From positions 2,946 through 66,945 of the forward strand of contig CAIKKJ010000034.1 in NCBI GenBank assembly GCA_903827955.1: DNA of 64,000 bases. The letters are read 5' to 3'. A program made the position numbers and the translations under genes. Source of the DNA: an uncultured Verrucomicrobia subdivision 3 bacterium. Lineage in GTDB: Bacteria; Verrucomicrobiota; Verrucomicrobiia; Limisphaerales; UBA11358. Within the stretch, counting starts at the first letter, position 1, and every line of letters starts with the position of its first letter. Of this stretch, positions 1-64,000 are shown piece by piece. The notes under the pieces are model-generated. The model made no database searches and was not told where the DNA came from. It worked only from the letters and a program-made list of their open reading frames with translations.

Positions 1-164
1 TCACCAGCGAGCGTGCGATTGCGAAGCACCTGCGTCATCGCCTTGTGACCCGCCACACGGCGAAAGCTGCCATCATCCAACAGCACGGGATTAGATTTCG
101 CCCAGGCGTTCCAAGCACGGCGCTGGTCGCGATTCAATTTTTTCCATTCGGTCGATAATTTCAT
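1..164 (-). CDS. hypothetical protein, N-terminal part only (continues beyond window start)
   Basis: ATG at 164-162 overlaps the stop of the upstream portal gene (ATGA at 161-164). Frame is open to position 1 (MKLSTEWKKLNRDQRRAWNAWAKSNPVLLDDG...). No family recognised. Confidence 0.4.
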   Translation of the reverse strand, partial: MKLSTEWKKLNRDQRRAWNAWAKSNPVLLDDGSFRRVAGHKAMTQVLRNRTLAG

Positions 165-1747
165 GGCGTCGTTTGTGGTTGTGCCGGAGGCGTTGCTACG
201 GGCGGGGTAGTGCCAGCATTAGGAAGACCCCCGGTCTGTTTCTCCTGACCGTTTTGAAAATTGCCCGTGCGGCTCGCACTGGGTTGTCCAGCTTTGACGA
301 GATTCTTTTCTTCATCATCCGTGCGTCCAGTGGGCAGGACTTCACCTTTACGGAAGAGATCAAACATGGTGGCCTGAGAGATGGCTCCAGCCTGCCAGGC
401 CGAGACGATGGCAGTGAGTTCCAGACTGGTCAGACCTTTGGCGGTGAAGTCAGTATTGATCTGGAGCAGGACGAGAGATTCACTGATGTCTTCGGGATAC
501 TGTTCAGTGGAGTTCCACCAATAGACCCAGCGAAGGACTTGGCTGATGGAGTCAGAGACAGACAAAGCCAGTGTCATCAAGATGCTATTCTCACCAGCTT
601 GACGGAGTTCAATGGCATCAGCAGTTTCACCGACACGTTTGGTGTCTTCCAGCATCCGGGAGCCGAGGACAGCCATGAGCCGTTCATCACGGTTTTGAGC
701 ATTCTCAAAGGTGGACAGACCATGACCTTTGAATTCAAGGAAGCCGGCGACAGCACCGACCGTGTCCGAGACCCAAGCCGTGCTGCTGCCGATGCGTAGC
801 TCCGAAGTTTTATCAAAGCCAGCGACCCAAGCGGTAGGCAGAGCAGTGAAGTGCAAGCCATGCTTGTAGTCAGCATCCAGACGGTAGTGATCCAGATTGA
901 CGGAGATGATGTCAGCCAGCGGCATCTTGTCCACGTCGGGCAGTGCGTTGCGTGGACCATGAAAGACAAAGGGAATCAGCGGCAGCGTTTTGCCCAGGCG
1001 GAGCGGCACACGGCTTTCCACCAGCGTCCATTTGGTCTTGGCTTGGCTGGCCTTTTGGCCGGGCCAGAAATTACCCATCCAAGAGGATTGGCTGTTCGCA
1101 CGGTGGCCGTCCGCAAGGACTTGCCAGACTTCGACAACGTAACGAGTGCTACCATCGGGCAGCACTTCCAACTTCAGCACGCGCACCGTTTCCGTAATTT
1201 TCACGGCGAACGGATCAGCATCGTCGGGACGTTCCACCATTTCACGGAGCGCCACCATCGTAACCACGTTGCGGCCATTGATGCGGGCAGCTTGCCAATT
1301 CAAAATATCCTCGGCGGCATAGCGGACAACATAAGCACGAGATTCACCATCGGCCTGCCAATCAATCAGCGTGCCACAGCGACCCACAGCAAGGACTTCA
1401 CCGACGACACCCTTGCAGAAAGTGAAGAGCGACGTGCCCATCAAATCCACGTCATCGGTGAAGACACGCAAGGCACCACCGACACCAGCATGGCGGTCAG
1501 GAAGTTTCACTTCGGGATCACGACGAAAGAGCAAACCGAGGAAGCCATCACAGGTGCGCGACGTGGCATTAAAGAAACAAGCACGGGATTTGTAGCCGAG
1601 ATAATCGTCATCCGTTTGGGAATCCAGACGAGGGAGATACATGATGCCACCAAGTTTCACGGCATCTTCACCAGCGATGACATCACGGGCGCGAAGCCAG
1701 GCAGGCAGGCTTGCGTCGTAATCAGGATGTGTCGAGTTCGCTGGCAC
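161..1747 (-). CDS. phage portal protein (DUF4055-like portal family), copy 1
   Basis: 528-aa ORF with GTG start. Roughly 55-60% identical by eye over its full length to ORF 14035-15558, which sits in portal-scaffold-capsid order. Shared blocks: STHPDYDAS..AW.RARDV.AGEDAVK, HYRL.ADYKHG.HFTALPTAWV.GFDK, SAWQAGAISQ.TM. Family name is from memory, not searched. Confidence 0.75.
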   Translation of the reverse strand: MPANSTHPDYDASLPAWLRARDVIAGEDAVKLGGIMYLPRLDSQTDDDYLGYKSRACFFNATSRTCDGFLGLLFRRDPEVKLPDRHAGVGGALRVFTDDVDLMGTSLFTFCKGVVGEVLAVGRCGTLIDWQADGESRAYVVRYAAEDILNWQAARINGRNVVTMVALREMVERPDDADPFAVKITETVRVLKLEVLPDGSTRYVVEVWQVLADGHRANSQSSWMGNFWPGQKASQAKTKWTLVESRVPLRLGKTLPLIPFVFHGPRNALPDVDKMPLADIISVNLDHYRLDADYKHGLHFTALPTAWVAGFDKTSELRIGSSTAWVSDTVGAVAGFLEFKGHGLSTFENAQNRDERLMAVLGSRMLEDTKRVGETADAIELRQAGENSILMTLALSVSDSISQVLRWVYWWNSTEQYPEDISESLVLLQINTDFTAKGLTSLELTAIVSAWQAGAISQATMFDLFRKGEVLPTGRTDDEEKNLVKAGQPSASRTGNFQNGQEKQTGGLPNAGTTPPVATPPAQPQTTP

Positions 1748-1920
1748 GCGGCGACTCTAGCACGGGATTTTTTTGCAATCGGATCACCCCAAAACTCACG
1801 ACTGCCAGAAGATGCCACACGCTGTCACACACCGTCACACGCTGCCAAACAAATTTCTCATTCCCGATTGACGATTATTTTATTTCTCCCGTCGGCAACG
1901 CGCGGCCGTGATGGCAGCAC

Positions 1921-2330
1921 AAAGTTAGTTCGCTGCGCTCAACAAAAATATCAGTTCGCGCTTTGCTCTGCGTCGCGCTCAACAATGACGAATCGCGCTC
2001 AAGTTCACGGTTTCCATTGTTCACGTTGTGCGGAGGTTTTATTGCTCGCTCTGCTCGGAGAATTGAGCCGCACATCAGGCGCGCACGCGGACGCCTGACG
2101 CTCATGCTCGGCAGTCCAGCGGCAGCCCGCTAAAGCGGTCTGCCACTGGCCATGCCGAGCACCGGCACGCCTTCATCGGCTCACGAGTGCCAACTTACGG
2201 CGTGCCTTTCGCTCCATCGCGTGCGCGTAGCACGGTTCAGGTTCGCGAATGTTAACGGCGCGCTTCATCATTCAGGTTCGCCACGCAACGGCGCGCTGGC
2301 AGGCATCGAACCCTCGTCGCTTCGCTCCTC
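1921..2330. repeat. copy A of a three-copy structured non-coding element (candidate ncRNA or att-associated element)
   Basis: Colinear with 4348-4850 and 16986-17388. Starts AAAGTTAGTTCGC. Contains paired segments 2075-2081/2092-2098, 2106-2113/2153-2160, 2116-2125/2140-2149, 2127-2130/2135-2138 and 2164-2171/2199-2206. No conserved ORF. Confidence 0.8.
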
Positions 2331-2395
2331 GACTGTGGTAAATGTATTCGCCGCACATTATGCGGCGATTAAGGCCCCAATTCACCGCACGCATC

Positions 2396-2426
2396 ACTTG
2401 ACTGATAACTTGACTGACACTTGACT
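2396..2426 (+). promoter_or_regulatory. three direct repeats of ACTTGACT (starts 2396, 2408, 2419)
   Basis: Period is 11-12 bp and each unit contains the -35-like hexamer TTGACT. Located between repeat copy A and the HEPN gene. Function (operator, iteron or promoter) is not determinable from sequence. Confidence 0.35.
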
Positions 2427-2555
2427 CATCTTTCTTCGGCTGACGGCGTGACCATATTGCCGCCAGCGATGGTTTCTGTTGCAGACATCATCGGTTTCCG
2501 TGATTCTGTGCCTGACCATAAAACTTTTCGGCTGAAGTTAGCGGGTGATCCATTT

Positions 2556-3095
2556 ATGTCGCGTGCATCCAACACATTTCTCGAAGCCATCAAGGACGCG
2601 GAAATCCTGCTCGCACAATTCGATGCCATCAACACGAAGCCGCCACCGCCCCACGCCGAGGTTCTAAAACGCGCCGGACTCATCATGGCTCTTACCGCCT
2701 GGGAAACTTACGTCGAAGACCGGGCTGCTGAAGCGCTGGAAGAACGCATCAAGGCTTTGTCTGGCAGTCCTTTTGCGGATTTGATCAAAAAGAAATTCCA
2801 GAAAGATTTGAAGCGCTTGAACAATCCCAACTCCACCAAGACCTGCAATTTGTTCATGGACTATTTGGGCATGGATATCGCGCAGCATTGGACCTGGACC
2901 AACATGGACGTGAAGATGGTGAAGCAGCGGCTCGACGACCTGCTTGCGAAGCGTGGCAGCGCGGTGCATCGCTCCAAGGCCGCGGCCGCCAGCCCTCAGA
3001 ATGGTCATTTGGTGAAGCGCGAGGAACTCGACAAGGGCATCAAGTTTTTGAAGACGCTGGTGGAGCGAAGTGAAAAGGCGTTCACTTCCGCCTGA
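2556..3095 (+). CDS. HEPN-domain protein (RiboL-PSP-HEPN-like)
   Basis: ORF is open from TTG 2421, but third-position GC rises only after ATG 2556. KRGSAVHRS fits the HEPN Rx4-6H motif. The WETYVEDR helix resembles RiboL-PSP-type HEPN proteins (recollection). Confidence 0.55.
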   Translation: MSRASNTFLEAIKDAEILLAQFDAINTKPPPPHAEVLKRAGLIMALTAWETYVEDRAAEALEERIKALSGSPFADLIKKKFQKDLKRLNNPNSTKTCNLFMDYLGMDIAQHWTWTNMDVKMVKQRLDDLLAKRGSAVHRSKAAAASPQNGHLVKREELDKGIKFLKTLVERSEKAFTSA

Positions 3096-4257
3096 CTTCA
3101 CTCAAGCTTTCGCCGGGCGTCAGGTGCGCCGGCTCTTCGAGGATGTCCAGCAGGGCATTGGCGCAATACACGCGACCACGTTTAGCGTCACCGACTTGCT
3201 TCACGATTTTCAACCGTTCCAGCCGTTCGATGGCGCGTTGCGCCGTGGTAAAGGCAAACCCCAGTTTTTCCGCCGCACCCTTCGCGGTGATGAACGGATT
3301 CGAGGCCAGCAGTTCCACCACGCGCAGCGGCGCGTGGGTGGAGTCGCCGGAGACTGTTTTCTGCCACTCGGCCAGCAGGGCGTTCATGCGGGTCGCCCGG
3401 CTCAAGGCGTCTTCCGACATGCGGGCCACGCCGAGCAGGAAGTATTCGAGCCATTCATTCCATTCGCCCCGCTCGCTGACACCCCGAAGCCCTTCGTAAT
3501 AATCGCGACGCGCCTCTTCAAAAAATGCTGAAAGATACAGCAGCGGTGTCGGCAGGATGCCGCGTTCGATCAGAAAGAGCGTGATGAGCAAACGCCCCAC
3601 GCGGCCATTGCCGTCAAGGAATGGATGAATGGCTTCGAATTGGTAGTGTGCCAGCGCAACGGTCACCAGTGGCGGCAGATCGGAGTCATGCACAAACTTT
3701 TCCCACGCCGCCAGGCAGGGCTCGATTTCAGCCGGTGGTGGCGGCACAAACGAGGCTGTCTCCGGCGTGCTGCCCGGTTTGCCGATCCAGTTCTGGATTT
3801 TGCGGAAGCGTCCGGGCATGGCCCGTTCGCCGCTGACACCGGTCATGAGTTTTTCATGCAGCTCCCGGATGATGCGGATGCACAGCGGCAGATCCTTCAG
3901 GCGCTTGATGCCATGTTCCAGCGCGATGACGTAGTTTCCCACTTCCCGCAAATCTTCGGGACTGCGTTCCACGACCGCGCCGGCTTCCGCCGCCAGCATT
4001 TCGCCGAGCGTCGCCTGTGTCCCTTCAATCTTGCTCGATAGCACGGCTTCCCGTTTTACGAATGGACGCATCAGCACATGCGGATTCGGCAGACGACCGC
4101 CTTCCCCCGCCAGCTTCCCAACCAGACGATCCGCCTCCGACAACACCCGCATCAGCCGCGGAGTCCAGATGATCTTCGGCGGCAAGGGTGCCGGCACAAA
4201 GGCGGCATATTTGCCCAGCGGCACTTTGCGTCCAGGAATGTTTAATTTGCTGGCCAT
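3082..4257 (-). CDS. Fic family protein (AMPylase-type, with N-terminal inhibitory motif and C-terminal wHTH-like tail)
   Basis: HPFLDGNGRVGRLL matches the Fic motif HxFx(D/E)GNGRxxR. SSKIEG matches the inhibitory (S/T)xxxE(G/N) motif. ATG 4257 (MASKLNIPG...) is preferred over the ORF opening at 4302. The 3' end overlaps the HEPN gene by 14 nt, convergently. Confidence 0.85.
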   Translation of the reverse strand: MASKLNIPGRKVPLGKYAAFVPAPLPPKIIWTPRLMRVLSEADRLVGKLAGEGGRLPNPHVLMRPFVKREAVLSSKIEGTQATLGEMLAAEAGAVVERSPEDLREVGNYVIALEHGIKRLKDLPLCIRIIRELHEKLMTGVSGERAMPGRFRKIQNWIGKPGSTPETASFVPPPPAEIEPCLAAWEKFVHDSDLPPLVTVALAHYQFEAIHPFLDGNGRVGRLLITLFLIERGILPTPLLYLSAFFEEARRDYYEGLRGVSERGEWNEWLEYFLLGVARMSEDALSRATRMNALLAEWQKTVSGDSTHAPLRVVELLASNPFITAKGAAEKLGFAFTTAQRAIERLERLKIVKQVGDAKRGRVYCANALLDILEEPAHLTPGESLSEVRRK

Positions 4258-4273
4258 AACGTTGCTTTCGGTC

Positions 4274-4302
4274 GTGATAATAGCACAACCTGCTATTATC
4301 AC
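4274..4302. promoter_or_regulatory. perfect 12-bp inverted repeat GTGATAATAGCA-caacc-TGCTATTATCAC upstream of fic
   Basis: Read directly from the sequence. Lies 17 nt upstream of the fic ATG (4257). Operator-like geometry. Confidence 0.5.
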
Positions 4303-4347
4303 AAAAGCACAAATACGCTAATAGCGGGATTCCTTGTTTTCACGGCT

Positions 4348-4850
4348 AAAATTGAGTTCGCTGCGCTCGACAGAATTTAAGTTCGCGCTGCACTTCGCTC
4401 GCGTGCTCAACAGGAGAACACGAACGCGCTCGGATTCACGGTCTCCACGCTCGAACGTTGTGCGGAGTAATGTTAGATCGCTCCGCTCACAGAATTGTCC
4501 CGCACATCAGGCGCGTGCGCGGACGCCTGACGCTCATGCTGGCGGCGGCGGCTAACGCCACCGCTACGCCAGCACCGGGCCGCCTTCACAGGTTTACGAA
4601 TGGTTTCTCACGGCGGCCCTTTCGCTTCCGCGCGCACGCGTCGAACGTCGCAGGTCATCGAACGGTTTCCGCGCGATCCAACCATTCGGGTTGGCGGATG
4701 ATTTAAGCGCGCGGCCAGGCGGGGAAAAGTTAGTGGATTGCTGACTCGTCGCTGTCGCTCCTCGCGGGGGGCGAACGCGCACTGCGTTTGCGGTCGCCTT
4801 TTTGTTTTCAGAGGCCGCGAGGCTTCGCCACGGCCAAGACACAGCAATAT
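4348..4850. repeat. copy B of the three-copy structured non-coding element
   Basis: Starts AAAATTGAGTTCGC. Paired segments: 4460-4465/4500-4505, 4507-4513/4524-4530, 4538-4552/4557-4573, 4577-4584/4612-4619, 4628-4635/4707-4714. Shares an extra 3' block (CGCGAGGCTTCGCC...CAGCAATA) with copy C only. Confidence 0.8.
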
Positions 4851-6020
4851 CACGCCCAGGCCGGCGGCTTGGGCGTGCCGGCCATGCAACAGTTCCCGGC
4901 TGTCACAGAGCGGACACTTGCGCTCGTGCCTCGCGCCAAGTATCCGCACTGTTCGGCCCGCGCCCGTGACGGACTCGTCAGTTTGCGCCCAAGCTGCCCG
5001 CCGGCTGTTATTGATGTCACGCACCACCAAAGCGATGGAACTTGCCATGTTGGTCAGCTCACAAATCTCCCCGTCCCCTGGTCTCATTTGATCCAGCCAA
5101 GCCCGCAAATTATCATGAACGGGCACAATTCGACGACTGGCCGTCTTTGATTTGGTGACGCGCACTACCACGTAATCTTTTGCCAATTGCAGGTCCGCCC
5201 ACTCCAGCCGTTGGAGTTCCGCATGGCGCACGCCCGCAAAAGCCCCGATCACCATGAATGGCTTAATCCGCTCCGGCGTGAAGCAAAGAATTTCAACCAG
5301 CTCTGCCGGCGTGAAAAATTCGGTTTCCGTCGGCGGCTCTTTGATCGCCGGCACCGCGCATAATTCGTCATGGTCCCGGGGCAAATACCGCCGCCGCATG
5401 GCGTATATGAATAATGAATTGATGGCCTTGCGCAGGTTGTTTTGCGAACACGCCCCCACACCTAGTCCCCGCAGCCACTCATTAATTTCAGGCCCGCGAA
5501 TATCGGTGATGTTCCCCTTGAACCGCTTTGTGAATTGTCCCAAGGCATGGCGCATGGACTTGATATAGCTGTCGGTCAGCAACGCCTCGTCTTTTGAATT
5601 CAGCAACTCCTCCACCACGTCCGCGACGGGCATTTTCAATCGGCCCGGTGCCCACTCCAGAAAGTAATCCACAGCCTCGTGCAAATGCACTGTGCCCAAT
5701 TTCTTCATGGCCTCCGCATACTCCATCGCCGCCGACTGGACACTCACGCCGAGCGGATCCAGATAGAACCGTGCCGCTTTATAGTCCAGCCGGTCGTTGG
5801 GACTTAATTCGAGCACGAGCCCCTCCTGCTTGTCCAATTTACCAGCTACAAATCTGGCCTCTTTTTTAGCTTTTTCAAAATCAGAAAAAACCGTCCGCTT
5901 GCGCATCCTGCCCAGATAATAACTGACAAAATAATCCACCCGTCCCTTATTCATGCAGCGATAGATTTTAACCTGCACGGAGCCTTTTTGGATCACGACT
6001 GGAAATGTTTCATCGTCCAT
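4608..6020 (-). CDS. tyrosine recombinase/integrase, probably 3'-truncated (reading frame runs into repeat copy B)
   Basis: ATG 6020 (MDDETFPVVIQKG...). Catalytic Arg box AFAGVRHAELQRLEWADL and beta-hairpin Lys (VTKSKTASRRIVPV) are present. No HxxR...GH...Y block follows. The last ~90 codons are antisense to repeat copy B and look non-protein-like. Confidence 0.6.
   Translation of the reverse strand: MDDETFPVVIQKGSVQVKIYRCMNKGRVDYFVSYYLGRMRKRTVFSDFEKAKKEARFVAGKLDKQEGLVLELSPNDRLDYKAARFYLDPLGVSVQSAAMEYAEAMKKLGTVHLHEAVDYFLEWAPGRLKMPVADVVEELLNSKDEALLTDSYIKSMRHALGQFTKRFKGNITDIRGPEINEWLRGLGVGACSQNNLRKAINSLFIYAMRRRYLPRDHDELCAVPAIKEPPTETEFFTPAELVEILCFTPERIKPFMVIGAFAGVRHAELQRLEWADLQLAKDYVVVRVTKSKTASRRIVPVHDNLRAWLDQMRPGDGEICELTNMASSIALVVRDINNSRRAAWAQTDESVTGAGRTVRILGARHERKCPLCDSRELLHGRHAQAAGLGVILLCLGRGEASRPLKTKRRPQTQCAFAPREERQRRVSNPLTFPRLAARLNHPPTRMVGSRGNRSMTCDVRRVRAEAKGPP
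4770..4808 (+). terminator. candidate intrinsic terminator inside copy B
   Basis: GGCGAACGC (4770-4778) pairs with GCGGTCGCC (4790-4798) with one mismatch, followed by TTTTTGTTTT. This segment is an insertion specific to copy B. Confidence 0.45.
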
Positions 6021-6150
6021 GCTTGATTTTACAACGCCGCAACCTCTTTTGCAGCCTGTCCCCAGCACTGGGGACAAGACGAAAATTCCCGCTGTGTTAA
6101 TCTAAAGTCGTTGGGAGTAGTGACCCAACCGAAAAACAAGTGTTGAAGAA

Positions 6151-6182
6151 GCCCGGCGTAGTGTCCGGGCTTTTTTCTTTTT
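6151..6182 (+). terminator. intrinsic terminator (GCCCGG-cgtagtgt-CCGGGC + TTTTTTCTTTTT)
   Basis: Hairpin and T-run read directly. No plus-strand gene lies upstream, only two further hairpins (6058-6075, 6104-6128). Confidence 0.6.
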
Positions 6183-6443
6183 ACGAAGCAGTTGCCACCG
6201 CCGGAAACTTCACTGCATCCCGCCATTGCGCCACATCGTCCACGCGCTCCCGCTGATAAATCTGGTGAATCAGTTCCGACGAATGGTTCACCAGCCGCAA
6301 GCCCACCCGATTATCACACGACCCGGCCCATGCCGCTCATCCGAAAATTCTTCCCTTCGGATTTTCGTCCGGTCCGGGCAGCCGGCGTGTTCAGTTTCCG
6401 CTTTCGCTATTTCCGCGTTGAAAATCTGGCCCGTGCGGCGGTT

Positions 6444-7514
6444 TCAAAAGTGAAACTCCGGTTCCGGCGGCGATCCTTTCCGCCGCTTTGGCACCTTGAG
6501 CTTTTCCGCCTCCGCTTTCCAGCGGGCGATCATCTTCTGGATCTGCCCGCACTGGTAACGCATCCGCAGTAAATCATCCATCAACTCGCGCCGTATCTGC
6601 CCGGCCAGCGTCTCATGATCGCTGCGGCGGGAAAAATCCCACGCCGGTTTCCTGCGCTGCTGGGTGATCTGCCGTTTGATTTCGCGCAAGGAAGTTTTCA
6701 ATTGCGCCGTGATCCGTTGCAGCAGCGAGGCGCTGGTGTTCGCGGTGGTGCCGCTTTCACCAATCTCGCAAAGCGTGAGAATGACTTCCAGTTGCTCCGC
6801 GTCGCCCGCTTCGTAGGCAATCTGCGCCTCATGCCACCATTCGGTCTTCTGTGCCGTCATTTCCTGCTGACTGTCCGGATGCAATTGGCGCACCAGCTTT
6901 CGATAAAGTTCCTTGAGCCGTTTGGACGCATGCGGCGGTGGCATTGGCTCGCCCGGCGGTTCGTCCTCGGGACCGAGATAGTCTCGGGGATGCGCATCCG
7001 CCCCGAAACGACGATGGAATTCTTTCTTAATTTTCTCCAGCAGGGGATCCTCGTCGAAGTCTTCAGATTCCGGTCCCGACCCAAAGGCATCCCGCTTCCC
7101 TTCCGCATTGTCGCCGGCGGGCGGGGGAGGCGACGAGCCGGGGTTTTCACGGCGATCCATTACCCGCTGATAGGCCCGCGCGTCGGAAAACCCGCCGAAC
7201 TGGGCCTCATAATCGACCTGTTCGATGAGCAGACTATCCCTTTCCATCTGCAGATTAAGTTCCCGGAGTTCCGTGAGCAGCGCTCCAAAATGACTGTGCA
7301 TCCAGCGCATGAACTGCGGCTCATCCGTCTGGTGAAATTGGTCGAGCACACTCCGCGATTTTGCCAGATCGCGCAACGCCTTCTCGTAGTCCTTCTTGAT
7401 CTTTTTCCGGATGCCCGTGCCATCCACCCGCACCATCGCGCGGCAATGAATGGCCGGTTTGGCATCATCAACGGCTTGGCTGTTGATCGGTTTTCTAGTC
7501 GCGCGGCGTGGCAT
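6444..7514 (-). CDS. J-domain-like protein
   Basis: 356 aa. KELYRKLVRQLHPDSQQE contains the HPD tripeptide in a J-domain-like helix context. The rest is charged and coiled-coil-like. Start not verified. Confidence 0.45.
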   Translation of the reverse strand: MPRRATRKPINSQAVDDAKPAIHCRAMVRVDGTGIRKKIKKDYEKALRDLAKSRSVLDQFHQTDEPQFMRWMHSHFGALLTELRELNLQMERDSLLIEQVDYEAQFGGFSDARAYQRVMDRRENPGSSPPPPAGDNAEGKRDAFGSGPESEDFDEDPLLEKIKKEFHRRFGADAHPRDYLGPEDEPPGEPMPPPHASKRLKELYRKLVRQLHPDSQQEMTAQKTEWWHEAQIAYEAGDAEQLEVILTLCEIGESGTTANTSASLLQRITAQLKTSLREIKRQITQQRRKPAWDFSRRSDHETLAGQIRRELMDDLLRMRYQCGQIQKMIARWKAEAEKLKVPKRRKGSPPEPEFHF

Positions 7515-7658
7515 TGAAGAAAGCGTGGCAAAGTATCACTTCGCCCCCGGTGCCGCCACCACATTACCACACGCCCCGGACAACGGCATTCCTCCCGAAA
7601 ATCATCATGCGGATTTTCGTATTGTCCGGGCATCTGGTAGCCGATCCGGCACGAGCTT

Positions 7659-9326
7659 TCAGCCTTTCAGCAACTTCAGCAATCGCTTCTTGTCCTTCTG
7701 ATTCTTCTTGCCCGTCATACCCTCGATAATTTTCCGCATCTCCGCTTTCTGTTTATCCGCCTCGGCCTCGGTTGCAAGTGGCGCCGCCACCGACACGACC
7801 TTTTCTTCCTCCGCCCCATAGGTCAGCAGCGCCGGCATTGCCTTGTTCAGCGCCGTTCGGAACGCCTCGCGCCCCGGCTGGAAATAATGTTTCAGCACAA
7901 TGTCAGTCGTCTTGTGCCCTGTCACCTTCTGCACCAGTTCCAGCGCCACCCCGGCCGTCAGCGCCAGCGTCACCCACGTCACGCGGAAGCTGTGGAAATC
8001 CCGCACGCTCGCCGATCGCAAGCCATGTTTCCGTTCCACATACAAACCGGCTTTTTCCATGCCGTCTTTCACGCTGTCGCCTTTGTTCGCGTGGCTGGAG
8101 CCGCGCACAATCAGGCACCCGATGGCCTGTTCAATCTCGTTGAGATAACCCGAGACGCTGCCTTTGCTCACATTGACCGCCGCCATTACAGATTGGATGT
8201 TGTTACCATCCATGTAGTGCCGGAACACCATCGCCATCCGGGATCGTTTCTCGCCTTCCGGCAACGCCGCGATGTATTTCTCGCCTCGCTCCCGCGCCAG
8301 CGCGTCGGAAACTTCCGGCAACGCTTTCGTTTCTTCCCCCGCCTCCACTGGTTTTCTGAGCCCCACCGCCAGAATCTTTTTCACGCGCCAGGTGATGCCA
8401 TCCGGGTTTTCATCATACATCTCCGCTTGGTCAGGAAAAACATAACCGGTGAGTTTCGGCCCTGCCTCTTTTGCCAGCTTTTTCAGCTCCGCTGCCAGCA
8501 TGGGGAAAATGGGGATGCTAACGGTCTGACCGGTCTTCGAGGTTTTTACCGTGATGAAATGGTTTTTCAAATCCACATCCTTCCATTCCAGCAGACAACA
8601 ATCCCCGCGCCGCATGGCGGTGCACATTCCCGTGATGATGATCGGCCGAATGAAATCATCGTCCTTCGCCGCCTCATTGATTGCCCCCAGTTCTTCCGGC
8701 GAGAATGGCTGGCGAAACACAGTTTCCGTTTCCTTCGTCGGTGTGTCGGCAAAATGGTTGATGGCGCCCGCCGGCAGCAGATGCTTAAAAGTTGCCCGTA
8801 GCAGCTTGAGCGTGTCATTCCAGGTTTTGCCCGTGACGTGCCGCCCAGCCTCCTCGTCCAGAAAAGACCGGGCCATCGTTCCCGTAACGAAGGCGATTTC
8901 GACCACCTTGGGATTTTTCTTCTGCACGAATTCTACAAACCGGTTTAAGGTGGATTCGCACTGCTTCGCGTAGCGGGCATTCGGCGCTCGTCGCCGCGCA
9001 ATCTTCCCCCATTCCGCCGCTAGGTTTTCCAACTTCACCGACTTGATGGTTTCTCCAGTCTCATGCTCATACAATTTCTTTATCAAACGCACCGCCCCCT
9101 GTTTTGAGCGCGCCTCCTCGACGATTTGATTCAGCTTCGCTTGGGCGGCAACGCGCGAACATTCAAACGCCGTGTCGCCCGCTTCTTTCAGCGATTGGGA
9201 TTGCGGAGGCGTGCCGGCGATTTTAACGCCGAGATTGGCGCAGAATCGTTTGCCATTAATTTCATAACGGCCATACCAGAAGGGACGCAGTTGGCCGCTT
9301 AATTTCCATCGCAATTCGAGGGGCAT
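7659..9326 (-). CDS. tyrosine recombinase/integrase (phage integrase family) with a long insertion in the catalytic domain
   Basis: Catalytic signature is complete: R (TAMRRGDCCLLEW), K (VKTSKTGQTV), HSFRVTW, TGHKT, KHYF. A ~150-aa insert with an HTH-like segment lies between the K and HxxR boxes. Confidence 0.85.
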   Translation of the reverse strand: MPLELRWKLSGQLRPFWYGRYEINGKRFCANLGVKIAGTPPQSQSLKEAGDTAFECSRVAAQAKLNQIVEEARSKQGAVRLIKKLYEHETGETIKSVKLENLAAEWGKIARRRAPNARYAKQCESTLNRFVEFVQKKNPKVVEIAFVTGTMARSFLDEEAGRHVTGKTWNDTLKLLRATFKHLLPAGAINHFADTPTKETETVFRQPFSPEELGAINEAAKDDDFIRPIIITGMCTAMRRGDCCLLEWKDVDLKNHFITVKTSKTGQTVSIPIFPMLAAELKKLAKEAGPKLTGYVFPDQAEMYDENPDGITWRVKKILAVGLRKPVEAGEETKALPEVSDALARERGEKYIAALPEGEKRSRMAMVFRHYMDGNNIQSVMAAVNVSKGSVSGYLNEIEQAIGCLIVRGSSHANKGDSVKDGMEKAGLYVERKHGLRSASVRDFHSFRVTWVTLALTAGVALELVQKVTGHKTTDIVLKHYFQPGREAFRTALNKAMPALLTYGAEEEKVVSVAAPLATEAEADKQKAEMRKIIEGMTGKKNQKDKKRLLKLLKG

Positions 9327-9329
9327 AAT

Positions 9330-9358
9330 AGGTGTCTTTCAAGGGTTAAGAGACACCT
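9330..9358 (-). promoter_or_regulatory. 8-bp stem hairpin (AGGTGTCT...AGACACCT) abutting the integrase start codon
   Basis: Inverted repeat read directly. Ends 3 nt upstream of the ATG at 9326. Could be an operator or a translational hairpin. Confidence 0.3.
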
Positions 9359-9464
9359 AAAACATACAGCAAAACCCCGAACCGATTCAAGGAAAAAACC
9401 AACCAAACCACCAACCATAAGCCCTAAGCTGACACAAAAAGCCATATAAAGCCCATATTTTGCG

Positions 9465-9522
9465 TAAGCTCGTCAGGCTCATAACCTGAAGGTCGTTGGT
9501 TCAAATCCAGCCCCCGCAACCA
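9465..9522 (+). tRNA. tRNA-Met (CAT) 3' fragment: anticodon arm, variable loop, T arm, acceptor 3' strand and CCA; the 5' acceptor strand and D arm are missing
   Basis: Anticodon stem TCAGG/CCTGA (9473-77/9485-89), loop CTCATAA. T arm GTTGG-TTCAAAT-CCAGC (9495-9511). CCCCGCA-A-CCA ends at 9522. The required 5' strand TGCGGGG is absent upstream. Confidence 0.65.
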
Positions 9523-9528
9523 ATTTCC

Positions 9529-9563
9529 GGCCTTGAGACTCACGTTTCAAGGCCGTTTTTGTT
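9529..9563 (+). terminator. intrinsic terminator after the tRNA fragment
   Basis: GGCCTTGA (9529-36) pairs with TCAAGGCC (9547-54), followed by GTTTTTGTT. Confidence 0.7.
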
Positions 9564-9681
9564 GGGTTTTATGAGATTTCCCCGAATTGGCCTCACGCTT
9601 CTGAAAAGTGCCGAACACCCTGAATTGCGCCGGACAAATCACCCACAACCGCACACACAAATCACCCACACACACAATTCG

Positions 9682-10305
9682 TCACTTCATTTCTTTGTTC
9701 GCATCTGCCAAACCGCGTAATTGGCCGTGACGATGAGCAAAAAACCAAAGGCCAACCGCCGCAGCAACAGCGCCCAAAATCAAAAGCTCGTTACCGACGA
9801 TCAGCGACGGAAGCACCATAAGCGCAATGCCGCCGGCCAGAATTGCAACGCTCGTCGTCACGCTGCCGATGATGACTTGCAACGGAGGATAAAAGATGGA
9901 CGCCAGGCCGAACAGGAACATGGCGACGCCGACCCAAACAATTCCCTTGAGGCTCGCCAGCTTTGCGCTCAATTCGCGCGCCGTGTCTTTTTGAGCCGCG
10001 CCCAATTCCGTCTTGGCCCGCGTTTCTTCATGCTCGACGACCGGCATCGGCGCGCTGACAACCACCACTTGGTTGCTGGCGGACTCGAGCCGCGAACCGG
10101 CCGGCACGGTGTAGCTCCGCGTTTTCACCGTCTCTTGATCCTGCCGCGAGGCTTGCGCCGGGTTGTCGCCTTGCACGACGGTTTGACCGATGACACCGGA
10201 CGTGGAGGCGCGGCCACCCTTCAACGGAGCCAGATTGCAGCCGCAGAGCAAACCCGCCGCCGCGATGACAGCAATATCAATCAGCACAAATTTGGTTTTC
10301 GACAT
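9682..10305 (-). CDS. membrane protein, lipoprotein-like N-terminus, three C-terminal TM helices
   Basis: N-terminal AAGLLCGC lipobox-like signal and hydrophobic C-terminal third. Last gene of the head-module operon. Confidence 0.5.
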   Translation of the reverse strand: MSKTKFVLIDIAVIAAAGLLCGCNLAPLKGGRASTSGVIGQTVVQGDNPAQASRQDQETVKTRSYTVPAGSRLESASNQVVVVSAPMPVVEHEETRAKTELGAAQKDTARELSAKLASLKGIVWVGVAMFLFGLASIFYPPLQVIIGSVTTSVAILAGGIALMVLPSLIVGNELLILGAVAAAVGLWFFAHRHGQLRGLADANKEMK

Positions 10306-10307
10306 AA

Positions 10308-10628
10308 TTATTTTCCTTCCTGAAATCGGCGCAGTTCAAACGCGCAGTCATTAAGCGCCGCCGTGTTGTGGTCAATGCAGACGGCCAACTTCATCGCCGT
10401 CTCATTTTGCTTTTCGATGATTTGCGTCAGGGCCGCATGATGCTCGTCGCGCAACGCCTTGTGATCCGAAATCACGGTTTGAAGCTGTTGCACCAGCCAA
10501 TAAATCACCACGCCGCAAACGAGCAGCAGCAGGCAAAACGCCGCGAGAAACAACCAGCGGTCATTCATGCTGGCAGCGTGATCCACCGCTTGGAGAAAAT
10601 CGGCCGTGTTCATATTGGTCATATTCAA
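10308..10628 (-). CDS. small membrane protein (one TM helix + coiled coil)
   Basis: 106 aa. Has the WLFLAAFCLLLLVCGVVIYWLV helix. Start overlaps the stop of the upstream gene by 4 nt. Confidence 0.5.
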   Translation of the reverse strand: MNMTNMNTADFLQAVDHAASMNDRWLFLAAFCLLLLVCGVVIYWLVQQLQTVISDHKALRDEHHAALTQIIEKQNETAMKLAVCIDHNTAALNDCAFELRRFQEGK

Positions 10629-11179
10629 ACGCGTTGCAGTCGCACCATGCCGCTGGTCGCGCTCATCGGCACACCGTATTTCGCCAGCATCACCTGCGCG
10701 ACTTGCGACAAGACCGGACGGCGATCCGTTTTGTCGTAACCGGTTTGGTTGCCACCGGTGTTTTGATATTTCAATCCCTCACCGGCAGGCGCGGCGGTGC
10801 GGTCGGCAATCAAAAGTTCCCGCGCCATTTCACACGTCGCCTGGACAACGGCTTTCGGCACGCTGTCGAAGCGAACGTAATCCGATGGAATCGGCAGCAA
10901 CGCTTGCAGCGGGACATGAATCGCATCGGGTTCAGGACACCGGGCGCGAGGCCATTGCAAACCTTGCACGGCGTTCGCGCGCGTGCCGTTGAACTGAAAT
11001 TCCGCGTCAACCAACCGCGACGCCATCACGAGCGCCACGGCCTTTTGAGCGTCCGTCGCCGCCGTCCATGCCGAGGCGTAAAGATGGCCGTCGTGATAGG
11101 CGTTGCCATCGGTCAAGTCCGCGTAAGCGTTGGCATCCACCAATCCCGCGCCGGTTTCTTTGATCAGGGTGAGCGACAT
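10625..11179 (-). CDS. phage head-tail adaptor-type protein (DnaT-like / gp6-like family)
   Basis: Pattern ANAYADL..GNAY......AWTAATDAQKAVALVMASRLVD..F.F.G.......LQWPR is as I remember it for this phage family. Lies in the capsid operon. Confidence 0.5.
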   Translation of the reverse strand: MSLTLIKETGAGLVDANAYADLTDGNAYHDGHLYASAWTAATDAQKAVALVMASRLVDAEFQFNGTRANAVQGLQWPRARCPEPDAIHVPLQALLPIPSDYVRFDSVPKAVVQATCEMARELLIADRTAAPAGEGLKYQNTGGNQTGYDKTDRRPVLSQVAQVMLAKYGVPMSATSGMVRLQRV

Positions 11180-11188
11180 AAAGTTTAG

Positions 11189-11845
11189 CTAAATGACCGC
11201 AGACCAAGGCGACCAGACGCCGGCCACCTGATAACAGCAGGTGCAGCTTCCAAATTGCTGCGCGCTTTGCGCCTGTGTCGGCGATAAAACATCGTAGGCA
11301 GCGTTCGACTGATCCGCGCTGTCCGCCCAGCCCTGTATGGAACCGGAACCGTCATAGCCGCCATCGTTTTGAGCGAATCGCCAAACGCTCGTAGCCACCG
11401 GCGCGGTGCCCAAGAAATAACCGCCCACGCTCACCAAAGTGGGAGCATCCAGTGGCGCAGGAGCATCGCTCGGATGCACCGCGTTACTGTGTTGAGTGAT
11501 TTCCTTGCCGTCCGCGTCCACGCCGACGATGTAATGTAGTTCCTCGCCATCCGGCGCAAACTGCCGCGCATCGCCATACATCCAATAGCCGGTCGGCAGG
11601 AAATAAGTCGCGCCGCCGTCGAGACTCAGCCAGACATTCCATTTGTAAGGATTCGGCAAGTCCCAATCCCATTGCAGCAAGTCAGGCCAAGCCGCGCGCA
11701 AGACAGGCGGCGGCAACAAATGTCCTTTGCGCCGTTGCTCCGCCAGCCATGTCCGCCGTTGCAGCGGCGTCCAGGGCGCGTTACGGCGCGGCGGTTTTGG
11801 CAGGGCTTGCGACATCGTCAGGCTTGGAAATTTTGGCCGGTTCAA
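11189..11845 (-). CDS. hypothetical phage protein
   Basis: 218-aa ORF in the head operon. Start uncertain (alternative ATG at 11815). No family recognised. Confidence 0.45.
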   Translation of the reverse strand: MNRPKFPSLTMSQALPKPPRRNAPWTPLQRRTWLAEQRRKGHLLPPPVLRAAWPDLLQWDWDLPNPYKWNVWLSLDGGATYFLPTGYWMYGDARQFAPDGEELHYIVGVDADGKEITQHSNAVHPSDAPAPLDAPTLVSVGGYFLGTAPVATSVWRFAQNDGGYDGSGSIQGWADSADQSNAAYDVLSPTQAQSAQQFGSCTCCYQVAGVWSPWSAVI

Positions 11846-11960
11846 CCGCTGGCGTTTTCACCACAGGTTGAACCGGCGCGGTTTTGGTCGGAAGCGGCGG
11901 CGTGGCCTCGATAAAGGGACGCCGCTTTCGCCGAATGATGGGAAACAATTTGTCCATGAA

Positions 11961-12188
11961 TCAGATCGCGTTAGCGCCGATGGCAATTTGTTTCCAGTTT
12001 GTGCCGTCCGAAATGGCGAGGCACGGCACGGAGCCAGTGCCGCCAACGGACAGATAGATCATGCGGCGCGGAAATTTCGCCGCCGTGACGCCAGCAGCGA
12101 CCGCCGCCGCGACGTTGGTAAATGTCGGAATCTGGATTTGTTCACCCGAACGAATCCGCTCGAAACTGCGAGGTTGAAGTTTGCCCAT
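11961..12188 (-). CDS. small hypothetical phage protein
   Basis: ATG 12188 (MGKLQPRSFERIRSGEQIQIPTF...) avoids overlap with the capsid gene. 75 aa. Confidence 0.45.
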   Translation of the reverse strand: MGKLQPRSFERIRSGEQIQIPTFTNVAAAVAAGVTAAKFPRRMIYLSVGGTGSVPCLAISDGTNWKQIAIGANAI

Positions 12189-12238
12189 AATTTTAATTGG
12201 TAAAGCGGCGTGCCGGCGCGAACCGGCACGCCAATGGT

Positions 12239-13249
12239 TCAGATGTTGTGTGTCACGGCCACGACCGGGACGTTTTTGTTTTCCCACACGCGCACCCAGT
12301 TGGCGGCGGTGGCCAGTTCAGCGTTGGTCGGATTTGCACCGGCCACGCTCGCGCTGGTGAACTTCACACCGCGAGGGTGCAGGATGAAGCGGCGACGATT
12401 GACGAGGAACGTGTCGCTGTTGAGAGCGTCACGCGCCATTTCCATGCCTTCCGTGCCGTGACCGCCTTCGACAGGCGCACCGTTCAGATCGGCAAAGCCC
12501 ATACCGAACGCACCGTTGCCGAATAGATAGGTCGTATAGACCACGCCGTCAGTCGTGCCAGCGCGCGACGGGCAGCCGTCATCCACGATGACCCGACGGC
12601 CTTGGAACGTCTTGATTTGAGTTTCACCCTGGCTGTCCGGGATAAAATCAATCAGGTCGAGCTTGCGCAGCGCGGCTTCCACTGCGGAGTGCATCGCCAC
12701 GGCCACGAGCCGGTCGCCACGGTCGCCGAGGCGTTGCGTCGCATCCACGAAGGTTGCGCCGTTAAGCCGGGTGGCCGAGGTTTGCGCCGCGACGCTTTCG
12801 GATTGGATCGCCAACAGATTGCCCGCCATGCTCGCCGCACCGAAAACGCCGGTGAGGGAGTTGATGAGCATATACTGGTTCTGACGGTTCCAGTAATCGG
12901 CGATAAAGTCCGCCAGCGCCAGCGCCGGATCGTCACCGGCAACTTGCGTCGCCAGATGATTCCACGACCACGCATTGCCGTCGTTGTGGATGCGGGCGAT
13001 GTCCTGGTCAGCGACCAGTTTCGCCGGCACGAGCGGTGCCGAATCGGAAAGCGGCTGGCGGTTGCCCGTCAGATCATTCCAGTGGGGCATGTTGACTTGC
13101 GTGCCGCCGAGGGCCGCGCGCTCGTCATAGTCCGGCGTGCGGATGACAATGCCGGATTGAAACAGGTCGGATTTTTCCGCCGTGCGTTGAAGGACGTAGC
13201 CAGCGAATTGCGCTGGCACGATGATGTCTGCAAGTTGTGTCTTTGCCAT
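12239..13249 (-). CDS. major capsid protein (HK97-fold, N4-gp56/T7-like type)
   Basis: 336 aa, directly after the scaffold gene. The N-terminus MAKTQLADIIVPAQFAGYV resembles this capsid family (recollection). Confidence 0.7.
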   Translation of the reverse strand: MAKTQLADIIVPAQFAGYVLQRTAEKSDLFQSGIVIRTPDYDERAALGGTQVNMPHWNDLTGNRQPLSDSAPLVPAKLVADQDIARIHNDGNAWSWNHLATQVAGDDPALALADFIADYWNRQNQYMLINSLTGVFGAASMAGNLLAIQSESVAAQTSATRLNGATFVDATQRLGDRGDRLVAVAMHSAVEAALRKLDLIDFIPDSQGETQIKTFQGRRVIVDDGCPSRAGTTDGVVYTTYLFGNGAFGMGFADLNGAPVEGGHGTEGMEMARDALNSDTFLVNRRRFILHPRGVKFTSASVAGANPTNAELATAANWVRVWENKNVPVVAVTHNI

Positions 13250-13272
13250 AAACTAATTTTGGTGTTGTGACC

Positions 13273-14028
13273 TCACGCGGCGGCTTTCAAACGGGCAGCC
13301 AGCGCAGGATCGGTTTTCTGCAATTTCATTTGCTCCGTGAGATTCCACGTTTCCTTGCGGAACGGGTTTTTCGCGGACCGGTTGCCAGCCCCACCGGAGC
13401 CGGAGCCGGCAGCACCGCTGCCAGCGTTTGCTTCAAACAGGTGCGGCGCGTCGGACACCAACGCATCCACCCATTCGGCCAAAGTCAAAGCAGCCGCGCC
13501 GTCCTTGCCCGTGCGGGCAGTCTGGCCGTCGGCCTCAAAAGCCTGCGGCACGCCGTTGACGAGCTTGAACGTCTGGCGAGCACGCGAAGTGATGTCAGGA
13601 ATCGCCGTCGGCCGCAGACCACGTTTCGTGGCTTCGGTCACGACGGCTTGATCAATCTGAATTGCCGACAAGCGGCCAAGCAGCGTGTCACGCTCGCCGG
13701 TCACGGCGGAAAATTGTTTGTCCCAATCCGTCTTGGCCGTCTTGAGCCGCGCGTCCAAGACCTCTTGAAATTTGCCGTCCTTCAGCCGTTGTTCATCTTC
13801 CAAACGCTGCTTGTCGGCGGCGAGCTGACGCACGGCGTCAGGGTCAATGCCTTCAAACTTCTTGAGCTGGTTCGTCAGCGTGATGTTGTTCTGGCGGAAC
13901 TCATCCAGCTTGGTTTGACTCACGACGCCATCGGCATCCAGCACGAACGCACCGTCGCGCTCGACGTAAAAGGATTGATGTTCAGCAGGGATTTCCTGCT
14001 TCGTTGCATATTTGAATTTCAGGGGCAT
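13273..14028 (-). CDS. phage scaffolding protein
   Basis: 251 aa, lying between portal and capsid. Charged coiled-coil middle, Gly/Ser-rich segment and basic C-terminus. Confidence 0.65.
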   Translation of the reverse strand: MPLKFKYATKQEIPAEHQSFYVERDGAFVLDADGVVSQTKLDEFRQNNITLTNQLKKFEGIDPDAVRQLAADKQRLEDEQRLKDGKFQEVLDARLKTAKTDWDKQFSAVTGERDTLLGRLSAIQIDQAVVTEATKRGLRPTAIPDITSRARQTFKLVNGVPQAFEADGQTARTGKDGAAALTLAEWVDALVSDAPHLFEANAGSGAAGSGSGGAGNRSAKNPFRKETWNLTEQMKLQKTDPALAARLKAAA

Positions 14029-14034
14029 AAACTT

Positions 14035-15558
14035 TTAATTCACGGTTACAGGGTTGGCGTTCACATCACCGGGAACCGTCGGCGTGACGGGAACAGTTGG
14101 TTTGGTTTTCTTCTCGCTGGCGAGCAAGGCTTGCTCTTCTTCGTTCGTGCGACCGGGAGCGATGACCTCGCCAGCACGGAACAGGTTGAGCATCGTGTCC
14201 TGACTGATGGCGCCAGCTTGCCACGCGGAGACGATGGCGCTGATTTCCTGATACGTCATGCCAGCGAAATTGAAATCCGTGTTCAGGCTGGCAAGCACGA
14301 GGTCCGCACCGATGGCGTCAGGAATCGGCTCGGTCGAGTTCCACCAATAGACCCAGCGAAGCACCTGCGTCAGCGACGCGCTGACGCTCAAGGAAATGGT
14401 GTTCAAGATGGAGTTCTCGCCAGATTGACGGAGTTCGATGGCGGCAGCGGTTTCACCGACACGCTTGCGGGATTCGAGCATCCGCGTGCCGAGGACGGCC
14501 ATCAGTTGCTCGTCACGATCCATCGCACGCTCAAAGGTGGACAGACCTTGACCGTGAAATTCCAAGAAGCCAGCCGTGGCACCAGGAGTTTCCGCGACCC
14601 ATGCCGTGCTGCTACCAATGCGCAGCGTCGAAGCCTTGTCAAAGCCACTCACCCAAGCCGTCGGCAGGGCGGTGAAGTGCATACCATGCTTGTAGTCGGC
14701 ATTGAGACGGTAGTGATCGAGGTTGACGGCGATGATGTCTTCCAGCGGAATCTTGTCCACGTCAGGCAGCGAGTGACGCGGGCCGTGAAAGACAAAGGGA
14801 ATCAGCGGCAGAGATTTTCCAAGACGCAGCGGCGTGACGGTTTCAATCAGCTTCCATTCGAGACGTGTGCGAGCACGTTGACCGGAGGTGACGGGATTCT
14901 TGGGCAGCTTGCGCCAGACATCCACTTGATAAGTCCAATCAGTTTGCTCGTCGTTGCTAGACGATTGCGAAGGGACGAGTTTCAGGACGCGCAGTTGCGG
15001 GTAGGCAGTCGGACAGAAGGAGTCAGTGACCGAGGCAGTGTCTTGAAAAGTTTCTTGCAGGACTACCAGCGTCAGGACGTTGCGACCATTCACGCGCTGC
15101 GTCTGCCAGTTGATGATGTTTTCAGCAGCGTAGGCGACAGCATAGGCGCGTGGTTCAGTCTCGTTGTTCCAGTCAATCAGCGTGCCAGCACGACCGACGT
15201 TGATGATTTCCGTGACGAGCTTCTTCGAGAAGGCAGTCAGTGGCGTGCCAAGCATATCGGCATCGGCGACGAACTCAGCAAGCGAAGAACCGACACCGTT
15301 GGACTTGTCGGGCAGTTTGAAGGTTGGATCACGACGGAAGACCAGACCGACGAAGCCATCAGCCGTGCGAGCAGAAGCGTTGAAGAAAGAAGCACGGTTT
15401 TTGTAAGCGAGATATTCCTTGTCGTCCTGACAGTCCAGACGTGGCAGATACTTTTCAGCAGCAGCTTTGACGGCATCCTCACCGGCGAAGACATCACGGG
15501 CACGTTGCCATGCAGCGATGCTGGCGTCGTAATCAGGATGTGTCGAGTCCACTGGCAC
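14035..15558 (-). CDS. phage portal protein (DUF4055-like portal family), copy 2
   Basis: 507 aa with GTG start. Paralogue of 161-1747. First gene of a portal-scaffold-capsid operon. Confidence 0.8.
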   Translation of the reverse strand: MPVDSTHPDYDASIAAWQRARDVFAGEDAVKAAAEKYLPRLDCQDDKEYLAYKNRASFFNASARTADGFVGLVFRRDPTFKLPDKSNGVGSSLAEFVADADMLGTPLTAFSKKLVTEIINVGRAGTLIDWNNETEPRAYAVAYAAENIINWQTQRVNGRNVLTLVVLQETFQDTASVTDSFCPTAYPQLRVLKLVPSQSSSNDEQTDWTYQVDVWRKLPKNPVTSGQRARTRLEWKLIETVTPLRLGKSLPLIPFVFHGPRHSLPDVDKIPLEDIIAVNLDHYRLNADYKHGMHFTALPTAWVSGFDKASTLRIGSSTAWVAETPGATAGFLEFHGQGLSTFERAMDRDEQLMAVLGTRMLESRKRVGETAAAIELRQSGENSILNTISLSVSASLTQVLRWVYWWNSTEPIPDAIGADLVLASLNTDFNFAGMTYQEISAIVSAWQAGAISQDTMLNLFRAGEVIAPGRTNEEEQALLASEKKTKPTVPVTPTVPGDVNANPVTVN

Positions 15559-15695
15559 GAGCGGACTCTAGCACGGGTTTTACAACGATTTTGCCTGACC
15601 CAAAAGACTCACTAGACGGCTGCTGACACAAGATGTCAGCAGATGACCGATGCAGACGGTTTTTTTAAGATTTTGTATTTGACGGGTTTCAAGAT

Positions 15696-16727
15696 TCACG
15701 GATGCACGAGACGAAAGAATTTATTTCCAGTCGAGACAGGAATCGTGACGGTGACGGTGGAAGCATTGCTGCTGATGTTGCCGGTGTAGGCAGTCCAGTT
15801 GGTAGAGCCAAGATTCGTGGTTTGTTGCAGCGAGAAGCCTGATGCTCCCGAAGGCCAGGACAGTGAGAGGTTGGTTCCATTCGAGACGATTCCAGATAAA
15901 GGCGGTGAGACGACCGGCATCGGTTGACCATCCACTTTGGCACGGAGGACAGCAGCGGTGTATGGCGACAGAGACGAAAAGAATGTATATCCGGTGATGG
16001 TTTGAAGTTGGTTGACCGAGACGAGATAGTTTGTCCAAGGTGCAGACCGGATTCCGGCGATGTTCGGGATGTTGACGGCGATGACACGGGTTGCAGTCGT
16101 GATACGATTGGTTGCCATGTCAGTTCCGTTGGTGACGATGACGATGATTTTCCAGACGTTCGACGGAATATAGACCAGACCAGCAGCATTGATTTGATTC
16201 GTCCCGAATCCACTTGGCCCACAGGTTATCAAGACTTCATTTCCCTGTGAGGCAATCGTCCGACAGTAGGTTTCAAGATTTGCCCACACACCCTGATTGT
16301 TGTCCGGTGTCTGCGGAATGATGTTCGACATGAAGAATACCAGGTCGTTGACTTCGACGCTGACAGTTCGATCTCCAGATGGACACATGTGTCCACGGTC
16401 ATATCCCGATCCACTGTAATCCGTGGGTTTGACCTCATAAAAACTTGATGGCAAGTTCGTGTCCAATAAGAAATTTCCACGTCCACTTGAGCCTACGTCG
16501 TCAGTCGTTAAGTCCCAGCTTGCCCAATTTGGTTCCCGAAGATTGTCGTTGTAGTCTAGGGCTTCGGCGGCGCGTTGAATCAGATAGTGACTGTGGTTAT
16601 TCGTGTCAGACGTGGCGTTGCTGGGATTGCCAAGTTGCATTTGAAATTCGGTCCCGATTTTGGCGTGAGCAGAAAAGACGTTGATGGCAAAGAGAAGCAC
16701 GCTGGCGGTGAGCCAGCTTTTCGTCAT
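15696..16727 (-). CDS. secreted DNA/RNA non-specific endonuclease (Serratia NucA / DRGH family) with C-terminal beta-sandwich-like domain
   Basis: SGYDRGHMCPSGDR carries the DRGH active-site motif and NIIPQ..DNN follows. Signal peptide MTKSWLTASVLLFAINVFSAHA from ATG 16727. GC is visibly lower than in the neighbours. Confidence 0.8.
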   Translation of the reverse strand: MTKSWLTASVLLFAINVFSAHAKIGTEFQMQLGNPSNATSDTNNHSHYLIQRAAEALDYNDNLREPNWASWDLTTDDVGSSGRGNFLLDTNLPSSFYEVKPTDYSGSGYDRGHMCPSGDRTVSVEVNDLVFFMSNIIPQTPDNNQGVWANLETYCRTIASQGNEVLITCGPSGFGTNQINAAGLVYIPSNVWKIIVIVTNGTDMATNRITTATRVIAVNIPNIAGIRSAPWTNYLVSVNQLQTITGYTFFSSLSPYTAAVLRAKVDGQPMPVVSPPLSGIVSNGTNLSLSWPSGASGFSLQQTTNLGSTNWTAYTGNISSNASTVTVTIPVSTGNKFFRLVHP

Positions 16728-16985
16728 TTTGTTTGTGGCGTTTCGGTTCAAGCTGCGAACGATTAGGATAGCACAATTCGCGATGTTGTCTTTAAGCATT
16801 TCGACGATTCAATTTTCGGCAGCAATCGAGAAGTTTGGTTTAAGATTTTTTCATCTTTTGACCCCGGTAATTTTTTTGCGTGTGATAATTCGTGAGACTT
16901 TTATTTTTCGACACGGGCGACCAGATGAAGTTGTGTGTCGTGGGCAATGTGAATGTTTGTGGTAATTCGGATGCGCTCGAAAGAC

Positions 16986-17388
16986 AAAGTTAGTTCGCGT
17001 TGCTCAACAGATAATTCAGTTCGCGCTTTGCTCTGCGACGCACTCATCCAACACGAACGCGCGCAACCATTCACGGTTTCCATTTGCGAACGTCATCAGG
17101 CGCGTGCGCGGATGCCTGACGCTCATGCTGGCGGCGGCGGCTAACGCCACCGCGACGCCAGCACCGGCACGCCTTCACTGGTTTACGAAAGTCACACTCG
17201 GCGTGCCTTTCGCTACAGCGCGCACGCGGCGGACATCGCAGGTTGGCGAATGTTTGCAGCGCGATTTAACCATTCAGGTTGGCGGATGATTTAGCGCGCT
17301 GTCAGGCAATGAAACCTCGTCGCTATCGCCGAAGACGAAAGCATTAGCATCGCGAGGCTTCGCCCGATGCAAGGCATCAGCAATAGTC
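16986..17388. repeat. copy C of the three-copy structured non-coding element
   Basis: Starts AAAGTTAGTTCGC. Paired segments: 17096-17102/17113-17119, 17127-17141/17146-17162, 17166-17173/17200-17207, 17216-17223/17294-17301. Lacks the 46-nt hairpin present in copies A and B. Confidence 0.8.
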
Positions 17389-17812
17389 GCGGCGACGGTC
17401 CAGCTTTCGGTCGCTTCGCTGCTCGCCGGTGCGGCTCGCACCTACGCTCCCGAAACTGGCCGCCCCCGCTGGAAAAACCAAATCAGTCCGAGACCCCGGC
17501 GCAGGGTTTCGTTGGCCTGCTGGCTCAGGTTTGACCCTGTCCCCCGCAAACTGGCCATCATTCCACTAGACCCAACGCCGGGGACTCAGAGAAATTGGCA
17601 CCGCGCTATCGCGACTGTGCCGGGAAACGAAGTGACCCGGCAAAAAAATTGAAGCGGCTCCGCTCACGGGGTTGGCATGACGGAACATCTCCGGCTACGG
17701 TGCTCGTGCCTGCGCGCCTGTGCCTCCGATTTGCTTCCGAGACATTCACACAACACATATTGTGTGTTTGGTCGGTGAAACCACGCCGACACCTCCCACA
17801 TAAATTCTGATC

Positions 17813-18742
17813 GTGCCGACACACCACGAACCTGCCGACATTGACGTCGCCAAAGAAACCTGGGCCGAATTCTTGCGGCAATGTCACCCCGAAGAATTTC
17901 GCAAAGGCGGCAACCGCGTTTGCGTGCCGATGATTGTCGGCGACGAAATCCTTGGCGTCATCATTCTTGGCGACCGCGTGGGTGGCGCGCCGTTCAGCTG
18001 GCAGGATTTTGATTTGCTCAAATGTATCGGCGACCAGGTGGCCGCTGGTCTGCTCAACACACGCCTTTCCCAAAAGCTCGTCCAGGCCAAGGAACTCGAA
18101 GCTTTCCAGACCATGTCCGCGTTTTTTGTGCATGACATGAAAAACACCGCCAATACGCTAAACCTGATGCTGCAAAATTTACCCGTGCATTTCGACAATC
18201 CCGAATTTCGCGCCGACGCCTTGCGCGGAGTCGCCAAAACCGTCGGCCGCATCAACCATCTCATCGGCCGCCTCGGCTCCATCCGCAGCGAACTCCAGAT
18301 CAAACCTGTCGAAGCCGACCTGAACGCCGTCATCGCCAAAGCCCTCGAAGGCTGGGAAGAAATTGCGGGCCTTAATCTCAAAAAGGAATTCACCGCACTG
18401 CCGAAATTCCTTTTTGACCCCGAACAGATGTTGAAAGTCGCTACCAACCTCATCTTCAATGCCCGCGAAGCTGTCGCTCAAGACGGACAGGTGCAAATCC
18501 ATACCGCACAGAAAAACGGCTACATCATTTTGACTGTCACTGACACCGGCTGCGGCATGAGCCCCGAGTTTCTGAATCGCCAGTTGTTCCGCGCCTTTCA
18601 GACCACCAAGAAAAACGGACTAGGCATCGGCATGTTTCAGAGCAAGATGATTGTCGAAGCGCACAAAGGCCGTCTGGAAGTTGAAAGCGAATCCGGCAAA
18701 GGCACCACCTTCCGCGTCGTGCTGCCGTTGAAAACCAAATAA
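17813..18742 (+). CDS. histidine kinase, PrsK-like (PEP-CTERM-system type), 5'-truncated: end of GAF + HisKA + HATPase_c only
   Basis: FFVHDMKNTANTL H-box, NPEF, N-box NLIFNAREA, DTGCGM, GLGIG. An in-frame stop lies at 17808-17810 immediately upstream. No TM or sensor region is present, and the sequence starts in mid-GAF. Confidence 0.7.
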   Translation: MPTHHEPADIDVAKETWAEFLRQCHPEEFRKGGNRVCVPMIVGDEILGVIILGDRVGGAPFSWQDFDLLKCIGDQVAAGLLNTRLSQKLVQAKELEAFQTMSAFFVHDMKNTANTLNLMLQNLPVHFDNPEFRADALRGVAKTVGRINHLIGRLGSIRSELQIKPVEADLNAVIAKALEGWEEIAGLNLKKEFTALPKFLFDPEQMLKVATNLIFNAREAVAQDGQVQIHTAQKNGYIILTVTDTGCGMSPEFLNRQLFRAFQTTKKNGLGIGMFQSKMIVEAHKGRLEVESESGKGTTFRVVLPLKTK

Positions 18743-18873
18743 CTTTCCCCCTGCCCTCCACGTCCGAGTCAACAGCACATCAAGATTGTTCAACAAGTTC
18801 TCCAGATTTTACCCCTCCGCCGGTGCGGAAAAATCCCAACCAAAGTCTTTGGGCCGGATCCACTACAGTCATT

Positions 18874-20148
18874 TTACTTGGCAGCGGGCAGGCCGGACAC
18901 CTCCGCATTTTCCAGTTTGAACAACTCACCATTCGGGACAGTGATGGAAACATTTTTCAACAGCACGCCCCGGGCATTGGAAATGGAAAAAGGTTTCGCG
19001 GCAGAAATGGTCACGTTCTCAAAAATCACGTTTGAGATGCAGCTTTCGGGCAAACCCAAAATCAATCCCGCTGCCTTCGGGCAGGTCGCGGTCAAATTGC
19101 TGATACGGATATTCCGATAGACCGGAATATTGCCGCCGGACACAGCGTTGGTCGGGGCACCGGATTGTTTTTTGTCGCCAGCTGACGTGCCCTGATAAAC
19201 CGTCGTGAACGTAATGGCAGGATTCACGTTCTTCATCGAGATATTGTCACAAAAAATATTTTCCACGATGCCGCCGCGCCGCGTGTCCGACTTGATACGG
19301 ATGCCATTTTCAGTGTTTTCAAACGTGCAATTCTTCACCGTCACATTGCGCACGCCGCCCGCCGTCTCACTGCCGATGCTCATGCCGTGACCGTGCAAAA
19401 ATGTGCAGTCAGTGATGGTGAAATCTTCGCTCTGAAAAATTACATCTTTGTTTTTCTTGCCGGCCTTGATAGCTACATTGTCGTCGCCCACATCAATCTT
19501 GCAATGCGTGATGAGGTAATGGTGTCCGCTCGGATCCATCGCGTCCGTGTTTGCCGCGCGTTCAGGTGCGAGGAAGGTGACATTGGTGATGACCACGTCA
19601 TCGCAATCCGTCGGCACGAAATGGAACTTCGGTGAATTTTGCAGCGTGATATTTTCCACCCGCAAATTTTTGCTGCGCTCGATGACAATCAAATTCGGAC
19701 GCGGCAGTGTGTAGCCGGATTTTATTTGCCGCGCTTTTTCTGCTTCCGGCCACCAGACAAAGCCGTTGCCATCAATCACACCGCTGCCAGTGAAAGTCAC
19801 GTCGGTCAAATCCTTGCCGCTGATGAACGGAATAAAATCACTGCCCTTCGCCTGCCACCAGTCGCCGGGCGTCTTCATGAAATCCATCTGGTTCGTGCTG
19901 GCAAAAAGCGTCGCGCCGGCGTCGAGCTGAAAGATTGTCTTGGAATAAATCCTCAGCGGCTGGCTTAAATAATTGCCCGCCGGAAATTTCACGGTGCCAC
20001 CGGCTTCCTTACAGGCATCAAGCGCCTGCTGAATGGCGGCGGTATCAAACGTCTGGCCGTTGCCCGTCGCACCAAAATCACGGACGCTCACGCTGGCAGC
20101 GAACAACGGCAGACCAAGGGATAAGAAAAGTGCGGCGAAAATTTTCAT
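18874..20148 (-). CDS. glycoside hydrolase family 28 (polygalacturonase-like)
   Basis: NTDAMDP, GDDNVAIKAG, GHGMSIGSE and RIKS motifs are present. Signal peptide runs from ATG 20148. Confidence 0.85.
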   Translation of the reverse strand: MKIFAALFLSLGLPLFAASVSVRDFGATGNGQTFDTAAIQQALDACKEAGGTVKFPAGNYLSQPLRIYSKTIFQLDAGATLFASTNQMDFMKTPGDWWQAKGSDFIPFISGKDLTDVTFTGSGVIDGNGFVWWPEAEKARQIKSGYTLPRPNLIVIERSKNLRVENITLQNSPKFHFVPTDCDDVVITNVTFLAPERAANTDAMDPSGHHYLITHCKIDVGDDNVAIKAGKKNKDVIFQSEDFTITDCTFLHGHGMSIGSETAGGVRNVTVKNCTFENTENGIRIKSDTRRGGIVENIFCDNISMKNVNPAITFTTVYQGTSAGDKKQSGAPTNAVSGGNIPVYRNIRISNLTATCPKAAGLILGLPESCISNVIFENVTISAAKPFSISNARGVLLKNVSITVPNGELFKLENAEVSGLPAAK

Positions 20149-20269
20149 GGAATGAACCAAGGATGCATCAGAAACGCACGCTTTGAAACCGGTGAATTGA
20201 GCAAACCGCCTTGAAAAAATTGCACCGGTAGCTGACCGCGCAGCTTTCAATGCGCGTTTTAACTAAGTT

Positions 20270-20572
20270 TCAAACCAACGCTTCCTCTTCCTTGACCGCC
20301 TGCGTCTTTAATTCCTCCAACGAACGGAAACGGCTGGCGGCGAATCCGGCTTCCACGCCAAGCTTGTTGGTGGGATTGTAGATGCCGGTGAGCAGAATGG
20401 ACTGCTCCAGCACGCGCCGCATGTCCATGATGAGTTCGTCCGCGCGCACGCCCACGCGCACGGCGCGCACGACGTAGACCGTGTCCAGCACCGGCAGTTG
20501 CAGATACAATTCCTTGACCGATTCCGGCCACTTGTCATCCACGAGCACAACTTTTTGTCCGACGTTAAACAT
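20270..20572 (-). CDS. hypothetical protein (100 aa)
   Basis: ATG 20572 lies 2 nt after the glyA-fusion stop. Only this C-terminal part of ORF 20270-21007 looks protein-like. Confidence 0.45.
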   Translation of the reverse strand: MFNVGQKVVLVDDKWPESVKELYLQLPVLDTVYVVRAVRVGVRADELIMDMRRVLEQSILLTGIYNPTNKLGVEAGFAASRFRSLEELKTQAVKEEEALV

Positions 20573-20574
20573 TT

Positions 20575-22749
20575 TCAGTAGGGCAGTGGGAATTTCGCCG
20601 TCAAAGCGCGGACGCGGTCGCGGACTTTGTGGGCGGCATCCACATTTTTCACATCCATCAACACTTCCGAAATCATGTCGGCGATGGCGGCCATCTCCGC
20701 TTCCTTCATGCCGCGCGTGGTGCAGGCGGGCGTGCCGAGACGGATGCCGCTGGCTTGGAATGGCGAGCGCGTCTCGTTCGGGATGGTGTTCTTGTTGACC
20801 GTGATGCCGGCTTCGTCGAGCGCGATTTGCGCGTCTTTGCCGGTGACGTCTTTTGCGCCGACGTCCACGAGCATGAGATGATTGTCCGTGCCGCCGCTGA
20901 TGAGGCGGTAGCCGTTGCGCGTCATGCCGGCGGCGAGCGCGGCGGCGTTCTTCACGATTTGTTGCTGATAGGTTTTGAAGCTCGGCTGCAGCGCTTCGTG
21001 GAAACAAACCGCTTTGCCAGCGATGACGTGCTCGAGCGGGCCACCTTGAATGCCGGGGAAAACCTGCGAGTCAATGGCCTTGGCATATTTTTCCGGGCAG
21101 AGAATCAAACCGCCGCGTGGACCGCGCAACGTCTTGTGCGTCGTGGTCGTCACAAAATCCGCGTGACCCACGGGACTCGGATGAATCCCCGCCGCGACGA
21201 GACCGGCGATGTGCGCGATGTCCGCGAGCAGCATCGCTCCGACTTCGCGGGCGATTTCGCCCATGCGTTGAAAATCAATGATGCGCGGATACGCGCTCGC
21301 GCCGATGGTGATCATCTTCGGCTTGTGCTCGCGCGCCATCGCGGCGACTTGGTCGTAATCAATCCGCTCGGTCTGGAGGTTCACGCCGTAGTGGACGATC
21401 TCAAAAAACTTGCCGGAGAAATTCGCCTTGTTGCCATGCGTCAAGTGACCGCCGTGGCTCAAGTCCATCGTCAGCATCTTGTCGCCGGGTTTCAAGAATG
21501 CAAAATACACCGCCATGTTCGCGCCGGAACCGGAGTGCGGCTGGACGTTCGCGTGTTCTGCGCCGAATAATTTTTTCGCGCGGTCAATCGCGAGTTGCTC
21601 GATGCTGTCCACGTTTTCGCAGCCGCCATACCAGCGCTTCTTCGGATAACCTTCGGCGTATTTGTTCGTCAGCACGGAGCCTTGCGCTTCCATGACGGCC
21701 GGGCTGGTGAAATTTTCCGACGCGATCAACTCGATGTTTTCCTGCTGGCGCGTGCGCTCGAGTTCGATGGCGCTGGCAATTTCAGAATCCACATTCGCGA
21801 TGCGCAGATTGGCGGGCGCGAACTTCGCGTCCATTTTGCGCACGCGACGTTCGTGGCGCCCACCTTCAAACTTCGCGCCAAGGAACGCGTCGAGAATTTT
21901 CTTCGCGAGGTCAGGCGAGGTGGTTTTGCCGGCGAGGCAGAGAACGTTCGCATCGTTGTGCTGGCGCGTCATCGCCGCCGTAGCCGCATCGGTGACGAGC
22001 GCAGCGCGGATGCCGGCAACTTTGTTGGCCGTGATGCTCACGCCAATGCCGGTGGTGCAGACGAGCAAACCGAGTTCTGCCGTGCCCGCCGCGACGGACT
22101 TGGCGACGGCGAGCGCGTAATCGGGATAATCACAGGATTCCTTCGAGTCCGTGCCGTGGTCGGCGATGGTCAAGCCGAGGCTGCGGAGGTGCGTCTTGAG
22201 GACTTCTTTGATTTCAAATCCGCCGTGGTCCGCACCGAGCGCGACGTTGACGGTCGAAGTGTTGGACTGGCTGCCGGATTTTTGCAAAAGGTTGGATTGT
22301 TCCATAAATTTAATCAGCGTGACGATGCCTTGTTCGATTTGATCGCGACATTCCACATAGACATCATACGGGCTGCCTATGGGATCGCTGATGTCTTTTT
22401 CGTAAGGTTCGAGCGTGTCGTCAAATTCACGCAGCAAAAAAGTTTTTTCCACTGCCGACGGGTAAAGCAACAGCACCGTGTCCACATGACTGTGTGTCAT
22501 CCCGAAAATATAATCAGCCGAGCGCACCATCTCCGCCGTAAGGGCGTTGCTGCGCTGCGCAGAGATGTCCAGACCTAGTTCGCGCATCGCCTTGACCGAG
22601 TGATGCGTGGGCGGCTGGCCGTCCATCGCGCCAAGGCCGGCGGACAGCACGCGGAATTCACCGCGCCCTTTAATGGCGTGGCGAAAAAGCCCTTCGGCCA
22701 TCGGACTGCGGCAAACATTGCCCGTGCAGAGAAATAAAATTGTCTTCAT
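20575..22749 (-). CDS. glyA: tri-functional fusion: LMW protein-tyrosine/arginine phosphatase + ribose-5-phosphate isomerase B + serine hydroxymethyltransferase
   Basis: One uninterrupted frame carries [13 protein letters not shown] (LMW-PTP P-loop), [13 protein letters not shown]...CTTGIG (RpiB/LacAB) and [30 protein letters not shown]...[14 protein letters not shown] (SHMT with PLP lysine). Confidence 0.85.
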
Positions 22750-22800
22750 CAAACCCGAGCCGTAAAAGGTGATTGGCCGGAGGCGAATCGTCAATGCGAA

Positions 22801-23478
22801 TCAGCCGCGCGTCGGTTTCAAAATTGCCAGCGCCTTCAGCAAATCCACCGCCCGCGCCAGCGCCGGGTCATGGATGACCGGCTGCGACGACTCTGGGCGC
22901 GGCGATAACGTCTCTTCGTTCGCATCCTCGCCGTCTTTGATTTTGCGATGCACCAGCTCCGCCTCCGTCATGTGATCCACGAACGGGAGCAATTCATTTT
23001 TAGTGGCTGTCGTGAGCAGGCTGCTCGTGGCGGGCGCGGCAAAGGGGTTCTCCAGAAATTTTTTCTCGTCCTCCGCACTTACCGCCACGGTGATATCCGG
23101 CGTAAGTTTCCCCGGCGCGTTGGTGCTGCCGATGACCACGGCCGCGCCCGCCACGCGCAACTGCCGAGCGAGTTCCGCCGCCGCGCCGCGCGTCGGGCCG
23201 TTCACCAGCACGACGAGCCGGGATTTTTTGGCAGCAAAAATAGTTTCCGCCGCGCCCGCCGCCGCTTCGAGGCCATCGGCGAAACGCAGGTCAAGCACCG
23301 TGCCTGCGAGACGGTTCGTCGGCTGGAGTGCGCGCCATTGGTCGGGGAAATTTTCCGTGAGGTGCGCGGCGCGGACGCAAAGGACGTTGCCCTCCAGCAC
23401 CGAGACAAAAAGATTTGTTTCCGCCGCTGGCAACGACGCTGCTAAACCGGTGAAAACCAAAAGGCAAAACCATTTCAT
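22801..23478 (-). CDS. secreted S41-peptidase-like domain protein (probably non-catalytic)
   Basis: Signal peptide from ATG 23478. VLDLRF..G and LVNGPTRGAAAELA resemble the S41 core, but the usual catalytic Ser position is not Ser. Confidence 0.4.
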   Translation of the reverse strand: MKWFCLLVFTGLAASLPAAETNLFVSVLEGNVLCVRAAHLTENFPDQWRALQPTNRLAGTVLDLRFADGLEAAAGAAETIFAAKKSRLVVLVNGPTRGAAAELARQLRVAGAAVVIGSTNAPGKLTPDITVAVSAEDEKKFLENPFAAPATSSLLTTATKNELLPFVDHMTEAELVHRKIKDGEDANEETLSPRPESSQPVIHDPALARAVDLLKALAILKPTRG

Positions 23479-23522
23479 GCGCCGAAACAATGCGTCAGCT
23501 TTGGCGGAAAGTAAAGCGGACA

Positions 23523-24869
23523 TCAGGCGCCAATGCGGGCGAACGACGCGTCCAAAACCTCCAGCAGAAAATCCGCATCCGCCATCGTAATGCACATCGG
23601 CGGCGCGAAACGGATCGTCTGCCCGCGCAAACCCCCTTTGCCGATGAGCAATCCCAGCTCGCGGGCGTGCTCCAGCACGGCGGCGCATTCCGCACTCGCG
23701 GGTTCCTTGGTCACGCGATCTTTCACCATCTCAATGCCAATCATCAAACCTTTGCCGCGCACATCGCCGATGATCTTGTGTTTCTCCTTCAGTTTGGCGA
23801 GCCCGGCGTGGATGTGCGTGCCGAGTTTGTGGGCGTTGGCTTGGAGATTATCGCGCTCGATGACTTCAAGCACGGCTTTGCCAATAGCGCTGACCACGGG
23901 ATTGCCGCCGAACGTATTGAAATGAATTTTGCCGAGGAGCGACTGCGCAATCTTATGCGTCGTCACGACGGCCGCGAGCGGTGCGCCGTTGCCGATGCCC
24001 TTCGCCATCGTCACGATATCGGGAATCACGTCCTGCGTCTCAAAGCCCCAGAAATGCGTGCCGGTGCGGCCAAAACCGGTCTGCACTTCGTCCGCGATGC
24101 ATACGCCGCCCGCCGCGCGGACGTATTCGTAGGTCTGCTTGAGATAACCCTGCGGAAATTCCACGAAGCCGCCAACACCTTGGATGGATTCGGCGATGAA
24201 GCCCGCAACTTTGCCGGGCGTGGCAAAATCAATCACCTCTTTGACATCGTTCGCATACTTCTTGCCCGCGTCCGCGTCGTCGTAGCCGAAGGGCCCGCGA
24301 TATTGATACGGCGCGAGTGCGTGATGCACGCCGAAGCTGTGCGGCACGTTGTATTTCCAGGTGCTGTGCGCCGTGACGCCCATGCCGGACGCGTTGCCGC
24401 CGTGATAGGCGTTACGCAGCGCGATGATGTCAAAATTCTGCGTGTAAGCGCGTGCCATGAGCAGCGCGAGGTCGTTCGCCTCGGAACCGGAGTTCACAAA
24501 ATAAACCGCCTTCAATTCACCCGGCATTTTGGCGGCGAGTTTCTCGGCATACGCGCCGACGTTCGGGTTCAGATAGATTGTTGTGGAATGTTGCAGCAAC
24601 GCGTTCTGCGTGTTCATCGCTTCCAGAACGTGCGGGTGGCAATGCCCGACGCTCACCGTCACGATGCCGCCGAGACCATCGAGATAGCGTTTGCCAGTTT
24701 CGTCCCAGAGATATTGCATCGAACCCTCGACGACCATGAGCGGATTCTTATAGTAGAGAAAAATCCCGGGATTCATGAACTGTTTCCGTTGAGCCAAAAC
24801 ATCGGCGGCGCAAGGTCCGGTGTATTTTTGTGGTTGATGAGTGGTCGGGGGCAGGGTTGGTGTTTTCAT
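23523..24869 (-). CDS. class-III (omega) aminotransferase, candidate beta-alanine aminotransferase
   Basis: [20 protein letters not shown] and TMAKGIGNG (PLP lysine) motifs are present. Lies in the pyrimidine-catabolism cluster. Confidence 0.8.
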
Positions 24870-24894
24870 TTTGCTTCTTCTTTCTTTGGTTAAA

Positions 24895-26400
24895 TCATTT
24901 TTGCGGCGTCGACGCAAGCTTGCGTCCGATGAGATAAACGACGAAGGCCACGGCAAAGCCGATGAACCACGCGTAGTCGTAAAGGTGCGCGAGTGCTGCG
25001 GGAATGCTTTCAGCCGACAATGCTTTGATGTTCACGAGAAATCCGGGTAAGCTCGGCAACGCGCCCAGCACCAGCGCGAGCAGCGACACGAGACTAAAGC
25101 CGTTGGTGAAACGAAATTCTCCATCAGTCTTGTAGAGTGCGGGCACGTCTAGCTTGCATTTGCGGCAGACGAAATAATCCGCGATCAAAATCCCGCCAAT
25201 CGGTCCGAGCAGCGCGCTGTAAGCGATAAGCCAGGTGAAGATGTAACCGCTTGGGTCAGCCACGAGTTTCCACGGCATCATTAGCACACCGATTATGCCG
25301 GTAATGAACCCACCCAGCCGGAAGGAAATTTTGCCGGGCGCGAGATGCGAGAAATCATTCGCCGGCGAAACGACGTTCGCCGCGATGTTCGTTGCCAGCG
25401 TAGCGATGCACAATGCCAGCATCGCCAGCACCAGCACGGCGGGGTTCTGGAATTTCGTGAGCACCTCCACCGGATCCCAAATCGTCTGGCCGAAGATGAT
25501 GGTCGTCGCCGAAGTCACCGCCACGCCGATGAACGCGAAAAGCGCCATCGTCGTCGGCAGACCAAGCGCCTGGCCGATGACCTGGTCGCGCTGCGTTTTG
25601 GCGTAGCGCGAGAAGTCGGGGATGTTCAGCGAAAGCGTCGCCCAGAAACCGACCATGCCCGTCAGCGCGGGGAAAAAGTAGCTCCAGAATTTTCCCGCCT
25701 GCGGCTGCCCTGCGTCGAACTGCGACGGCTGCGATAGGATCGGTCCAAAGCCGCCAGCCGTGCGATACGCCCACCACAACAGCAGCAAACCGAGCGCAAT
25801 GAGCAGCGGCGCCTTGATGTTCAGCAGCCAGCGAATCGTTTCGATGCCGTGATAAATCAACCACATGTTGATGCCCCAGAAAAACAGGAAGCACAAAAAC
25901 TGTCCGCCCGTGATGCCCAGCCAGTTCGTCGCCGGTTCCGGATGCAGGTGAAAGATGACGACACAAATCTTGTAGATCGCCGCGCCACCAATCCACGTCT
26001 GGATGCCGAACCAGCCGCATGCGACGAACGCGCGGAGAACCGCCGGCACGTTCGCTCCCAGCGTGCCGAACGCAGCACGGCAATACACCGGAAACGGAAT
26101 TCCGTATTTCGTCCCGGCATGAGCATTGAGAATCATCGGAATCAGCACGATGACGTTTGCTAGAAAAATCGTCAGCACCGCCTGCCACCAGTTCATGCCG
26201 CCGCTGATGAGCGACGACGCCAGCATGTAGGTCGGGATACAAGCCGACATCGAGATCCACAACGCCGCGAAACTCAACGCGCCCCACTTGCGTCGTGACA
26301 TCGGCACCGGCGCGAGGTCGGCATTGAACAGTCGGCTCTGCGCGATGCCCGCTTCGACATCGGGAGCGTTCTCGGCCAAGCCGGAAGCGTTGGGGTTCAT
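24895..26400 (-). CDS. NCS1 family nucleobase:cation symporter (cytosine/uracil/hydantoin permease type)
   Basis: 501 aa with 12 predicted hydrophobic segments. The N-terminal L.N.DLAPVP...R.W motif is typical of NCS1. Confidence 0.8.
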
Positions 26401-26413
26401 GCGTGGAAAATTT

Positions 26414-26851
26414 TCATACGCCGATGTCCTCGTTCCACAACTGCGGTTTGGCCGCGATGAAATCCTTCATCATCTGGATGCACTCGGCGTTGTTCAGCAC
26501 ATCCACCTTTACGCCGTGCGAGCGCAGGTGTTCCTCGTCGCCCAAGAACGTGACGTTCTCGCCGACCACGACGTGCGGAATCTTGTAGAGCTTGATCGCG
26601 CCCGAACACATCGGACACGGCGACAGCGTGGTGTAAATCGTGCAACGCTCGTAAACCTTGGCGGGCAGACGACCGGCATTTTCGAGCGCGTTCATCTCGC
26701 CGTGATGAATGACGCTGCCGTGCTGCACGCGCTGGTTGTGACCGCGCCCGATAATCTTGCCGTCGCACACAAGGACGGAGCCGATGGGAATGCCGCCCGC
26801 AGCGAGGCCTTTTTTTGCCTCGTCAATTGCTGCTTGTAAGAAGAGGTCCAT
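26414..26851 (-). CDS. cytosine deaminase, Fcy1-type (CMP/dCMP deaminase zinc-binding fold)
   Basis: HGEMNALEN and TLSPCPMCSGAI zinc motifs are present. Close overall resemblance to yeast Fcy1 as I remember it (GRGHN.R...GS..HGE...LEN.GRL...VY...T.YTTLSPC.MC.GAI..Y.IP..VVGEN). Confidence 0.8.
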   Translation of the reverse strand: MDLFLQAAIDEAKKGLAAGGIPIGSVLVCDGKIIGRGHNQRVQHGSVIHHGEMNALENAGRLPAKVYERCTIYTTLSPCPMCSGAIKLYKIPHVVVGENVTFLGDEEHLRSHGVKVDVLNNAECIQMMKDFIAAKPQLWNEDIGV

Positions 26852-26856
26852 AAAAA

Positions 26857-28239
26857 TTAGAAATGACTTGGGTTGCGTTGCAGAAATTTCCCGTGGCCGT
26901 GCTTGCCGACGAATTTGCCATCACGCACGGCTACTTGCCCGCGCACGGTAACGTCGCTCGGGCGACCTTCGAGTTTCCAGCCTTCAAACGCGCTGTAATC
27001 GAGATTCATGTGTTGCGTCTTCACGGAGATTTTACCGCGATAGTCTGGATCGAATACCACAAGGTCGGCGTCTGCGCCGGGCTGGATCGTGCCTTTGCGC
27101 GGGAACAAGTCGAACGTCTTCGCGACCTGCGTGCTGGCGACGTTCACGAACGTGTGCAGGTCAATCTTCCCTGTCTTCACGCCGTAGGTGTAGAGCAGGT
27201 TGATGCGTTCTTCAAGCGACGGAATGCCGTTCGGGATTTTTGTGAAATCATTTTTGCCCATCTCTTTCTGCTTCCGAAAATCAAACGGCGCATGGTCGGT
27301 AGCGACGGTTTGCACGAGGCCGTCGCGGAGGCCGTTCCAGAGAATTTCCTGATTCCGCTTGTCGCGCAGCGGCGGCGACATGACGAATTTCGCGCCTTCA
27401 AACTTCGGCTTCTCCGCGTAAGTTTTATCGAGCGTGAGATACTGGATGAGCGTTTCGACCGCGACGCGCACCCCGCGTTGGCGAGCGGCGATGGCTTGGT
27501 CGAGCGCTTCCTTGCAACTCAAGTGAACAATGTAAGTTGCCGCACCGGTGAGTTCGGCAAAGGTCATCAAATGATGCACGCCTTCGGCTTCGACTTGAAC
27601 GGGCCGGCTCGGCTCGTGAAATTCTGAACCCGTTTTTTTTGCAGCAATCAATTCTTTGCAACGCTCACTGACCAGCGTTTCGTTCTCGCAATGCGCCGTG
27701 ACGATGACGCCAAGTTCCTTCGCCAGTTTGAGTGTGCGATAAAGCTCCGTGTCGTCCACGCCAAACGCGCCCTTGTAGGCGAGGAAGATTTTGAAGGAGC
27801 TGATGCCGCGCTTCACGATCTCGCGGAGTTGTTTCTCCGTCGTGTCGTCGAACTTCGTCACGCCCATGTGAAACGTGAAGTCGCACGCAGACTTGCCGAC
27901 GGCCTGTTTCATCCAAAGCTCAAAACTTTTGAGGGCGTCGTCCTTGCGCGCCGGACAGCACATCTCAATAAGCGTCGTCGTTCCGCCGACCAGCGCGGCC
28001 TCGCTGCCGGTGATGTAATCGTCCTTCGCCATCGTCCCCATAAACGGCAGATAAATGTGGACGTGCGGGTCAATGAAGCCGGGGAAAACAAATTTGCCTT
28101 TCGCATCAATTACCGTCGCGCCTTTCGGTGGCGTGATGCTGCGGTCAATGCGCGTTATGGTTTCGTTCTCGCAGAAGATGTCGGCCACGTAGCGTTCGCT
28201 CGCGGTTACAATTTCGCCGTTCTTGATTAAGAGACTCAT
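26857..28239 (-). CDS. dihydropyrimidinase / D-hydantoinase
   Basis: Amidohydrolase signature GFIDPHVH. Length of 460 aa and overall pattern are typical of dihydropyrimidinases. Confidence 0.85.
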   Translation of the reverse strand: MSLLIKNGEIVTASERYVADIFCENETITRIDRSITPPKGATVIDAKGKFVFPGFIDPHVHIYLPFMGTMAKDDYITGSEAALVGGTTTLIEMCCPARKDDALKSFELWMKQAVGKSACDFTFHMGVTKFDDTTEKQLREIVKRGISSFKIFLAYKGAFGVDDTELYRTLKLAKELGVIVTAHCENETLVSERCKELIAAKKTGSEFHEPSRPVQVEAEGVHHLMTFAELTGAATYIVHLSCKEALDQAIAARQRGVRVAVETLIQYLTLDKTYAEKPKFEGAKFVMSPPLRDKRNQEILWNGLRDGLVQTVATDHAPFDFRKQKEMGKNDFTKIPNGIPSLEERINLLYTYGVKTGKIDLHTFVNVASTQVAKTFDLFPRKGTIQPGADADLVVFDPDYRGKISVKTQHMNLDYSAFEGWKLEGRPSDVTVRGQVAVRDGKFVGKHGHGKFLQRNPSHF

Positions 28240-28250
28240 AATCTTTTTTA

Positions 28251-28330
28251 GACAGGATTAACAGAATTCACAGGATTTAAACCAGCGGACTCATTCGAAA
28301 ACAATCCTGCATAATCCTGTAAACCCTGTC
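28251..28330. repeat. REP-like palindromic element built from CAGGAT(T) units
   Basis: Left arm is GACAGGATTAACAGAATTCACAGGATTT. Right arm is AATCCTGCATAATCCTGTAAACCCTGTC. Lies directly after the mmsA stop. Its arm recurs at 44629-44656. Confidence 0.7.
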
Positions 28331-28331
28331 T

Positions 28332-29831
28332 TCACTTTTTCTCCGTGTGCCAAATATCGCCCTCGCCATAACTGAACCAGCGGCTTGTCGTCACCTTTTG
28401 TTGCGTGAAGAACTGCACGCCTTCGCGGCCTTGCATGTGCAGGTCGCCGAAGAACGATTCGTCCCAGCCGTTGAACGGAAACCACGCCATCGAAGCGGGC
28501 ACGCCGATGTTGATGCCGATCATGCCGGCCTTGGCCCTATGCTTGAACTCGCGCGCGGCCTTGCCACTGCGCGTGAAGATGGACGCGCCGTTGCCATACA
28601 TGGATTTATTCGCCAGCTCGATGGCCGCGCCCAAATCTTCCATGTGCATGACGTTCAGCACCGGGCCGAAAATTTCCTCCTTCGCAACGGTCGTGCCGCT
28701 TTGGACGTGGTCGAGAATTGTTGCGCCGACATAAAATCCATTCGGCGCTTCGGAAACTTTTACGCCGCGACCGTCGGCCAAAACTTTTGCGCCTTGCTGT
28801 TCGCCGATGCTGATCAATTCCTGCACGCGGTCGCGATGCTGGCGCGAAATGACCGCGCCCATGTCCGGCTGCTTCTCACGATCGGTCGGGCCGACTTTGA
28901 TGCGTTTGGTGGCTTCAACCAGCGTGGGCAGAACTAATTTCTCCGCCGCGCCTACTACCACAGCCGTTGAACCCGCCATGCAACGTTCGCCCGCGCAACC
29001 GAACGCAGCTTCGATGACGCCACGCGTGGAATTTTCCACATCGGCGTCAGGCATGATGATGACGTAATTTTTCGCGCCGCCATTGGACTGGACACGCTTG
29101 CCGTGCTTCGTGCCGGTCTCGTAGATGTAGCGTGCGATGGGTGTTGAGCCGACGAATGAAATCGCCTTCACCTTCGGGTGCGTCAGCAGCGCGTCCACGA
29201 CTTCGCGTCCGCCGTGAACGATGTTCAGCACGCCTTTCGGCAGTCCGGCTTTCTCAAAAAGTTTCGCGATCTTCAGAGCAGTGAGCGGAACTTTTTCGCT
29301 CGGCTTGAGGACGAACGTGTTGCCACACGCGATGGCGATGGGATACATCCAGAGCGGGACCATCGCGGGAAAATTGAACGGCGTGATGCCGACACACACG
29401 CCGAGCGGCTGGCGGATCGCTTCACAATCAATGCCACGCGCGATGTTCTCCAGCACTTCGCCCATCATCAGCGACGGCACGCCGAGCGCGAACTCAATGA
29501 CTTCCATGCCGCGCTTCACGTCGCCGCGCGATTCCACGAGCGTCTTGCCATGCTCGCGCGTATTGCTGCGGACGATCTCCTCGAAATGTTCCTCCATCAG
29601 CATCTTGAATTTGCCGAGGATGCGGGCGCGTTCGACTGGGGGCGTTTCCATCCATGCGGGGAATGCAGCCTGCGCGGCTTCGACAGCGGCATTGGCTTCG
29701 GCCACGCTGCCGACGGGACATTCAGAAATCACTTCGCCGATGGAAGGATTGAACACCGGCGTGCGCGCGGTGGAGGATTCAATCCATTCGCCGCCGATGA
29801 AATTGGGACAAGGTTCTAAATTTTTTGACAT
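28332..29831 (-). CDS. mmsA: CoA-acylating methylmalonate/malonate-semialdehyde dehydrogenase
   Basis: ALDH-family protein with FGCAGERCMA catalytic Cys. ATG 29831 (MSKNLEPCPNFIGGEW). Confidence 0.85.
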   Translation of the reverse strand: MSKNLEPCPNFIGGEWIESSTARTPVFNPSIGEVISECPVGSVAEANAAVEAAQAAFPAWMETPPVERARILGKFKMLMEEHFEEIVRSNTREHGKTLVESRGDVKRGMEVIEFALGVPSLMMGEVLENIARGIDCEAIRQPLGVCVGITPFNFPAMVPLWMYPIAIACGNTFVLKPSEKVPLTALKIAKLFEKAGLPKGVLNIVHGGREVVDALLTHPKVKAISFVGSTPIARYIYETGTKHGKRVQSNGGAKNYVIIMPDADVENSTRGVIEAAFGCAGERCMAGSTAVVVGAAEKLVLPTLVEATKRIKVGPTDREKQPDMGAVISRQHRDRVQELISIGEQQGAKVLADGRGVKVSEAPNGFYVGATILDHVQSGTTVAKEEIFGPVLNVMHMEDLGAAIELANKSMYGNGASIFTRSGKAAREFKHRAKAGMIGINIGVPASMAWFPFNGWDESFFGDLHMQGREGVQFFTQQKVTTSRWFSYGEGDIWHTEKK

Positions 29832-29840
29832 AAAAGTTTT

Positions 29841-29909
29841 GCCACAGAGACACCGAGGCACAGAGAATATTTATTTTGGGGAACTCTGCGTCTCTGCGCC
29901 TCTGTGGCT
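29841..29909. repeat. REP-like palindromic element built from CACAGAG units
   Basis: GCCACAGAGACACCGAGGCACAGAGAA ... CTCTGCGTCTCTGCGCCTCTGTGGC. Lies directly after the stop of the PreA-like gene. A second copy is at 41970-42039. Confidence 0.7.
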
Positions 29910-29916
29910 ATTATTT

Positions 29917-31047
29917 TTACCGCGCTAGATCATTTGACTGCTTTACGAAATCATCGCCACTCCATTCACCATCCGCCTGCACCATTTTCTTGGGCGCAGC
30001 AGCGGAGGCGGCTTTTTGCGCGGCTTTACGTTCGGTCTGGCGTTTCACGAGATCGGCGTGCGTGGTGAAATACGGAAGCGCCTTGCCCTTGAAATCGGCC
30101 AGCGTCTCGAACTTATGCTTGGCCATGAACGCGAGCAGTTCGTCGCACATCGGTTTGACGTGTTCGTAACCAAACTTCATCACGCCAGTGCAGACTTGCA
30201 CGGTGTCGCCGCCGAGCAAAATAAATTCCGCCGCGTCGTGGCCGCTTTCCACACCGCCGATGGCCGAGAGCGAGCGTCCGGGAAATTCTTTTTGAATCAG
30301 CGTCGCCACTTCCATCACCATGCGGAGCGCAATGGGCTTCACGGCCTTGGATGAATAACCGCCGGGCGTCGTGTAACCTTCCACGCTCGGCTCGGGGCGC
30401 AGTGTGTCGAGGTTCACACCGATAACGCTGCGGATCGTGTTGATGGCCGCGATGCCGTCCGCGCCGCCGCGCAACGCCGCGCGCGAAGGGTCTTCGATGT
30501 GTGTGATGTTCGGCGTCATCTTCGCCCAGAATGGAATCTTGGTCGCGCCTTTCACCCAGCCGCAAACTTCTTCGAGCACGTCCGGGTCTTGGCCCATCGC
30601 CGCGCCCATCTTGCGTTCCGGCAAACCGTGCGGACAGGAGAAATTCAATTCAAACGCCGCGACGCCACACGCCTGCGAGCGCTCGACCAATTCCACCCAA
30701 CGATCCTTGTTGTATTCTTCCATAATGCTCGCGATGAGCACGCCATCCGGGTGCAGGTCTTTGCAGCGTTTGAATTCGTCCTCCCACAACTTGAACGGGC
30801 GGTCGCTGATCAACTCGATATTTTCCCAGCCTATGACTTCGCCGCTCGTCGCGAGCAGCTTGCCGTAGCGAGGCGTGACGTTGACGACTTTGCTCGCGTC
30901 GAGCGAAACGGTTTTAGCGATGACCGCGCCCCAACCTTCCTTGAAGGCGCGAGAGATCACGTTGAGGTTTGTTCCCGGCGGGCCCGAACCGATGACAAAT
31001 GGATTGGGCAGTTTGAGTCCGTCAACGGTGGTGGCTAATGTCGACAT
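29917..31047 (-). CDS. dihydropyrimidine dehydrogenase catalytic (PreA/DHOD-like, FMN) subunit without Fe-S domain
   Basis: ELNFSCPHG...KMGAAMGQ and GGV.SG motifs of the DPD/DHOD family are present. The C-terminal tail has no Cys clusters. Confidence 0.75.
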   Translation of the reverse strand: MSTLATTVDGLKLPNPFVIGSGPPGTNLNVISRAFKEGWGAVIAKTVSLDASKVVNVTPRYGKLLATSGEVIGWENIELISDRPFKLWEDEFKRCKDLHPDGVLIASIMEEYNKDRWVELVERSQACGVAAFELNFSCPHGLPERKMGAAMGQDPDVLEEVCGWVKGATKIPFWAKMTPNITHIEDPSRAALRGGADGIAAINTIRSVIGVNLDTLRPEPSVEGYTTPGGYSSKAVKPIALRMVMEVATLIQKEFPGRSLSAIGGVESGHDAAEFILLGGDTVQVCTGVMKFGYEHVKPMCDELLAFMAKHKFETLADFKGKALPYFTTHADLVKRQTERKAAQKAASAAAPKKMVQADGEWSGDDFVKQSNDLAR

Positions 31048-31140
31048 ACGTTTAATTCCTTGTTAATCGTGCGTAACTTTTAACTCGCTTTGGCGGCAAT
31101 GGCGACAATAATTTTTCGGAAAAGGAAACCACTGGCGCAC

Positions 31141-32385
31141 ATGAATCCAATACTGAGCCCCAAACGCACCGTCGCCGAACTGAAGGAACTCCGCGCGCTT
31201 ACCGGCGATGCGAACGGCGCGCAACGCGTCGCCTTCACACCGATGTGGGTGAAGACGCGCGCGTGGCTGCGGGAAAAACTCGCCGGGCTGCCGTTGGAAA
31301 TGCACACCGATGCCGCCGGAAATTTTTGGGCCACGCTGCGCGGCGAATCGGAAAAATCCCTGCTCATCGGCGGCCACATGGATTCCGTGCCGAACGGCGG
31401 CTGGTTGGACGGCTGCCTCAATGTTATGGCTGGCGTAGAAATTCTCCGCCGCATCAACGCGCAATATAACGGCAAGCCGCCCGTTACGATTCGCTTGGTG
31501 GATTGGGCCGATGAGGAAGGTGCGCGATTTGGCAAAAGTTTGTTCGGCTCGTCGGCGTGTTCCGGCAATTTGAATCTGGACGAAGCGCGCGGCTTGAAAG
31601 ACAAAAATGGAATCACTTTGCCGGACGCCTTGAAAAATGTCGGCATTGATTTCGAGCGCGTGAAGGACAGCCACAAGGAACTCAAGAACGCCGCCGCTTA
31701 TATCGAATTGCACATCGAGCAAGGCCCGGTGCTGCTGGATTTGGATTTGCCGCTCGGCGCGGTGCTCGGCACGTTCGGCGTCGAGCGGCACGCCATCACG
31801 TTTCACGGCCAAGCCGCGCATTCCGGCAGCACACCGATGAACCGTCGCAAAGACGCATTTCTCGCTGCTGCCAAGATGAGTTCCGAAATTTACGCAATTG
31901 CCGAGCGCAGCGGCAGCGGTGTCTGCACGATTGGTTCTTGCATAACAAAACCAGGAATCGTCACGAGCGTGGTTGAAGAATGTCGCATCACTTTAGATCA
32001 ACGCCATCTGGATGCAGGAAAGCTCGCCTCCATGTTAGCCGAAGCTAAATCTGCCAGCGAAAAATTTGCGAAGGCAGGCAATGTCTTAGTTTCGTGGGAA
32101 CGCCTCTGGCAAATCGCGCCGCGTCCGTTCAACACCGAACTCATCGCGCTGTGCGACGAATCCATCCGCGAAACCTGCGGCCAAGTTCATCGCCTCCCCA
32201 GCGGCCCGTTGCACGACGCCGCCGAAGTCGCCGCCGCCGGTGTGCCGACCGTGATGATGTTCGTCCAAAGTTTGCACGGCATCAGCCACAACAAAATTGA
32301 GGACACGAAGGAGGAGCATCTGGAACTCTGCGTCACCGCCTTCGACAAACTCGCGGAGAAAACGATACGGTGGATTGAAAAATAA
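31141..32385 (+). CDS. M20-family carbamoyl-amidohydrolase (beta-ureidopropionase / allantoate amidohydrolase type)
   Basis: GGHMDSVPNGGWLDG, WADEEGARFG and FHGQAAHSGSTPM motifs are present. ATG 31141. Confidence 0.8.
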   Translation: MNPILSPKRTVAELKELRALTGDANGAQRVAFTPMWVKTRAWLREKLAGLPLEMHTDAAGNFWATLRGESEKSLLIGGHMDSVPNGGWLDGCLNVMAGVEILRRINAQYNGKPPVTIRLVDWADEEGARFGKSLFGSSACSGNLNLDEARGLKDKNGITLPDALKNVGIDFERVKDSHKELKNAAAYIELHIEQGPVLLDLDLPLGAVLGTFGVERHAITFHGQAAHSGSTPMNRRKDAFLAAAKMSSEIYAIAERSGSGVCTIGSCITKPGIVTSVVEECRITLDQRHLDAGKLASMLAEAKSASEKFAKAGNVLVSWERLWQIAPRPFNTELIALCDESIRETCGQVHRLPSGPLHDAAEVAAAGVPTVMMFVQSLHGISHNKIEDTKEEHLELCVTAFDKLAEKTIRWIEK

Positions 32386-32532
32386 CAACCGCAGTAACAC
32401 TAGAGTAGCATCGGAAGCGAGCGCTCCAACTCTGGACTACGACACGATTCCCCTGCCCTACGCCGGCCAGCCGATGCCCAAGAAAAAAACTTTGTCGGAT
32501 TTTCAACGGCGGTGGCGATATGCTTCGTGAGA

Positions 32533-34116
32533 ATGAGCGACCCCACTGCCACGCCCGACCACGAACTGCTCCGGCAATTCACCCGCGACCATTCGCAGGC
32601 CGCCTTCACCGCGCTCGTCCAGCGCCATGTGAATCTGGTCTATTCCGCTGCGCTCCGGCAGGTGCGCTCGCCGCAACTCGCCGAGGAAGTCGCCCAATCC
32701 ACCTTCGCCGATCTCGCGCGGGAGGCCGCCAAGCTCAAGCCCGACACCATCGTCACCGCGTGGCTGTATCAAGTAGCGCGGCGAACCGCCGTGGATGTCG
32801 TCCGCAAAGAATCCCGCCGCCAGTTGCGCGAACAAATCGCCGTGGAGATGAATGCTATGAACGCGACCGCCAACGAATGGACGCAAATCGAACCGCTGCT
32901 CGACGACGCCATGGCCGCGCTCGACGAAGCCGACCGCGCCGCCGTGTTGCTCCGCTATTTCGAGAACCAATCCCTCCGCGACGTCGGCCAGCAACTTGGC
33001 GTGGGCGACGATGCCGCGCAAAAGCGCGTGAGCCGCGCGGTGGAACGACTGCGGGAATTCTTTGCCAAACGCGGCGTCAGCGTCGGCGCGGGCGGATTGG
33101 TCGTCGTCATCTCGGCCAACGCCGTGCAAGCCGCGCCGGTGGGCTTGGCCGTTACCATTTCCGCCGCCGCGCTCGCGGGCACGGCGGCCACCACTTCAAC
33201 CCTCATTGCCGCCACCACCAAAACCATTGCCATGACCACACTCCAAAAAACTCTCGTCACCGCCACCGTGGCCGTGCTTGCCGGCGCGGGTATTTACGAA
33301 GCCCGCCAAGCCTCGCAGCTGCGCGAGCAAGTCCAGACGCTCCAGCAACAGCAAACGCCGCTGGCAGAACAATTGGACAAGTTGCAGAGCAGTTTCACTG
33401 ACGCAACGAACCGACTGGCGGATTTGCTGGCGGAAAATGCGCGGCTGAAATCAAATCCTTATCAGAGCGAGCTTTTGAAGTTACGTGGAGAAGTTGGTGT
33501 TTTGCGAGCTCAACTGGCCGATGCAAACAATACCAAGAAGCAGTCCGAACAACCGCCACTGGCAACGGCGCGTGAGTATTACAATCGGGCAAGTCAGCAT
33601 TCCATGAATCACGAGTATGAAGCGCAACTTGAAGATCTCAATAAAGCCATCGAACTCGACCCAACTATGTCTGAAGCTTACATGGAGCGCGGCAATCTTT
33701 ACTCCTCGAATTTACCGAAAGAAAAAGGTGGCGATGAAATGGCGGTGGCTGACTACACTCGTTGCTTGGAGATAAAACCGGATGATTTTTCGTCGCGCTG
33801 GAATCGAGCAAACCACTACAAAAGTTTGGGGAAACCCGACTTGGCCATCGCTGACTGGACAGCCATCATTCAAGGTGACGTTGATTTTTCACTTCAAGGC
33901 GAAGGGAAAACCAAGTCCATCGCTGGCGGATATTTTTGGCGAGGCGATGTCTATCAATACAGTAAGCGCGATTATTCCAAAGCCATTGCTGACTACACTG
34001 CAGCGTTGCAGCTAGATCCAAACAGGGAGTGGGCGCATCGCGAACGTGGGAAATGTTACGAACAACTTGGAGAGACTGAAAAAGCACAACAGGATTTTGC
34101 AATCGAGCCAAAATAA
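32533..34116 (+). CDS. ECF-type sigma-70 factor fused to TM segment, coiled coil and TPR repeats
   Basis: Region 2 is HVNLVYSAALRQV...; region 4 is AAVLLRYFENQSLRDVGQQLGVGDDAAQKRVSRAVERLR. A hydrophobic stretch, a Q/L-rich coiled coil and TPR-like repeats follow. Confidence 0.8.
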   Translation: MSDPTATPDHELLRQFTRDHSQAAFTALVQRHVNLVYSAALRQVRSPQLAEEVAQSTFADLAREAAKLKPDTIVTAWLYQVARRTAVDVVRKESRRQLREQIAVEMNAMNATANEWTQIEPLLDDAMAALDEADRAAVLLRYFENQSLRDVGQQLGVGDDAAQKRVSRAVERLREFFAKRGVSVGAGGLVVVISANAVQAAPVGLAVTISAAALAGTAATTSTLIAATTKTIAMTTLQKTLVTATVAVLAGAGIYEARQASQLREQVQTLQQQQTPLAEQLDKLQSSFTDATNRLADLLAENARLKSNPYQSELLKLRGEVGVLRAQLADANNTKKQSEQPPLATAREYYNRASQHSMNHEYEAQLEDLNKAIELDPTMSEAYMERGNLYSSNLPKEKGGDEMAVADYTRCLEIKPDDFSSRWNRANHYKSLGKPDLAIADWTAIIQGDVDFSLQGEGKTKSIAGGYFWRGDVYQYSKRDYSKAIADYTAALQLDPNREWAHRERGKCYEQLGETEKAQQDFAIEPK

Positions 34117-34122
34117 ATTCGT

Positions 34123-35412
34123 TCAAAACGCCTTCGCCGCGATGTCGCGGCGGAAATGCGCGCCTTCAAACTGGATGCACTCCACGGCGGCATAGGCGGC
34201 GGCTTGGGCGGTGCGTAAATCTTTGCCGAGCGCGGTCACGCCGAGCACGCGGCCGCCGTTGGTCACGATCTGGCCGTCTTTCAAAGCCGTGCCCGCATGG
34301 AAAACTTTTGTGCCGGGCAATTTGTTCGCGGCATCCAAGCCGGTGATGATTTTGCCCTTGGGATAATTCCCCGGATAACCGCCGCTGGCCATGATGACGC
34401 AGACGCTGGCTTCGGGTTTCCATTTCAATTCGTGTTTGGCCAACGTGCCGCTCGCACTGGCTTCGAGCAATTCCACGAGATCGTTTTCGAGGCGCGTGAG
34501 ATAGACTTGCGTCTCGGGATCGCCGAAGCGCGCGTTGAATTCGAGGATCTTCGGGCCGTTTTTTGTGAGCATCACGCCGGGATAGAGCAAGCCGCGATAA
34601 TCAATGCCCTCGGCCACGCAACCGCGCATGAAGGGTTCGAGCACTTTGTTGGCAACCTCGGCGAGCTGCGTGTCGTTGAGGAATGGCGTGGGCGAATACG
34701 TGCCCATACCGCCGGTATTCAGGCCTTCGTCGTTTTCGAGCGCGCGCTTGTGATCCTGCGATGTGGGAAAAATCTTCGCCGTCGTGCCGTCGCACAACGC
34801 GTGGAGCGACACCTCGATGCCTTCGAGAAATTCCTGGATGACGACGTTTGCGCCCGCAGCGCCGAACGCCTTGCTGACCATGATTTCATCCACCGCCTTC
34901 TCGGCTTCGGCTTGGTTGTGGCAGATCAAAACACCTTTGCCGAGGGCGAGGCCATCGGCTTTCACGACGCACTTGCCGCCGAGCGTGGCGCAAAATTTCT
35001 TCGCAGCGGCGACATCGGAAAAAGTTCCCGCAGCGGCGGTCGGGATGCCGTATTTCTCCATGAACTTCTGCGAGAAAACTTTCGACGCCTCGAACTGCGA
35101 CGCCTTCTGATTCACGCCCCAAATTTTCAGGCCGTGCTGCTGGAACAGATCCACGATGCCGAGCGCGAGCGGGTTGTCCGGACCGACGACGGTGAAATCC
35201 ACGCGCTTCTCCTGCGCGAACGCGAGCAGCTTGGGCAAATCCTCCGCGCTGATGCCGACGCATTCCACGGCGCTGCCGTTCTGAGCGAGGCGTTCCTGTG
35301 CGATGCCGACATTGCCGGGCGCGCACCACATCTGCGTGGCATGCGGCGATTGCGCGAGTTTCCAGACGAGGGCGTGTTCGCGTCCGCCCGAACCGATGAC
35401 CAAAATTTTCAT
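34123..35412 (-). CDS. purD: phosphoribosylamine-glycine ligase
   Basis: MKILVIGSGGREHALVWKL N-terminus with an ATP-grasp pattern. 429 aa. Confidence 0.9.
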   Translation of the reverse strand: MKILVIGSGGREHALVWKLAQSPHATQMWCAPGNVGIAQERLAQNGSAVECVGISAEDLPKLLAFAQEKRVDFTVVGPDNPLALGIVDLFQQHGLKIWGVNQKASQFEASKVFSQKFMEKYGIPTAAAGTFSDVAAAKKFCATLGGKCVVKADGLALGKGVLICHNQAEAEKAVDEIMVSKAFGAAGANVVIQEFLEGIEVSLHALCDGTTAKIFPTSQDHKRALENDEGLNTGGMGTYSPTPFLNDTQLAEVANKVLEPFMRGCVAEGIDYRGLLYPGVMLTKNGPKILEFNARFGDPETQVYLTRLENDLVELLEASASGTLAKHELKWKPEASVCVIMASGGYPGNYPKGKIITGLDAANKLPGTKVFHAGTALKDGQIVTNGGRVLGVTALGKDLRTAQAAAYAAVECIQFEGAHFRRDIAAKAF

Positions 35413-35451
35413 GCGGGCAAATTGAAGCAGGAAGCGGGCGATGAGGCAATT

Positions 35452-37281
35452 TTACTTGCCGGGAGAAACGATCGGCTGCAACTCGACCTCCAGCACGAGG
35501 TTGCCGCTGGCCGGAACCGTCACATTTACGGCGAGCATATTGAAACTGGGGTTCGGCTCGTTCACGCCGTCGTCCGGCGGCTGAGCACTGGCGATTTCAA
35601 ATCTGGCGTTGGCGGGCGAAATAATTTTTGCGGCGAGCGTTTTGCCATTCAGCCGCAGCATGGCCTGATTCATTTTCAAATTGATTTTTGCGGCCGTGAC
35701 CATCTGCCAGCGGATAGAGAGTCCGGGCTGCGCTGAAGTAATTTCATCGCGTATGCGAACGGAGCGGTTTTCGCCGATGAAAAATTGGCGCACGACATTG
35801 CTGGCCTGGCCGGAAAAAATTTCGGAGAGATCAATCGTCGCGGAGTTCGTGGTGAAGCGCGTGATGCGCGCATCGCCTTTCACGTGATGTAACAGCCCGC
35901 CAAGCGTGAGCGTGTTGTGGCTGAAATTATTCAGCCGGAAGACGCGCCACCGGTCGCTGTTCTGTGACATGTTGAAAAGCGCCCAGCCTTTCGATTCAAC
36001 CGAAAGATAATCCTGCGCGCCAAGGTCGCTGGCCCAGCGAACGCCGTCGGCATCGAGCACAAACGAACCAGCGTCCATGTGCGCGTGGTTCAAGCTGGCT
36101 GAACCGCCCTTCACGGCAAGGAACATGGCGTTGGCATCCGTCCACGAACTGCGTAAAATACCAATCGGATTCGGGCCATCACCAAACCATGTAAGTGGAA
36201 ACGTGGGCGCGGGAATTTCTTCGGGCAGCCCTTTGCACCAAAGCGCGAGCAACGGATTCAAGCTGTCATCGTGTCTGCCGTTGGGCGATCCCGAAAGTTT
36301 TTGCCGGAGAATCCGGTTTTGAGAATAAACAATCGTCGGGTCTTTGAGTCGTTGGGCGAACCAGAATATGGTGGGGTCAAAAACTACGCTGTCGTGGCCA
36401 TCGGAAAAATTAAACGCCCGTCCGGTCGGTCCGATTTGCTCGATGAGCGCCGCTGCGCTCGCGAGGAAGCCAAGTGATTTGGAGAGGTTCCAGTCCGTGC
36501 CCAGCGCCGACTCCAGCGCCGAGATCATCAGCACCTGATACGTAGTGCCGTAATTCCAATACCCCGGGCCTTCAGGATAAACGCCGAGCGGCGCATAAGG
36601 TTCCAGTCCGTTGGGGTTGTTTTTCTTGGCGAGAGTGAGCATTTGCCGCGCGATGGCTGGTTCCTCATCAGCGATCGCCAAAGCTCCAAGCGTCAGCCCG
36701 CCGTAACAAACCTGGTTCCAATTCATCGTCGCATGCGTCCAGAAATAGTTCGTGTTGAGTCCCGGTGTGAGTCCCTTTTCAATCATCGCCTGGCGCAACG
36801 TGCTCCGCGTGGCGGACGGCAGGTCAGCAAACAGCCAGTCGTAACCGATCGCCACGGCGGCGGTCATCTCCGCGGTGTCGAGAAAATGCTTCGTGTTCCA
36901 ATCATTGAACGCGGCGACCGTCAGCAAGTCTTTCTCAGCATGGTCGAGAAAAACTTTTTCGCCGGTCACGCGGTAGGCGAAGCTGCACAACTGCACCCGA
37001 CGAAACGTTTCGCGTGATACGGCCAGCAATCGTTTGCCGTCCTTTTTGTAGATGATAGTCGGTCCGGTCAGTGTCGCGCGGGCCTCCTCAACGACGCGCT
37101 TGAGCAACGCGTCGAGTTGCGGGTCGCTTTCGCGACGGTGACGGATGTCGTCCCAATCCGCACCGGTGATGATCAACCGGGGATGTTCGGGACGCAGGCC
37201 AGTCAAAATATCCGGCGCATCCCCGGCCAGCGCCGTGAAGGCCATCAACCCGGCGGAGAGTAACGTAAGAATTTTTTTCAC
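35452..37281 (-). CDS. heparinase II/III-like polysaccharide lyase family protein
   Basis: Signal peptide present. NHAHMDAGSF motif of the Hepar_II_III family, with an alginate-lyase-like N-domain. Confidence 0.7.
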   Translation of the reverse strand: MKKILTLLSAGLMAFTALAGDAPDILTGLRPEHPRLIITGADWDDIRHRRESDPQLDALLKRVVEEARATLTGPTIIYKKDGKRLLAVSRETFRRVQLCSFAYRVTGEKVFLDHAEKDLLTVAAFNDWNTKHFLDTAEMTAAVAIGYDWLFADLPSATRSTLRQAMIEKGLTPGLNTNYFWTHATMNWNQVCYGGLTLGALAIADEEPAIARQMLTLAKKNNPNGLEPYAPLGVYPEGPGYWNYGTTYQVLMISALESALGTDWNLSKSLGFLASAAALIEQIGPTGRAFNFSDGHDSVVFDPTIFWFAQRLKDPTIVYSQNRILRQKLSGSPNGRHDDSLNPLLALWCKGLPEEIPAPTFPLTWFGDGPNPIGILRSSWTDANAMFLAVKGGSASLNHAHMDAGSFVLDADGVRWASDLGAQDYLSVESKGWALFNMSQNSDRWRVFRLNNFSHNTLTLGGLLHHVKGDARITRFTTNSATIDLSEIFSGQASNVVRQFFIGENRSVRIRDEITSAQPGLSIRWQMVTAAKINLKMNQAMLRLNGKTLAAKIISPANARFEIASAQPPDDGVNEPNPSFNMLAVNVTVPASGNLVLEVELQPIVSPGK

Positions 37282-37284
37282 GAG

Positions 37285-39666
37285 TTATTTCAGATCAGCC
37301 CCAAACTTTATTTCCGCACCGCGAGCCAGCATAAATTCTTTTGTGAGATTCCCATTACGAATCTTCACCGGGCCAGTGCCGCTGAGATTTTTGATCTTAG
37401 CCGCGTCGAGTCTGCCGTTTTTCCATTTGATGCCGACCTCGTAACCACCGCGCGCACGCAGGCCGGAAACCGTTCCCTCCGGCCACGCGGCTGGCAGCGC
37501 GGGGAGCAGTTCAATTTCACCCGCCTGACTTTGCAGCAGCATTTCCGCGATGGCTGCCGTGCCACCGAAGTTGCCGTCAATCTGGAACGGCGGATGCGCG
37601 TCGAATAGGTTGGGATAAGTGCCGCCGCCGCTGCCGCCGAAGTCCGTGCCTTTGCCGCCGGCCGGTTGCAACAGGTTTTGCAGCAGCTTGAATGTGCGGT
37701 CGCCGTCGTGCAGCCGCGCCCAGAGCGCCATGCGAAACGCCGTGGCCCAGCCGGTGCTTTTGTCACCGCGCAGATCGAGCGACTTGCGCGCAGCCTCAGC
37801 GAGCGCAGGCGTGGCGGTCGGTGAAATTTCATCGCCCGGATACAAGCCCCATAGATGCGAGACGTGCCGGTGCGTCGGTTCCGGCTCCTGATATTCTTCG
37901 AGCCATTCCATCACGCGCCCGTCGCTGCCGATGCGCGTGGGCGGCAGTCGGTCGCGCTTCGTTTTCAATTCGACAGTAAATTTTTTATCCACGCCGAGGA
38001 TTTCCGCCGACTCGATGACCGCGCCGAAAAGAAAACGCAGCAACTGGTTGTCCAGCGTCGGGCCGAGACAGACATGCGCATTCTGGCCGTTCGTCATCGT
38101 GAACGCGTTCTCCGGCGAATTCGCCGGCGCGGTCACGAGCCAGTGGTGCGACGGCTCCTCGATGAGCGTGTCCGCAAAAAATACCGCCGAGCCGCGCAGC
38201 ACGGGATAGGCACGTTTCAAAAATTCCCTATCTCCGGTAAATCTCCAATGCTCCCACAGGTGATGGCACAGCCAAGCGGCATCGCTCGGCGTGAGTCCCC
38301 ACGCCGCGCTTTCGCCGGGCGAGGTGAAGCCCCAGGCGTTCGCCAAAACGTGTGCTACCCAACCATTGGCATTGTAATATTTTTTTGCCGTGACCGCGCC
38401 CGGCGCTTGTAACGATTCGATGTAGGCGAATAGCGGCTCGTTTAGCTCCGTCAGGTTGCAGACCTCCGCGGGCCAGTAAATCATCTGGAGGTTCACATTC
38501 AGGTGATAGTCCGCGCCCCACGGCGGCGAAACCGTGTCCGCCCACAACCCTTGAAGGTTCGCGGGCATGGAACCGGGCCGTGACGATGAAATCAGCAGGT
38601 AACGACCAAAGTTAAAATACAGAACCGCGAGCGACGGGTCGTGCGCCAAGTCTTTTGCCGCGATGCGCTCCGGCGTGGGCTTCGTGGAAATTTCTGAATT
38701 CGTGGAAGCTAAATCCAGTTTCACGCGATTGTAAAATTTCTGGTAATCCGCAACGTGGGCGGCCAGTAGCGCGGAATAATCGTTCTTCTCCACCGCATTC
38801 AGATCATTCTCCACTGCCACCGCAACATCCCACCGCTTGGTTTTGGCAAAACGCTCATAATCCGTCACAGCCGCGATGAACATAAGAACTTCGTCCGCGC
38901 CGCTCACGACTATTTTTCCATCCGCCGCCGCGATTTTTCCACCGGTGTTTCGCACGCGCAGTCGCGCGGCATATTTCACGCCTTCACCACCCGCGCCGTT
39001 CGTCATGGCACCGGTCATCAGCAATTCGTCATTGCCGACATTTTTGGTTTTGAATCGTTCCGGCCGGTCGAGCATCGCTTCAAAAGAAATTTGCCCCGGC
39101 TTGTCCGCCGTAAGCCGCATGACGATGATCTGATCCGGCGCGCTCACAAAAATCTCGCGGGTGAACTTCACATCGCCGCGCGAAAAATCCGTGCGCGCCG
39201 TGGCCGCGGTCAAATCCAGTTCGCGGCGGTAATCCGTAGCGGCGTTCGTATCGGCATACGAAAATTTCAGGCGCAAATCGCCGAGCGTTTGATACGAGCC
39301 GTAAGGCACTTCGCCCGGATGACCGTTCGCCGAGCCGCGCCCGGCGCAGGTAAAATTGCGATTCACCAACCGCTCGGCTTCGACGTTTTTGCCTTCAAGC
39401 AGCAGCCGGCGGATTTCCGGCAGCGCGGCGGCGGCGTTCGTGCGGTCGGCGTCCTGCACCGAGCCAGACCACAGCGAATTCTCGTTCAACGCCACGCGTT
39501 CGTCCTCGATGCCGCCGAAATCCATCGCGCCAAGGCGTCCGTTGCCGAGGGGCGTGGACTCCAGAAAATTTTTTGCGGGCTTCGCGAGCCAGACGGTGGT
39601 GTCCGGCGAAAGAGCGAAGGCGGATGAAGTCGCAGCGAGCGCGAGCAGCGTCAGGAGTTTTTTCAT
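37285..39666 (-). CDS. glycoside hydrolase family 95 (alpha-L-fucosidase type)
   Basis: Signal peptide present. The [10 protein letters not shown]...NE.SLWSG N-terminus is typical of GH95. 793 aa. Confidence 0.8.
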
Positions 39667-39672
39667 GCTGTA

Positions 39673-41904
39673 TTAATTTCCAGTCTGCTGGACGATTTCG
39701 GCGGACTCAAGTTTCAACACGGTTTCGTTCGTTCCGAAATCTGGACGGTCTTTCGGCTCGATGAAAATGGGCGCGTCTTTGCGCAGCGGCAAAATCTCCA
39801 GCCGCAAATCGCCGGTGAAAATTTCCTGACCGTAGCGATTGAGTCCCAGATCAAACGGTCGGCCGGCGAAGAAATTATCTGCGATCAACTTGCCATTCAG
39901 CGTAAGCCGCGCGGCGTCGCCGATGTAACGGATGCGGAGCAATGGATTTTTCGCGAGGTCGATTTTGGCAGGTAGCTTGATTTGCCAGACGGCGGCGTTC
40001 GTGAAATCGGAATCCGTCGGCGCGGCCGCGATCTGGGATTTGCCAACGAGCGGGATGTCGCGGGCTGGGCCGGCGTTGCGAAGCGAGGTGGCTTCCACTT
40101 TTTGCTTTGCGAACTTCAAGGGCACTTCGATGGAAACCTTGTCGTCAATTTTTTGCAATGCGAGCGAATCAGCTTCGTTCAGCAGATAGATTTGAATCGG
40201 TTTCCCGGACGCACTTTTCAGATTCGTTGGACGTTTGCGATCGGGTTTCAGCCCGAAAAATTCAGCGGGCGATGACTTCAGGCTTTTCGAATCGAAAACA
40301 AATTCTGCGGGCACGCCGGGGGTTTCCGCGAAGAAAAATGTGTTGCCGTGGCGGCAAATCGGTTGGGCGGTAGCATAAATCAATTTCGCGCCGCCAAGGT
40401 CCATGTTGAACGGCCAGAAGTAAAATCCGTCTGCCGGAATCGTCACGGGCTGCTGCGGGAAGACGAGTTCGCCGCCGGGCAGATGCAGTTTGAATTGAAA
40501 ATTGGTTTTGGCAGGCAATGGATGGAGCCGCTGATAATTGTTCACGAACACATAGCCACTGTTGCCATCGGAACGCACGGACCAGCGCAAGGTGGTAAAA
40601 TCATTTTTGTTCGTCACACGCAAGTCGGGCAACGTCGTCGGCATTTGTGCGAGCGGCGCACCGAAGTCGTGAAGGAACAAATGCAGCCGACGTAACCAAT
40701 AGTATTGCGGATTGATCTGGCCGAACTCGCCGATGGGCGCGTTGAAGTCGTAGGACTTCACCGGCAGATCATTCACGTAGCCGGTGGCGGTGGATTCTTG
40801 GAGCGTCGAGAGTTTGCCATCGGGATTTTGGCCGCCGTGATACATGTAATAGCCCAGCAGCGAACTGCCACTGCCGAGTTGCGTGAGCACCACGGCCTCG
40901 ACATCGCGCTCGTCGTAATTGATGCGGCGGTGATACGAAGCAGGCATACCGCCACCGATTTCGCAGGTGAGATGCGGGTATTTTTCCGTGCCGCTGGTAT
41001 CGCCGGCCTTTTCAACTTTCAACGTGTCATTGCCCACGCCGGTGTCGGTGCGCGTGATTTTAAAGGTGAAATTTTCCCAATCGTTGCCGTCCATCGGCTT
41101 GATGTTGCGCGACCAGAAACCGTCGGGATACGCGCCGAAGAGCGGCAGCAATTCACCGAGCGGCACCGGCGTCTTCATCGCGGGCCAGCCGGTCTTGATG
41201 TAGAGCGGCACGTCAAGGCCGGCCTCAATCGCCATTTTTTTCAGCGCCATCAAATAATTTGGCGAGCCGCCGAATTCATTGTCCACCTGGATGCCGATGA
41301 CCGGGCCACCATCTTTCCAAAGTTGGCCGGAAAGTTGTTTGGCGATTTCGGCGTAGAGAATTTTCGTCGCGGCGAGAAAGTTGGTATCCGTCGAGCGCAG
41401 CTTCCAGTCCTTGTGCGCCTGCACCCAGTCGGGAAAACCACCGTTGCGCACTTCGCCGTGACACCACGGGCCACAGCGGACAATCACTTTCAGTCCCAAT
41501 TCACCGCACGTCTGCAAAAATTTTTTCATATCACGCTGGCCACTCCAATCCCATTGACCCTCGATTTCCTCGTGATGAATCCAGAAAACGTAAGTCGCCA
41601 CGATGTCCACGCCGCCGGCTTTCATCTTGCGCAATTCCTCGCGCCACTCGGCTTGCGGCACGCGCGAGTAGTGCATTTCGCCCATCACCGGAAATACGGG
41701 CGCGCCGTCGAAGAGCAGGCTGCGACTGTTCACGGAGATTTCGTGACCAGCGGGATTTTTGGTGGTGCCGAGTTTGAAATAACCCGTCTCAGCCGGCGGC
41801 GGCGTTTGGATACTGGCGGAAACAACTTCAGCGTGAAGCGAAAAGGAAATTGCCAAGCTGGCGCAGACACCGGCCAGCACCAGTTTTGTAGAACGGGAAA
41901 TCAT
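39673..41904 (-). CDS. glycoside hydrolase family 35 beta-galactosidase
   Basis: GEMHYSRVP...W...L.KMKAGG...V.TYVFW..HE and QVDNEFG motifs are present. Confidence 0.8.
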   Translation of the reverse strand: MISRSTKLVLAGVCASLAISFSLHAEVVSASIQTPPPAETGYFKLGTTKNPAGHEISVNSRSLLFDGAPVFPVMGEMHYSRVPQAEWREELRKMKAGGVDIVATYVFWIHHEEIEGQWDWSGQRDMKKFLQTCGELGLKVIVRCGPWCHGEVRNGGFPDWVQAHKDWKLRSTDTNFLAATKILYAEIAKQLSGQLWKDGGPVIGIQVDNEFGGSPNYLMALKKMAIEAGLDVPLYIKTGWPAMKTPVPLGELLPLFGAYPDGFWSRNIKPMDGNDWENFTFKITRTDTGVGNDTLKVEKAGDTSGTEKYPHLTCEIGGGMPASYHRRINYDERDVEAVVLTQLGSGSSLLGYYMYHGGQNPDGKLSTLQESTATGYVNDLPVKSYDFNAPIGEFGQINPQYYWLRRLHLFLHDFGAPLAQMPTTLPDLRVTNKNDFTTLRWSVRSDGNSGYVFVNNYQRLHPLPAKTNFQFKLHLPGGELVFPQQPVTIPADGFYFWPFNMDLGGAKLIYATAQPICRHGNTFFFAETPGVPAEFVFDSKSLKSSPAEFFGLKPDRKRPTNLKSASGKPIQIYLLNEADSLALQKIDDKVSIEVPLKFAKQKVEATSLRNAGPARDIPLVGKSQIAAAPTDSDFTNAAVWQIKLPAKIDLAKNPLLRIRYIGDAARLTLNGKLIADNFFAGRPFDLGLNRYGQEIFTGDLRLEILPLRKDAPIFIEPKDRPDFGTNETVLKLESAEIVQQTGN

Positions 41905-41969
41905 CTCCGCAGATTACGCGGCTGGTGCGAATTTGGAATCCAAAATCTGACGCCAATTCTGGGGATATT

Positions 41970-42039
41970 GCCACAGAGCCACAGCGGTCGCAGAGAAAAA
42001 TGTTTGATTCCGACTCTGTGTTCTCTGTGCCTCTGTGGC
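41970..42039. repeat. REP-like palindromic element built from CACAGAG units (second copy)
   Basis: GCCACAGAGCCACAGCGGTCGCAGAGAAA ... CTCTGTGTTCTCTGTGCCTCTGTGGC. Lies directly after the purM stop. Confidence 0.7.
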
Positions 42040-42046
42040 TAAAAAA

Positions 42047-43096
42047 CTATTCGACGCGTGCCACGCCCTTGCCCTTGACGACTTCGCCGATGATCCAAGC
42101 TTTGTGCTTCTGCGACTTGATGAATTTCAAAACGTCATTCGCTTTTTCCGCCGACACGATGGAAACCATGCCGATGCCCATGTTGAAGACCTGATAGAGT
42201 TCGTCGTCCGGCACGCCGCTTTTTTGCTCGATGATTTTGAAAATCGGCAGCATGTCCCACGAACCTTTTTTGATGACACAATCGAGCGACTTCGGCAGCA
42301 CGCGCGGGATGTTGTCCACGAAACCACCGCCGGTGATGTGGGCAAAGGCGCGCACCAAATCCGATTTGCCGTTGAATTTCTTCAACAACTTCTGCACCAG
42401 CGGCCCGTAGCTGATGTGTTCCGCTAGCAATTCTTCGCCGATGGATTTCTTGAGGCCGGGAACTTTGCTGGACGGTTTGTAGCCGAGCTGCTCGAAGAAA
42501 ATTTTGCGGCCGAGCGAATAGCCGTTCGTGTGCAAGCCGCTCGATTCGATGCCGATGACTACGTCGCCGCGCCGGATGGTTTTCTGGCCGTTCAGCATCT
42601 TGGATTTTTCCACCACGCCGACAATCGTGCCGCTCACATCGTATTCGCCCTTCTGGTAAAAGCCCGGCATCTGCGCCGTCTCGCCGCCGATGAGCGCGCA
42701 GTTGTTTTCCGCGCACGCGCGCGCGAAGCCCTTGATGATGTCCGTGAACACGTGCGGCTCCAGTTTGCCCGTGCCGAGATAATCGAGGAAGAACAGCGGC
42801 TCCGCGCCCAGCACCGCGATGTCGTTCACGCAATGGTTCACGAGGTCCGCGCCGATGGTGTCGTGCTGATCCAGCGCGAAGGCGAGCTTGAGCTTCGTGC
42901 CGACGCCGTCCACGGACGACACGAGGACCGGCTCGCGATATTTTTTCACGTCCAGCGCGAAGAGGCCGCCGAAGCCGCCGACCTTGCCGAGCACCTCGCG
43001 GCGCTGCGTGCTGGCGAGCAATTGCGGCAGCGTGGCCTTGACGCGATTGCCCAGATCAATGTCCACGCCGGCGGCGGCGTAAGCTTTTTGTTTCAT
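42047..43096 (-). CDS. purM: phosphoribosylformylglycinamidine cyclo-ligase
   Basis: ATG 43096 (MKQKAYAAAGVDIDLGN...). DGVGTK and GGETA motifs are present. The ORF-track extension to 43327 is not protein-like. Confidence 0.9.
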   Translation of the reverse strand: MKQKAYAAAGVDIDLGNRVKATLPQLLASTQRREVLGKVGGFGGLFALDVKKYREPVLVSSVDGVGTKLKLAFALDQHDTIGADLVNHCVNDIAVLGAEPLFFLDYLGTGKLEPHVFTDIIKGFARACAENNCALIGGETAQMPGFYQKGEYDVSGTIVGVVEKSKMLNGQKTIRRGDVVIGIESSGLHTNGYSLGRKIFFEQLGYKPSSKVPGLKKSIGEELLAEHISYGPLVQKLLKKFNGKSDLVRAFAHITGGGFVDNIPRVLPKSLDCVIKKGSWDMLPIFKIIEQKSGVPDDELYQVFNMGIGMVSIVSAEKANDVLKFIKSQKHKAWIIGEVVKGKGVARVE

Positions 43097-43142
43097 GCGG
43101 CGGAAAGTAAAACTGTAAAACGCGGCGCGGGCGAGAAAATTT

Positions 43143-44576
43143 CTATTGAGATTGGAAATACAACATATCCTTTGCTCGGCTACGAACATTCGGATCAGGA
43201 TCTTTCTCCGCCAGTTCACGAAGTTTCGGAACCGCTTCGGGAACAATGTGTGGACGCATGACGGGAATTCGAAATTCGTTAAAAACCTCCAAGGTTCCAA
43301 GTCGCACTTGTGCATCAGGGTTCTCAAGACCTTTCAACAAATCTGGTGTATTCGTTCTCATGGTTTGTCCAAGTAAAAATATAGCGCTGTCTTTATAAAT
43401 GCCGTGAATGTTGCCGCTTACCCACTCCTTTGCCATAGTGATGAAAGCCGCTTCAGAATGGCCGGCCATGTTGGCAAGAGTTTCTTCCGCGTCCAAAACT
43501 ACATACTCATTGGAGCTGGAGAGGTTCATTCCTAAAGCAGAAATGTATTCATCTGAAGTTATGCCGATTTCGCTGAGCGTCCGATTGGCATCAATGCGAG
43601 TTTGAGTTTCGGGATGAGAAAGACATTTGAGTAATGCCGGAACGGCCTCGTAGCTATTTGTGCCCAACCTGCCCAATGTGTAAATCGTTTGCTGGCGGAC
43701 ATACATCTCTGGGTTTTCCAAATCTTTGATTAAAGGAGCGAGCGCATTTGGAGTTTCGGGCGCAATTATCTTAACGGCCACAGCCGCGTGCATTCGCAGA
43801 GAGAAATATTGACTGCGACTGGCGACTAAAAGAATGGGGATGGCAGGACGTGCATCATTTCCAAAAGATGCCAGAGCATCGGCGATTCCGTCACGGTATT
43901 CAGTAGCCGTGTTCGTGAATGCAATCATCAATGTCGGAATTATCACTTCCGGCTGATTTTTTCCAACGACTGCCAAAGCTCCGGCTATTGCCCTTCGGTT
44001 TGCATCATCGGTAAGTTTGTCATTGATGACACCTGTTAAGACCGGCAGAAAAATGTCTGCGTAGTTCGTCCCCAATAGAGCCATCGCCCCAGAAATTCCA
44101 CCTCGATTATGCACTGGCGATGAATTGGTGAGCGCATTGATGAGAATCGGAATGATAATTTCCAATTTGTTGCGGCCAACATTCGCCAAAGCTTCTGCCG
44201 CCACATCTTGAGCTCCAATCTCGCCGTTCCTCAAATACTCCGTCAAAATGGGCGCTGCCTTTTCCGCATTCGTTCCCATGCTGCCTAAAGTCTGCATTGC
44301 AAACTGAAGGACGCGGACATTCCGATATGAAATGCGAATCCGGTTCGTTGTATTTTGTTGGGGGTGGAATTTGTTAGTCGTTAGAAATTCAATCAAAACA
44401 GGAATTGCATTTGTCCCAAGATTTTCAACTTTCGGGGGAATTAAAGTTGGCTGGCGTGAACGACTCGACAAAGCGGGAAGCAGCATCGCAGCCAAAACTG
44501 CAATCACACAAATCACCACCAACAATTCAATCAGCGTGAGTCCGCTGACTTTGCCTCTTCCCGAAAGTGCTTTCAT
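43143..44576 (-). CDS. HEAT-repeat protein with prepilin-type N-terminal cleavage/methylation domain
   Basis: GLTLIELLVVICVIAVLAAMLLPAL lies at the N-terminus. It is followed by about ten HEAT/PBS-lyase-like repeats (..AA.ALG..G...IP.L...L...). Confidence 0.7.
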   Translation of the reverse strand: MKALSGRGKVSGLTLIELLVVICVIAVLAAMLLPALSSRSRQPTLIPPKVENLGTNAIPVLIEFLTTNKFHPQQNTTNRIRISYRNVRVLQFAMQTLGSMGTNAEKAAPILTEYLRNGEIGAQDVAAEALANVGRNKLEIIIPILINALTNSSPVHNRGGISGAMALLGTNYADIFLPVLTGVINDKLTDDANRRAIAGALAVVGKNQPEVIIPTLMIAFTNTATEYRDGIADALASFGNDARPAIPILLVASRSQYFSLRMHAAVAVKIIAPETPNALAPLIKDLENPEMYVRQQTIYTLGRLGTNSYEAVPALLKCLSHPETQTRIDANRTLSEIGITSDEYISALGMNLSSSNEYVVLDAEETLANMAGHSEAAFITMAKEWVSGNIHGIYKDSAIFLLGQTMRTNTPDLLKGLENPDAQVRLGTLEVFNEFRIPVMRPHIVPEAVPKLRELAEKDPDPNVRSRAKDMLYFQSQ

Positions 44577-44628
44577 GGCTAATGCCACTGTAACTCCGCC
44601 CGCCCCGGCGACAAGCCGGAAATCTTCA

Positions 44629-44656
44629 GACAGGATTCACAGGATTATGCAGGATT
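44629..44656. repeat. half copy of the CAGGAT(T)-unit REP-like element
   Basis: GACAGGATTCACAGGATTATGCAGGATT. An 18-nt run (ACAGGATTATGCAGGATT) is identical to the reverse complement of 28304-28321. Confidence 0.6.
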
Positions 44657-44884
44657 AAATGGACTCACTCGCTCCCGCTCGTTCGGCCCTGCGGGCCTTC
44701 GGTTTCACCGAATTCCTTTCGCCGTTTCCCAAACGGCTCAAGTCTGTTCATTTTGTTAATTCTGTCTCCTCCGTTTTCGCTCGCACCGCCGCTTGGCGAA
44801 GTTCCTGCTTAACTCCCGTTGGCGGCAAAAAAATTCCGCCCGTCGCAACGTCGCGACGAGATGATTTTAACCAAAATAATTTGC

Positions 44885-47008
44885 ATGGGTGCTTTAAGCG
44901 ATCGGATGCGGGGCTTGCTCAAACACGGTGATTTGTGGCTGATTTTCGGGCTTTTCGGCACGATTCTGCTGCTGATCCTGCCCGTGCCGCCGTTTCTTTT
45001 GGACCTGCTGCTGACGGTGAGCATCGGGCTTTCGCTGCTGACGTTGCTGGTCATTCTTTACCTGCGCACTCCGGCAGAATTTACCGGGTTTCCCACGCTG
45101 CTGCTCTTCATCACGCTTTATCGCCTCGCGCTGAACGTCGCTTCCACGCGCCTGATTTTGCTCGATGGCTACGCGGGGCACATCATCGAGGCGTTCGGAA
45201 ATTTCGTGGTGCGTGGCAATTACGTCGTCGGTCTCGTCGTCTTCGCGATTCTCGTGCTGATCAATTTTATCGTCATCACGAAGGGCGCGGGGCGCATCGC
45301 GGAAGTCGCGGCGCGCTTCACGTTGGACGCGATGCCCGGCAAACAGATGGCGATTGACGCGGAACTCAACGCCGGTCTCATCAACGAATCCGAGGCGCGC
45401 ACTCGCCGCCGCGCGGTCGAGGAAGAAGCGGATTTCTACGGCGCGATGGACGGTGCAAGCAAGTTCGTGCGCGGTGATGCAATCGCGGCGATTTTAATCA
45501 CTTTGATCAATGTTATCGGGGGTTTTGCGGTGGGCATCATGCAAAAGGGCATGACGATGAACGAGGCGCTCTCGCGCTTCACGATGCTGTCCATCGGCGA
45601 CGGTCTGGTCTCGCAAGTGCCCGCGCTCATCACGTCGGTGGCGGCGGGTATTTTGGTGACGCGCGCGACGTCGAAGGCGGATTTGGGACGCGAGTTGAGC
45701 CGGCAACTTTTGTTTTATCCGAAGGCGCTGACGATTCTCGCGGTGATGCTCGGCGTCATGGCGCTGGTTCCCGGTTTGCCGACCGTGCCGTTCCTCACGA
45801 TGGCGGCGGTGGTCGGATTGCTGTCGCACACGATCAACAAAAGCGGGATGCCCGACATGGGCGCGGCTTCAGCGGCGACCGCCGGCGGCATGAACGGCAA
45901 ATCGGCGGACGCAAAAACTCCTGCCGGCGGTTCCGCGACGGCGGCCGAGGCGAAGGCCACGGACAAATTGGAAAATCTCCTCGCGCTCGACACGTTGCAA
46001 ATCGAACTCGGCTACGCGCTCGTGGCGATGGCCGACGGCAAAAAAGGCGGCGACCTTTTGGAGCGCGTCACCGGCGTGCGCAAACAGTTCGCCACAGACA
46101 TGGGTTTGCTGATTCCGCCGATCAAATTGCGCGACAATCTACAACTCGGAAACAACGAATATCGCTTTGTTTTAAAGGGCAATCCCATTGCGCAAGGCCA
46201 GTTGACGCCGAACCACTGGCTCGCGATGAACGCGACGAACAGCAAGGTGACACTCAAGGGAATTCCGACGGTCGAGCCGGTGTTTCAACTGCCGGCGACG
46301 TGGGTTACCGAAGTCGAACGCAAGAACGCCGAGGTCGCGGGCTTCACCGTCGTGGACGCGCCGTCGGTGCTCATCACGCATCTTTCCGAAACCGTGCGCC
46401 GCCACAGCCACGAAATTTTGACGCGGCAGGACGTGCAATCGCTGCTCGATAATTTGAAGCAGACGCATCCGGCGGTGGTGAACGAATTGATCCCCGGCCA
46501 GTTGAGCATCGGCCAGGTGCAACGCATTTTGCAGAATCTTTTGGCGGAAGGAATTTCCATCAAAAACCTCGCAGGCATTTTGGAAAAAGTTGGCGACTTC
46601 GCGTCGCTCACGAAAAATCCGGACGAACTTTCCGAGCACGCCCGCCGCGCGCTCGGCGCGCAGCTCTCGCGGCAATATCAGACGGAAAACGGCAGCGTCC
46701 GCGCCATCACGATTGATCCGAAGCTTGAAGCGCAGCTTGCGCTCGGCGTGCGGCAGTCCGCAAACGAGGTCGCGCTCGTCATCGAGCCGCGCGTGGCGCG
46801 GCACGTCATTGATTCGCTGTCGCGCGTCATCCAGCAGATGCTCGCGGCGGGACAGCAGCCGGTGGTGTTGTGCGCGCCGCAACTGCGACTAGCGTTCCGC
46901 CGATTTTTTGAGAACACCTTCAGCGACCTCGCCGTCTTGTCTTACGCGGAAATTCCGCCGCGCGTGCAGGTGCAAAACGCGGCGGTGATTCCTGGAATTG
47001 AAGCATGA
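44885..47008 (+). CDS. flhA: flagellar type III export apparatus protein FlhA
   Basis: FHIPEP family pattern (PGKQMAIDA, GDG...QVPAL). Start uncertain: the ORF opens at 44819, and ATG 44885 was chosen. Confidence 0.9.
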   Translation: MGALSDRMRGLLKHGDLWLIFGLFGTILLLILPVPPFLLDLLLTVSIGLSLLTLLVILYLRTPAEFTGFPTLLLFITLYRLALNVASTRLILLDGYAGHIIEAFGNFVVRGNYVVGLVVFAILVLINFIVITKGAGRIAEVAARFTLDAMPGKQMAIDAELNAGLINESEARTRRRAVEEEADFYGAMDGASKFVRGDAIAAILITLINVIGGFAVGIMQKGMTMNEALSRFTMLSIGDGLVSQVPALITSVAAGILVTRATSKADLGRELSRQLLFYPKALTILAVMLGVMALVPGLPTVPFLTMAAVVGLLSHTINKSGMPDMGAASAATAGGMNGKSADAKTPAGGSATAAEAKATDKLENLLALDTLQIELGYALVAMADGKKGGDLLERVTGVRKQFATDMGLLIPPIKLRDNLQLGNNEYRFVLKGNPIAQGQLTPNHWLAMNATNSKVTLKGIPTVEPVFQLPATWVTEVERKNAEVAGFTVVDAPSVLITHLSETVRRHSHEILTRQDVQSLLDNLKQTHPAVVNELIPGQLSIGQVQRILQNLLAEGISIKNLAGILEKVGDFASLTKNPDELSEHARRALGAQLSRQYQTENGSVRAITIDPKLEAQLALGVRQSANEVALVIEPRVARHVIDSLSRVIQQMLAAGQQPVVLCAPQLRLAFRRFFENTFSDLAVLSYAEIPPRVQVQNAAVIPGIEA

Positions 47009-48018
47009 AGCTGTCGTCGTTCACCGCTGAAAACGCCAATGATGCCGTGCGTTTGGTGCAAGCCAACCTCGGCCCGGACGCGGTGATCATCAGCGTGCGC
47101 AAATTGCCGGGCAACGGTTTTGCGCGGCTGCTGCATCGCGGCGGACAGATCGAAGTGACGGCTGGTGTGCCGGAAACTTCGCAGCCGCGCCACGTCGTGC
47201 CGGCGGGCGTGAAGGCGTATTCGCCGTTCAACGAAAACGAAGAAGCCCCGGAAATTTCCGTCCGCGCGCCGCACCGCTGGCGCAGCGTGGCTTGGTTGGA
47301 ATCGCTCGGCCTGCTGCCGGAATACGCGGACCGGCTGGAACAAAAAATTATTTCGTCCCACGGCGCGTTGCCACCCGCCAATCCGATCGAGGAATGGCAT
47401 TGGGTGCGCGATTCGCTAGCGACATTCTGGCGTTCGCATCAACACGCAGAAAACGGCACAGGACGGCCGCATGTTTTCATCGGCCCGCCCGGCGTGGGTA
47501 AGACGACGGCAATCTGCAAATGGCTGACGACCGCCGTGCTGCGTAACGGCCAGCGCGCCAGAATTTCGCGGCTGGATGGCGAGACGGTGAACACGGCGGA
47601 ATTTCTCACGCTGCATTCCGAAATGCTCGGCGTGACGTGCGAACGTTTCTGGAGCGAGCCGACGGGCGCGGAGGATTTGCTGTTCGTGGATCTGCCGGGC
47701 GTGGAGCCGCACAATCCGAAGGCGCTGGCGGTGTTGCGCGACGTTTTATTTTCGCTGCCGCAGCCGCACATCCATTTAGTTTTGAACGCGGCCTACGAAA
47801 CGACCCTGCTGTTCGAGCAATTCAATGCGTTTGCGCCGTTGATGCCGGAGGATTTGATTTTCACGCACCTCGACGAGGAGCATCGCCGCGTGAAACTCTG
47901 GAATTTTGTGCTCGGCACAAACTGCCCGTTTGGGTGGCTGGGCGGCGGGCAAAAAATTCCGGGTGAATTCGTGAAAGCGGATTCGAAAATTTTATTTCCA
48001 CACGAAAAGCCCCATTAA
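47005..48018 (+). CDS. flhF: flagellar biosynthesis GTPase FlhF
   Basis: SRP-type GTPase motifs (FIGPPGVGKTT, DLPG) with the typical N-terminus MKL.SF.A....DAV.LV...LGPDAVI. Start overlaps the flhA stop. Confidence 0.8.
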   Translation: MKLSSFTAENANDAVRLVQANLGPDAVIISVRKLPGNGFARLLHRGGQIEVTAGVPETSQPRHVVPAGVKAYSPFNENEEAPEISVRAPHRWRSVAWLESLGLLPEYADRLEQKIISSHGALPPANPIEEWHWVRDSLATFWRSHQHAENGTGRPHVFIGPPGVGKTTAICKWLTTAVLRNGQRARISRLDGETVNTAEFLTLHSEMLGVTCERFWSEPTGAEDLLFVDLPGVEPHNPKALAVLRDVLFSLPQPHIHLVLNAAYETTLLFEQFNAFAPLMPEDLIFTHLDEEHRRVKLWNFVLGTNCPFGWLGGGQKIPGEFVKADSKILFPHEKPH

Positions 48019-48090
48019 AATTGGCGATTCAGGTTTTGTGAAAATCTAAAAACGGGCTGGCAAAGAGCTTGCTAAAGGAGGGGAACGAAG

Positions 48091-48333
48091 ATGAAAGCAA
48101 TAATGATTTTAGGCGCGAACGTGGGTTTTGTCCTCGGCATGAGCGCCAGCATTTGGGGTGATTGTTCCTGGCCGGTCGCGCTGGGACACGCGGGTGCCAC
48201 GGCGCTGGTCGGCGGCATCCTCGGCCGCTGGTGGGGGAAAATCTGGTTCACCGAACTGCACGACGCCCTTGAACAACGCCGCCGCGAACGCGCCGCCGCC
48301 GCCGCCGAATCGAAATCTCCCGCCAAAGCTTGA
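48091..48333 (+). CDS. small membrane protein
   Basis: 80 aa with two hydrophobic helices. Position corresponds to where flhG is usually found, but there is no ATPase motif. Confidence 0.4.
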   Translation: MKAIMILGANVGFVLGMSASIWGDCSWPVALGHAGATALVGGILGRWWGKIWFTELHDALEQRRRERAAAAAESKSPAKA

Positions 48334-48351
48334 TCCGGAATTACCAACCGC

Positions 48352-48657
48352 ATGAAAAAACAAATTTCTAACGAACGCGAGTTGCTCCAGCAGCACACGC
48401 CGCTGGTGTCCGCGCTGGTGAAACAGATTGCCGGCACCATACCGCCGGTGTGCAGCACCGAACACCTGCACGGGCTGGGACTCATCGCGCTGCTCGACGC
48501 AGTGCGGTGCTATCCGCCGGCCTGCCAGCTTTCGTTTGAAACATTCGCCCGCATTCAGATTCACGGTGCGCTCATCAGCGAAATCCGCCGCGCGCAAGAT
48601 TGGTTCCATTCCGAATCAGATTCACCGGCGCTAACCCAAAAACCTATTTTCGCATGA
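48352..48657 (+). CDS. sigma-70 region-2-only protein (FliA-like fragment)
   Basis: LVSALVKQIAG......EHLHGLGLIALLDAVRCY......SFETFARIQIHGALISEIRR resembles sigma-70 region 2.1-2.4. The ORF stops after 101 aa, and no region 3 or 4 is found in any frame downstream. Confidence 0.5.
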   Translation: MKKQISNERELLQQHTPLVSALVKQIAGTIPPVCSTEHLHGLGLIALLDAVRCYPPACQLSFETFARIQIHGALISEIRRAQDWFHSESDSPALTQKPIFA

Positions 48658-48870
48658 AAACTTTGACTGCTCCGACCACTGACACTGCCGCCGCCACGCC
48701 TGCCCGCCGTCAAACTCTGCGACGCGCCGGCGTTTGGAAAAAATTTAATTCTCACCCGCGATCAAATCTCCGAACTGCTCGCCGCCAACGCACCGGCGCT
48801 CGGCACTAATTTTTCCGGCGCCGAGGCCATCAAAATTTCCCGCCGCGCGCGGACGTTCGGCGAATCGGAC

Positions 48871-49488
48871 GTGCTCGGCCTGCTCACCGCTGCGCTGCAA
48901 CAAGATTTCATCAAGGACAAAGGCCAGCTCGAACTGCGCCTCGCCCAGCCGTGGAACCCGCTCGTTTTGCCGGATGAACCGCTCACGCTCGACGTGCAGG
49001 AACTGCCTACCGCCGGCGTCACGCAAAGTTTCATCCTGCGCTTCGCCCTGCGCACGCCGCACGAAACGCTCGGCACTTGGACCGCCAATCTCAAAGCCGG
49101 CGTCTGGCGCGAAGTCTGCGTGGCCAGCCGTCAGGTCAAACGCGGCGAGGCCGTGACGGACAACACATATTCCCGCGAACGCCGCGACATTTTGAACCAG
49201 CGCGAACAGCTCGCCGATCTTTCCGCCAGCGACGACGCGCTCGAATTCACCGAGTCTGTGCCCTCCGGCGTGCCGTTGCTGCTGCGCATGGTCAAGGCGC
49301 GCACTGTCATTCACCGCGGCCAGCAGGCCGATGCGCTCGTGCAGGACGGCGGCTTGAGCGTGAAAACGAAGGTGGAAATTCTGGAAGACGGCGCGCCCGG
49401 CGATTTCATCCACGCCCGCAACTCCGCCACGCACCGCGACCTCACCGGCAAAGTGCTCAATGAAAAAACCATTTTGATCTCGCTATGA
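48871..49488 (+). CDS. flgA: flagellar basal-body P-ring formation chaperone FlgA (5' end uncertain)
   Basis: SAF/ChapFlgA-like C-terminus (V..A.R.I.RG......V......ARN..T.R...G.V). GTG 48871 is the first canonical start, but the frame is open and protein-like from 48667. Confidence 0.65.
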   Translation: MLGLLTAALQQDFIKDKGQLELRLAQPWNPLVLPDEPLTLDVQELPTAGVTQSFILRFALRTPHETLGTWTANLKAGVWREVCVASRQVKRGEAVTDNTYSRERRDILNQREQLADLSASDDALEFTESVPSGVPLLLRMVKARTVIHRGQQADALVQDGGLSVKTKVEILEDGAPGDFIHARNSATHRDLTGKVLNEKTILISL

Positions 49489-50120
49489 AAATGAAATCAC
49501 CCAAAACATTTTTTACCGCCGCCATCGCCGTCATCGCCCTGTCCCAGTTGCCCGCCACTGCGCAATCGCTCTGGCACGACGAGTCCGCGCGGCCAATGCT
49601 GGCCGACAAACGCGCCTGCGCCGTGGGCGACATCCTCACCGTGCTCGTGCAGGAAAACAGCACAGCCACGAAGAAAAATACCACGTCCACGTCCAAGAAC
49701 AGTGCGCAGGACGCCAGTGTCTCGACGTTTTTATACGGCGCCGGCAGTGGCGCCACCGCCCTGCTCTCGCGCGGCGGCCAGATGCCCGCGTTGAAATACA
49801 GTTCCAAAAACAGCTTCGATGGCGGCGGCTCGATTGACAATTCCCAGGCGCTCGTCGCGAGCGTCGCGGTGAAGGTGATTGATGTGCTGCCGAACCGCTG
49901 CCTCGTCATCGAAGGTCAACGCGAAACATCTTTCAGCGGCGAAAAAGAAAGCGCCACGCTCCACGGCATCGTCCGCCCGGAAGACATCTTGGCGAACAAC
50001 ACGATTTACAGCTACAACATCGCCGACGCCAAGGTGGAAATCCTCTCGAAGGGCGTCATCACCGACAACCAGCGCCGCGGCTGGTTCAGCTACGTCTGGA
50101 ACAAAGTCACCCCGTTTTGA
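49485..50120 (+). CDS. flgH: flagellar L-ring protein FlgH
   Basis: Signal peptide present. LW.D...R....D.RA..VGDILTV.V.E and the rest of the FlgH pattern. Confidence 0.85.
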   Translation: MKMKSPKTFFTAAIAVIALSQLPATAQSLWHDESARPMLADKRACAVGDILTVLVQENSTATKKNTTSTSKNSAQDASVSTFLYGAGSGATALLSRGGQMPALKYSSKNSFDGGGSIDNSQALVASVAVKVIDVLPNRCLVIEGQRETSFSGEKESATLHGIVRPEDILANNTIYSYNIADAKVEILSKGVITDNQRRGWFSYVWNKVTPF

Positions 50121-50121
50121 T

Positions 50122-51351
50122 ATGCCACTCGTTCCCCGTTCACTCCGTCCCCGTTCACGCATCGCCAGCGAGGCGCGGGCGTTGCCGCTGGAAAAAACCT
50201 CCTGCTCGGCCGTCAGAAAAAATCCGGACACGGAGTTCAAAAAGATTTTTCCGCTGCCGGCCGCGCTGGGGATTTTTCTCGCCCTACTCATGCCGCTTTC
50301 AAGCTTCGCCACCGGCGTGAAATTGCGGGACCTCGTCATGATTTCCGGTGCGCGCGACAACCAACTCGTCGGCTACGGACTCGTCGTCGGACTCGCGGGC
50401 GATGGCGACAAGGATCAGATTTACACCAAGCAGAGCGTGGCGAACATGCTCTCGCGTTACGGCGTCAACATTCCGGCGGCGACGATTTCCGCCAAAAATG
50501 TCGCCGTGGTGATGATCACCGCCGACATCCCGCCGTTCATCAAGCCCGGCGCGCGGATTGACGTGACCATCGCCTCCATCGGCGATGCCAAATCGCTTTC
50601 CGGCGGCGTGCTGCTGCAAACGCCGATGATCGGCGCGGACAACAAAGTTTATGCCGTCGCGCAAGGCCCGCTCGTGCTCGGCGGCTTTTCCGCCGGCGAA
50701 GGCGGCGGCGGCGGCGCGACCGTCACCAAAAATCATCCGACGACGGCGCAGATCATCAACGGTGCGCTGGTGGAAAAAGAAATTCCCACGCAGTTCGTCC
50801 ACGACAGCTCGCTGCAATTGCTGCTGCGCGAACCGAGTTTCAATTCCGCCGCTGCGATGGCCGTGGCCATCAACGAAGTTTACACCAACGCTGCGCACGC
50901 TGTGGATTCCGCCACCGTGCTCGTGCAGATGCCCGAAGGCACGGAGGGCACGCCGGTGGATTTCATCGCGCAATTAAACAAGATTGTCGTCACGCCCGAT
51001 ATGCCGGCGCGCATCATCATCAATGAGCGCACCGGCACGATTGTCGCCACGGCGGACATCCACATCTCCGCGTGCGCCGTCGCCTGCGGCAACATCACTA
51101 TCAACGTCGCGCAGTCGCTGGATGTTTCGCAGCCCGGCGCGTTCAGCGGCGGCAGCACCGCCGTGACACCGCGCACGGACACGAAAGTTTCCGAAAGCAA
51201 ATCCGGCCTGATTCCGCTGCCGGAATTGCCGACGGTGGAAAAAGTCGCCTCCGCCCTAAACGCGCTCGGCGCGACGCCGCGCGACATGATGTCCATTTTC
51301 CAAGCCATGAAACAGGCCGGCGCGTTGCAGGCCGAACTCGTCACCCGCTGA
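50122..51351 (+). CDS. flgI: flagellar P-ring protein FlgI
   Basis: RDNQLVGYGLVVGLAGDGD and ...QALKQAGAL.AEL pattern. Start uncertain: the signal peptide begins about 40 codons after ATG 50122. Confidence 0.85.
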   Translation: MPLVPRSLRPRSRIASEARALPLEKTSCSAVRKNPDTEFKKIFPLPAALGIFLALLMPLSSFATGVKLRDLVMISGARDNQLVGYGLVVGLAGDGDKDQIYTKQSVANMLSRYGVNIPAATISAKNVAVVMITADIPPFIKPGARIDVTIASIGDAKSLSGGVLLQTPMIGADNKVYAVAQGPLVLGGFSAGEGGGGGATVTKNHPTTAQIINGALVEKEIPTQFVHDSSLQLLLREPSFNSAAAMAVAINEVYTNAAHAVDSATVLVQMPEGTEGTPVDFIAQLNKIVVTPDMPARIIINERTGTIVATADIHISACAVACGNITINVAQSLDVSQPGAFSGGSTAVTPRTDTKVSESKSGLIPLPELPTVEKVASALNALGATPRDMMSIFQAMKQAGALQAELVTR

Positions 51352-51680
51352 TGAACATCACCAACATCCAATCGAAATTCGACGCGAGCAACGTCCCGGT
51401 GGAATCGCTCGCGGGAAATAAAAATTTGTCCGAAGACCAGAAAATCGCCGAGGCCAGCCGGCAGTTCGAGGCGATTCTAGTGCGGCAATTTTTGAACGAG
51501 TCGCAGAAAACCGTCATCCAGTCGTCGTTCTCCGACAATTCTGCGTCTGCCGGCATTTATCAGGACATGGTCACCAACCAACTGGCCGACAGCCTCACCC
51601 GGCATGGCGGCATCGGCCTCGCAAAAACTTTTGAGCAACAGCTCACCCATCATCACACCGTTACGACTCCCAAAACATGA
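51351..51680 (+). CDS. rod-binding protein (FlgJ N-terminal domain only)
   Basis: Rod-binding pattern A.RQFEAILVRQFL. ATG overlaps the flgI stop. No muramidase domain. Confidence 0.65.
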   Translation: MNITNIQSKFDASNVPVESLAGNKNLSEDQKIAEASRQFEAILVRQFLNESQKTVIQSSFSDNSASAGIYQDMVTNQLADSLTRHGGIGLAKTFEQQLTHHHTVTTPKT

Positions 51681-52174
51681 AAGAACTTTTGTCCAACCTC
51701 ATCGAAGCCCTGCGCGAGGAGTTGAAGCAATACGGCGAGATGCTCGCCCTGCTCGACCAGCAGCAGCAACTCGTCATGCGCCGCCAGACCGGCGACTTGC
51801 CCCACAGCGCCAACAGCATCAACGCCCAGGCCGAAATTTTGCGCGGCGCGCGGCACGAACGCGAACAGCGCCAGCGCAATCTCGCCCGCCTGATGGATCT
51901 GCCGGAAGATGCCAATTTCAAAATCCTGCTGCCAAAACTGCCTGCCGATTATCAGCCGCTTCTGGATGCGCTCGTGTCCGAAAACAACGAGCTACTCACC
52001 CGCGTGCAGGCGCGCGCACGGCAAAATCATTTATTGTTGAGTCATTGCGTGGATCTGATGCAGCAGCTCATCCACTCGATTTTTCCGGCAGTGAAACCGG
52101 TGACTTACGACGGCCACGGCCACACGCCGCTGGTCGCGGTTCCGGCGCAGTCACTGTATCAGGCCGTCGGTTGA
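51677..52174 (+). CDS. flgN: FlgN-like flagellar chaperone
   Basis: 165 aa, helical. L..L...L..E...Y..L..LL..Q pattern, directly upstream of flgK. Confidence 0.55.
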   Translation: MKELLSNLIEALREELKQYGEMLALLDQQQQLVMRRQTGDLPHSANSINAQAEILRGARHEREQRQRNLARLMDLPEDANFKILLPKLPADYQPLLDALVSENNELLTRVQARARQNHLLLSHCVDLMQQLIHSIFPAVKPVTYDGHGHTPLVAVPAQSLYQAVG

Positions 52175-52181
52175 ATTTTTT

Positions 52182-53570
52182 ATGCTCGGACTTTTCAGCA
52201 CCCTGGATCTGGCGAAGCGTTCCATGCAGACGCAGATGACCGGCGTGGAGGTGGCGGGGCAGAACATCGCCAACGTCAACACGCCCGGCTATTCGCGCCA
52301 GCGCGTGGACATCGCCACGACCGCTGACATTGCCACGACAGCGGGCATGCAAGGCACCGGCGCGCAGGCCGTCCGCATCCAGCAAATCGTCAGCGACCTG
52401 TTGAACGGCCAGATTCAATCGAACGCCAGCGACCTCGGCTACCAGCAAGGCCGGCAGACTGCATTGCAAAGCACGCAGGACATGCTCGGCGAAATTTTGA
52501 ACAGCACCAACGGCACGAGCAGTTCCGGTTTGTCGAGCCAGTTGAATAATCTGTTCAGCGCGTTTCAAGGCCTGGCAACTTCACCAAATTCCGCTTCCGC
52601 GCGTCAGACACTTCTGGGTGCGGCGCAAAATGTGGCGACTTCGTTCAACCAGATCAGCAAGCACCTTTCCGAGCTGAACACATCGCTCAACACCTCGCTG
52701 ACAAGCGATGTGAATTCCGCGAACAAGCTGCTCGCACAAGTCACGGAACTAAATAAACAGATTTACACCGCCGAATTTTCCGGCGGCGCGGCGAATGATC
52801 TACGCGACCAGCGCGAGCAGGCGCTGGAAAATTTGTCCAAGCTGACAGATTTCACCACCGGCGCGGATTCAAAGGGCGAAATCACCGTGACTATCGGCGG
52901 CCAGACGCTGGTGAACGGCGCGCAGCAACTGGATTCGCTTAAGACTTACGACGGCGGCGGCGGCCAACTCCTCGTGCAGACGGCCACCGGCGCGGTCAAT
53001 CTGTCGCTAACGCGCGGCACGATGCAGGGAACGATTTCCGCGCGCGACAACGAACTCGCCACGATGCAGACCAAGCTGAATTCGCTCGCGGTGCATTTGA
53101 GCGGCGCGGTGAACGGCATCCACAACGTCGGCTTCAGCCCCAGCGGCACGACGGGCGCAAATTTTTTCAACGGTATCAGCGCGGCAACCATTTCCGTCAA
53201 CCCGACGCTGCTGGATGACCCGACGTTGATCCAGACTTCCAACGGCCCGTCGAGTGATAATTCCGTGGCGCTGCAACTGTCGCAGCTGGCATCGTCGCCG
53301 CAGGCGGGTTTGAGCAACGAGACGTTCACGGATTTTTACGGCAGCGCCCTCGCCGGCCTAGGCACGGCGTTGAGCGACGCCAACACGCAGGTCACCAGCC
53401 AGCAGGCGGTCACGAACATGCTCACCACGCAACGCGGCGCCATCAGCGGCGTGAACATTGACGAAGAGATGACGAATCTGCTGACGTTCCAGCGTTCCTA
53501 CGCGGCCTCGGCGGAATTGCTCAAGACCGTTGACCAGATGATCCAGACCACCTTGGGATTGAAGAACTAA
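52182..53570 (+). CDS. flgK: flagellar hook-associated protein 1 FlgK
   Basis: N-terminal TG.EV.GQNIANVNTPGYSRQ and C-terminal ISGVN.DEEM.NLL.FQR.Y.A.A. Confidence 0.9.
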   Translation: MLGLFSTLDLAKRSMQTQMTGVEVAGQNIANVNTPGYSRQRVDIATTADIATTAGMQGTGAQAVRIQQIVSDLLNGQIQSNASDLGYQQGRQTALQSTQDMLGEILNSTNGTSSSGLSSQLNNLFSAFQGLATSPNSASARQTLLGAAQNVATSFNQISKHLSELNTSLNTSLTSDVNSANKLLAQVTELNKQIYTAEFSGGAANDLRDQREQALENLSKLTDFTTGADSKGEITVTIGGQTLVNGAQQLDSLKTYDGGGGQLLVQTATGAVNLSLTRGTMQGTISARDNELATMQTKLNSLAVHLSGAVNGIHNVGFSPSGTTGANFFNGISAATISVNPTLLDDPTLIQTSNGPSSDNSVALQLSQLASSPQAGLSNETFTDFYGSALAGLGTALSDANTQVTSQQAVTNMLTTQRGAISGVNIDEEMTNLLTFQRSYAASAELLKTVDQMIQTTLGLKN

Positions 53571-53578
53571 AATAATTT

Positions 53579-54523
53579 ATGCGCGTCTCCATCCATGCCT
53601 ACACCGACTCGATGTTGAACCAGTTCAATGCGCTCGCTGGCCGGCAATTCAATTTGCAAAACCAGGCCTCGACCGGGCTGCGCGTGCAGTCCGCTTCCGA
53701 CGACCCGGCGGCGATGGCAAACACGCTGGCGCTCATCGCCAAAAAAAATGCAGACACGCAATACGCACAGAACATCACTACCCTGCAAGATCGGGGCAAC
53801 CTGATTTACGGCGTGCTGCAAACGCTCCAAGCTCACACCACCCGCGCCGGTGAACTCGCCACCATCGGCGCGAACGACCCTACCTCCAGCGACGCCTTGA
53901 AAAATTACGCCAAGGAAGTGAACGACATGATCGAGGACACGGTGAAGCAGGCAAATTCGAAAGACACCACCAGCGGGACGTATCTCTTCGGCGGCACTGC
54001 CAGCAATTCGGCGCCGTTTAGTGTGACGCGCAATGCCAACGGCGACATTTCCGGTGTGACCTACAACGGCTCCAGTTCGGTGAATCAATCGGAGATCGGC
54101 GAGAACCAGACGTCTTCAGTGGATGTGCCGGGCGTGAACAACGGCGCGACCGGTGCGCGCGGCCTATTCACCGACAGCCAGTCGGGCGCAGATTTTTTCA
54201 ACCACCTGATTTCGTTGCGCGACCATTTGCTCGCTGGCAACAAGACGGCAATCACCAGCAACGACTCGCCGAACATTCAGAAGGACGAAAACAATCTTGC
54301 CTACCAAGTCGCCAGCAACGGCGTCGCGCAAAACCGGCTCGCCACAGCGGCCTCGTTTATCTCCGACCATTCGCAATCACTCGACAAAGCGATTTCGAAT
54401 CAGTCGTCCGCCGACCTCGTGCAAACGATGGTCGAGTTGAACCGTGCACAAAACGGTTATCAAGCCGCGTTACAGACGAGCGCGAAGGTCATGCAGATGT
54501 CCATCCTGAATTACATTTCATGA
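53579..54523 (+). CDS. flgL: flagellar hook-associated protein 3 FlgL
   Basis: Flagellin-like N and C termini. Follows flgK. Confidence 0.85.
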   Translation: MRVSIHAYTDSMLNQFNALAGRQFNLQNQASTGLRVQSASDDPAAMANTLALIAKKNADTQYAQNITTLQDRGNLIYGVLQTLQAHTTRAGELATIGANDPTSSDALKNYAKEVNDMIEDTVKQANSKDTTSGTYLFGGTASNSAPFSVTRNANGDISGVTYNGSSSVNQSEIGENQTSSVDVPGVNNGATGARGLFTDSQSGADFFNHLISLRDHLLAGNKTAITSNDSPNIQKDENNLAYQVASNGVAQNRLATAASFISDHSQSLDKAISNQSSADLVQTMVELNRAQNGYQAALQTSAKVMQMSILNYIS

Positions 54524-54731
54524 AAACCGAAACCCACTTGGAAATGCGCCGGCTGGCTGACTGGGAAAATCTTTCCCCGGCGGAGCAGATTTTGCCGGGC
54601 GGCTGGGCGGAAAAAGTTTCTACTTGGAATAAAATCGATTCAAAACCAAAAAAATGGCTGTTTTTCGTGAGTTTTCGCGTTAGTGCGCGAAAATTATTAC
54701 GTGGCACGGCCGTTGCTTAAGGATACCTGCA

Positions 54732-55169
54732 ATGAAATGCGCTGAAATGACGGAACCTGAAATCACGGCAAGGACGCCGCACACCAACCATGTGCGAATC
54801 CCCACCGGGCTGTTGGGTTTCGAGCAGATCAAGGACTACGTCCTCACGTCGAACCCCGACGAAGAGCCGTTCGCTTGGCTGCACGTCCAAGACAACTCGG
54901 CGCTGGCCTTCGTGGTCATTGACCCGTTCGTCGCGTTGCCGAGCTACTCGCCGGACATCCCGAAAATGGATGTGGAATTCCTTGGCTTGGCAGATTCCGC
55001 CGACGCCATGTTGCTCGCCATCGTGACCGTCAAAGACGACGGCGCCGCGACGATGAACCTGAAAGGCCCGCTCGTCATCAACCGTCACACGCACACCGGC
55101 AAACAGGTGATCATCAGTAACGCGGGCGATTACTCGATCAAACATCCGCTGCCGGCGGCACAGGAATAA
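54732..55169 (+). CDS. fliW: flagellar assembly factor FliW
   Basis: GLLGFE....Y.L.......PF.WL......LAFVVIDPF pattern. Confidence 0.85.
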   Translation: MKCAEMTEPEITARTPHTNHVRIPTGLLGFEQIKDYVLTSNPDEEPFAWLHVQDNSALAFVVIDPFVALPSYSPDIPKMDVEFLGLADSADAMLLAIVTVKDDGAATMNLKGPLVINRHTHTGKQVIISNAGDYSIKHPLPAAQE

Positions 55170-55181
55170 AAGGGAATAACT

Positions 55182-55424
55182 ATGCTCATCCTCTCGCGCA
55201 AAATCGGTGAAAGCATCGTGATTGATGGACGTATCCACGTCAAAGTCATGCGCGTCGACGGCGAAGTGGTGAAGCTCGGCATCGAGGCCCCGATGGAAGT
55301 GCCCGTGCATCGCCAGGAAGTTTACGAAGAAATCCAGCGCAGCAATCAGGCCGCGCTGACCAAACAAAACGCGCCGCTGCCAAAATTGCCGAAGCTCGGC
55401 GGTGTGTCGAAAAAGTTGAAATGA
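55182..55424 (+). CDS. csrA: carbon storage regulator CsrA
   Basis: MLILSRKIGESIVIDG.I.V.V......VKLGIEAP..V.VHR.EVYE.I. Confidence 0.95.
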   Translation: MLILSRKIGESIVIDGRIHVKVMRVDGEVVKLGIEAPMEVPVHRQEVYEEIQRSNQAALTKQNAPLPKLPKLGGVSKKLK

Positions 55425-55573
55425 ATTTTGCGGCGCAAGCCGCAGCAGTTGTCCAGTGATTATCGTCGTCACTAACCACGATGGCGAGACCACTGGCTCC
55501 TTCCCCGGGCGGGTCAGCAATGGCCCGCCCGGCCTTAAACTCGCACGGATGCGAACTGATTTTATAGCCAAGA

Positions 55574-58500
55574 ATGAACCCTGCATCCAAGCCTGTTCAC
55601 ATTCTGAAACCGCATCGGCCGGAATTTCTCTGGAGCCCCACGCGCACCGAACTCATCACCACCAAATTCATGCGCAACCGCGTGCTCTTCACCACGCTCG
55701 CGCACCAAATGCTTCCGCGGCTGCGAAAGGAAAAGAATCGTCCGCTGCGCCTGCTCTTCTGGGCCTGCTCCACCGGCGCGGAACCTTACACGCTGAAATT
55801 TCTCCTTGGTCCTGACTCGCAAGACGAAATCGTCGGCATTGATTTCGATGCCGGTGCGATCAAGCAGGCGCAATCAGCCGCGTATCATCCGGACACCTGG
55901 ACGATGTTCTTCGACGGCCAGAAGAAACTGCTGACCGAAGCCGAGGTGAACGAATTTTTTGAACCAGCCATGGCAGAACCCACCCGCACCGTCGCGGCCA
56001 AGTATCGCAAAAACGTCCACTTCATGACCGGCGATCTTTTTTCGCTGACGCCAGCGGTTCCCGAAAAAAGTTTTGACCTCGTCGTCTGCAACAACCTCTT
56101 GCTGCATCTCAAAGACGCCACGGCGGATGCCGCGTTTGATTATCTGTTGCGCTATGTCGGCGACGGCGGCCTGCTGCTCACTTCCGGTTGTAATCCCAAG
56201 GTGCGTGCCACGGCGGCCCATCGCCTGAATCTTTTGCCGTTGCCCGAAAAAATCACAGAGATTAGTCAGAACTGGGCGGGCGTCTCCGGCGCATGGCATT
56301 TTGCGCAGCGTCCGGCTTGGGCGTGGCCCGATCTGGTGGAAAGCGACCCCGATTACGCGTTTCAAGCAGGCGAAATCTTCCAGCGCGATCCCGAAAACTC
56401 CGTGGAAATTCAGGCTGAATCTGCTCCTGCTGTCAGCCCGCAAAAATCTTCTCCGAAGAATATCATCATTACCGGCTCGACGTTCTGGAATCCGGGCGAT
56501 GACTTTGTCCGCGAAGGGGTGATCCGCGTGCTACGCGAAACCTTGCCCGGCGAAACGCTTAATTTCCTTTTCTACAATTTTAATCCCGATGCTTTGCCAC
56601 ACGTTGGCGAGCTTCCGCACAGCAACGTTGTCTCTCATGGCGATTTGGAAAGTTTCCGCGACCATGTAGATGCTATCGTCGTTGTCGGCGTCTCAGCGGG
56701 ACACGAGCTGAAACCGCTCTACCGCTGGGTGCTTGCTAATAATCTTGCTCAAAAAGTTTTTCTCATCAGCGGCCATTACGAAAGCCCCTACGCGGCGGAA
56801 CACATTGTGCAGGAACCTGAAGCGTCCATCTTCCGTCAGGCGCGCGTGCTCATTGGTCGCACCACCAAGTATCCCGAATTCATCCGCGATAACAACATTG
56901 CCTATCATCGCGTGAATTGCCCCGCGCTACTGTCTGTGGCGGAAGTCAAAGCTGTTGCTAGTGGGAAAAAAATCGAGCGCATCGGGTTTTCCATCCAGCT
57001 CCCGCCGTCCTTGGGCGGAATCATCAACCAATCCTGCGGCGAGGAACCGTATCGCCTCACGTTGGAAGCGCTGCATTCGTTGGCCAAGGATTACGCGGTC
57101 GAAGTCGTTGCGCATCACAAGACGGAATATTTTCATTTTCTTAAAGAGCTTGCAGGCACCGGAATTCCCGTGGTGTTTTCATCGTTCTATCAGGATCTGT
57201 TTGCGACCTACCGCCGCTACGACTTGGTCGTGACCACGCGGCTGCACACGAGTTTGTTTGCCAACGGCCACGGCATCCCCGGCATCATCATCAACGACAC
57301 TGACCGCCACACGCACGCGCTCGAAGGTTTTCTCCATTCGCCGTGGGTTAATACCCGCGAAACTTTTCAGGCCGCTTTCGCCCGTTGGCAACAGGCTGAC
57401 TTAAGTGCCGTTGCTCTTGAATCACATAATTTCAAATCTGATTTAATTTCCCGCTACGTCCAAATCCTCCGCCCCGCTATGACTGAGCCAACTCAAACTC
57501 CCGTTGCGACTGCCAACACCATTCTCGCGACGGCAAAACATATACCCATCGCGACCAATCTGGACGGCGCGAGCCGCATTCTATTCGTCCGCACGGATTC
57601 CATCGGCGACGCCGTGCTTGCCTCCAGCATGCTGGAGCCGTTGAAGCAGCGTTATCCGAACGCTGAGATTGGCGTGTTGTGCCAGGCGCATGTCGCGGAA
57701 CTATTCGCCGCGTCTCCGTTTGTCAGTTCCGTCATTTGTTACGAGCGTAAACAAGTTGAAACCAATTCTGTCGCCCGCGCAGAAATTCTCGCGGAGATCG
57801 CCGCGTTCAAGCCGGACGTCGTTTTGAATTCCGTCCGCCCGCGTGACAAATTTTCGGATGACCTCACGCTTGCCATCGCAGACACGCTCCACATCGCCAT
57901 CGAAGGCGACCTCTGCAACATCACGCCCGCTGATCGCGCCGCCGCGCGGAACCATTACGAATTTATCATCCCGACGCCGGACGAGCACCGCATCGAACTG
58001 GCTCGTCATTCAGATTTTCTGCGCGGCCTCGGCATCGAAACGTCCTCCTTGCAGCCCGTGACCTGGACCACGCCGGAAGATGAATTGCTCGCGGATGAAT
58101 TCTTCAAAGTGCAGGAATTGAATCCGAATAAAACCATCGCCGTTTTTCCCGGCGCGCAGCACGACGTCCGTGTTTATCGCGGTTATGCGAGCGCTTTAAA
58201 AAATCTTTCCGGCTACCGCTTCCTGATCTTCGGCGACGCTTCGCAGTCCAAGCTGGCTGAAGAAATCGAATTGCAGATGCCCGGCCGCACCGTAAATCTT
58301 TGTGGGCGCTCCACGCTTCGCGAAACGATCGCGCTCGTGCGTCGCTGCCGGCTTTACGTGGGCGCGGAATCCGCCGGGGCGCATATCGCCTGCGCGGTCA
58401 GTGTGCCGAACGTGGTGTTGTTCGGCGGTGGACATTTCGCCCGCTTCATGCCTTACAGCCCGCTGACCTCGTCGGTGGTGTTGCCGCTGAATTGTTTCGG

Positions 58501-59830
58501 TTGCAACTGGCGTTGTTCCTTCAAGCGCCCGCATTGCACGAAAGATCTCGCATCGGATGTCCTCGCCGAAGCCATCCGTCAGACGCTGGAGAAAAAATCC
58601 TCGCGCCCGCGCTTCTTCCTTCAATCCGCGAATTCTTGGAAGGGCGGCATGAACCTGCCGCTTTGGCAGCGACCAGACGCGTGGCTCAAAGGTTTGGACG
58701 CGGAAGTCATCGAAGTGGATAGCACATCAAAAATCACTCCGGATAATTTGGTAGCCGATTTCAAGCTGCCGGTGCCGCCGCCGCCTTCAAACCACGAACG
58801 CGTGGCTTGTCCTTCCTGCGGCGGTCACGATGCCAAGCGCATGCGTCAAAGTGCGGACATTGTGCAGTGCGACACTTGCCAAACCGTTTATCTGCGCACG
58901 CGCCTCACGCGTGACGCAATGCGCAAGCTTTACCAAAGCTACGCCGACGACGGCTCGCACATGGCGTTGCCGAAGTCGCTGGCTGACGCGGAACAAAGCG
59001 GATTGAAGCGCGATTATTTTTTGAATGAAATTTTACAATTCGTGCAACCCGGCGGCGGCTTTCTCGATGTGGGCTGCGGGTGGGGCGCGTTTCTTTTGAA
59101 CGCCCGCAGCAAAGGTTTTTCCCCGCGTGGCATTGAGTTGACGAAAGCCTGCGTGGGCTATGCGAACTCGCAATTGCAGATTCCCGTGACCGATGTGCAA
59201 CTGGATGAATGCGATATCGCGCCCGGCAGCCTGCGCGTGGTAACGATGAACCATGTCTTTGAACATCTTCCGGATCCGCGGGCAGCCTTGAAGAAAATCA
59301 TTGAAGCCTTGGAACCCGGCGGAATGTTCTGCGGCATCGTGCCGAACTTCGATTCCGTCTGCTCGGAAGTCCTCGGTGAAAAATGGTTTTGGCTTGATCC
59401 GAATTATCATTACCAGCATTTCACGCCCGCCACGGTGCGCAAAATCCTGGAAACCGCCGGCCTGGTCGTGGAAAAAATCTATACCGCCACCGGTGATTAC
59501 GGCGTGGAAGCCGTCCGCAAAGTTTGTCAGCAACGCGACCCGCAGTGCGCCGATGATCATTATTTTCAAACCGAACTGGCGCGCTATGAAATAGCCGGGC
59601 ACGGCGAGGAAATTCGTTTCTTCGCCCGCAAACCGGCGACGCCCGCACCTGTTCCGCCCAAAGTCGAGACCATCGCGGATGACAAAATGCTGCTCATCCC
59701 CGAAATCATGCCGGAGCCTGCGCCCGTGGTGTCGGTCAGCCACGCCGAGTTCCACCGCCGCCCGCGGCATCCCGTAAACCACACAGGTTTCCTCGTTCTG
59801 CACGAGGTTGATGGCTCCGGCATTCTTTAA
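55574..59830 (+). CDS. 1418-aa multidomain enzyme: CheR-type SAM methyltransferase + polysaccharide pyruvyl transferase + GT9 (heptosyltransferase-family) glycosyltransferase + zinc-ribbon/class-I SAM methyltransferase
   Basis: FMRNRVLF...LRLLFWACSTGAEPYTL...FDLVVCNNLLLHL (CheR). NPGDDF...TTRLHTSLFANGHGIPGI (PS_pyruv_trans). RILFVRTDSIGDAVLASSMLEPLKQRYP...GAESAGAHIA (GT9). CPSCGG...CDTC, then FLDVGCGWGAF...VTMNHVFEHLPDP (MTase). The last ~65 codons are antisense to cheB. Confidence 0.75.
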   Translation: MNPASKPVHILKPHRPEFLWSPTRTELITTKFMRNRVLFTTLAHQMLPRLRKEKNRPLRLLFWACSTGAEPYTLKFLLGPDSQDEIVGIDFDAGAIKQAQSAAYHPDTWTMFFDGQKKLLTEAEVNEFFEPAMAEPTRTVAAKYRKNVHFMTGDLFSLTPAVPEKSFDLVVCNNLLLHLKDATADAAFDYLLRYVGDGGLLLTSGCNPKVRATAAHRLNLLPLPEKITEISQNWAGVSGAWHFAQRPAWAWPDLVESDPDYAFQAGEIFQRDPENSVEIQAESAPAVSPQKSSPKNIIITGSTFWNPGDDFVREGVIRVLRETLPGETLNFLFYNFNPDALPHVGELPHSNVVSHGDLESFRDHVDAIVVVGVSAGHELKPLYRWVLANNLAQKVFLISGHYESPYAAEHIVQEPEASIFRQARVLIGRTTKYPEFIRDNNIAYHRVNCPALLSVAEVKAVASGKKIERIGFSIQLPPSLGGIINQSCGEEPYRLTLEALHSLAKDYAVEVVAHHKTEYFHFLKELAGTGIPVVFSSFYQDLFATYRRYDLVVTTRLHTSLFANGHGIPGIIINDTDRHTHALEGFLHSPWVNTRETFQAAFARWQQADLSAVALESHNFKSDLISRYVQILRPAMTEPTQTPVATANTILATAKHIPIATNLDGASRILFVRTDSIGDAVLASSMLEPLKQRYPNAEIGVLCQAHVAELFAASPFVSSVICYERKQVETNSVARAEILAEIAAFKPDVVLNSVRPRDKFSDDLTLAIADTLHIAIEGDLCNITPADRAAARNHYEFIIPTPDEHRIELARHSDFLRGLGIETSSLQPVTWTTPEDELLADEFFKVQELNPNKTIAVFPGAQHDVRVYRGYASALKNLSGYRFLIFGDASQSKLAEEIELQMPGRTVNLCGRSTLRETIALVRRCRLYVGAESAGAHIACAVSVPNVVLFGGGHFARFMPYSPLTSSVVLPLNCFGCNWRCSFKRPHCTKDLASDVLAEAIRQTLEKKSSRPRFFLQSANSWKGGMNLPLWQRPDAWLKGLDAEVIEVDSTSKITPDNLVADFKLPVPPPPSNHERVACPSCGGHDAKRMRQSADIVQCDTCQTVYLRTRLTRDAMRKLYQSYADDGSHMALPKSLADAEQSGLKRDYFLNEILQFVQPGGGFLDVGCGWGAFLLNARSKGFSPRGIELTKACVGYANSQLQIPVTDVQLDECDIAPGSLRVVTMNHVFEHLPDPRAALKKIIEALEPGGMFCGIVPNFDSVCSEVLGEKWFWLDPNYHYQHFTPATVRKILETAGLVVEKIYTATGDYGVEAVRKVCQQRDPQCADDHYFQTELARYEIAGHGEEIRFFARKPATPAPVPPKVETIADDKMLLIPEIMPEPAPVVSVSHAEFHRRPRHPVNHTGFLVLHEVDGSGIL

Positions 59831-60721
59831 CTGCTGCATGCCTTGCGCGCCATCGCGCCCCATGCCCGTGAGTAAAACGCCGACGGCATTCGCCCCGGCG
59901 CAACGCGCGGCGGAATTAAACAGCATGTCCACCGCCGGTCGCGTATGGTGTATCGGCGGATCCTGCCGCAACTGAACCCGGTAAGCATTATTTTCCCAAC
60001 CGACGACCATGTGATAGTCGCCCGGGGCAACCAATGCCGTGCCCGGCCGCGCTTCATCGCCATGCACCGCCTCGCGCACTTCCATGGCGCATACCTCATT
60101 CAAGCGGTCGGCAAACGTCTTGGAAAAAATCGGCGGGATGTGCTGCACGATCAAAATGGCCGGCAAACCCTCGGGCAGTCGCATGAGCACGTCCTTGATC
60201 GCTTCGGTGCCGCCGGTGGAGGCGCCAAGCACGATGAGCTGGCGTGACTGATAATTTCCCGCCGCTTCGACGTGGCCGACGGGCGCGGACTTGACCGCCG
60301 GACGCAAATTGGTCAAGCGTGCGCGGATTGCGCCCTTGACGCGACGCGCCAGCTGGTCGCGCAAATCGCCGAGGTTCCAGGCAGACTGCGGCTTGGCCAA
60401 CACGTCCACCGCGCCAAATTCCATCGCGTCCAGTGCGGCCTTGGAGCCAGCCTGGGTCAGCGAGCTGATGATGATGATCGGCATGGGCCGATGCTGCTGC
60501 ATGATGCGGAGGAACGTCAGTCCATCCATGCGTGGCATCTCGATGTCGAGCGTCATCACGTCGGGGTTCAATTCCAGAATTTTTTCGCGTGCCACGAACG
60601 GATCGCACGCGGTGCCGACCACTTCGATTTCTGGATCTTGCGACAAAGCCTCGGTGATCATCCGCCGCACGACGGCAGAATCATCCACAACCAGCACCCG
60701 GATTTTTTTGGCAATGCTCAT
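59033..60721 (-). CDS. cheB: chemotaxis response regulator protein-glutamate methylesterase CheB (recognisable CheB ends near 59735; first in-frame stop only at 59033)
   Basis: REC domain (VLVVDDS...DIEMPRMDG) and methylesterase domain (LGASTGG, VQHIP, TGMGRDGA, VVYGMP). The ~230 codons after GVAD are antisense to the methyltransferase domain of 55574-59830 and are not CheB-like. Confidence 0.8.
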   Translation of the reverse strand: MSIAKKIRVLVVDDSAVVRRMITEALSQDPEIEVVGTACDPFVAREKILELNPDVMTLDIEMPRMDGLTFLRIMQQHRPMPIIIISSLTQAGSKAALDAMEFGAVDVLAKPQSAWNLGDLRDQLARRVKGAIRARLTNLRPAVKSAPVGHVEAAGNYQSRQLIVLGASTGGTEAIKDVLMRLPEGLPAILIVQHIPPIFSKTFADRLNEVCAMEVREAVHGDEARPGTALVAPGDYHMVVGWENNAYRVQLRQDPPIHHTRPAVDMLFNSAARCAGANAVGVLLTGMGRDGAQGMQQLKNAGAINLVQNEETCVVYGMPRAAVELGVADRHHGRRLRHDFGDEQHFVIRDGLDFGRNRCGRRRFAGEETNFLAVPGYFIARQFGLKIMIIGALRVALLTNFADGFHAVITGGGIDFFHDQAGGFQDFAHRGGREMLVMIIRIKPKPFFTEDFRADGIEVRHDAAEHSAGFQGFNDFLQGCPRIRKMFKDMVHRYHAQAAGRDIAFIQLHIGHGNLQLRVRIAHAGFRQLNATRGKTFAAGVQKKRAPPAAHIEKAAAGLHEL

Positions 60722-61593
60722 ACCATGCTCATGAAAGTATCCACCTTATCAAAGGAGGCGCGCACCTCGGCGACCATCGCTTCAAGCCGGTTTTCGTTGA
60801 TGTTCAGCGTAGCGACGGCCTGCGGATTCACGCGCACGGCAAAACCATCCCAGCCCGGCGCGGAACCAGCGAGATGGGCGAGGCAGTTTGCCAGGTGCGT
60901 GACGACGGATAATTTCGGCAGCGGCTCGACCGTGGGGTTATGGTGATTAGCCGTCGCCTCAATGATCTCTTCCGGCAGATGCCATGATTTCAAAAGACAC
61001 GCGCCCACTTCGCCGTGGTCGGTGCCTAAAATGGTCTTTTCCGCCTCGCTGCGGGAAAGTTTCTGCTGCTCGATCAACTGCCGGATGGAAATCTGGAGGT
61101 CCGGCGTGAGCGCCTGGCTCATCACCAGCTTGCCAATGTCGTGCAGCAATCCGACAGTGAACGCGATGGGTTTTTCCACATTCATGCCGGTGGTTTCCAC
61201 CGCGATGATTTCCGCCGCCGAGGCGGTGATGAGCGAATGCCGCCAGAGTTCGCTGGCTTCGACCGCGTAGCCGGGCAGCGGCACGACCATCGCGCTGCCA
61301 AAGGCGAGCGTGAGGACGATGTGCAAAATCTGCTGGTGGCCCAAAATCAAAACGGCCTGATCTACGGAGGTGACCGGTTCATCAAGGCCGAAATACGGCG
61401 AGTTGCAGGCCCGGAGCAATTTCGCGGTGAGAATGTTGTCGCACTTGATAGCGTGGACGATTTCTTCGTTATCGGCCTCCGGCTGATCGAGCAGGTTGAC
61501 GAGCTTGAGCGCGGCCTGCGAAACCGGCGGCAAATTTTTGACGCGAGCGATGAGCTGTTGCGCCGGCGAGGCTGGAGGTAGCGTGGCGGTCAT
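60718..61593 (-). CDS. HDOD domain protein
   Basis: LPPVSQAALKLVNLL.......EIV..I..D..LTAKLLR..NSPYFGL...V.SV.QAV..LG, with an HD-like core LLHDIGKLV. Confidence 0.8.
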   Translation of the reverse strand: MTATLPPASPAQQLIARVKNLPPVSQAALKLVNLLDQPEADNEEIVHAIKCDNILTAKLLRACNSPYFGLDEPVTSVDQAVLILGHQQILHIVLTLAFGSAMVVPLPGYAVEASELWRHSLITASAAEIIAVETTGMNVEKPIAFTVGLLHDIGKLVMSQALTPDLQISIRQLIEQQKLSRSEAEKTILGTDHGEVGACLLKSWHLPEEIIEATANHHNPTVEPLPKLSVVTHLANCLAHLAGSAPGWDGFAVRVNPQAVATLNINENRLEAMVAEVRASFDKVDTFMSMV

Positions 61594-62120
61594 AACGGAT
61601 ATGGGTCGAGGCCCGGAGATTTGATGGTGGTATTGCCGTTGGCGAGGTCGAACCGGATGGTGCGGGACACGAGCCCGCCGGTTTCACCCGCGTGGACGGC
61701 CAGCCCCTGTTGGATCATTAACTTTTTGAACGCGTCCACGTTGCGGATGCCGATGTTGAAAATACCTTTTTCATCCAGCATCTGCGCCCCGCCGGCAACT
61801 TTCACGATGAGCCGCGAGCGATCTGCGCCGAGATTGTAGGCCGCATGGAACAGGCGGGGCACGCCCGTGTCCACAAACATATAGGGCATGGTCACGGCCT
61901 TGGCCGGGTCAATGTTGGAATCAGGCAACATGAGGTGCAACAGTCCGCCAATTTTTTTCAGCGGGTCGTAAATGGTGATGCCGAGACAGGAGCCAAGGGA
62001 GTAAGTCACGATTTCCGCACTGCCGTCGTTGCTCACCGCCATGTCGGCCACGCCAACGACCAAGGTTTTGCGCGGTGGCGGGATGACCCATCTGCTTGTC
62101 GGTGGCATAGTGTAAATCAA
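61590..62120 (-). CDS. cheD: chemoreceptor glutamine deamidase CheD
   Basis: TYSLGSCLGITIYDP....GGLLH.MLP pattern. Stop overlaps the HDOD start. Confidence 0.85.
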   Translation of the reverse strand: MIYTMPPTSRWVIPPPRKTLVVGVADMAVSNDGSAEIVTYSLGSCLGITIYDPLKKIGGLLHLMLPDSNIDPAKAVTMPYMFVDTGVPRLFHAAYNLGADRSRLIVKVAGGAQMLDEKGIFNIGIRNVDAFKKLMIQQGLAVHAGETGGLVSRTIRFDLANGNTTIKSPGLDPYPL

Positions 62121-62396
62121 ATTCGCCGTCCATCCGGGGACGCGTTATCCGTGGCATGTTTTGGCTATCGCCGTTCATGAACCATTTCGTGAAATAAATT
62201 TCGGATTGAACCAGGCGTCCGTGCCGCCCGCCATGTCCAGCCAGTCCAAACTGTCTGGCCAGTGTGGTATCGGCGGCAATCCGCGCCGCTTTAGGAAAGT
62301 TTTGCCGCCGGAAAAAATCTGCCGCCCGCGCTCAAGCTCAGGGCGTTTTCTGCCGAAGAGATGACGGGATGAATTCCCTTTTTGCAGCCATCTGAC

Positions 62397-64000
62397 ATGA
62401 GCGCCATTTTGAACGAGAGCCGACCGGCCACCGTCGCGGAAACCCTTCCGCCGTTGACGCCCAGTCCCGCCAAGCCGCGTGGTGCCGAACAAGAACTGTT
62501 CTGGCAAAACCGCGAGCTGACGGCATTCCACCGCATCTCGGAGGTAATGTTGTCCGGCGAGTCAGAGCAGCTCGTGTTCGACACCATCGCCCGCGAAACG
62601 AGCGGCATGACGGACTTTCCGATGGTCTCCATCGAACTCTGCGATTTTCACCGTGCGGTGATGATCTATCGCGGCGCGCACGGCATCCCGCTGCACGAGA
62701 TGCCCACACCGTTCGAAGTGCCGATGGATGTCACACTCTCCGGCCAGGTCGCGCACACGGGCGAGCCGCTGGTGGAATACAACGTCTCCGACCGCCGCGA
62801 ATACGCCGCGCCCATCCTGCGGCTGTTCGGCGTGCAAACCTTTGTCTGCGTGCCGATCAAGTCAGACGGCAAAATCGTGGGCACACTCTCGCTCGCGCAC
62901 CGCGAAAAAGTTTCCGTCGAGCCGCGCGTGGTGAAAGCCGCATCCAGCCTCGCAAATTATCTCGCCACGCAGTTCGACCGGCTGCTTGCCCGCGAAGCAG
63001 CGCGCCGCAGCGAGGCGGAACTGTCCACGGTCTATGACCGCGTGCCCAATGCGCTGTGCCTGTTCGATGAGGAATTGAACATCATCCGCGCCAACCGCTC
63101 GGCCAATGAATTTGCGGGCCGCAACCGGGAAAAAGATTCACCGGCGCGGCTCGGCGAATTTTTTCGCTGCAAAAACTTTTCCGCCGAACACGGCACCGGC
63201 TGCGGCCAGCCGGCCACCTGCCTCGGCTGCAGCCTGCGGCGCGTGCTGGTGGAAACCCTGACCACCGGCAAAAACTTGCGGCGCGTCAAGATGACCAAAC
63301 CGCTCCAGCGCGCGGACCAGACGGTGCAGGTGGTGCTGCTCGTCTCCACCGAGCGCATCCAGTTTCACAACACCGTCCGCGTGCTGATGTGCCTGGAAGA
63401 CATCACGCAAAATGTCCGCGCCGACGAGCAGATCCGTTCGCAGGCGGCGTTGCTGGACATCACGCGCGACGCAATTTTTGTCCGCGATTTTTCCGACCGC
63501 GTTTTGTATTGGAACGAAGGCGCGCACCGGCTTTACGGCTGGACACCCACCGAGGCGCAGCAGCGCACCAGCACGGAATTGCTGGCGGGCGAAGACCCGG
63601 CGGAAACCGGCCGCGCATTGCAGGCCGTGATGCAGGCCGGCGAATGGACGGGTGAGATGAAACATAAATCCCGGGACGGCCGCACGCTCATCATTCAAAG
63701 CCGTTGGACGCTTATGCGCGAACGCGATGGCAAGCCAAAGGCCATCCTCATCGTCAACGCGGACATCACGGAAAAAAAACAGCTTGAATCGCAGTTGCTC
63801 CGCAGCCAGCGGCTCGAAAGCATCGGCACACTCGCCAGCGGACTGGCCCACGATCTGAACAACGTGCTCGCGCCGATCATGATGGCCGTGCAGTTCATCA
63901 AGGAAAACCACGAGGACGACAGCATCCGCGCGTGTTTCCAAACCCTGGAAACGTGTTCGCGCCGCGGCGCGGACATCATCCGGCAGGTGCTCATGTTCGC
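62397..64000 (+). CDS. GAF-PAS-PAS sensor histidine kinase, 3' end beyond window
   Basis: My own translation from ATG 62397 is open to the window end. A GAF-like segment, two PAS-like segments (a Cys-rich GTGCGQPATCLGC loop in the first) and the H-box ESIGTLASGLAHDLNNVL are present. Confidence 0.8.
   Translation, partial: MSAILNESRPATVAETLPPLTPSPAKPRGAEQELFWQNRELTAFHRISEVMLSGESEQLVFDTIARETSGMTDFPMVSIELCDFHRAVMIYRGAHGIPLHEMPTPFEVPMDVTLSGQVAHTGEPLVEYNVSDRREYAAPILRLFGVQTFVCVPIKSDGKIVGTLSLAHREKVSVEPRVVKAASSLANYLATQFDRLLAREAARRSEAELSTVYDRVPNALCLFDEELNIIRANRSANEFAGRNREKDSPARLGEFFRCKNFSAEHGTGCGQPATCLGCSLRRVLVETLTTGKNLRRVKMTKPLQRADQTVQVVLLVSTERIQFHNTVRVLMCLEDITQNVRADEQIRSQAALLDITRDAIFVRDFSDRVLYWNEGAHRLYGWTPTEAQQRTSTELLAGEDPAETGRALQAVMQAGEWTGEMKHKSRDGRTLIIQSRWTLMRERDGKPKAILIVNADITEKKQLESQLLRSQRLESIGTLASGLAHDLNNVLAPIMMAVQFIKENHEDDSIRACFQTLETCSRRGADIIRQVLMF

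Follow-up and report, generated by a model that had tools for sequence, protein, structure and literature searches.

A truncated multidomain enzyme encoded after fliW-csrA in a Limisphaerales-like bacterium, probably belonging to a variable flagellin glycosylation island

In the variable region of the enterobacterial flag-2 locus, flagellin glycosylation enzymes of the GT9, PF04230 (polysaccharide pyruvyl-transferase), Methyltransf_23/24/25 and FkbM families are encoded by separate genes (PMC6993521). FlmG of Caulobacter crescentus is a flagellin O-glycosyltransferase with TPR repeats and a GT-B domain, of which the TPR part is the flagellin-binding module (PMC7591256). In the heptosyltransferase TibC, iron is bound by four conserved cysteines, located toward the C-terminal end of the C-lobe, that also aid substrate recognition (PMC4358343). 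In the present study, we analyzed a 64-kb stretch of DNA (the window) from a Limisphaerales-like member of the Verrucomicrobiota, in which GT9, PF04230-like and methyltransferase domains are joined in one polypeptide.

The giant open reading frame (55574..59830, plus strand) starts with ATG and encodes 1418 aa, as seen in the list of reading frames and the translation, and its N-terminus agrees with that of the homologue P0002. Pfam-A gave the domain order as CheR-type methyltransferase (D1), PF04230-like (D2), GT9 (D3), and zinc ribbon with class-I methyltransferase (D4). Thus, the first-pass annotation was right about the single frame and its four domain types, and also about a start some 150 nt after csrA (the gap is 149 nt) and convergence on cheB. 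On the same strand, the gene is preceded by flgI, flgN-like, flgK, flgL-like, fliW (54732-55169; Pfam FliW, 1e-34) and csrA (55182-55424; Pfam CsrA, 1.2e-22), and it closes the late flagellar operon flgK-flgL-fliW-csrA on the 3' side, a position occupied in relatives by flagellin or flagellin-modification genes. The opposite strand carries cheB, an HDOD gene and cheD, and a canonical CheR_N+CheR gene lies about 5 kb downstream on the same contig. As noted earlier, the window has no flagellin gene apart from the flgL-like reading frame; in many relatives, a flagellin gene lies between csrA and the enzyme. No nucleotide-sugar pathway genes were found adjoining the giant gene. The product is soluble, with no hydrophobic 19-residue window above 1.6, no signal peptide and no transmembrane segment. 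Nine public contigs from at least three samples encode the identical 1418-aa protein, which rules out an artefact of assembly as the origin of the fusion.

D1 (55574..56359, plus strand; aa about 1-262) resembles CheR in its match to PF01739 (CheR SAM-binding; aa 29-202, E = 6e-20, 71.9 bits against a cut-off of 27) and to solved CheR structures (best, 5ftw, E = 9e-10), and the FWACSTGAEPYT motif is readable directly in its sequence. However, this class-I SAM methyltransferase domain is without CheR_N, and thus a chemotaxis-type role is not implied. D1 is common to the homologues P0002-4, P0015 and P0016, at the C-terminus in some, and among the homologues it was found solely within glycan-enzyme fusions. 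D4 (58793..59608, plus strand) is a class-I SAM methyltransferase domain (Methyltransf_23, PF13489; aa 1154-1300, E = 9e-27) with a zinc ribbon visible as CxxC-x16-CxxC (C1079, C1082, C1099 and C1102), where a weak match to Prok-RING_1 (aa 1074-1108) is under the Pfam cut-off. Against the PDB, it shows weak similarity to generic methyltransferases and to the sugar C-methyltransferase TcaB9. A divergent zinc-ribbon methyltransferase likewise follows GT9 in P0004, and the commonest first island gene in metagenomes encodes a free-standing zinc-ribbon methyltransferase.

D3 (57572..58582, plus strand; aa about 667-1003) is a GT9-fold glycosyltransferase domain above the threshold of Glyco_transf_9 (PF01075; aa 809-976, E = 1.3e-13). 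In profile comparison with the PDB, it matched the Veillonella GT9 protein 3tov (8e-19) and WaaF 1psw (1e-18), and a fold search with its AlphaFold2 model (pLDDT 84.2) returned the GT-B enzymes WaaF, 3tov and WaaC (TM 0.67-0.81). D3 has the invariant motif R673-x-D675-x-I-G-D679, and it shares the N-terminal x-D-x-x-G-D motif with these enzymes. Its identity to WaaC, WaaF and 3tov is, however, only 16-18%, the NCBIfam equivalog models are far under cut-off, and it has an additional invariant CxxCxxxCx6C motif (C974-x2-C977-x3-C981-x6-C988), a soluble fusion setting and no LPS gene context. TibC and other BAHT protein O-heptosyltransferases also combine a GT9-like catalytic domain with four cysteines, and TibC acts on protein. 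Nevertheless, the D3 profile matched TibC with an E-value of only 0.04, TibC was outside the top 50 structural matches, the cysteine spacing (x2, x3, x6) differs from that of TibC (x2, x15, x11), and the N-terminal beta-barrel of TibC is absent.

Close homologues are invariably encoded after fliW-csrA, often with an intervening flagellin gene. Those with 59-77% identity lie right after fliW-csrA in loci L003, L004 and L008 and, in L006, after fliW-csrA-flagellin-TPR-RGP; in L003, fliD and flagellin genes lie 5-7 kb downstream. The fliW-csrA order is shared by L003, L004, L006-L011, L014, L015, L019, L025, L031 and L036, and this anchor is upstream in nearly all of 92 metagenomic loci. Among the 31 informative loci (species representatives with at least 3 kb of upstream sequence), 12, including those of Verrucomicrobiota, Brocadia, Pirellulales, Bryobacter and Calditrichia, have flgK, flgL, fliW, csrA or flagellin just upstream on the same strand, where about 0.5% would be expected by chance (random 20-kb neighbourhood in a 4-Mb genome). 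The other 19 (about 60%), the more distant homologues, have no flagellar gene within 10 kb, and thus the module is not exclusively flagellar. Stand-alone islands with neither flagellar nor polysaccharide export genes are the setting of more distant homologues. The substrate had been placed among flagellar or chemotaxis components from the location; the flagellar link is seen as conserved synteny across phyla and is no mere coincidence in the window. In 72 metagenomic loci, the region downstream of fliW-csrA(-flagellin) holds hypervariable genes for methyltransferases, glycosyltransferases and pyruvyl transferases, together with radical-SAM, acetyltransferase and sugar-nucleotidyltransferase genes. 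TPR repeats are fused in some relatives of the window protein, or encoded next door. Comparative genomics, the one ground of the flagellar reading, thus supports a locus that behaves as a variable flagellin glycosylation island.

An alternative possibility is that the enzyme acts on a non-flagellar acceptor, such as a glycolipid resembling the LPS core, a glycan of the cytoplasm or cell surface, or a different protein, and that its site after csrA reflects hitch-hiking in a recombination-prone spot. The nearest relatives of D3 in profile and fold, LPS heptosyltransferases II and I, would fit such an acceptor, as would the islands without flagellar genes and the window without flagellin. However, we consider this unlikely, because the NCBIfam LPS heptosyltransferase models are all far under their cut-offs (for example, 70 against 134.6 bits), the protein is soluble, four phyla or more share the same-strand site immediately behind fliW-csrA or flagellin, and the island contents agree with known flagellin glycosylation regions. 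Furthermore, no lipid-carrier, export, flippase or priming genes were found at any homologue locus examined; LPS or capsule loci were not a consistent setting of the homologues, and the four non-flagellar loci L046, L047, L140 and L141 have none of the last three.

D2 (56456..57481, plus strand; aa 295-636) is the most constant part of the family. It is the only module found in 38 of 38 homologues, with 45-78% identity across phyla and 70 invariant columns, while all partner domains vary, and its conservation is no lower in loci without flagellar genes. The subfamily is rare: in a search of 1.84 billion representatives, about 38 clusters at 50% identity scored higher than 450 bits. Proteins containing D2 reach 4171 aa with shuffled module order. 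From these comparisons, a rare, highly conserved PF04230-like D2 is the hallmark of the family. In the window protein, the PS_pyruv_trans match covers aa 540-574 only (E = 1.9e-6, 28.5 against 25.3 bits; 35 of 280 model positions), and PF04230 was matched by all 17 aligned family members (best E = 1.5e-15). The AlphaFold2 model of D2 (pLDDT 85.4, pTM 0.85) has a GT-B fold, and the fold search returned generic GT-B enzymes, the best being nucleotide-sugar-binding UDP-GlcNAc 2-epimerases and glycosyltransferases; Pvg1p was not in the top 50. Pvg1p (5ax7) was the single PDB match of the D2 profile (E = 0.32), at the T-R-L-H...G-I-P motif. Thus, D2 resembles the pyruvyl transferases CsaB, WcaK and Pvg1p in passing the Pfam threshold, in its two-Rossmann GT-B-like fold and in the T/D-R-L-H-A...G-I-P motif shared with Pvg1p, but it is very divergent (CsaB NCBIfam model, 20 against a cut-off of 213) and forms a separate subfamily. 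The glycan with pyruvyl-ketal and methyl groups proposed in the first-pass annotation was therefore drawn from family names and is not upheld.

D2, rather than GT9, could also be the acceptor-recognizing "priming" transferase and no pyruvyl transferase, with the glycan elaborated by GT9 and the methyltransferases. Its unusual conservation and constant presence beside variable partners form a pattern like that of the flagellin-specific transferase of known systems and unlike that of a tailoring enzyme, and its best structural matches bind nucleotide sugars. On the other hand, the members exceed the PF04230 threshold and keep the motif common to Pvg1p, to our knowledge characterised PF04230 members are pyruvyl transferases without exception, and D2 is just as conserved away from flagellar genes. 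Such a role for D2 is therefore improbable.

The first-pass annotation overlooked that the giant gene is truncated at its 3' end. Homology to the L010 protein stops at aa 1388 (tblastn), at the end of a Pro/Ala-rich linker (59609..59734, plus strand) that leads to a C-terminal GT2 domain in relatives. L010 continues with "...GPEPLVSVVVSTYQSEKFIRACLENL...EIIVVDSGS", the GT2 N-terminus, and the window protein, "...PEPAPVVSV", diverges from there on. In six-frame comparison, the last 31 or so codons (59735..59830, plus strand; aa 1388-1418) are antisense to bona fide cheB. The cheB reading frame (59033..60721, minus strand) is altered at the same place: native residues 1-329 run from 60721 down to 59735, and about 24-26 native C-terminal residues are replaced by 233 codons antisense through the giant gene. 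Pfam finds Response_reg and CheB_methylest (model positions 1-162 of 174), and homology to solved CheB structures reaches aa 329, that is, nt 59735 (residue 332 of 356 in the 6ymz chain, 323 of 349 in 1a2o); cheB is missing from public gene calls here. These alignments indicate that a rearrangement at nt 59732-59737 deleted the GT2 domain and the cheB 3' end, so that each gene now runs antisense into the other, and that the window protein is a truncated form of a five-domain enzyme, the GT2 domain being present in its closest relatives. The truncated gene may be partly disabled. That it is a decaying remnant, a non-functional or neutral frame, is very unlikely, for although its native 3' end is lost with 31 non-native codons gained, cheB bears a junk extension and the flagellin gene of the relatives' equivalent position is missing, 1387 native codons remain open, D2 and D3 keep every residue that is invariant in the family, D1 and D4 keep their SAM motifs, the identical sequence is fixed in at least three independent samples, and, the domains being autonomous modules in many combinations among homologues, the others could still function after one was lost.

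The island boundary is marked by a structured RNA-like element (55451..55532, plus strand), present downstream of csrA or flagellin in 92 metagenomic loci; its core occurs once in the window, and Rfam gave no match at E<=1. Its P1 stem (55451-58 paired with 55490-97) encloses a variable hairpin and is followed by an invariant unpaired GGCUCCUUCCYC and a 10-bp GC hairpin, P3 (about 55505-55532). In the consensus fold, 99.2% of cells are paired, one P1 pair varies (CG 43, UA 30, UG 7), and the G-U pairs are compatible with the plus strand alone. A terminator-like scan also picked up a GGA-loop hairpin, UCGCA-CGGA-UGCGA (55541..55554, plus strand), 20 nt before the giant gene. We take this candidate CsrA site to resemble the CsrA SELEX consensus. 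L010 keeps it as GCGCA-CGGA-UGCGU at equal distance despite a 130-nt upstream insertion, and in L003 and L011, GGA motifs occur at the SD in its place. The giant gene may be under CsrA control through this hairpin.

The giant gene probably encodes, as a truncated copy, a soluble cytoplasmic enzyme of such an island. The substrate would most likely be flagellin, or a glycan already on flagellin, prior to export. The GT9 domain would use a nucleotide sugar as the donor for sugar transfer, another group (a pyruvate ketal from PEP, going by the family name) would be added by the PF04230-like domain, and the two SAM-dependent methyltransferase domains would methylate the glycan, with the protein as a less likely target. 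A single polypeptide would channel consecutive steps, whose order we infer, and without GT2 the window copy would make a shorter or different glycan. Occurrence of the same families in enterobacterial flagellin-glycosylation regions (PMC6993521) counts for the flagellin reading. Against it count the 19 loci without flagellar genes, the truncation, the lack of a flagellin gene and of adjacent nucleotide-sugar genes, D3 being closest to LPS heptosyltransferases and not TibC, and the lack of a recognizable flagellin-binding module (neither TPR nor Maf by Pfam-A); the 35-residue PF04230 match and the structural rank of Pvg1p also count against this explanation.

Like FlmG, which belongs to the flagellar regulon, the window enzyme is modular, soluble and cytoplasmic, and several of its relatives have fused or adjacent TPR repeats; however, TPR repeats are absent from the window protein itself, which carries two methyltransferase domains and whose GT domains belong to the GT9 and PF04230-like types, not to that of FlmG. 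The flagellin glycosylation islands of Enterobacterales (flag-2 VR1), Geobacillus (FGI), Pseudomonas and Campylobacter likewise place hypervariable glycosyltransferase and tailoring genes beside flagellin and late flagellar genes, with GT9, WcaK-like PF04230, Methyltransf_23/24/25, FkbM, GT2 and GT4 as shared families (PMC6993521, PMC5109656). In contrast to these islands, neither a nonulosonic-acid pathway nor a Maf gene was observed here, the anchor is fliW-csrA(-flagellin), the boundary is marked by the conserved RNA-like element, the hosts are Verrucomicrobiota, Planctomycetota and other little-studied phyla, and the activities are fused in polypeptides of 1,000-4,000 aa with shuffled modules. 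Given the site, which matches that of variable flagellin-sugar-decoration genes in relatives, the giant enzyme is most likely a fused form of a known type of system. The earlier view that no described system has this make-up is thus limited by component families already known as separate genes (PMC6993521), but what is new is the fusion itself, the host phyla and the fliW-csrA anchoring.

The 1418-codon open reading frame (ORF) at window positions 55574-59830 on the forward strand is real and begins with ATG. The first-pass annotation divided its product into a CheR-type methyltransferase domain (D1), a polysaccharide pyruvyl-transferase domain (D2), a GT9 domain (D3), and a zinc ribbon with a class-I methyltransferase domain (D4), and all four were recovered by Pfam-A above cut-off, with the zinc ribbon read directly from the sequence. 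For the analysis, the protein was split into D1 (aa 1-290), D2 (aa 291-660), D3 (aa 661-1062), and D4 (aa 1063-1345). The gene starts 149 nt after csrA and, as also annotated, converges with cheB, which lies on the opposite strand together with an HDOD gene and cheD. The same-strand genes upstream are flhA, flhF, flgA, flgH, flgI, a rod-binding gene, a flgN-like gene, flgK, a flgL-like gene, a 66-aa ORF, fliW, and csrA. The identical protein is encoded on nine public contigs from at least three samples; thus, the four-domain fusion is not an assembly artefact. The protein is of the soluble type, with a maximum hydrophobic window of at most 1.6 and no signal peptide. Pfam matched neither a Maf nor a TPR module in it, TPR being found only in some relatives, and no NCBIfam equivalog was assigned to any part, the LPS heptosyltransferase, CsaB, and methyltransferase models all scoring far below their cut-offs.

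No nucleotide-sugar pathway genes were found near the giant ORF. Upstream of flhA are glycoside hydrolase and purine genes; the flagellar cluster is directly preceded by heparinase II/III-like, GH95, and GH35 genes (35452-41904, reverse strand), as are commonly found in Verrucomicrobiota that degrade polysaccharides, and these genes seem to have no connection with the giant ORF. The 66-aa ORF (54520-54720, forward strand), between the flgL-like gene and fliW, overlaps the flgL stop by 4 nt, has no Pfam match, and has been called as a gene in the public contigs from this organism.

D1 matches the CheR SAM-binding domain (PF01739) at aa 29-202, with 71.9 bits against a cut-off of 27, and resembles solved CheR catalytic domains (PDB 5ftw, E = 9e-10). 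However, the receptor-contacting N-terminal helical domain CheR_N (PF03705) has no match in D1, where only 28 residues precede the SAM domain, whereas a canonical gene with both CheR_N and CheR is found on this contig about 5 kb further downstream. D4 matches Methyltransf_23 at aa 1154-1300 (94.2 bits, cut-off 27), and its zinc ribbon reads C1079-x2-C1082-x16-C1099-x2-C1102, with a Pfam RING-type match below threshold. Enzymes of the TcaB9/TylC3 type, which are NDP-sugar C-methyltransferases, consist of an N-terminal Cys4 zinc site, a class-I methyltransferase domain, and a C-terminal sugar-binding domain. D4 has the CxxC-x16-CxxC arrangement and the Methyltransf_23 domain; its similarity to TcaB9, as to generic methyltransferases, is weak (E = 3e-3 for TcaB9), and Pfam detected no C-terminal Methyltransf_14-type domain in the window protein.

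D2 is the most conserved part of the protein, with 46-73% identity of homologues to the window sequence and 70 invariant columns. In the window protein, PS_pyruv_trans (PF04230) is matched only at aa 540-574 (28.5-29.4 bits, cut-off 25.3), corresponding to model positions 242-277 of 280, and most of the model is unmatched. All 17 aligned D2 sequences passed the PF04230 threshold (best E = 1.5e-15). The CsaB equivalog of NCBIfam scored 20 bits against a cut-off of 213, and a PDB search with the single D2 sequence found nothing. With a profile, the sole PDB match was the yeast pyruvyl transferase Pvg1p, which is weak (E = 0.32) and sits at a common T/D-R-L-H-A...G-I-P motif. Because the family threshold is passed throughout the alignment and this motif is shared with Pvg1p, D2 can be regarded as a divergent PF04230-type domain. 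The AlphaFold2 model of D2, made with 17 homologues, shows a GT-B fold (pLDDT 85.4, pTM 0.85), and its nearest solved structures are generic, namely UDP-GlcNAc 2-epimerases and GT-B glycosyltransferases at TM 0.5-0.58. Pyruvyl transfer by D2 is what the family name would suggest.

D3 matches Glyco_transf_9 (PF01075) at aa 809-976 (51.3 bits, cut-off 22), and its profile found PDB entry 3tov and WaaF with E of about 1e-18. The AlphaFold2 model (pLDDT 84.2) gave paired TM values of 0.71/0.79 to 1psw, 0.75/0.81 to 3tov, and 0.62-0.68/0.72-0.77 to WaaC (2h1h, 2gt1, 6dfe, and 2h1f). Judging from this model, D3 is a genuine GT9-fold domain with a GT-B architecture superposable on WaaC and WaaF. The family-invariant stretch R673-T-D675-S-I-G-D679 at its N-terminus is aligned with the beginning of heptosyltransferase I (TIGR02193 positions 1-78), and the Asp of the G-D motif may be the equivalent of the WaaC catalytic Asp. 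D3 missed the NCBIfam cut-offs for LPS heptosyltransferases I, II, and III (70 versus 134.6, 55 versus 170, and 53 versus 185 bits, respectively). A CxxCxxxCx6C motif (C974, C977, C981, and C988) is kept in at least 90% of the members. The protein heptosyltransferase TibC has a four-Cys iron finger (PMC4358343) in the C-lobe, at a comparable position but with other spacing; the likeness is an analogy only. Assignment of D3 to the TibC/BAHT protein heptosyltransferases was rejected: the profile reached only E = 0.04, the top structural matches were WaaF, 3tov, and WaaC, and TibC was absent from the top 50 structural matches of the D3 model.

A search of 5.8 billion proteins yielded 38 homologues, all of which contain D2, most D3, and six D1; D4 is nearly unique to the window protein. 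Their partner modules differ from member to member and occur in shuffled order, among them FkbM, Methyltransf_24, GT2, GT4, TPR, radical SAM, and a domain of about 270 aa without annotation. This last domain lies between D2 and GT9, is well conserved in most members (P0008-P0038; e.g., aa ~770-1040 of the homologue P0009), and carries the signature 'LPVHFFTIVLNG.PFI.HHI...WHWHI.EGVA...H'. It is missing from the window protein, no specific Pfam family was seen for it, and at one metagenomic locus (L052) it is encoded as the free-standing first gene of the island. When 1.84 billion representatives were searched exhaustively with the D2 profile, only 540 clusters reached E ≤ 1e-3, about 38 of them with near-full-strength scores, and most of these strong clusters are proteins of 1,000-4,171 aa. 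Thus, D2 is rare and mostly embedded in mega-enzymes.

The first-pass annotation proposed flagellin or another flagellar or chemotaxis component as the substrate, and the alternative setting would be LPS or capsule loci. The genomic contexts of the homologues bear on both. Among 185,579 species-representative genomes, 36 loci encode D2, in Verrucomicrobiota, Planctomycetota, Ignavibacteria, Calditrichia, Desulfobacterota, Acidobacteriota, and others; the best match is in a Limisphaerales metagenome-assembled genome (MAG; 78% identity). Of these loci, 31 have at least 3 kb of upstream sequence, and in 12 of the 31, flgK, flgL, fliW, csrA, or flagellin lies immediately upstream on the same strand. 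The fliW-csrA(-flagellin) arrangement was seen directly upstream in L003, L004, L006-L011, L014, L015, L017, L019, L024, L025, L031, and L036, and in several loci the flagellin gene is between csrA and the enzyme. For example, the gene of homologue P0003 (65% identity) stands in the order flgK-flgL-fliW-csrA-enzyme, followed by GT2 fragments and then fliD and flagellin; that of P0005 has the same order followed by five glycosyltransferase genes. The P0013 gene is found in fliW-csrA-flagellin-TPR-RGP-enzyme followed by a 2218-aa glycosyltransferase, and P0016 in fliW-csrA-81 aa-enzyme-GT9/GT1-TPR/GT2, with other flagellar genes absent nearby. In the remaining 19 of the 31 informative loci, no flagellar gene was found within 10 kb. 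Four non-flagellar loci, inspected through precomputed Pfam labels, are compact islands with GT2, GT1/4, GT9, methyltransferase, aminotransferase, ATP-grasp, and B12-radical-SAM genes. From these contexts and the inspected islands, close homologues are consistently flagellar and distant ones are not. The distant ones are, however, in neither flagellar nor LPS or capsule loci, and no export, flippase, or priming genes (Wzx, Wzy, ABC, or priming transferase) were found in any homologue locus examined, so that a consistent LPS or capsule setting was not observed.

Two unrelated loci have rhomboid-family genes beside the enzyme (L006, 1451-2326; L046, 8517-10004); in L046 TPR repeats are fused to the rhomboid gene, which shares 4 nt with the start of the enzyme gene. 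Three loci (L011, L012, and L015), 61-73% identical to this Verrucomicrobiota-like enzyme and with the same flagellar synteny, come from MAGs labelled Pseudomonadales or Bifidobacteriaceae, and mis-binned or mislabelled contigs are the likely cause.

The spacer between csrA and the giant ORF contains an element of about 82 nt (55451-55532, forward strand) that is conserved in L004, L008, L010 (the locus of the closest relative), and L015, and its 21-nt core is unique in the window. Rfam gave no match at E ≤ 1 over this intergenic region. The element recurs in 92 metagenomic stretches (L048-L139). Nearly all copies mark the edge of a hypervariable island of modification genes, at a distance of 40-170 nt from the end of csrA or, where a flagellin gene comes after fliW-csrA, about 45-55 nt past that gene. 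A helix of 7 bp (P1), one pair of which is CG in 43, UA in 30, and UG in 7 copies, encloses an inner hairpin with at least three sequence types as judged by eye. An invariant, unpaired GGCUCCUUCCYC tract and then a 10-bp GC hairpin (P3) follow. Pairing was found in 99.2% of the cells against at most 51% with the partners slid, and the G-U pairs fit the forward strand only. The covariation score was 0.140 versus 0.111 in shuffles and was reached by none of 500 shuffles, although parts of both helices were fixed in the search pattern, which under-samples variation and gives the test an ascertainment bias. The element is presented here as a candidate new RNA family tied to fliW-csrA-flagellin operons.

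Candidate roles of the element are a transcript end, a C-rich small RNA, and a recombination anchor. Three more specific proposals were rejected. The element is not part of the leader of the giant gene, as it tracks the 3' side of csrA or flagellin while the downstream genes vary. Pairing of the invariant CUCCUUCC tract with GGA-rich flagellin leaders found no complement in the two leaders recovered (L015 and L069). A canonical terminator at P3 is not supported in the window, where the hairpin is without a U-run; scans for sigma-70 promoters and intrinsic terminators over 54400-56000 gave counts no higher than in shuffles.

Across 72 loci, the genes that come first past the element belong to more than 20 modification-enzyme clusters unrelated to one another. 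At 20 loci, a free-standing zinc-ribbon methyltransferase comes first. Elsewhere there are other SAM methyltransferases (with D2/D3 after them in some loci), a fusion with a canonical pyruvyl transferase, multidomain proteins 1,600-2,300 aa in length, radical SAM proteins, acetyltransferases, and sugar nucleotidyltransferases. As far as can be read from the genes, the content past the element is hypervariable yet thematically uniform, just as in flagellin glycosylation islands. For enterobacterial flag-2 loci, a published survey reported GT9, PF04230 (WcaK), Methyltransf_23/24/25, and FkbM in the variable region for flagellin glycosylation (PMC6993521).

A hairpin, UCGCA-CGGA-UGCGA, with GGA in the loop is present at 55541-55554 (forward strand), 20 nt upstream of the start codon of the giant ORF. 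Its counterpart in L010, GCGCA-CGGA-UGCGU, keeps the same distance despite 130 nt inserted upstream. L003 and L011 have GGA motifs at the Shine-Dalgarno site instead of the hairpin, and the flagellin leaders of L006 and L019 have a two-GGA arrangement. We take the hairpin to resemble the CsrA sites of the SELEX consensus and of the Bacillus subtilis hag leader, and propose it as a candidate CsrA binding site, as a lead and not a test. Binding of CsrA at this leader hairpin would place the giant enzyme under the FliW-CsrA switch. A precedent is Helicobacter pylori jhp0106, a flagellin glycosyltransferase gene reported to be under CsrA-dependent control (PMC5368276).

The 3' end of the giant gene bears a rearrangement junction. 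The cheB ORF (59033-60721, reverse strand) meets a stop only at 59033 and thus encodes 562 aa, and its homology to solved CheB structures stops at residue 329 (nt 59735). In 6ymz, with 356 residues, this end point falls at residue 332, and in 1a2o, with 349, at residue 323; CheB has therefore lost about 24-26 native residues. Coming from the other direction, the giant protein matches its L010 relative through '...PAPVVSV' (aa 1387, nt 59734), where the relative goes on into a GT2 domain, 'PLVSVVVSTYQSEKFIRACLENL...EIIVVDSGS'. The tail of the giant ORF is 31 codons antisense through cheB, and that of cheB is 233 codons antisense through the giant gene. The point where one homology ends lies within one codon of the other (59732-59737), which means that the GT2 domain, the two stop codons, and the terminal part of cheB were lost through a deletion or a comparable rearrangement. 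The apparent 50% identity of CheB aa 329-545 to L010 was rejected as support for a real CheB extension, being an artefact of antisense reading through the conserved D4 coding region. In the public gene calls on the same contigs, cheB was dropped and spurious small ORFs were called; the mapped deletion is a clean example of a tail-to-tail gene fusion misleading gene callers. The four remaining modules look functional, because all of the invariant residues of D2 and D3 are retained in the window protein.

Taken together, the most likely function of the protein, and one that we hold to be probable though far from certain, is to synthesise or decorate a flagellin glycan, as a fused and soluble enzyme with four modules that belongs to a variable glycosylation island; here we infer the substrate, the donors, and the parts played by D1 and D2. 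A much bolder reading, to which we give only a small chance, would be that the PF04230-like/GT9 mega-enzymes form an unrecognised class of single-polypeptide 'assembly-line' protein-glycosylation enzymes, spread horizontally over many phyla. Acceptor recognition would then be the task of the ultra-conserved D2, with a lineage-specific glycan written by the shuffled modules. In Verrucomicrobiota, the FliW-CsrA switch would tie expression to filament assembly via the GGA leader hairpin and the novel C-rich structured boundary RNA.

Should flagellin glycan synthesis or decoration be the function, a pyruvylated and methylated glycan type would be added to flagellar biology, the enzyme would offer a natural system for channelled multi-step glycan synthesis in one polypeptide, and a flagellin-modifying enzyme would be linked physically, and perhaps in regulation, to the FliW-CsrA checkpoint. 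A literature search on the architecture of the giant ORF, and on flagellin glycosylation in Verrucomicrobia or Planctomycetes, found nothing relevant among the papers it covered. Neither the enzyme families nor the concept of a flagellin glycosylation island is without precedent; what is new is the mega-enzyme fusion around a rare conserved PF04230-like domain, its host phyla, and the fliW-csrA anchoring with the boundary element. Most of what is known about flagellin glycosylation comes from Proteobacteria, Campylobacterota, and Firmicutes; usually, the genes are separate and nonulosonic acids take part. The locus described here repeats this genomic logic in Verrucomicrobiota and other environmental phyla, in that a variable island for sugar decoration is attached to a conserved flagellar anchor; however, the toolkit differs, the activities being fused into very large modular proteins.
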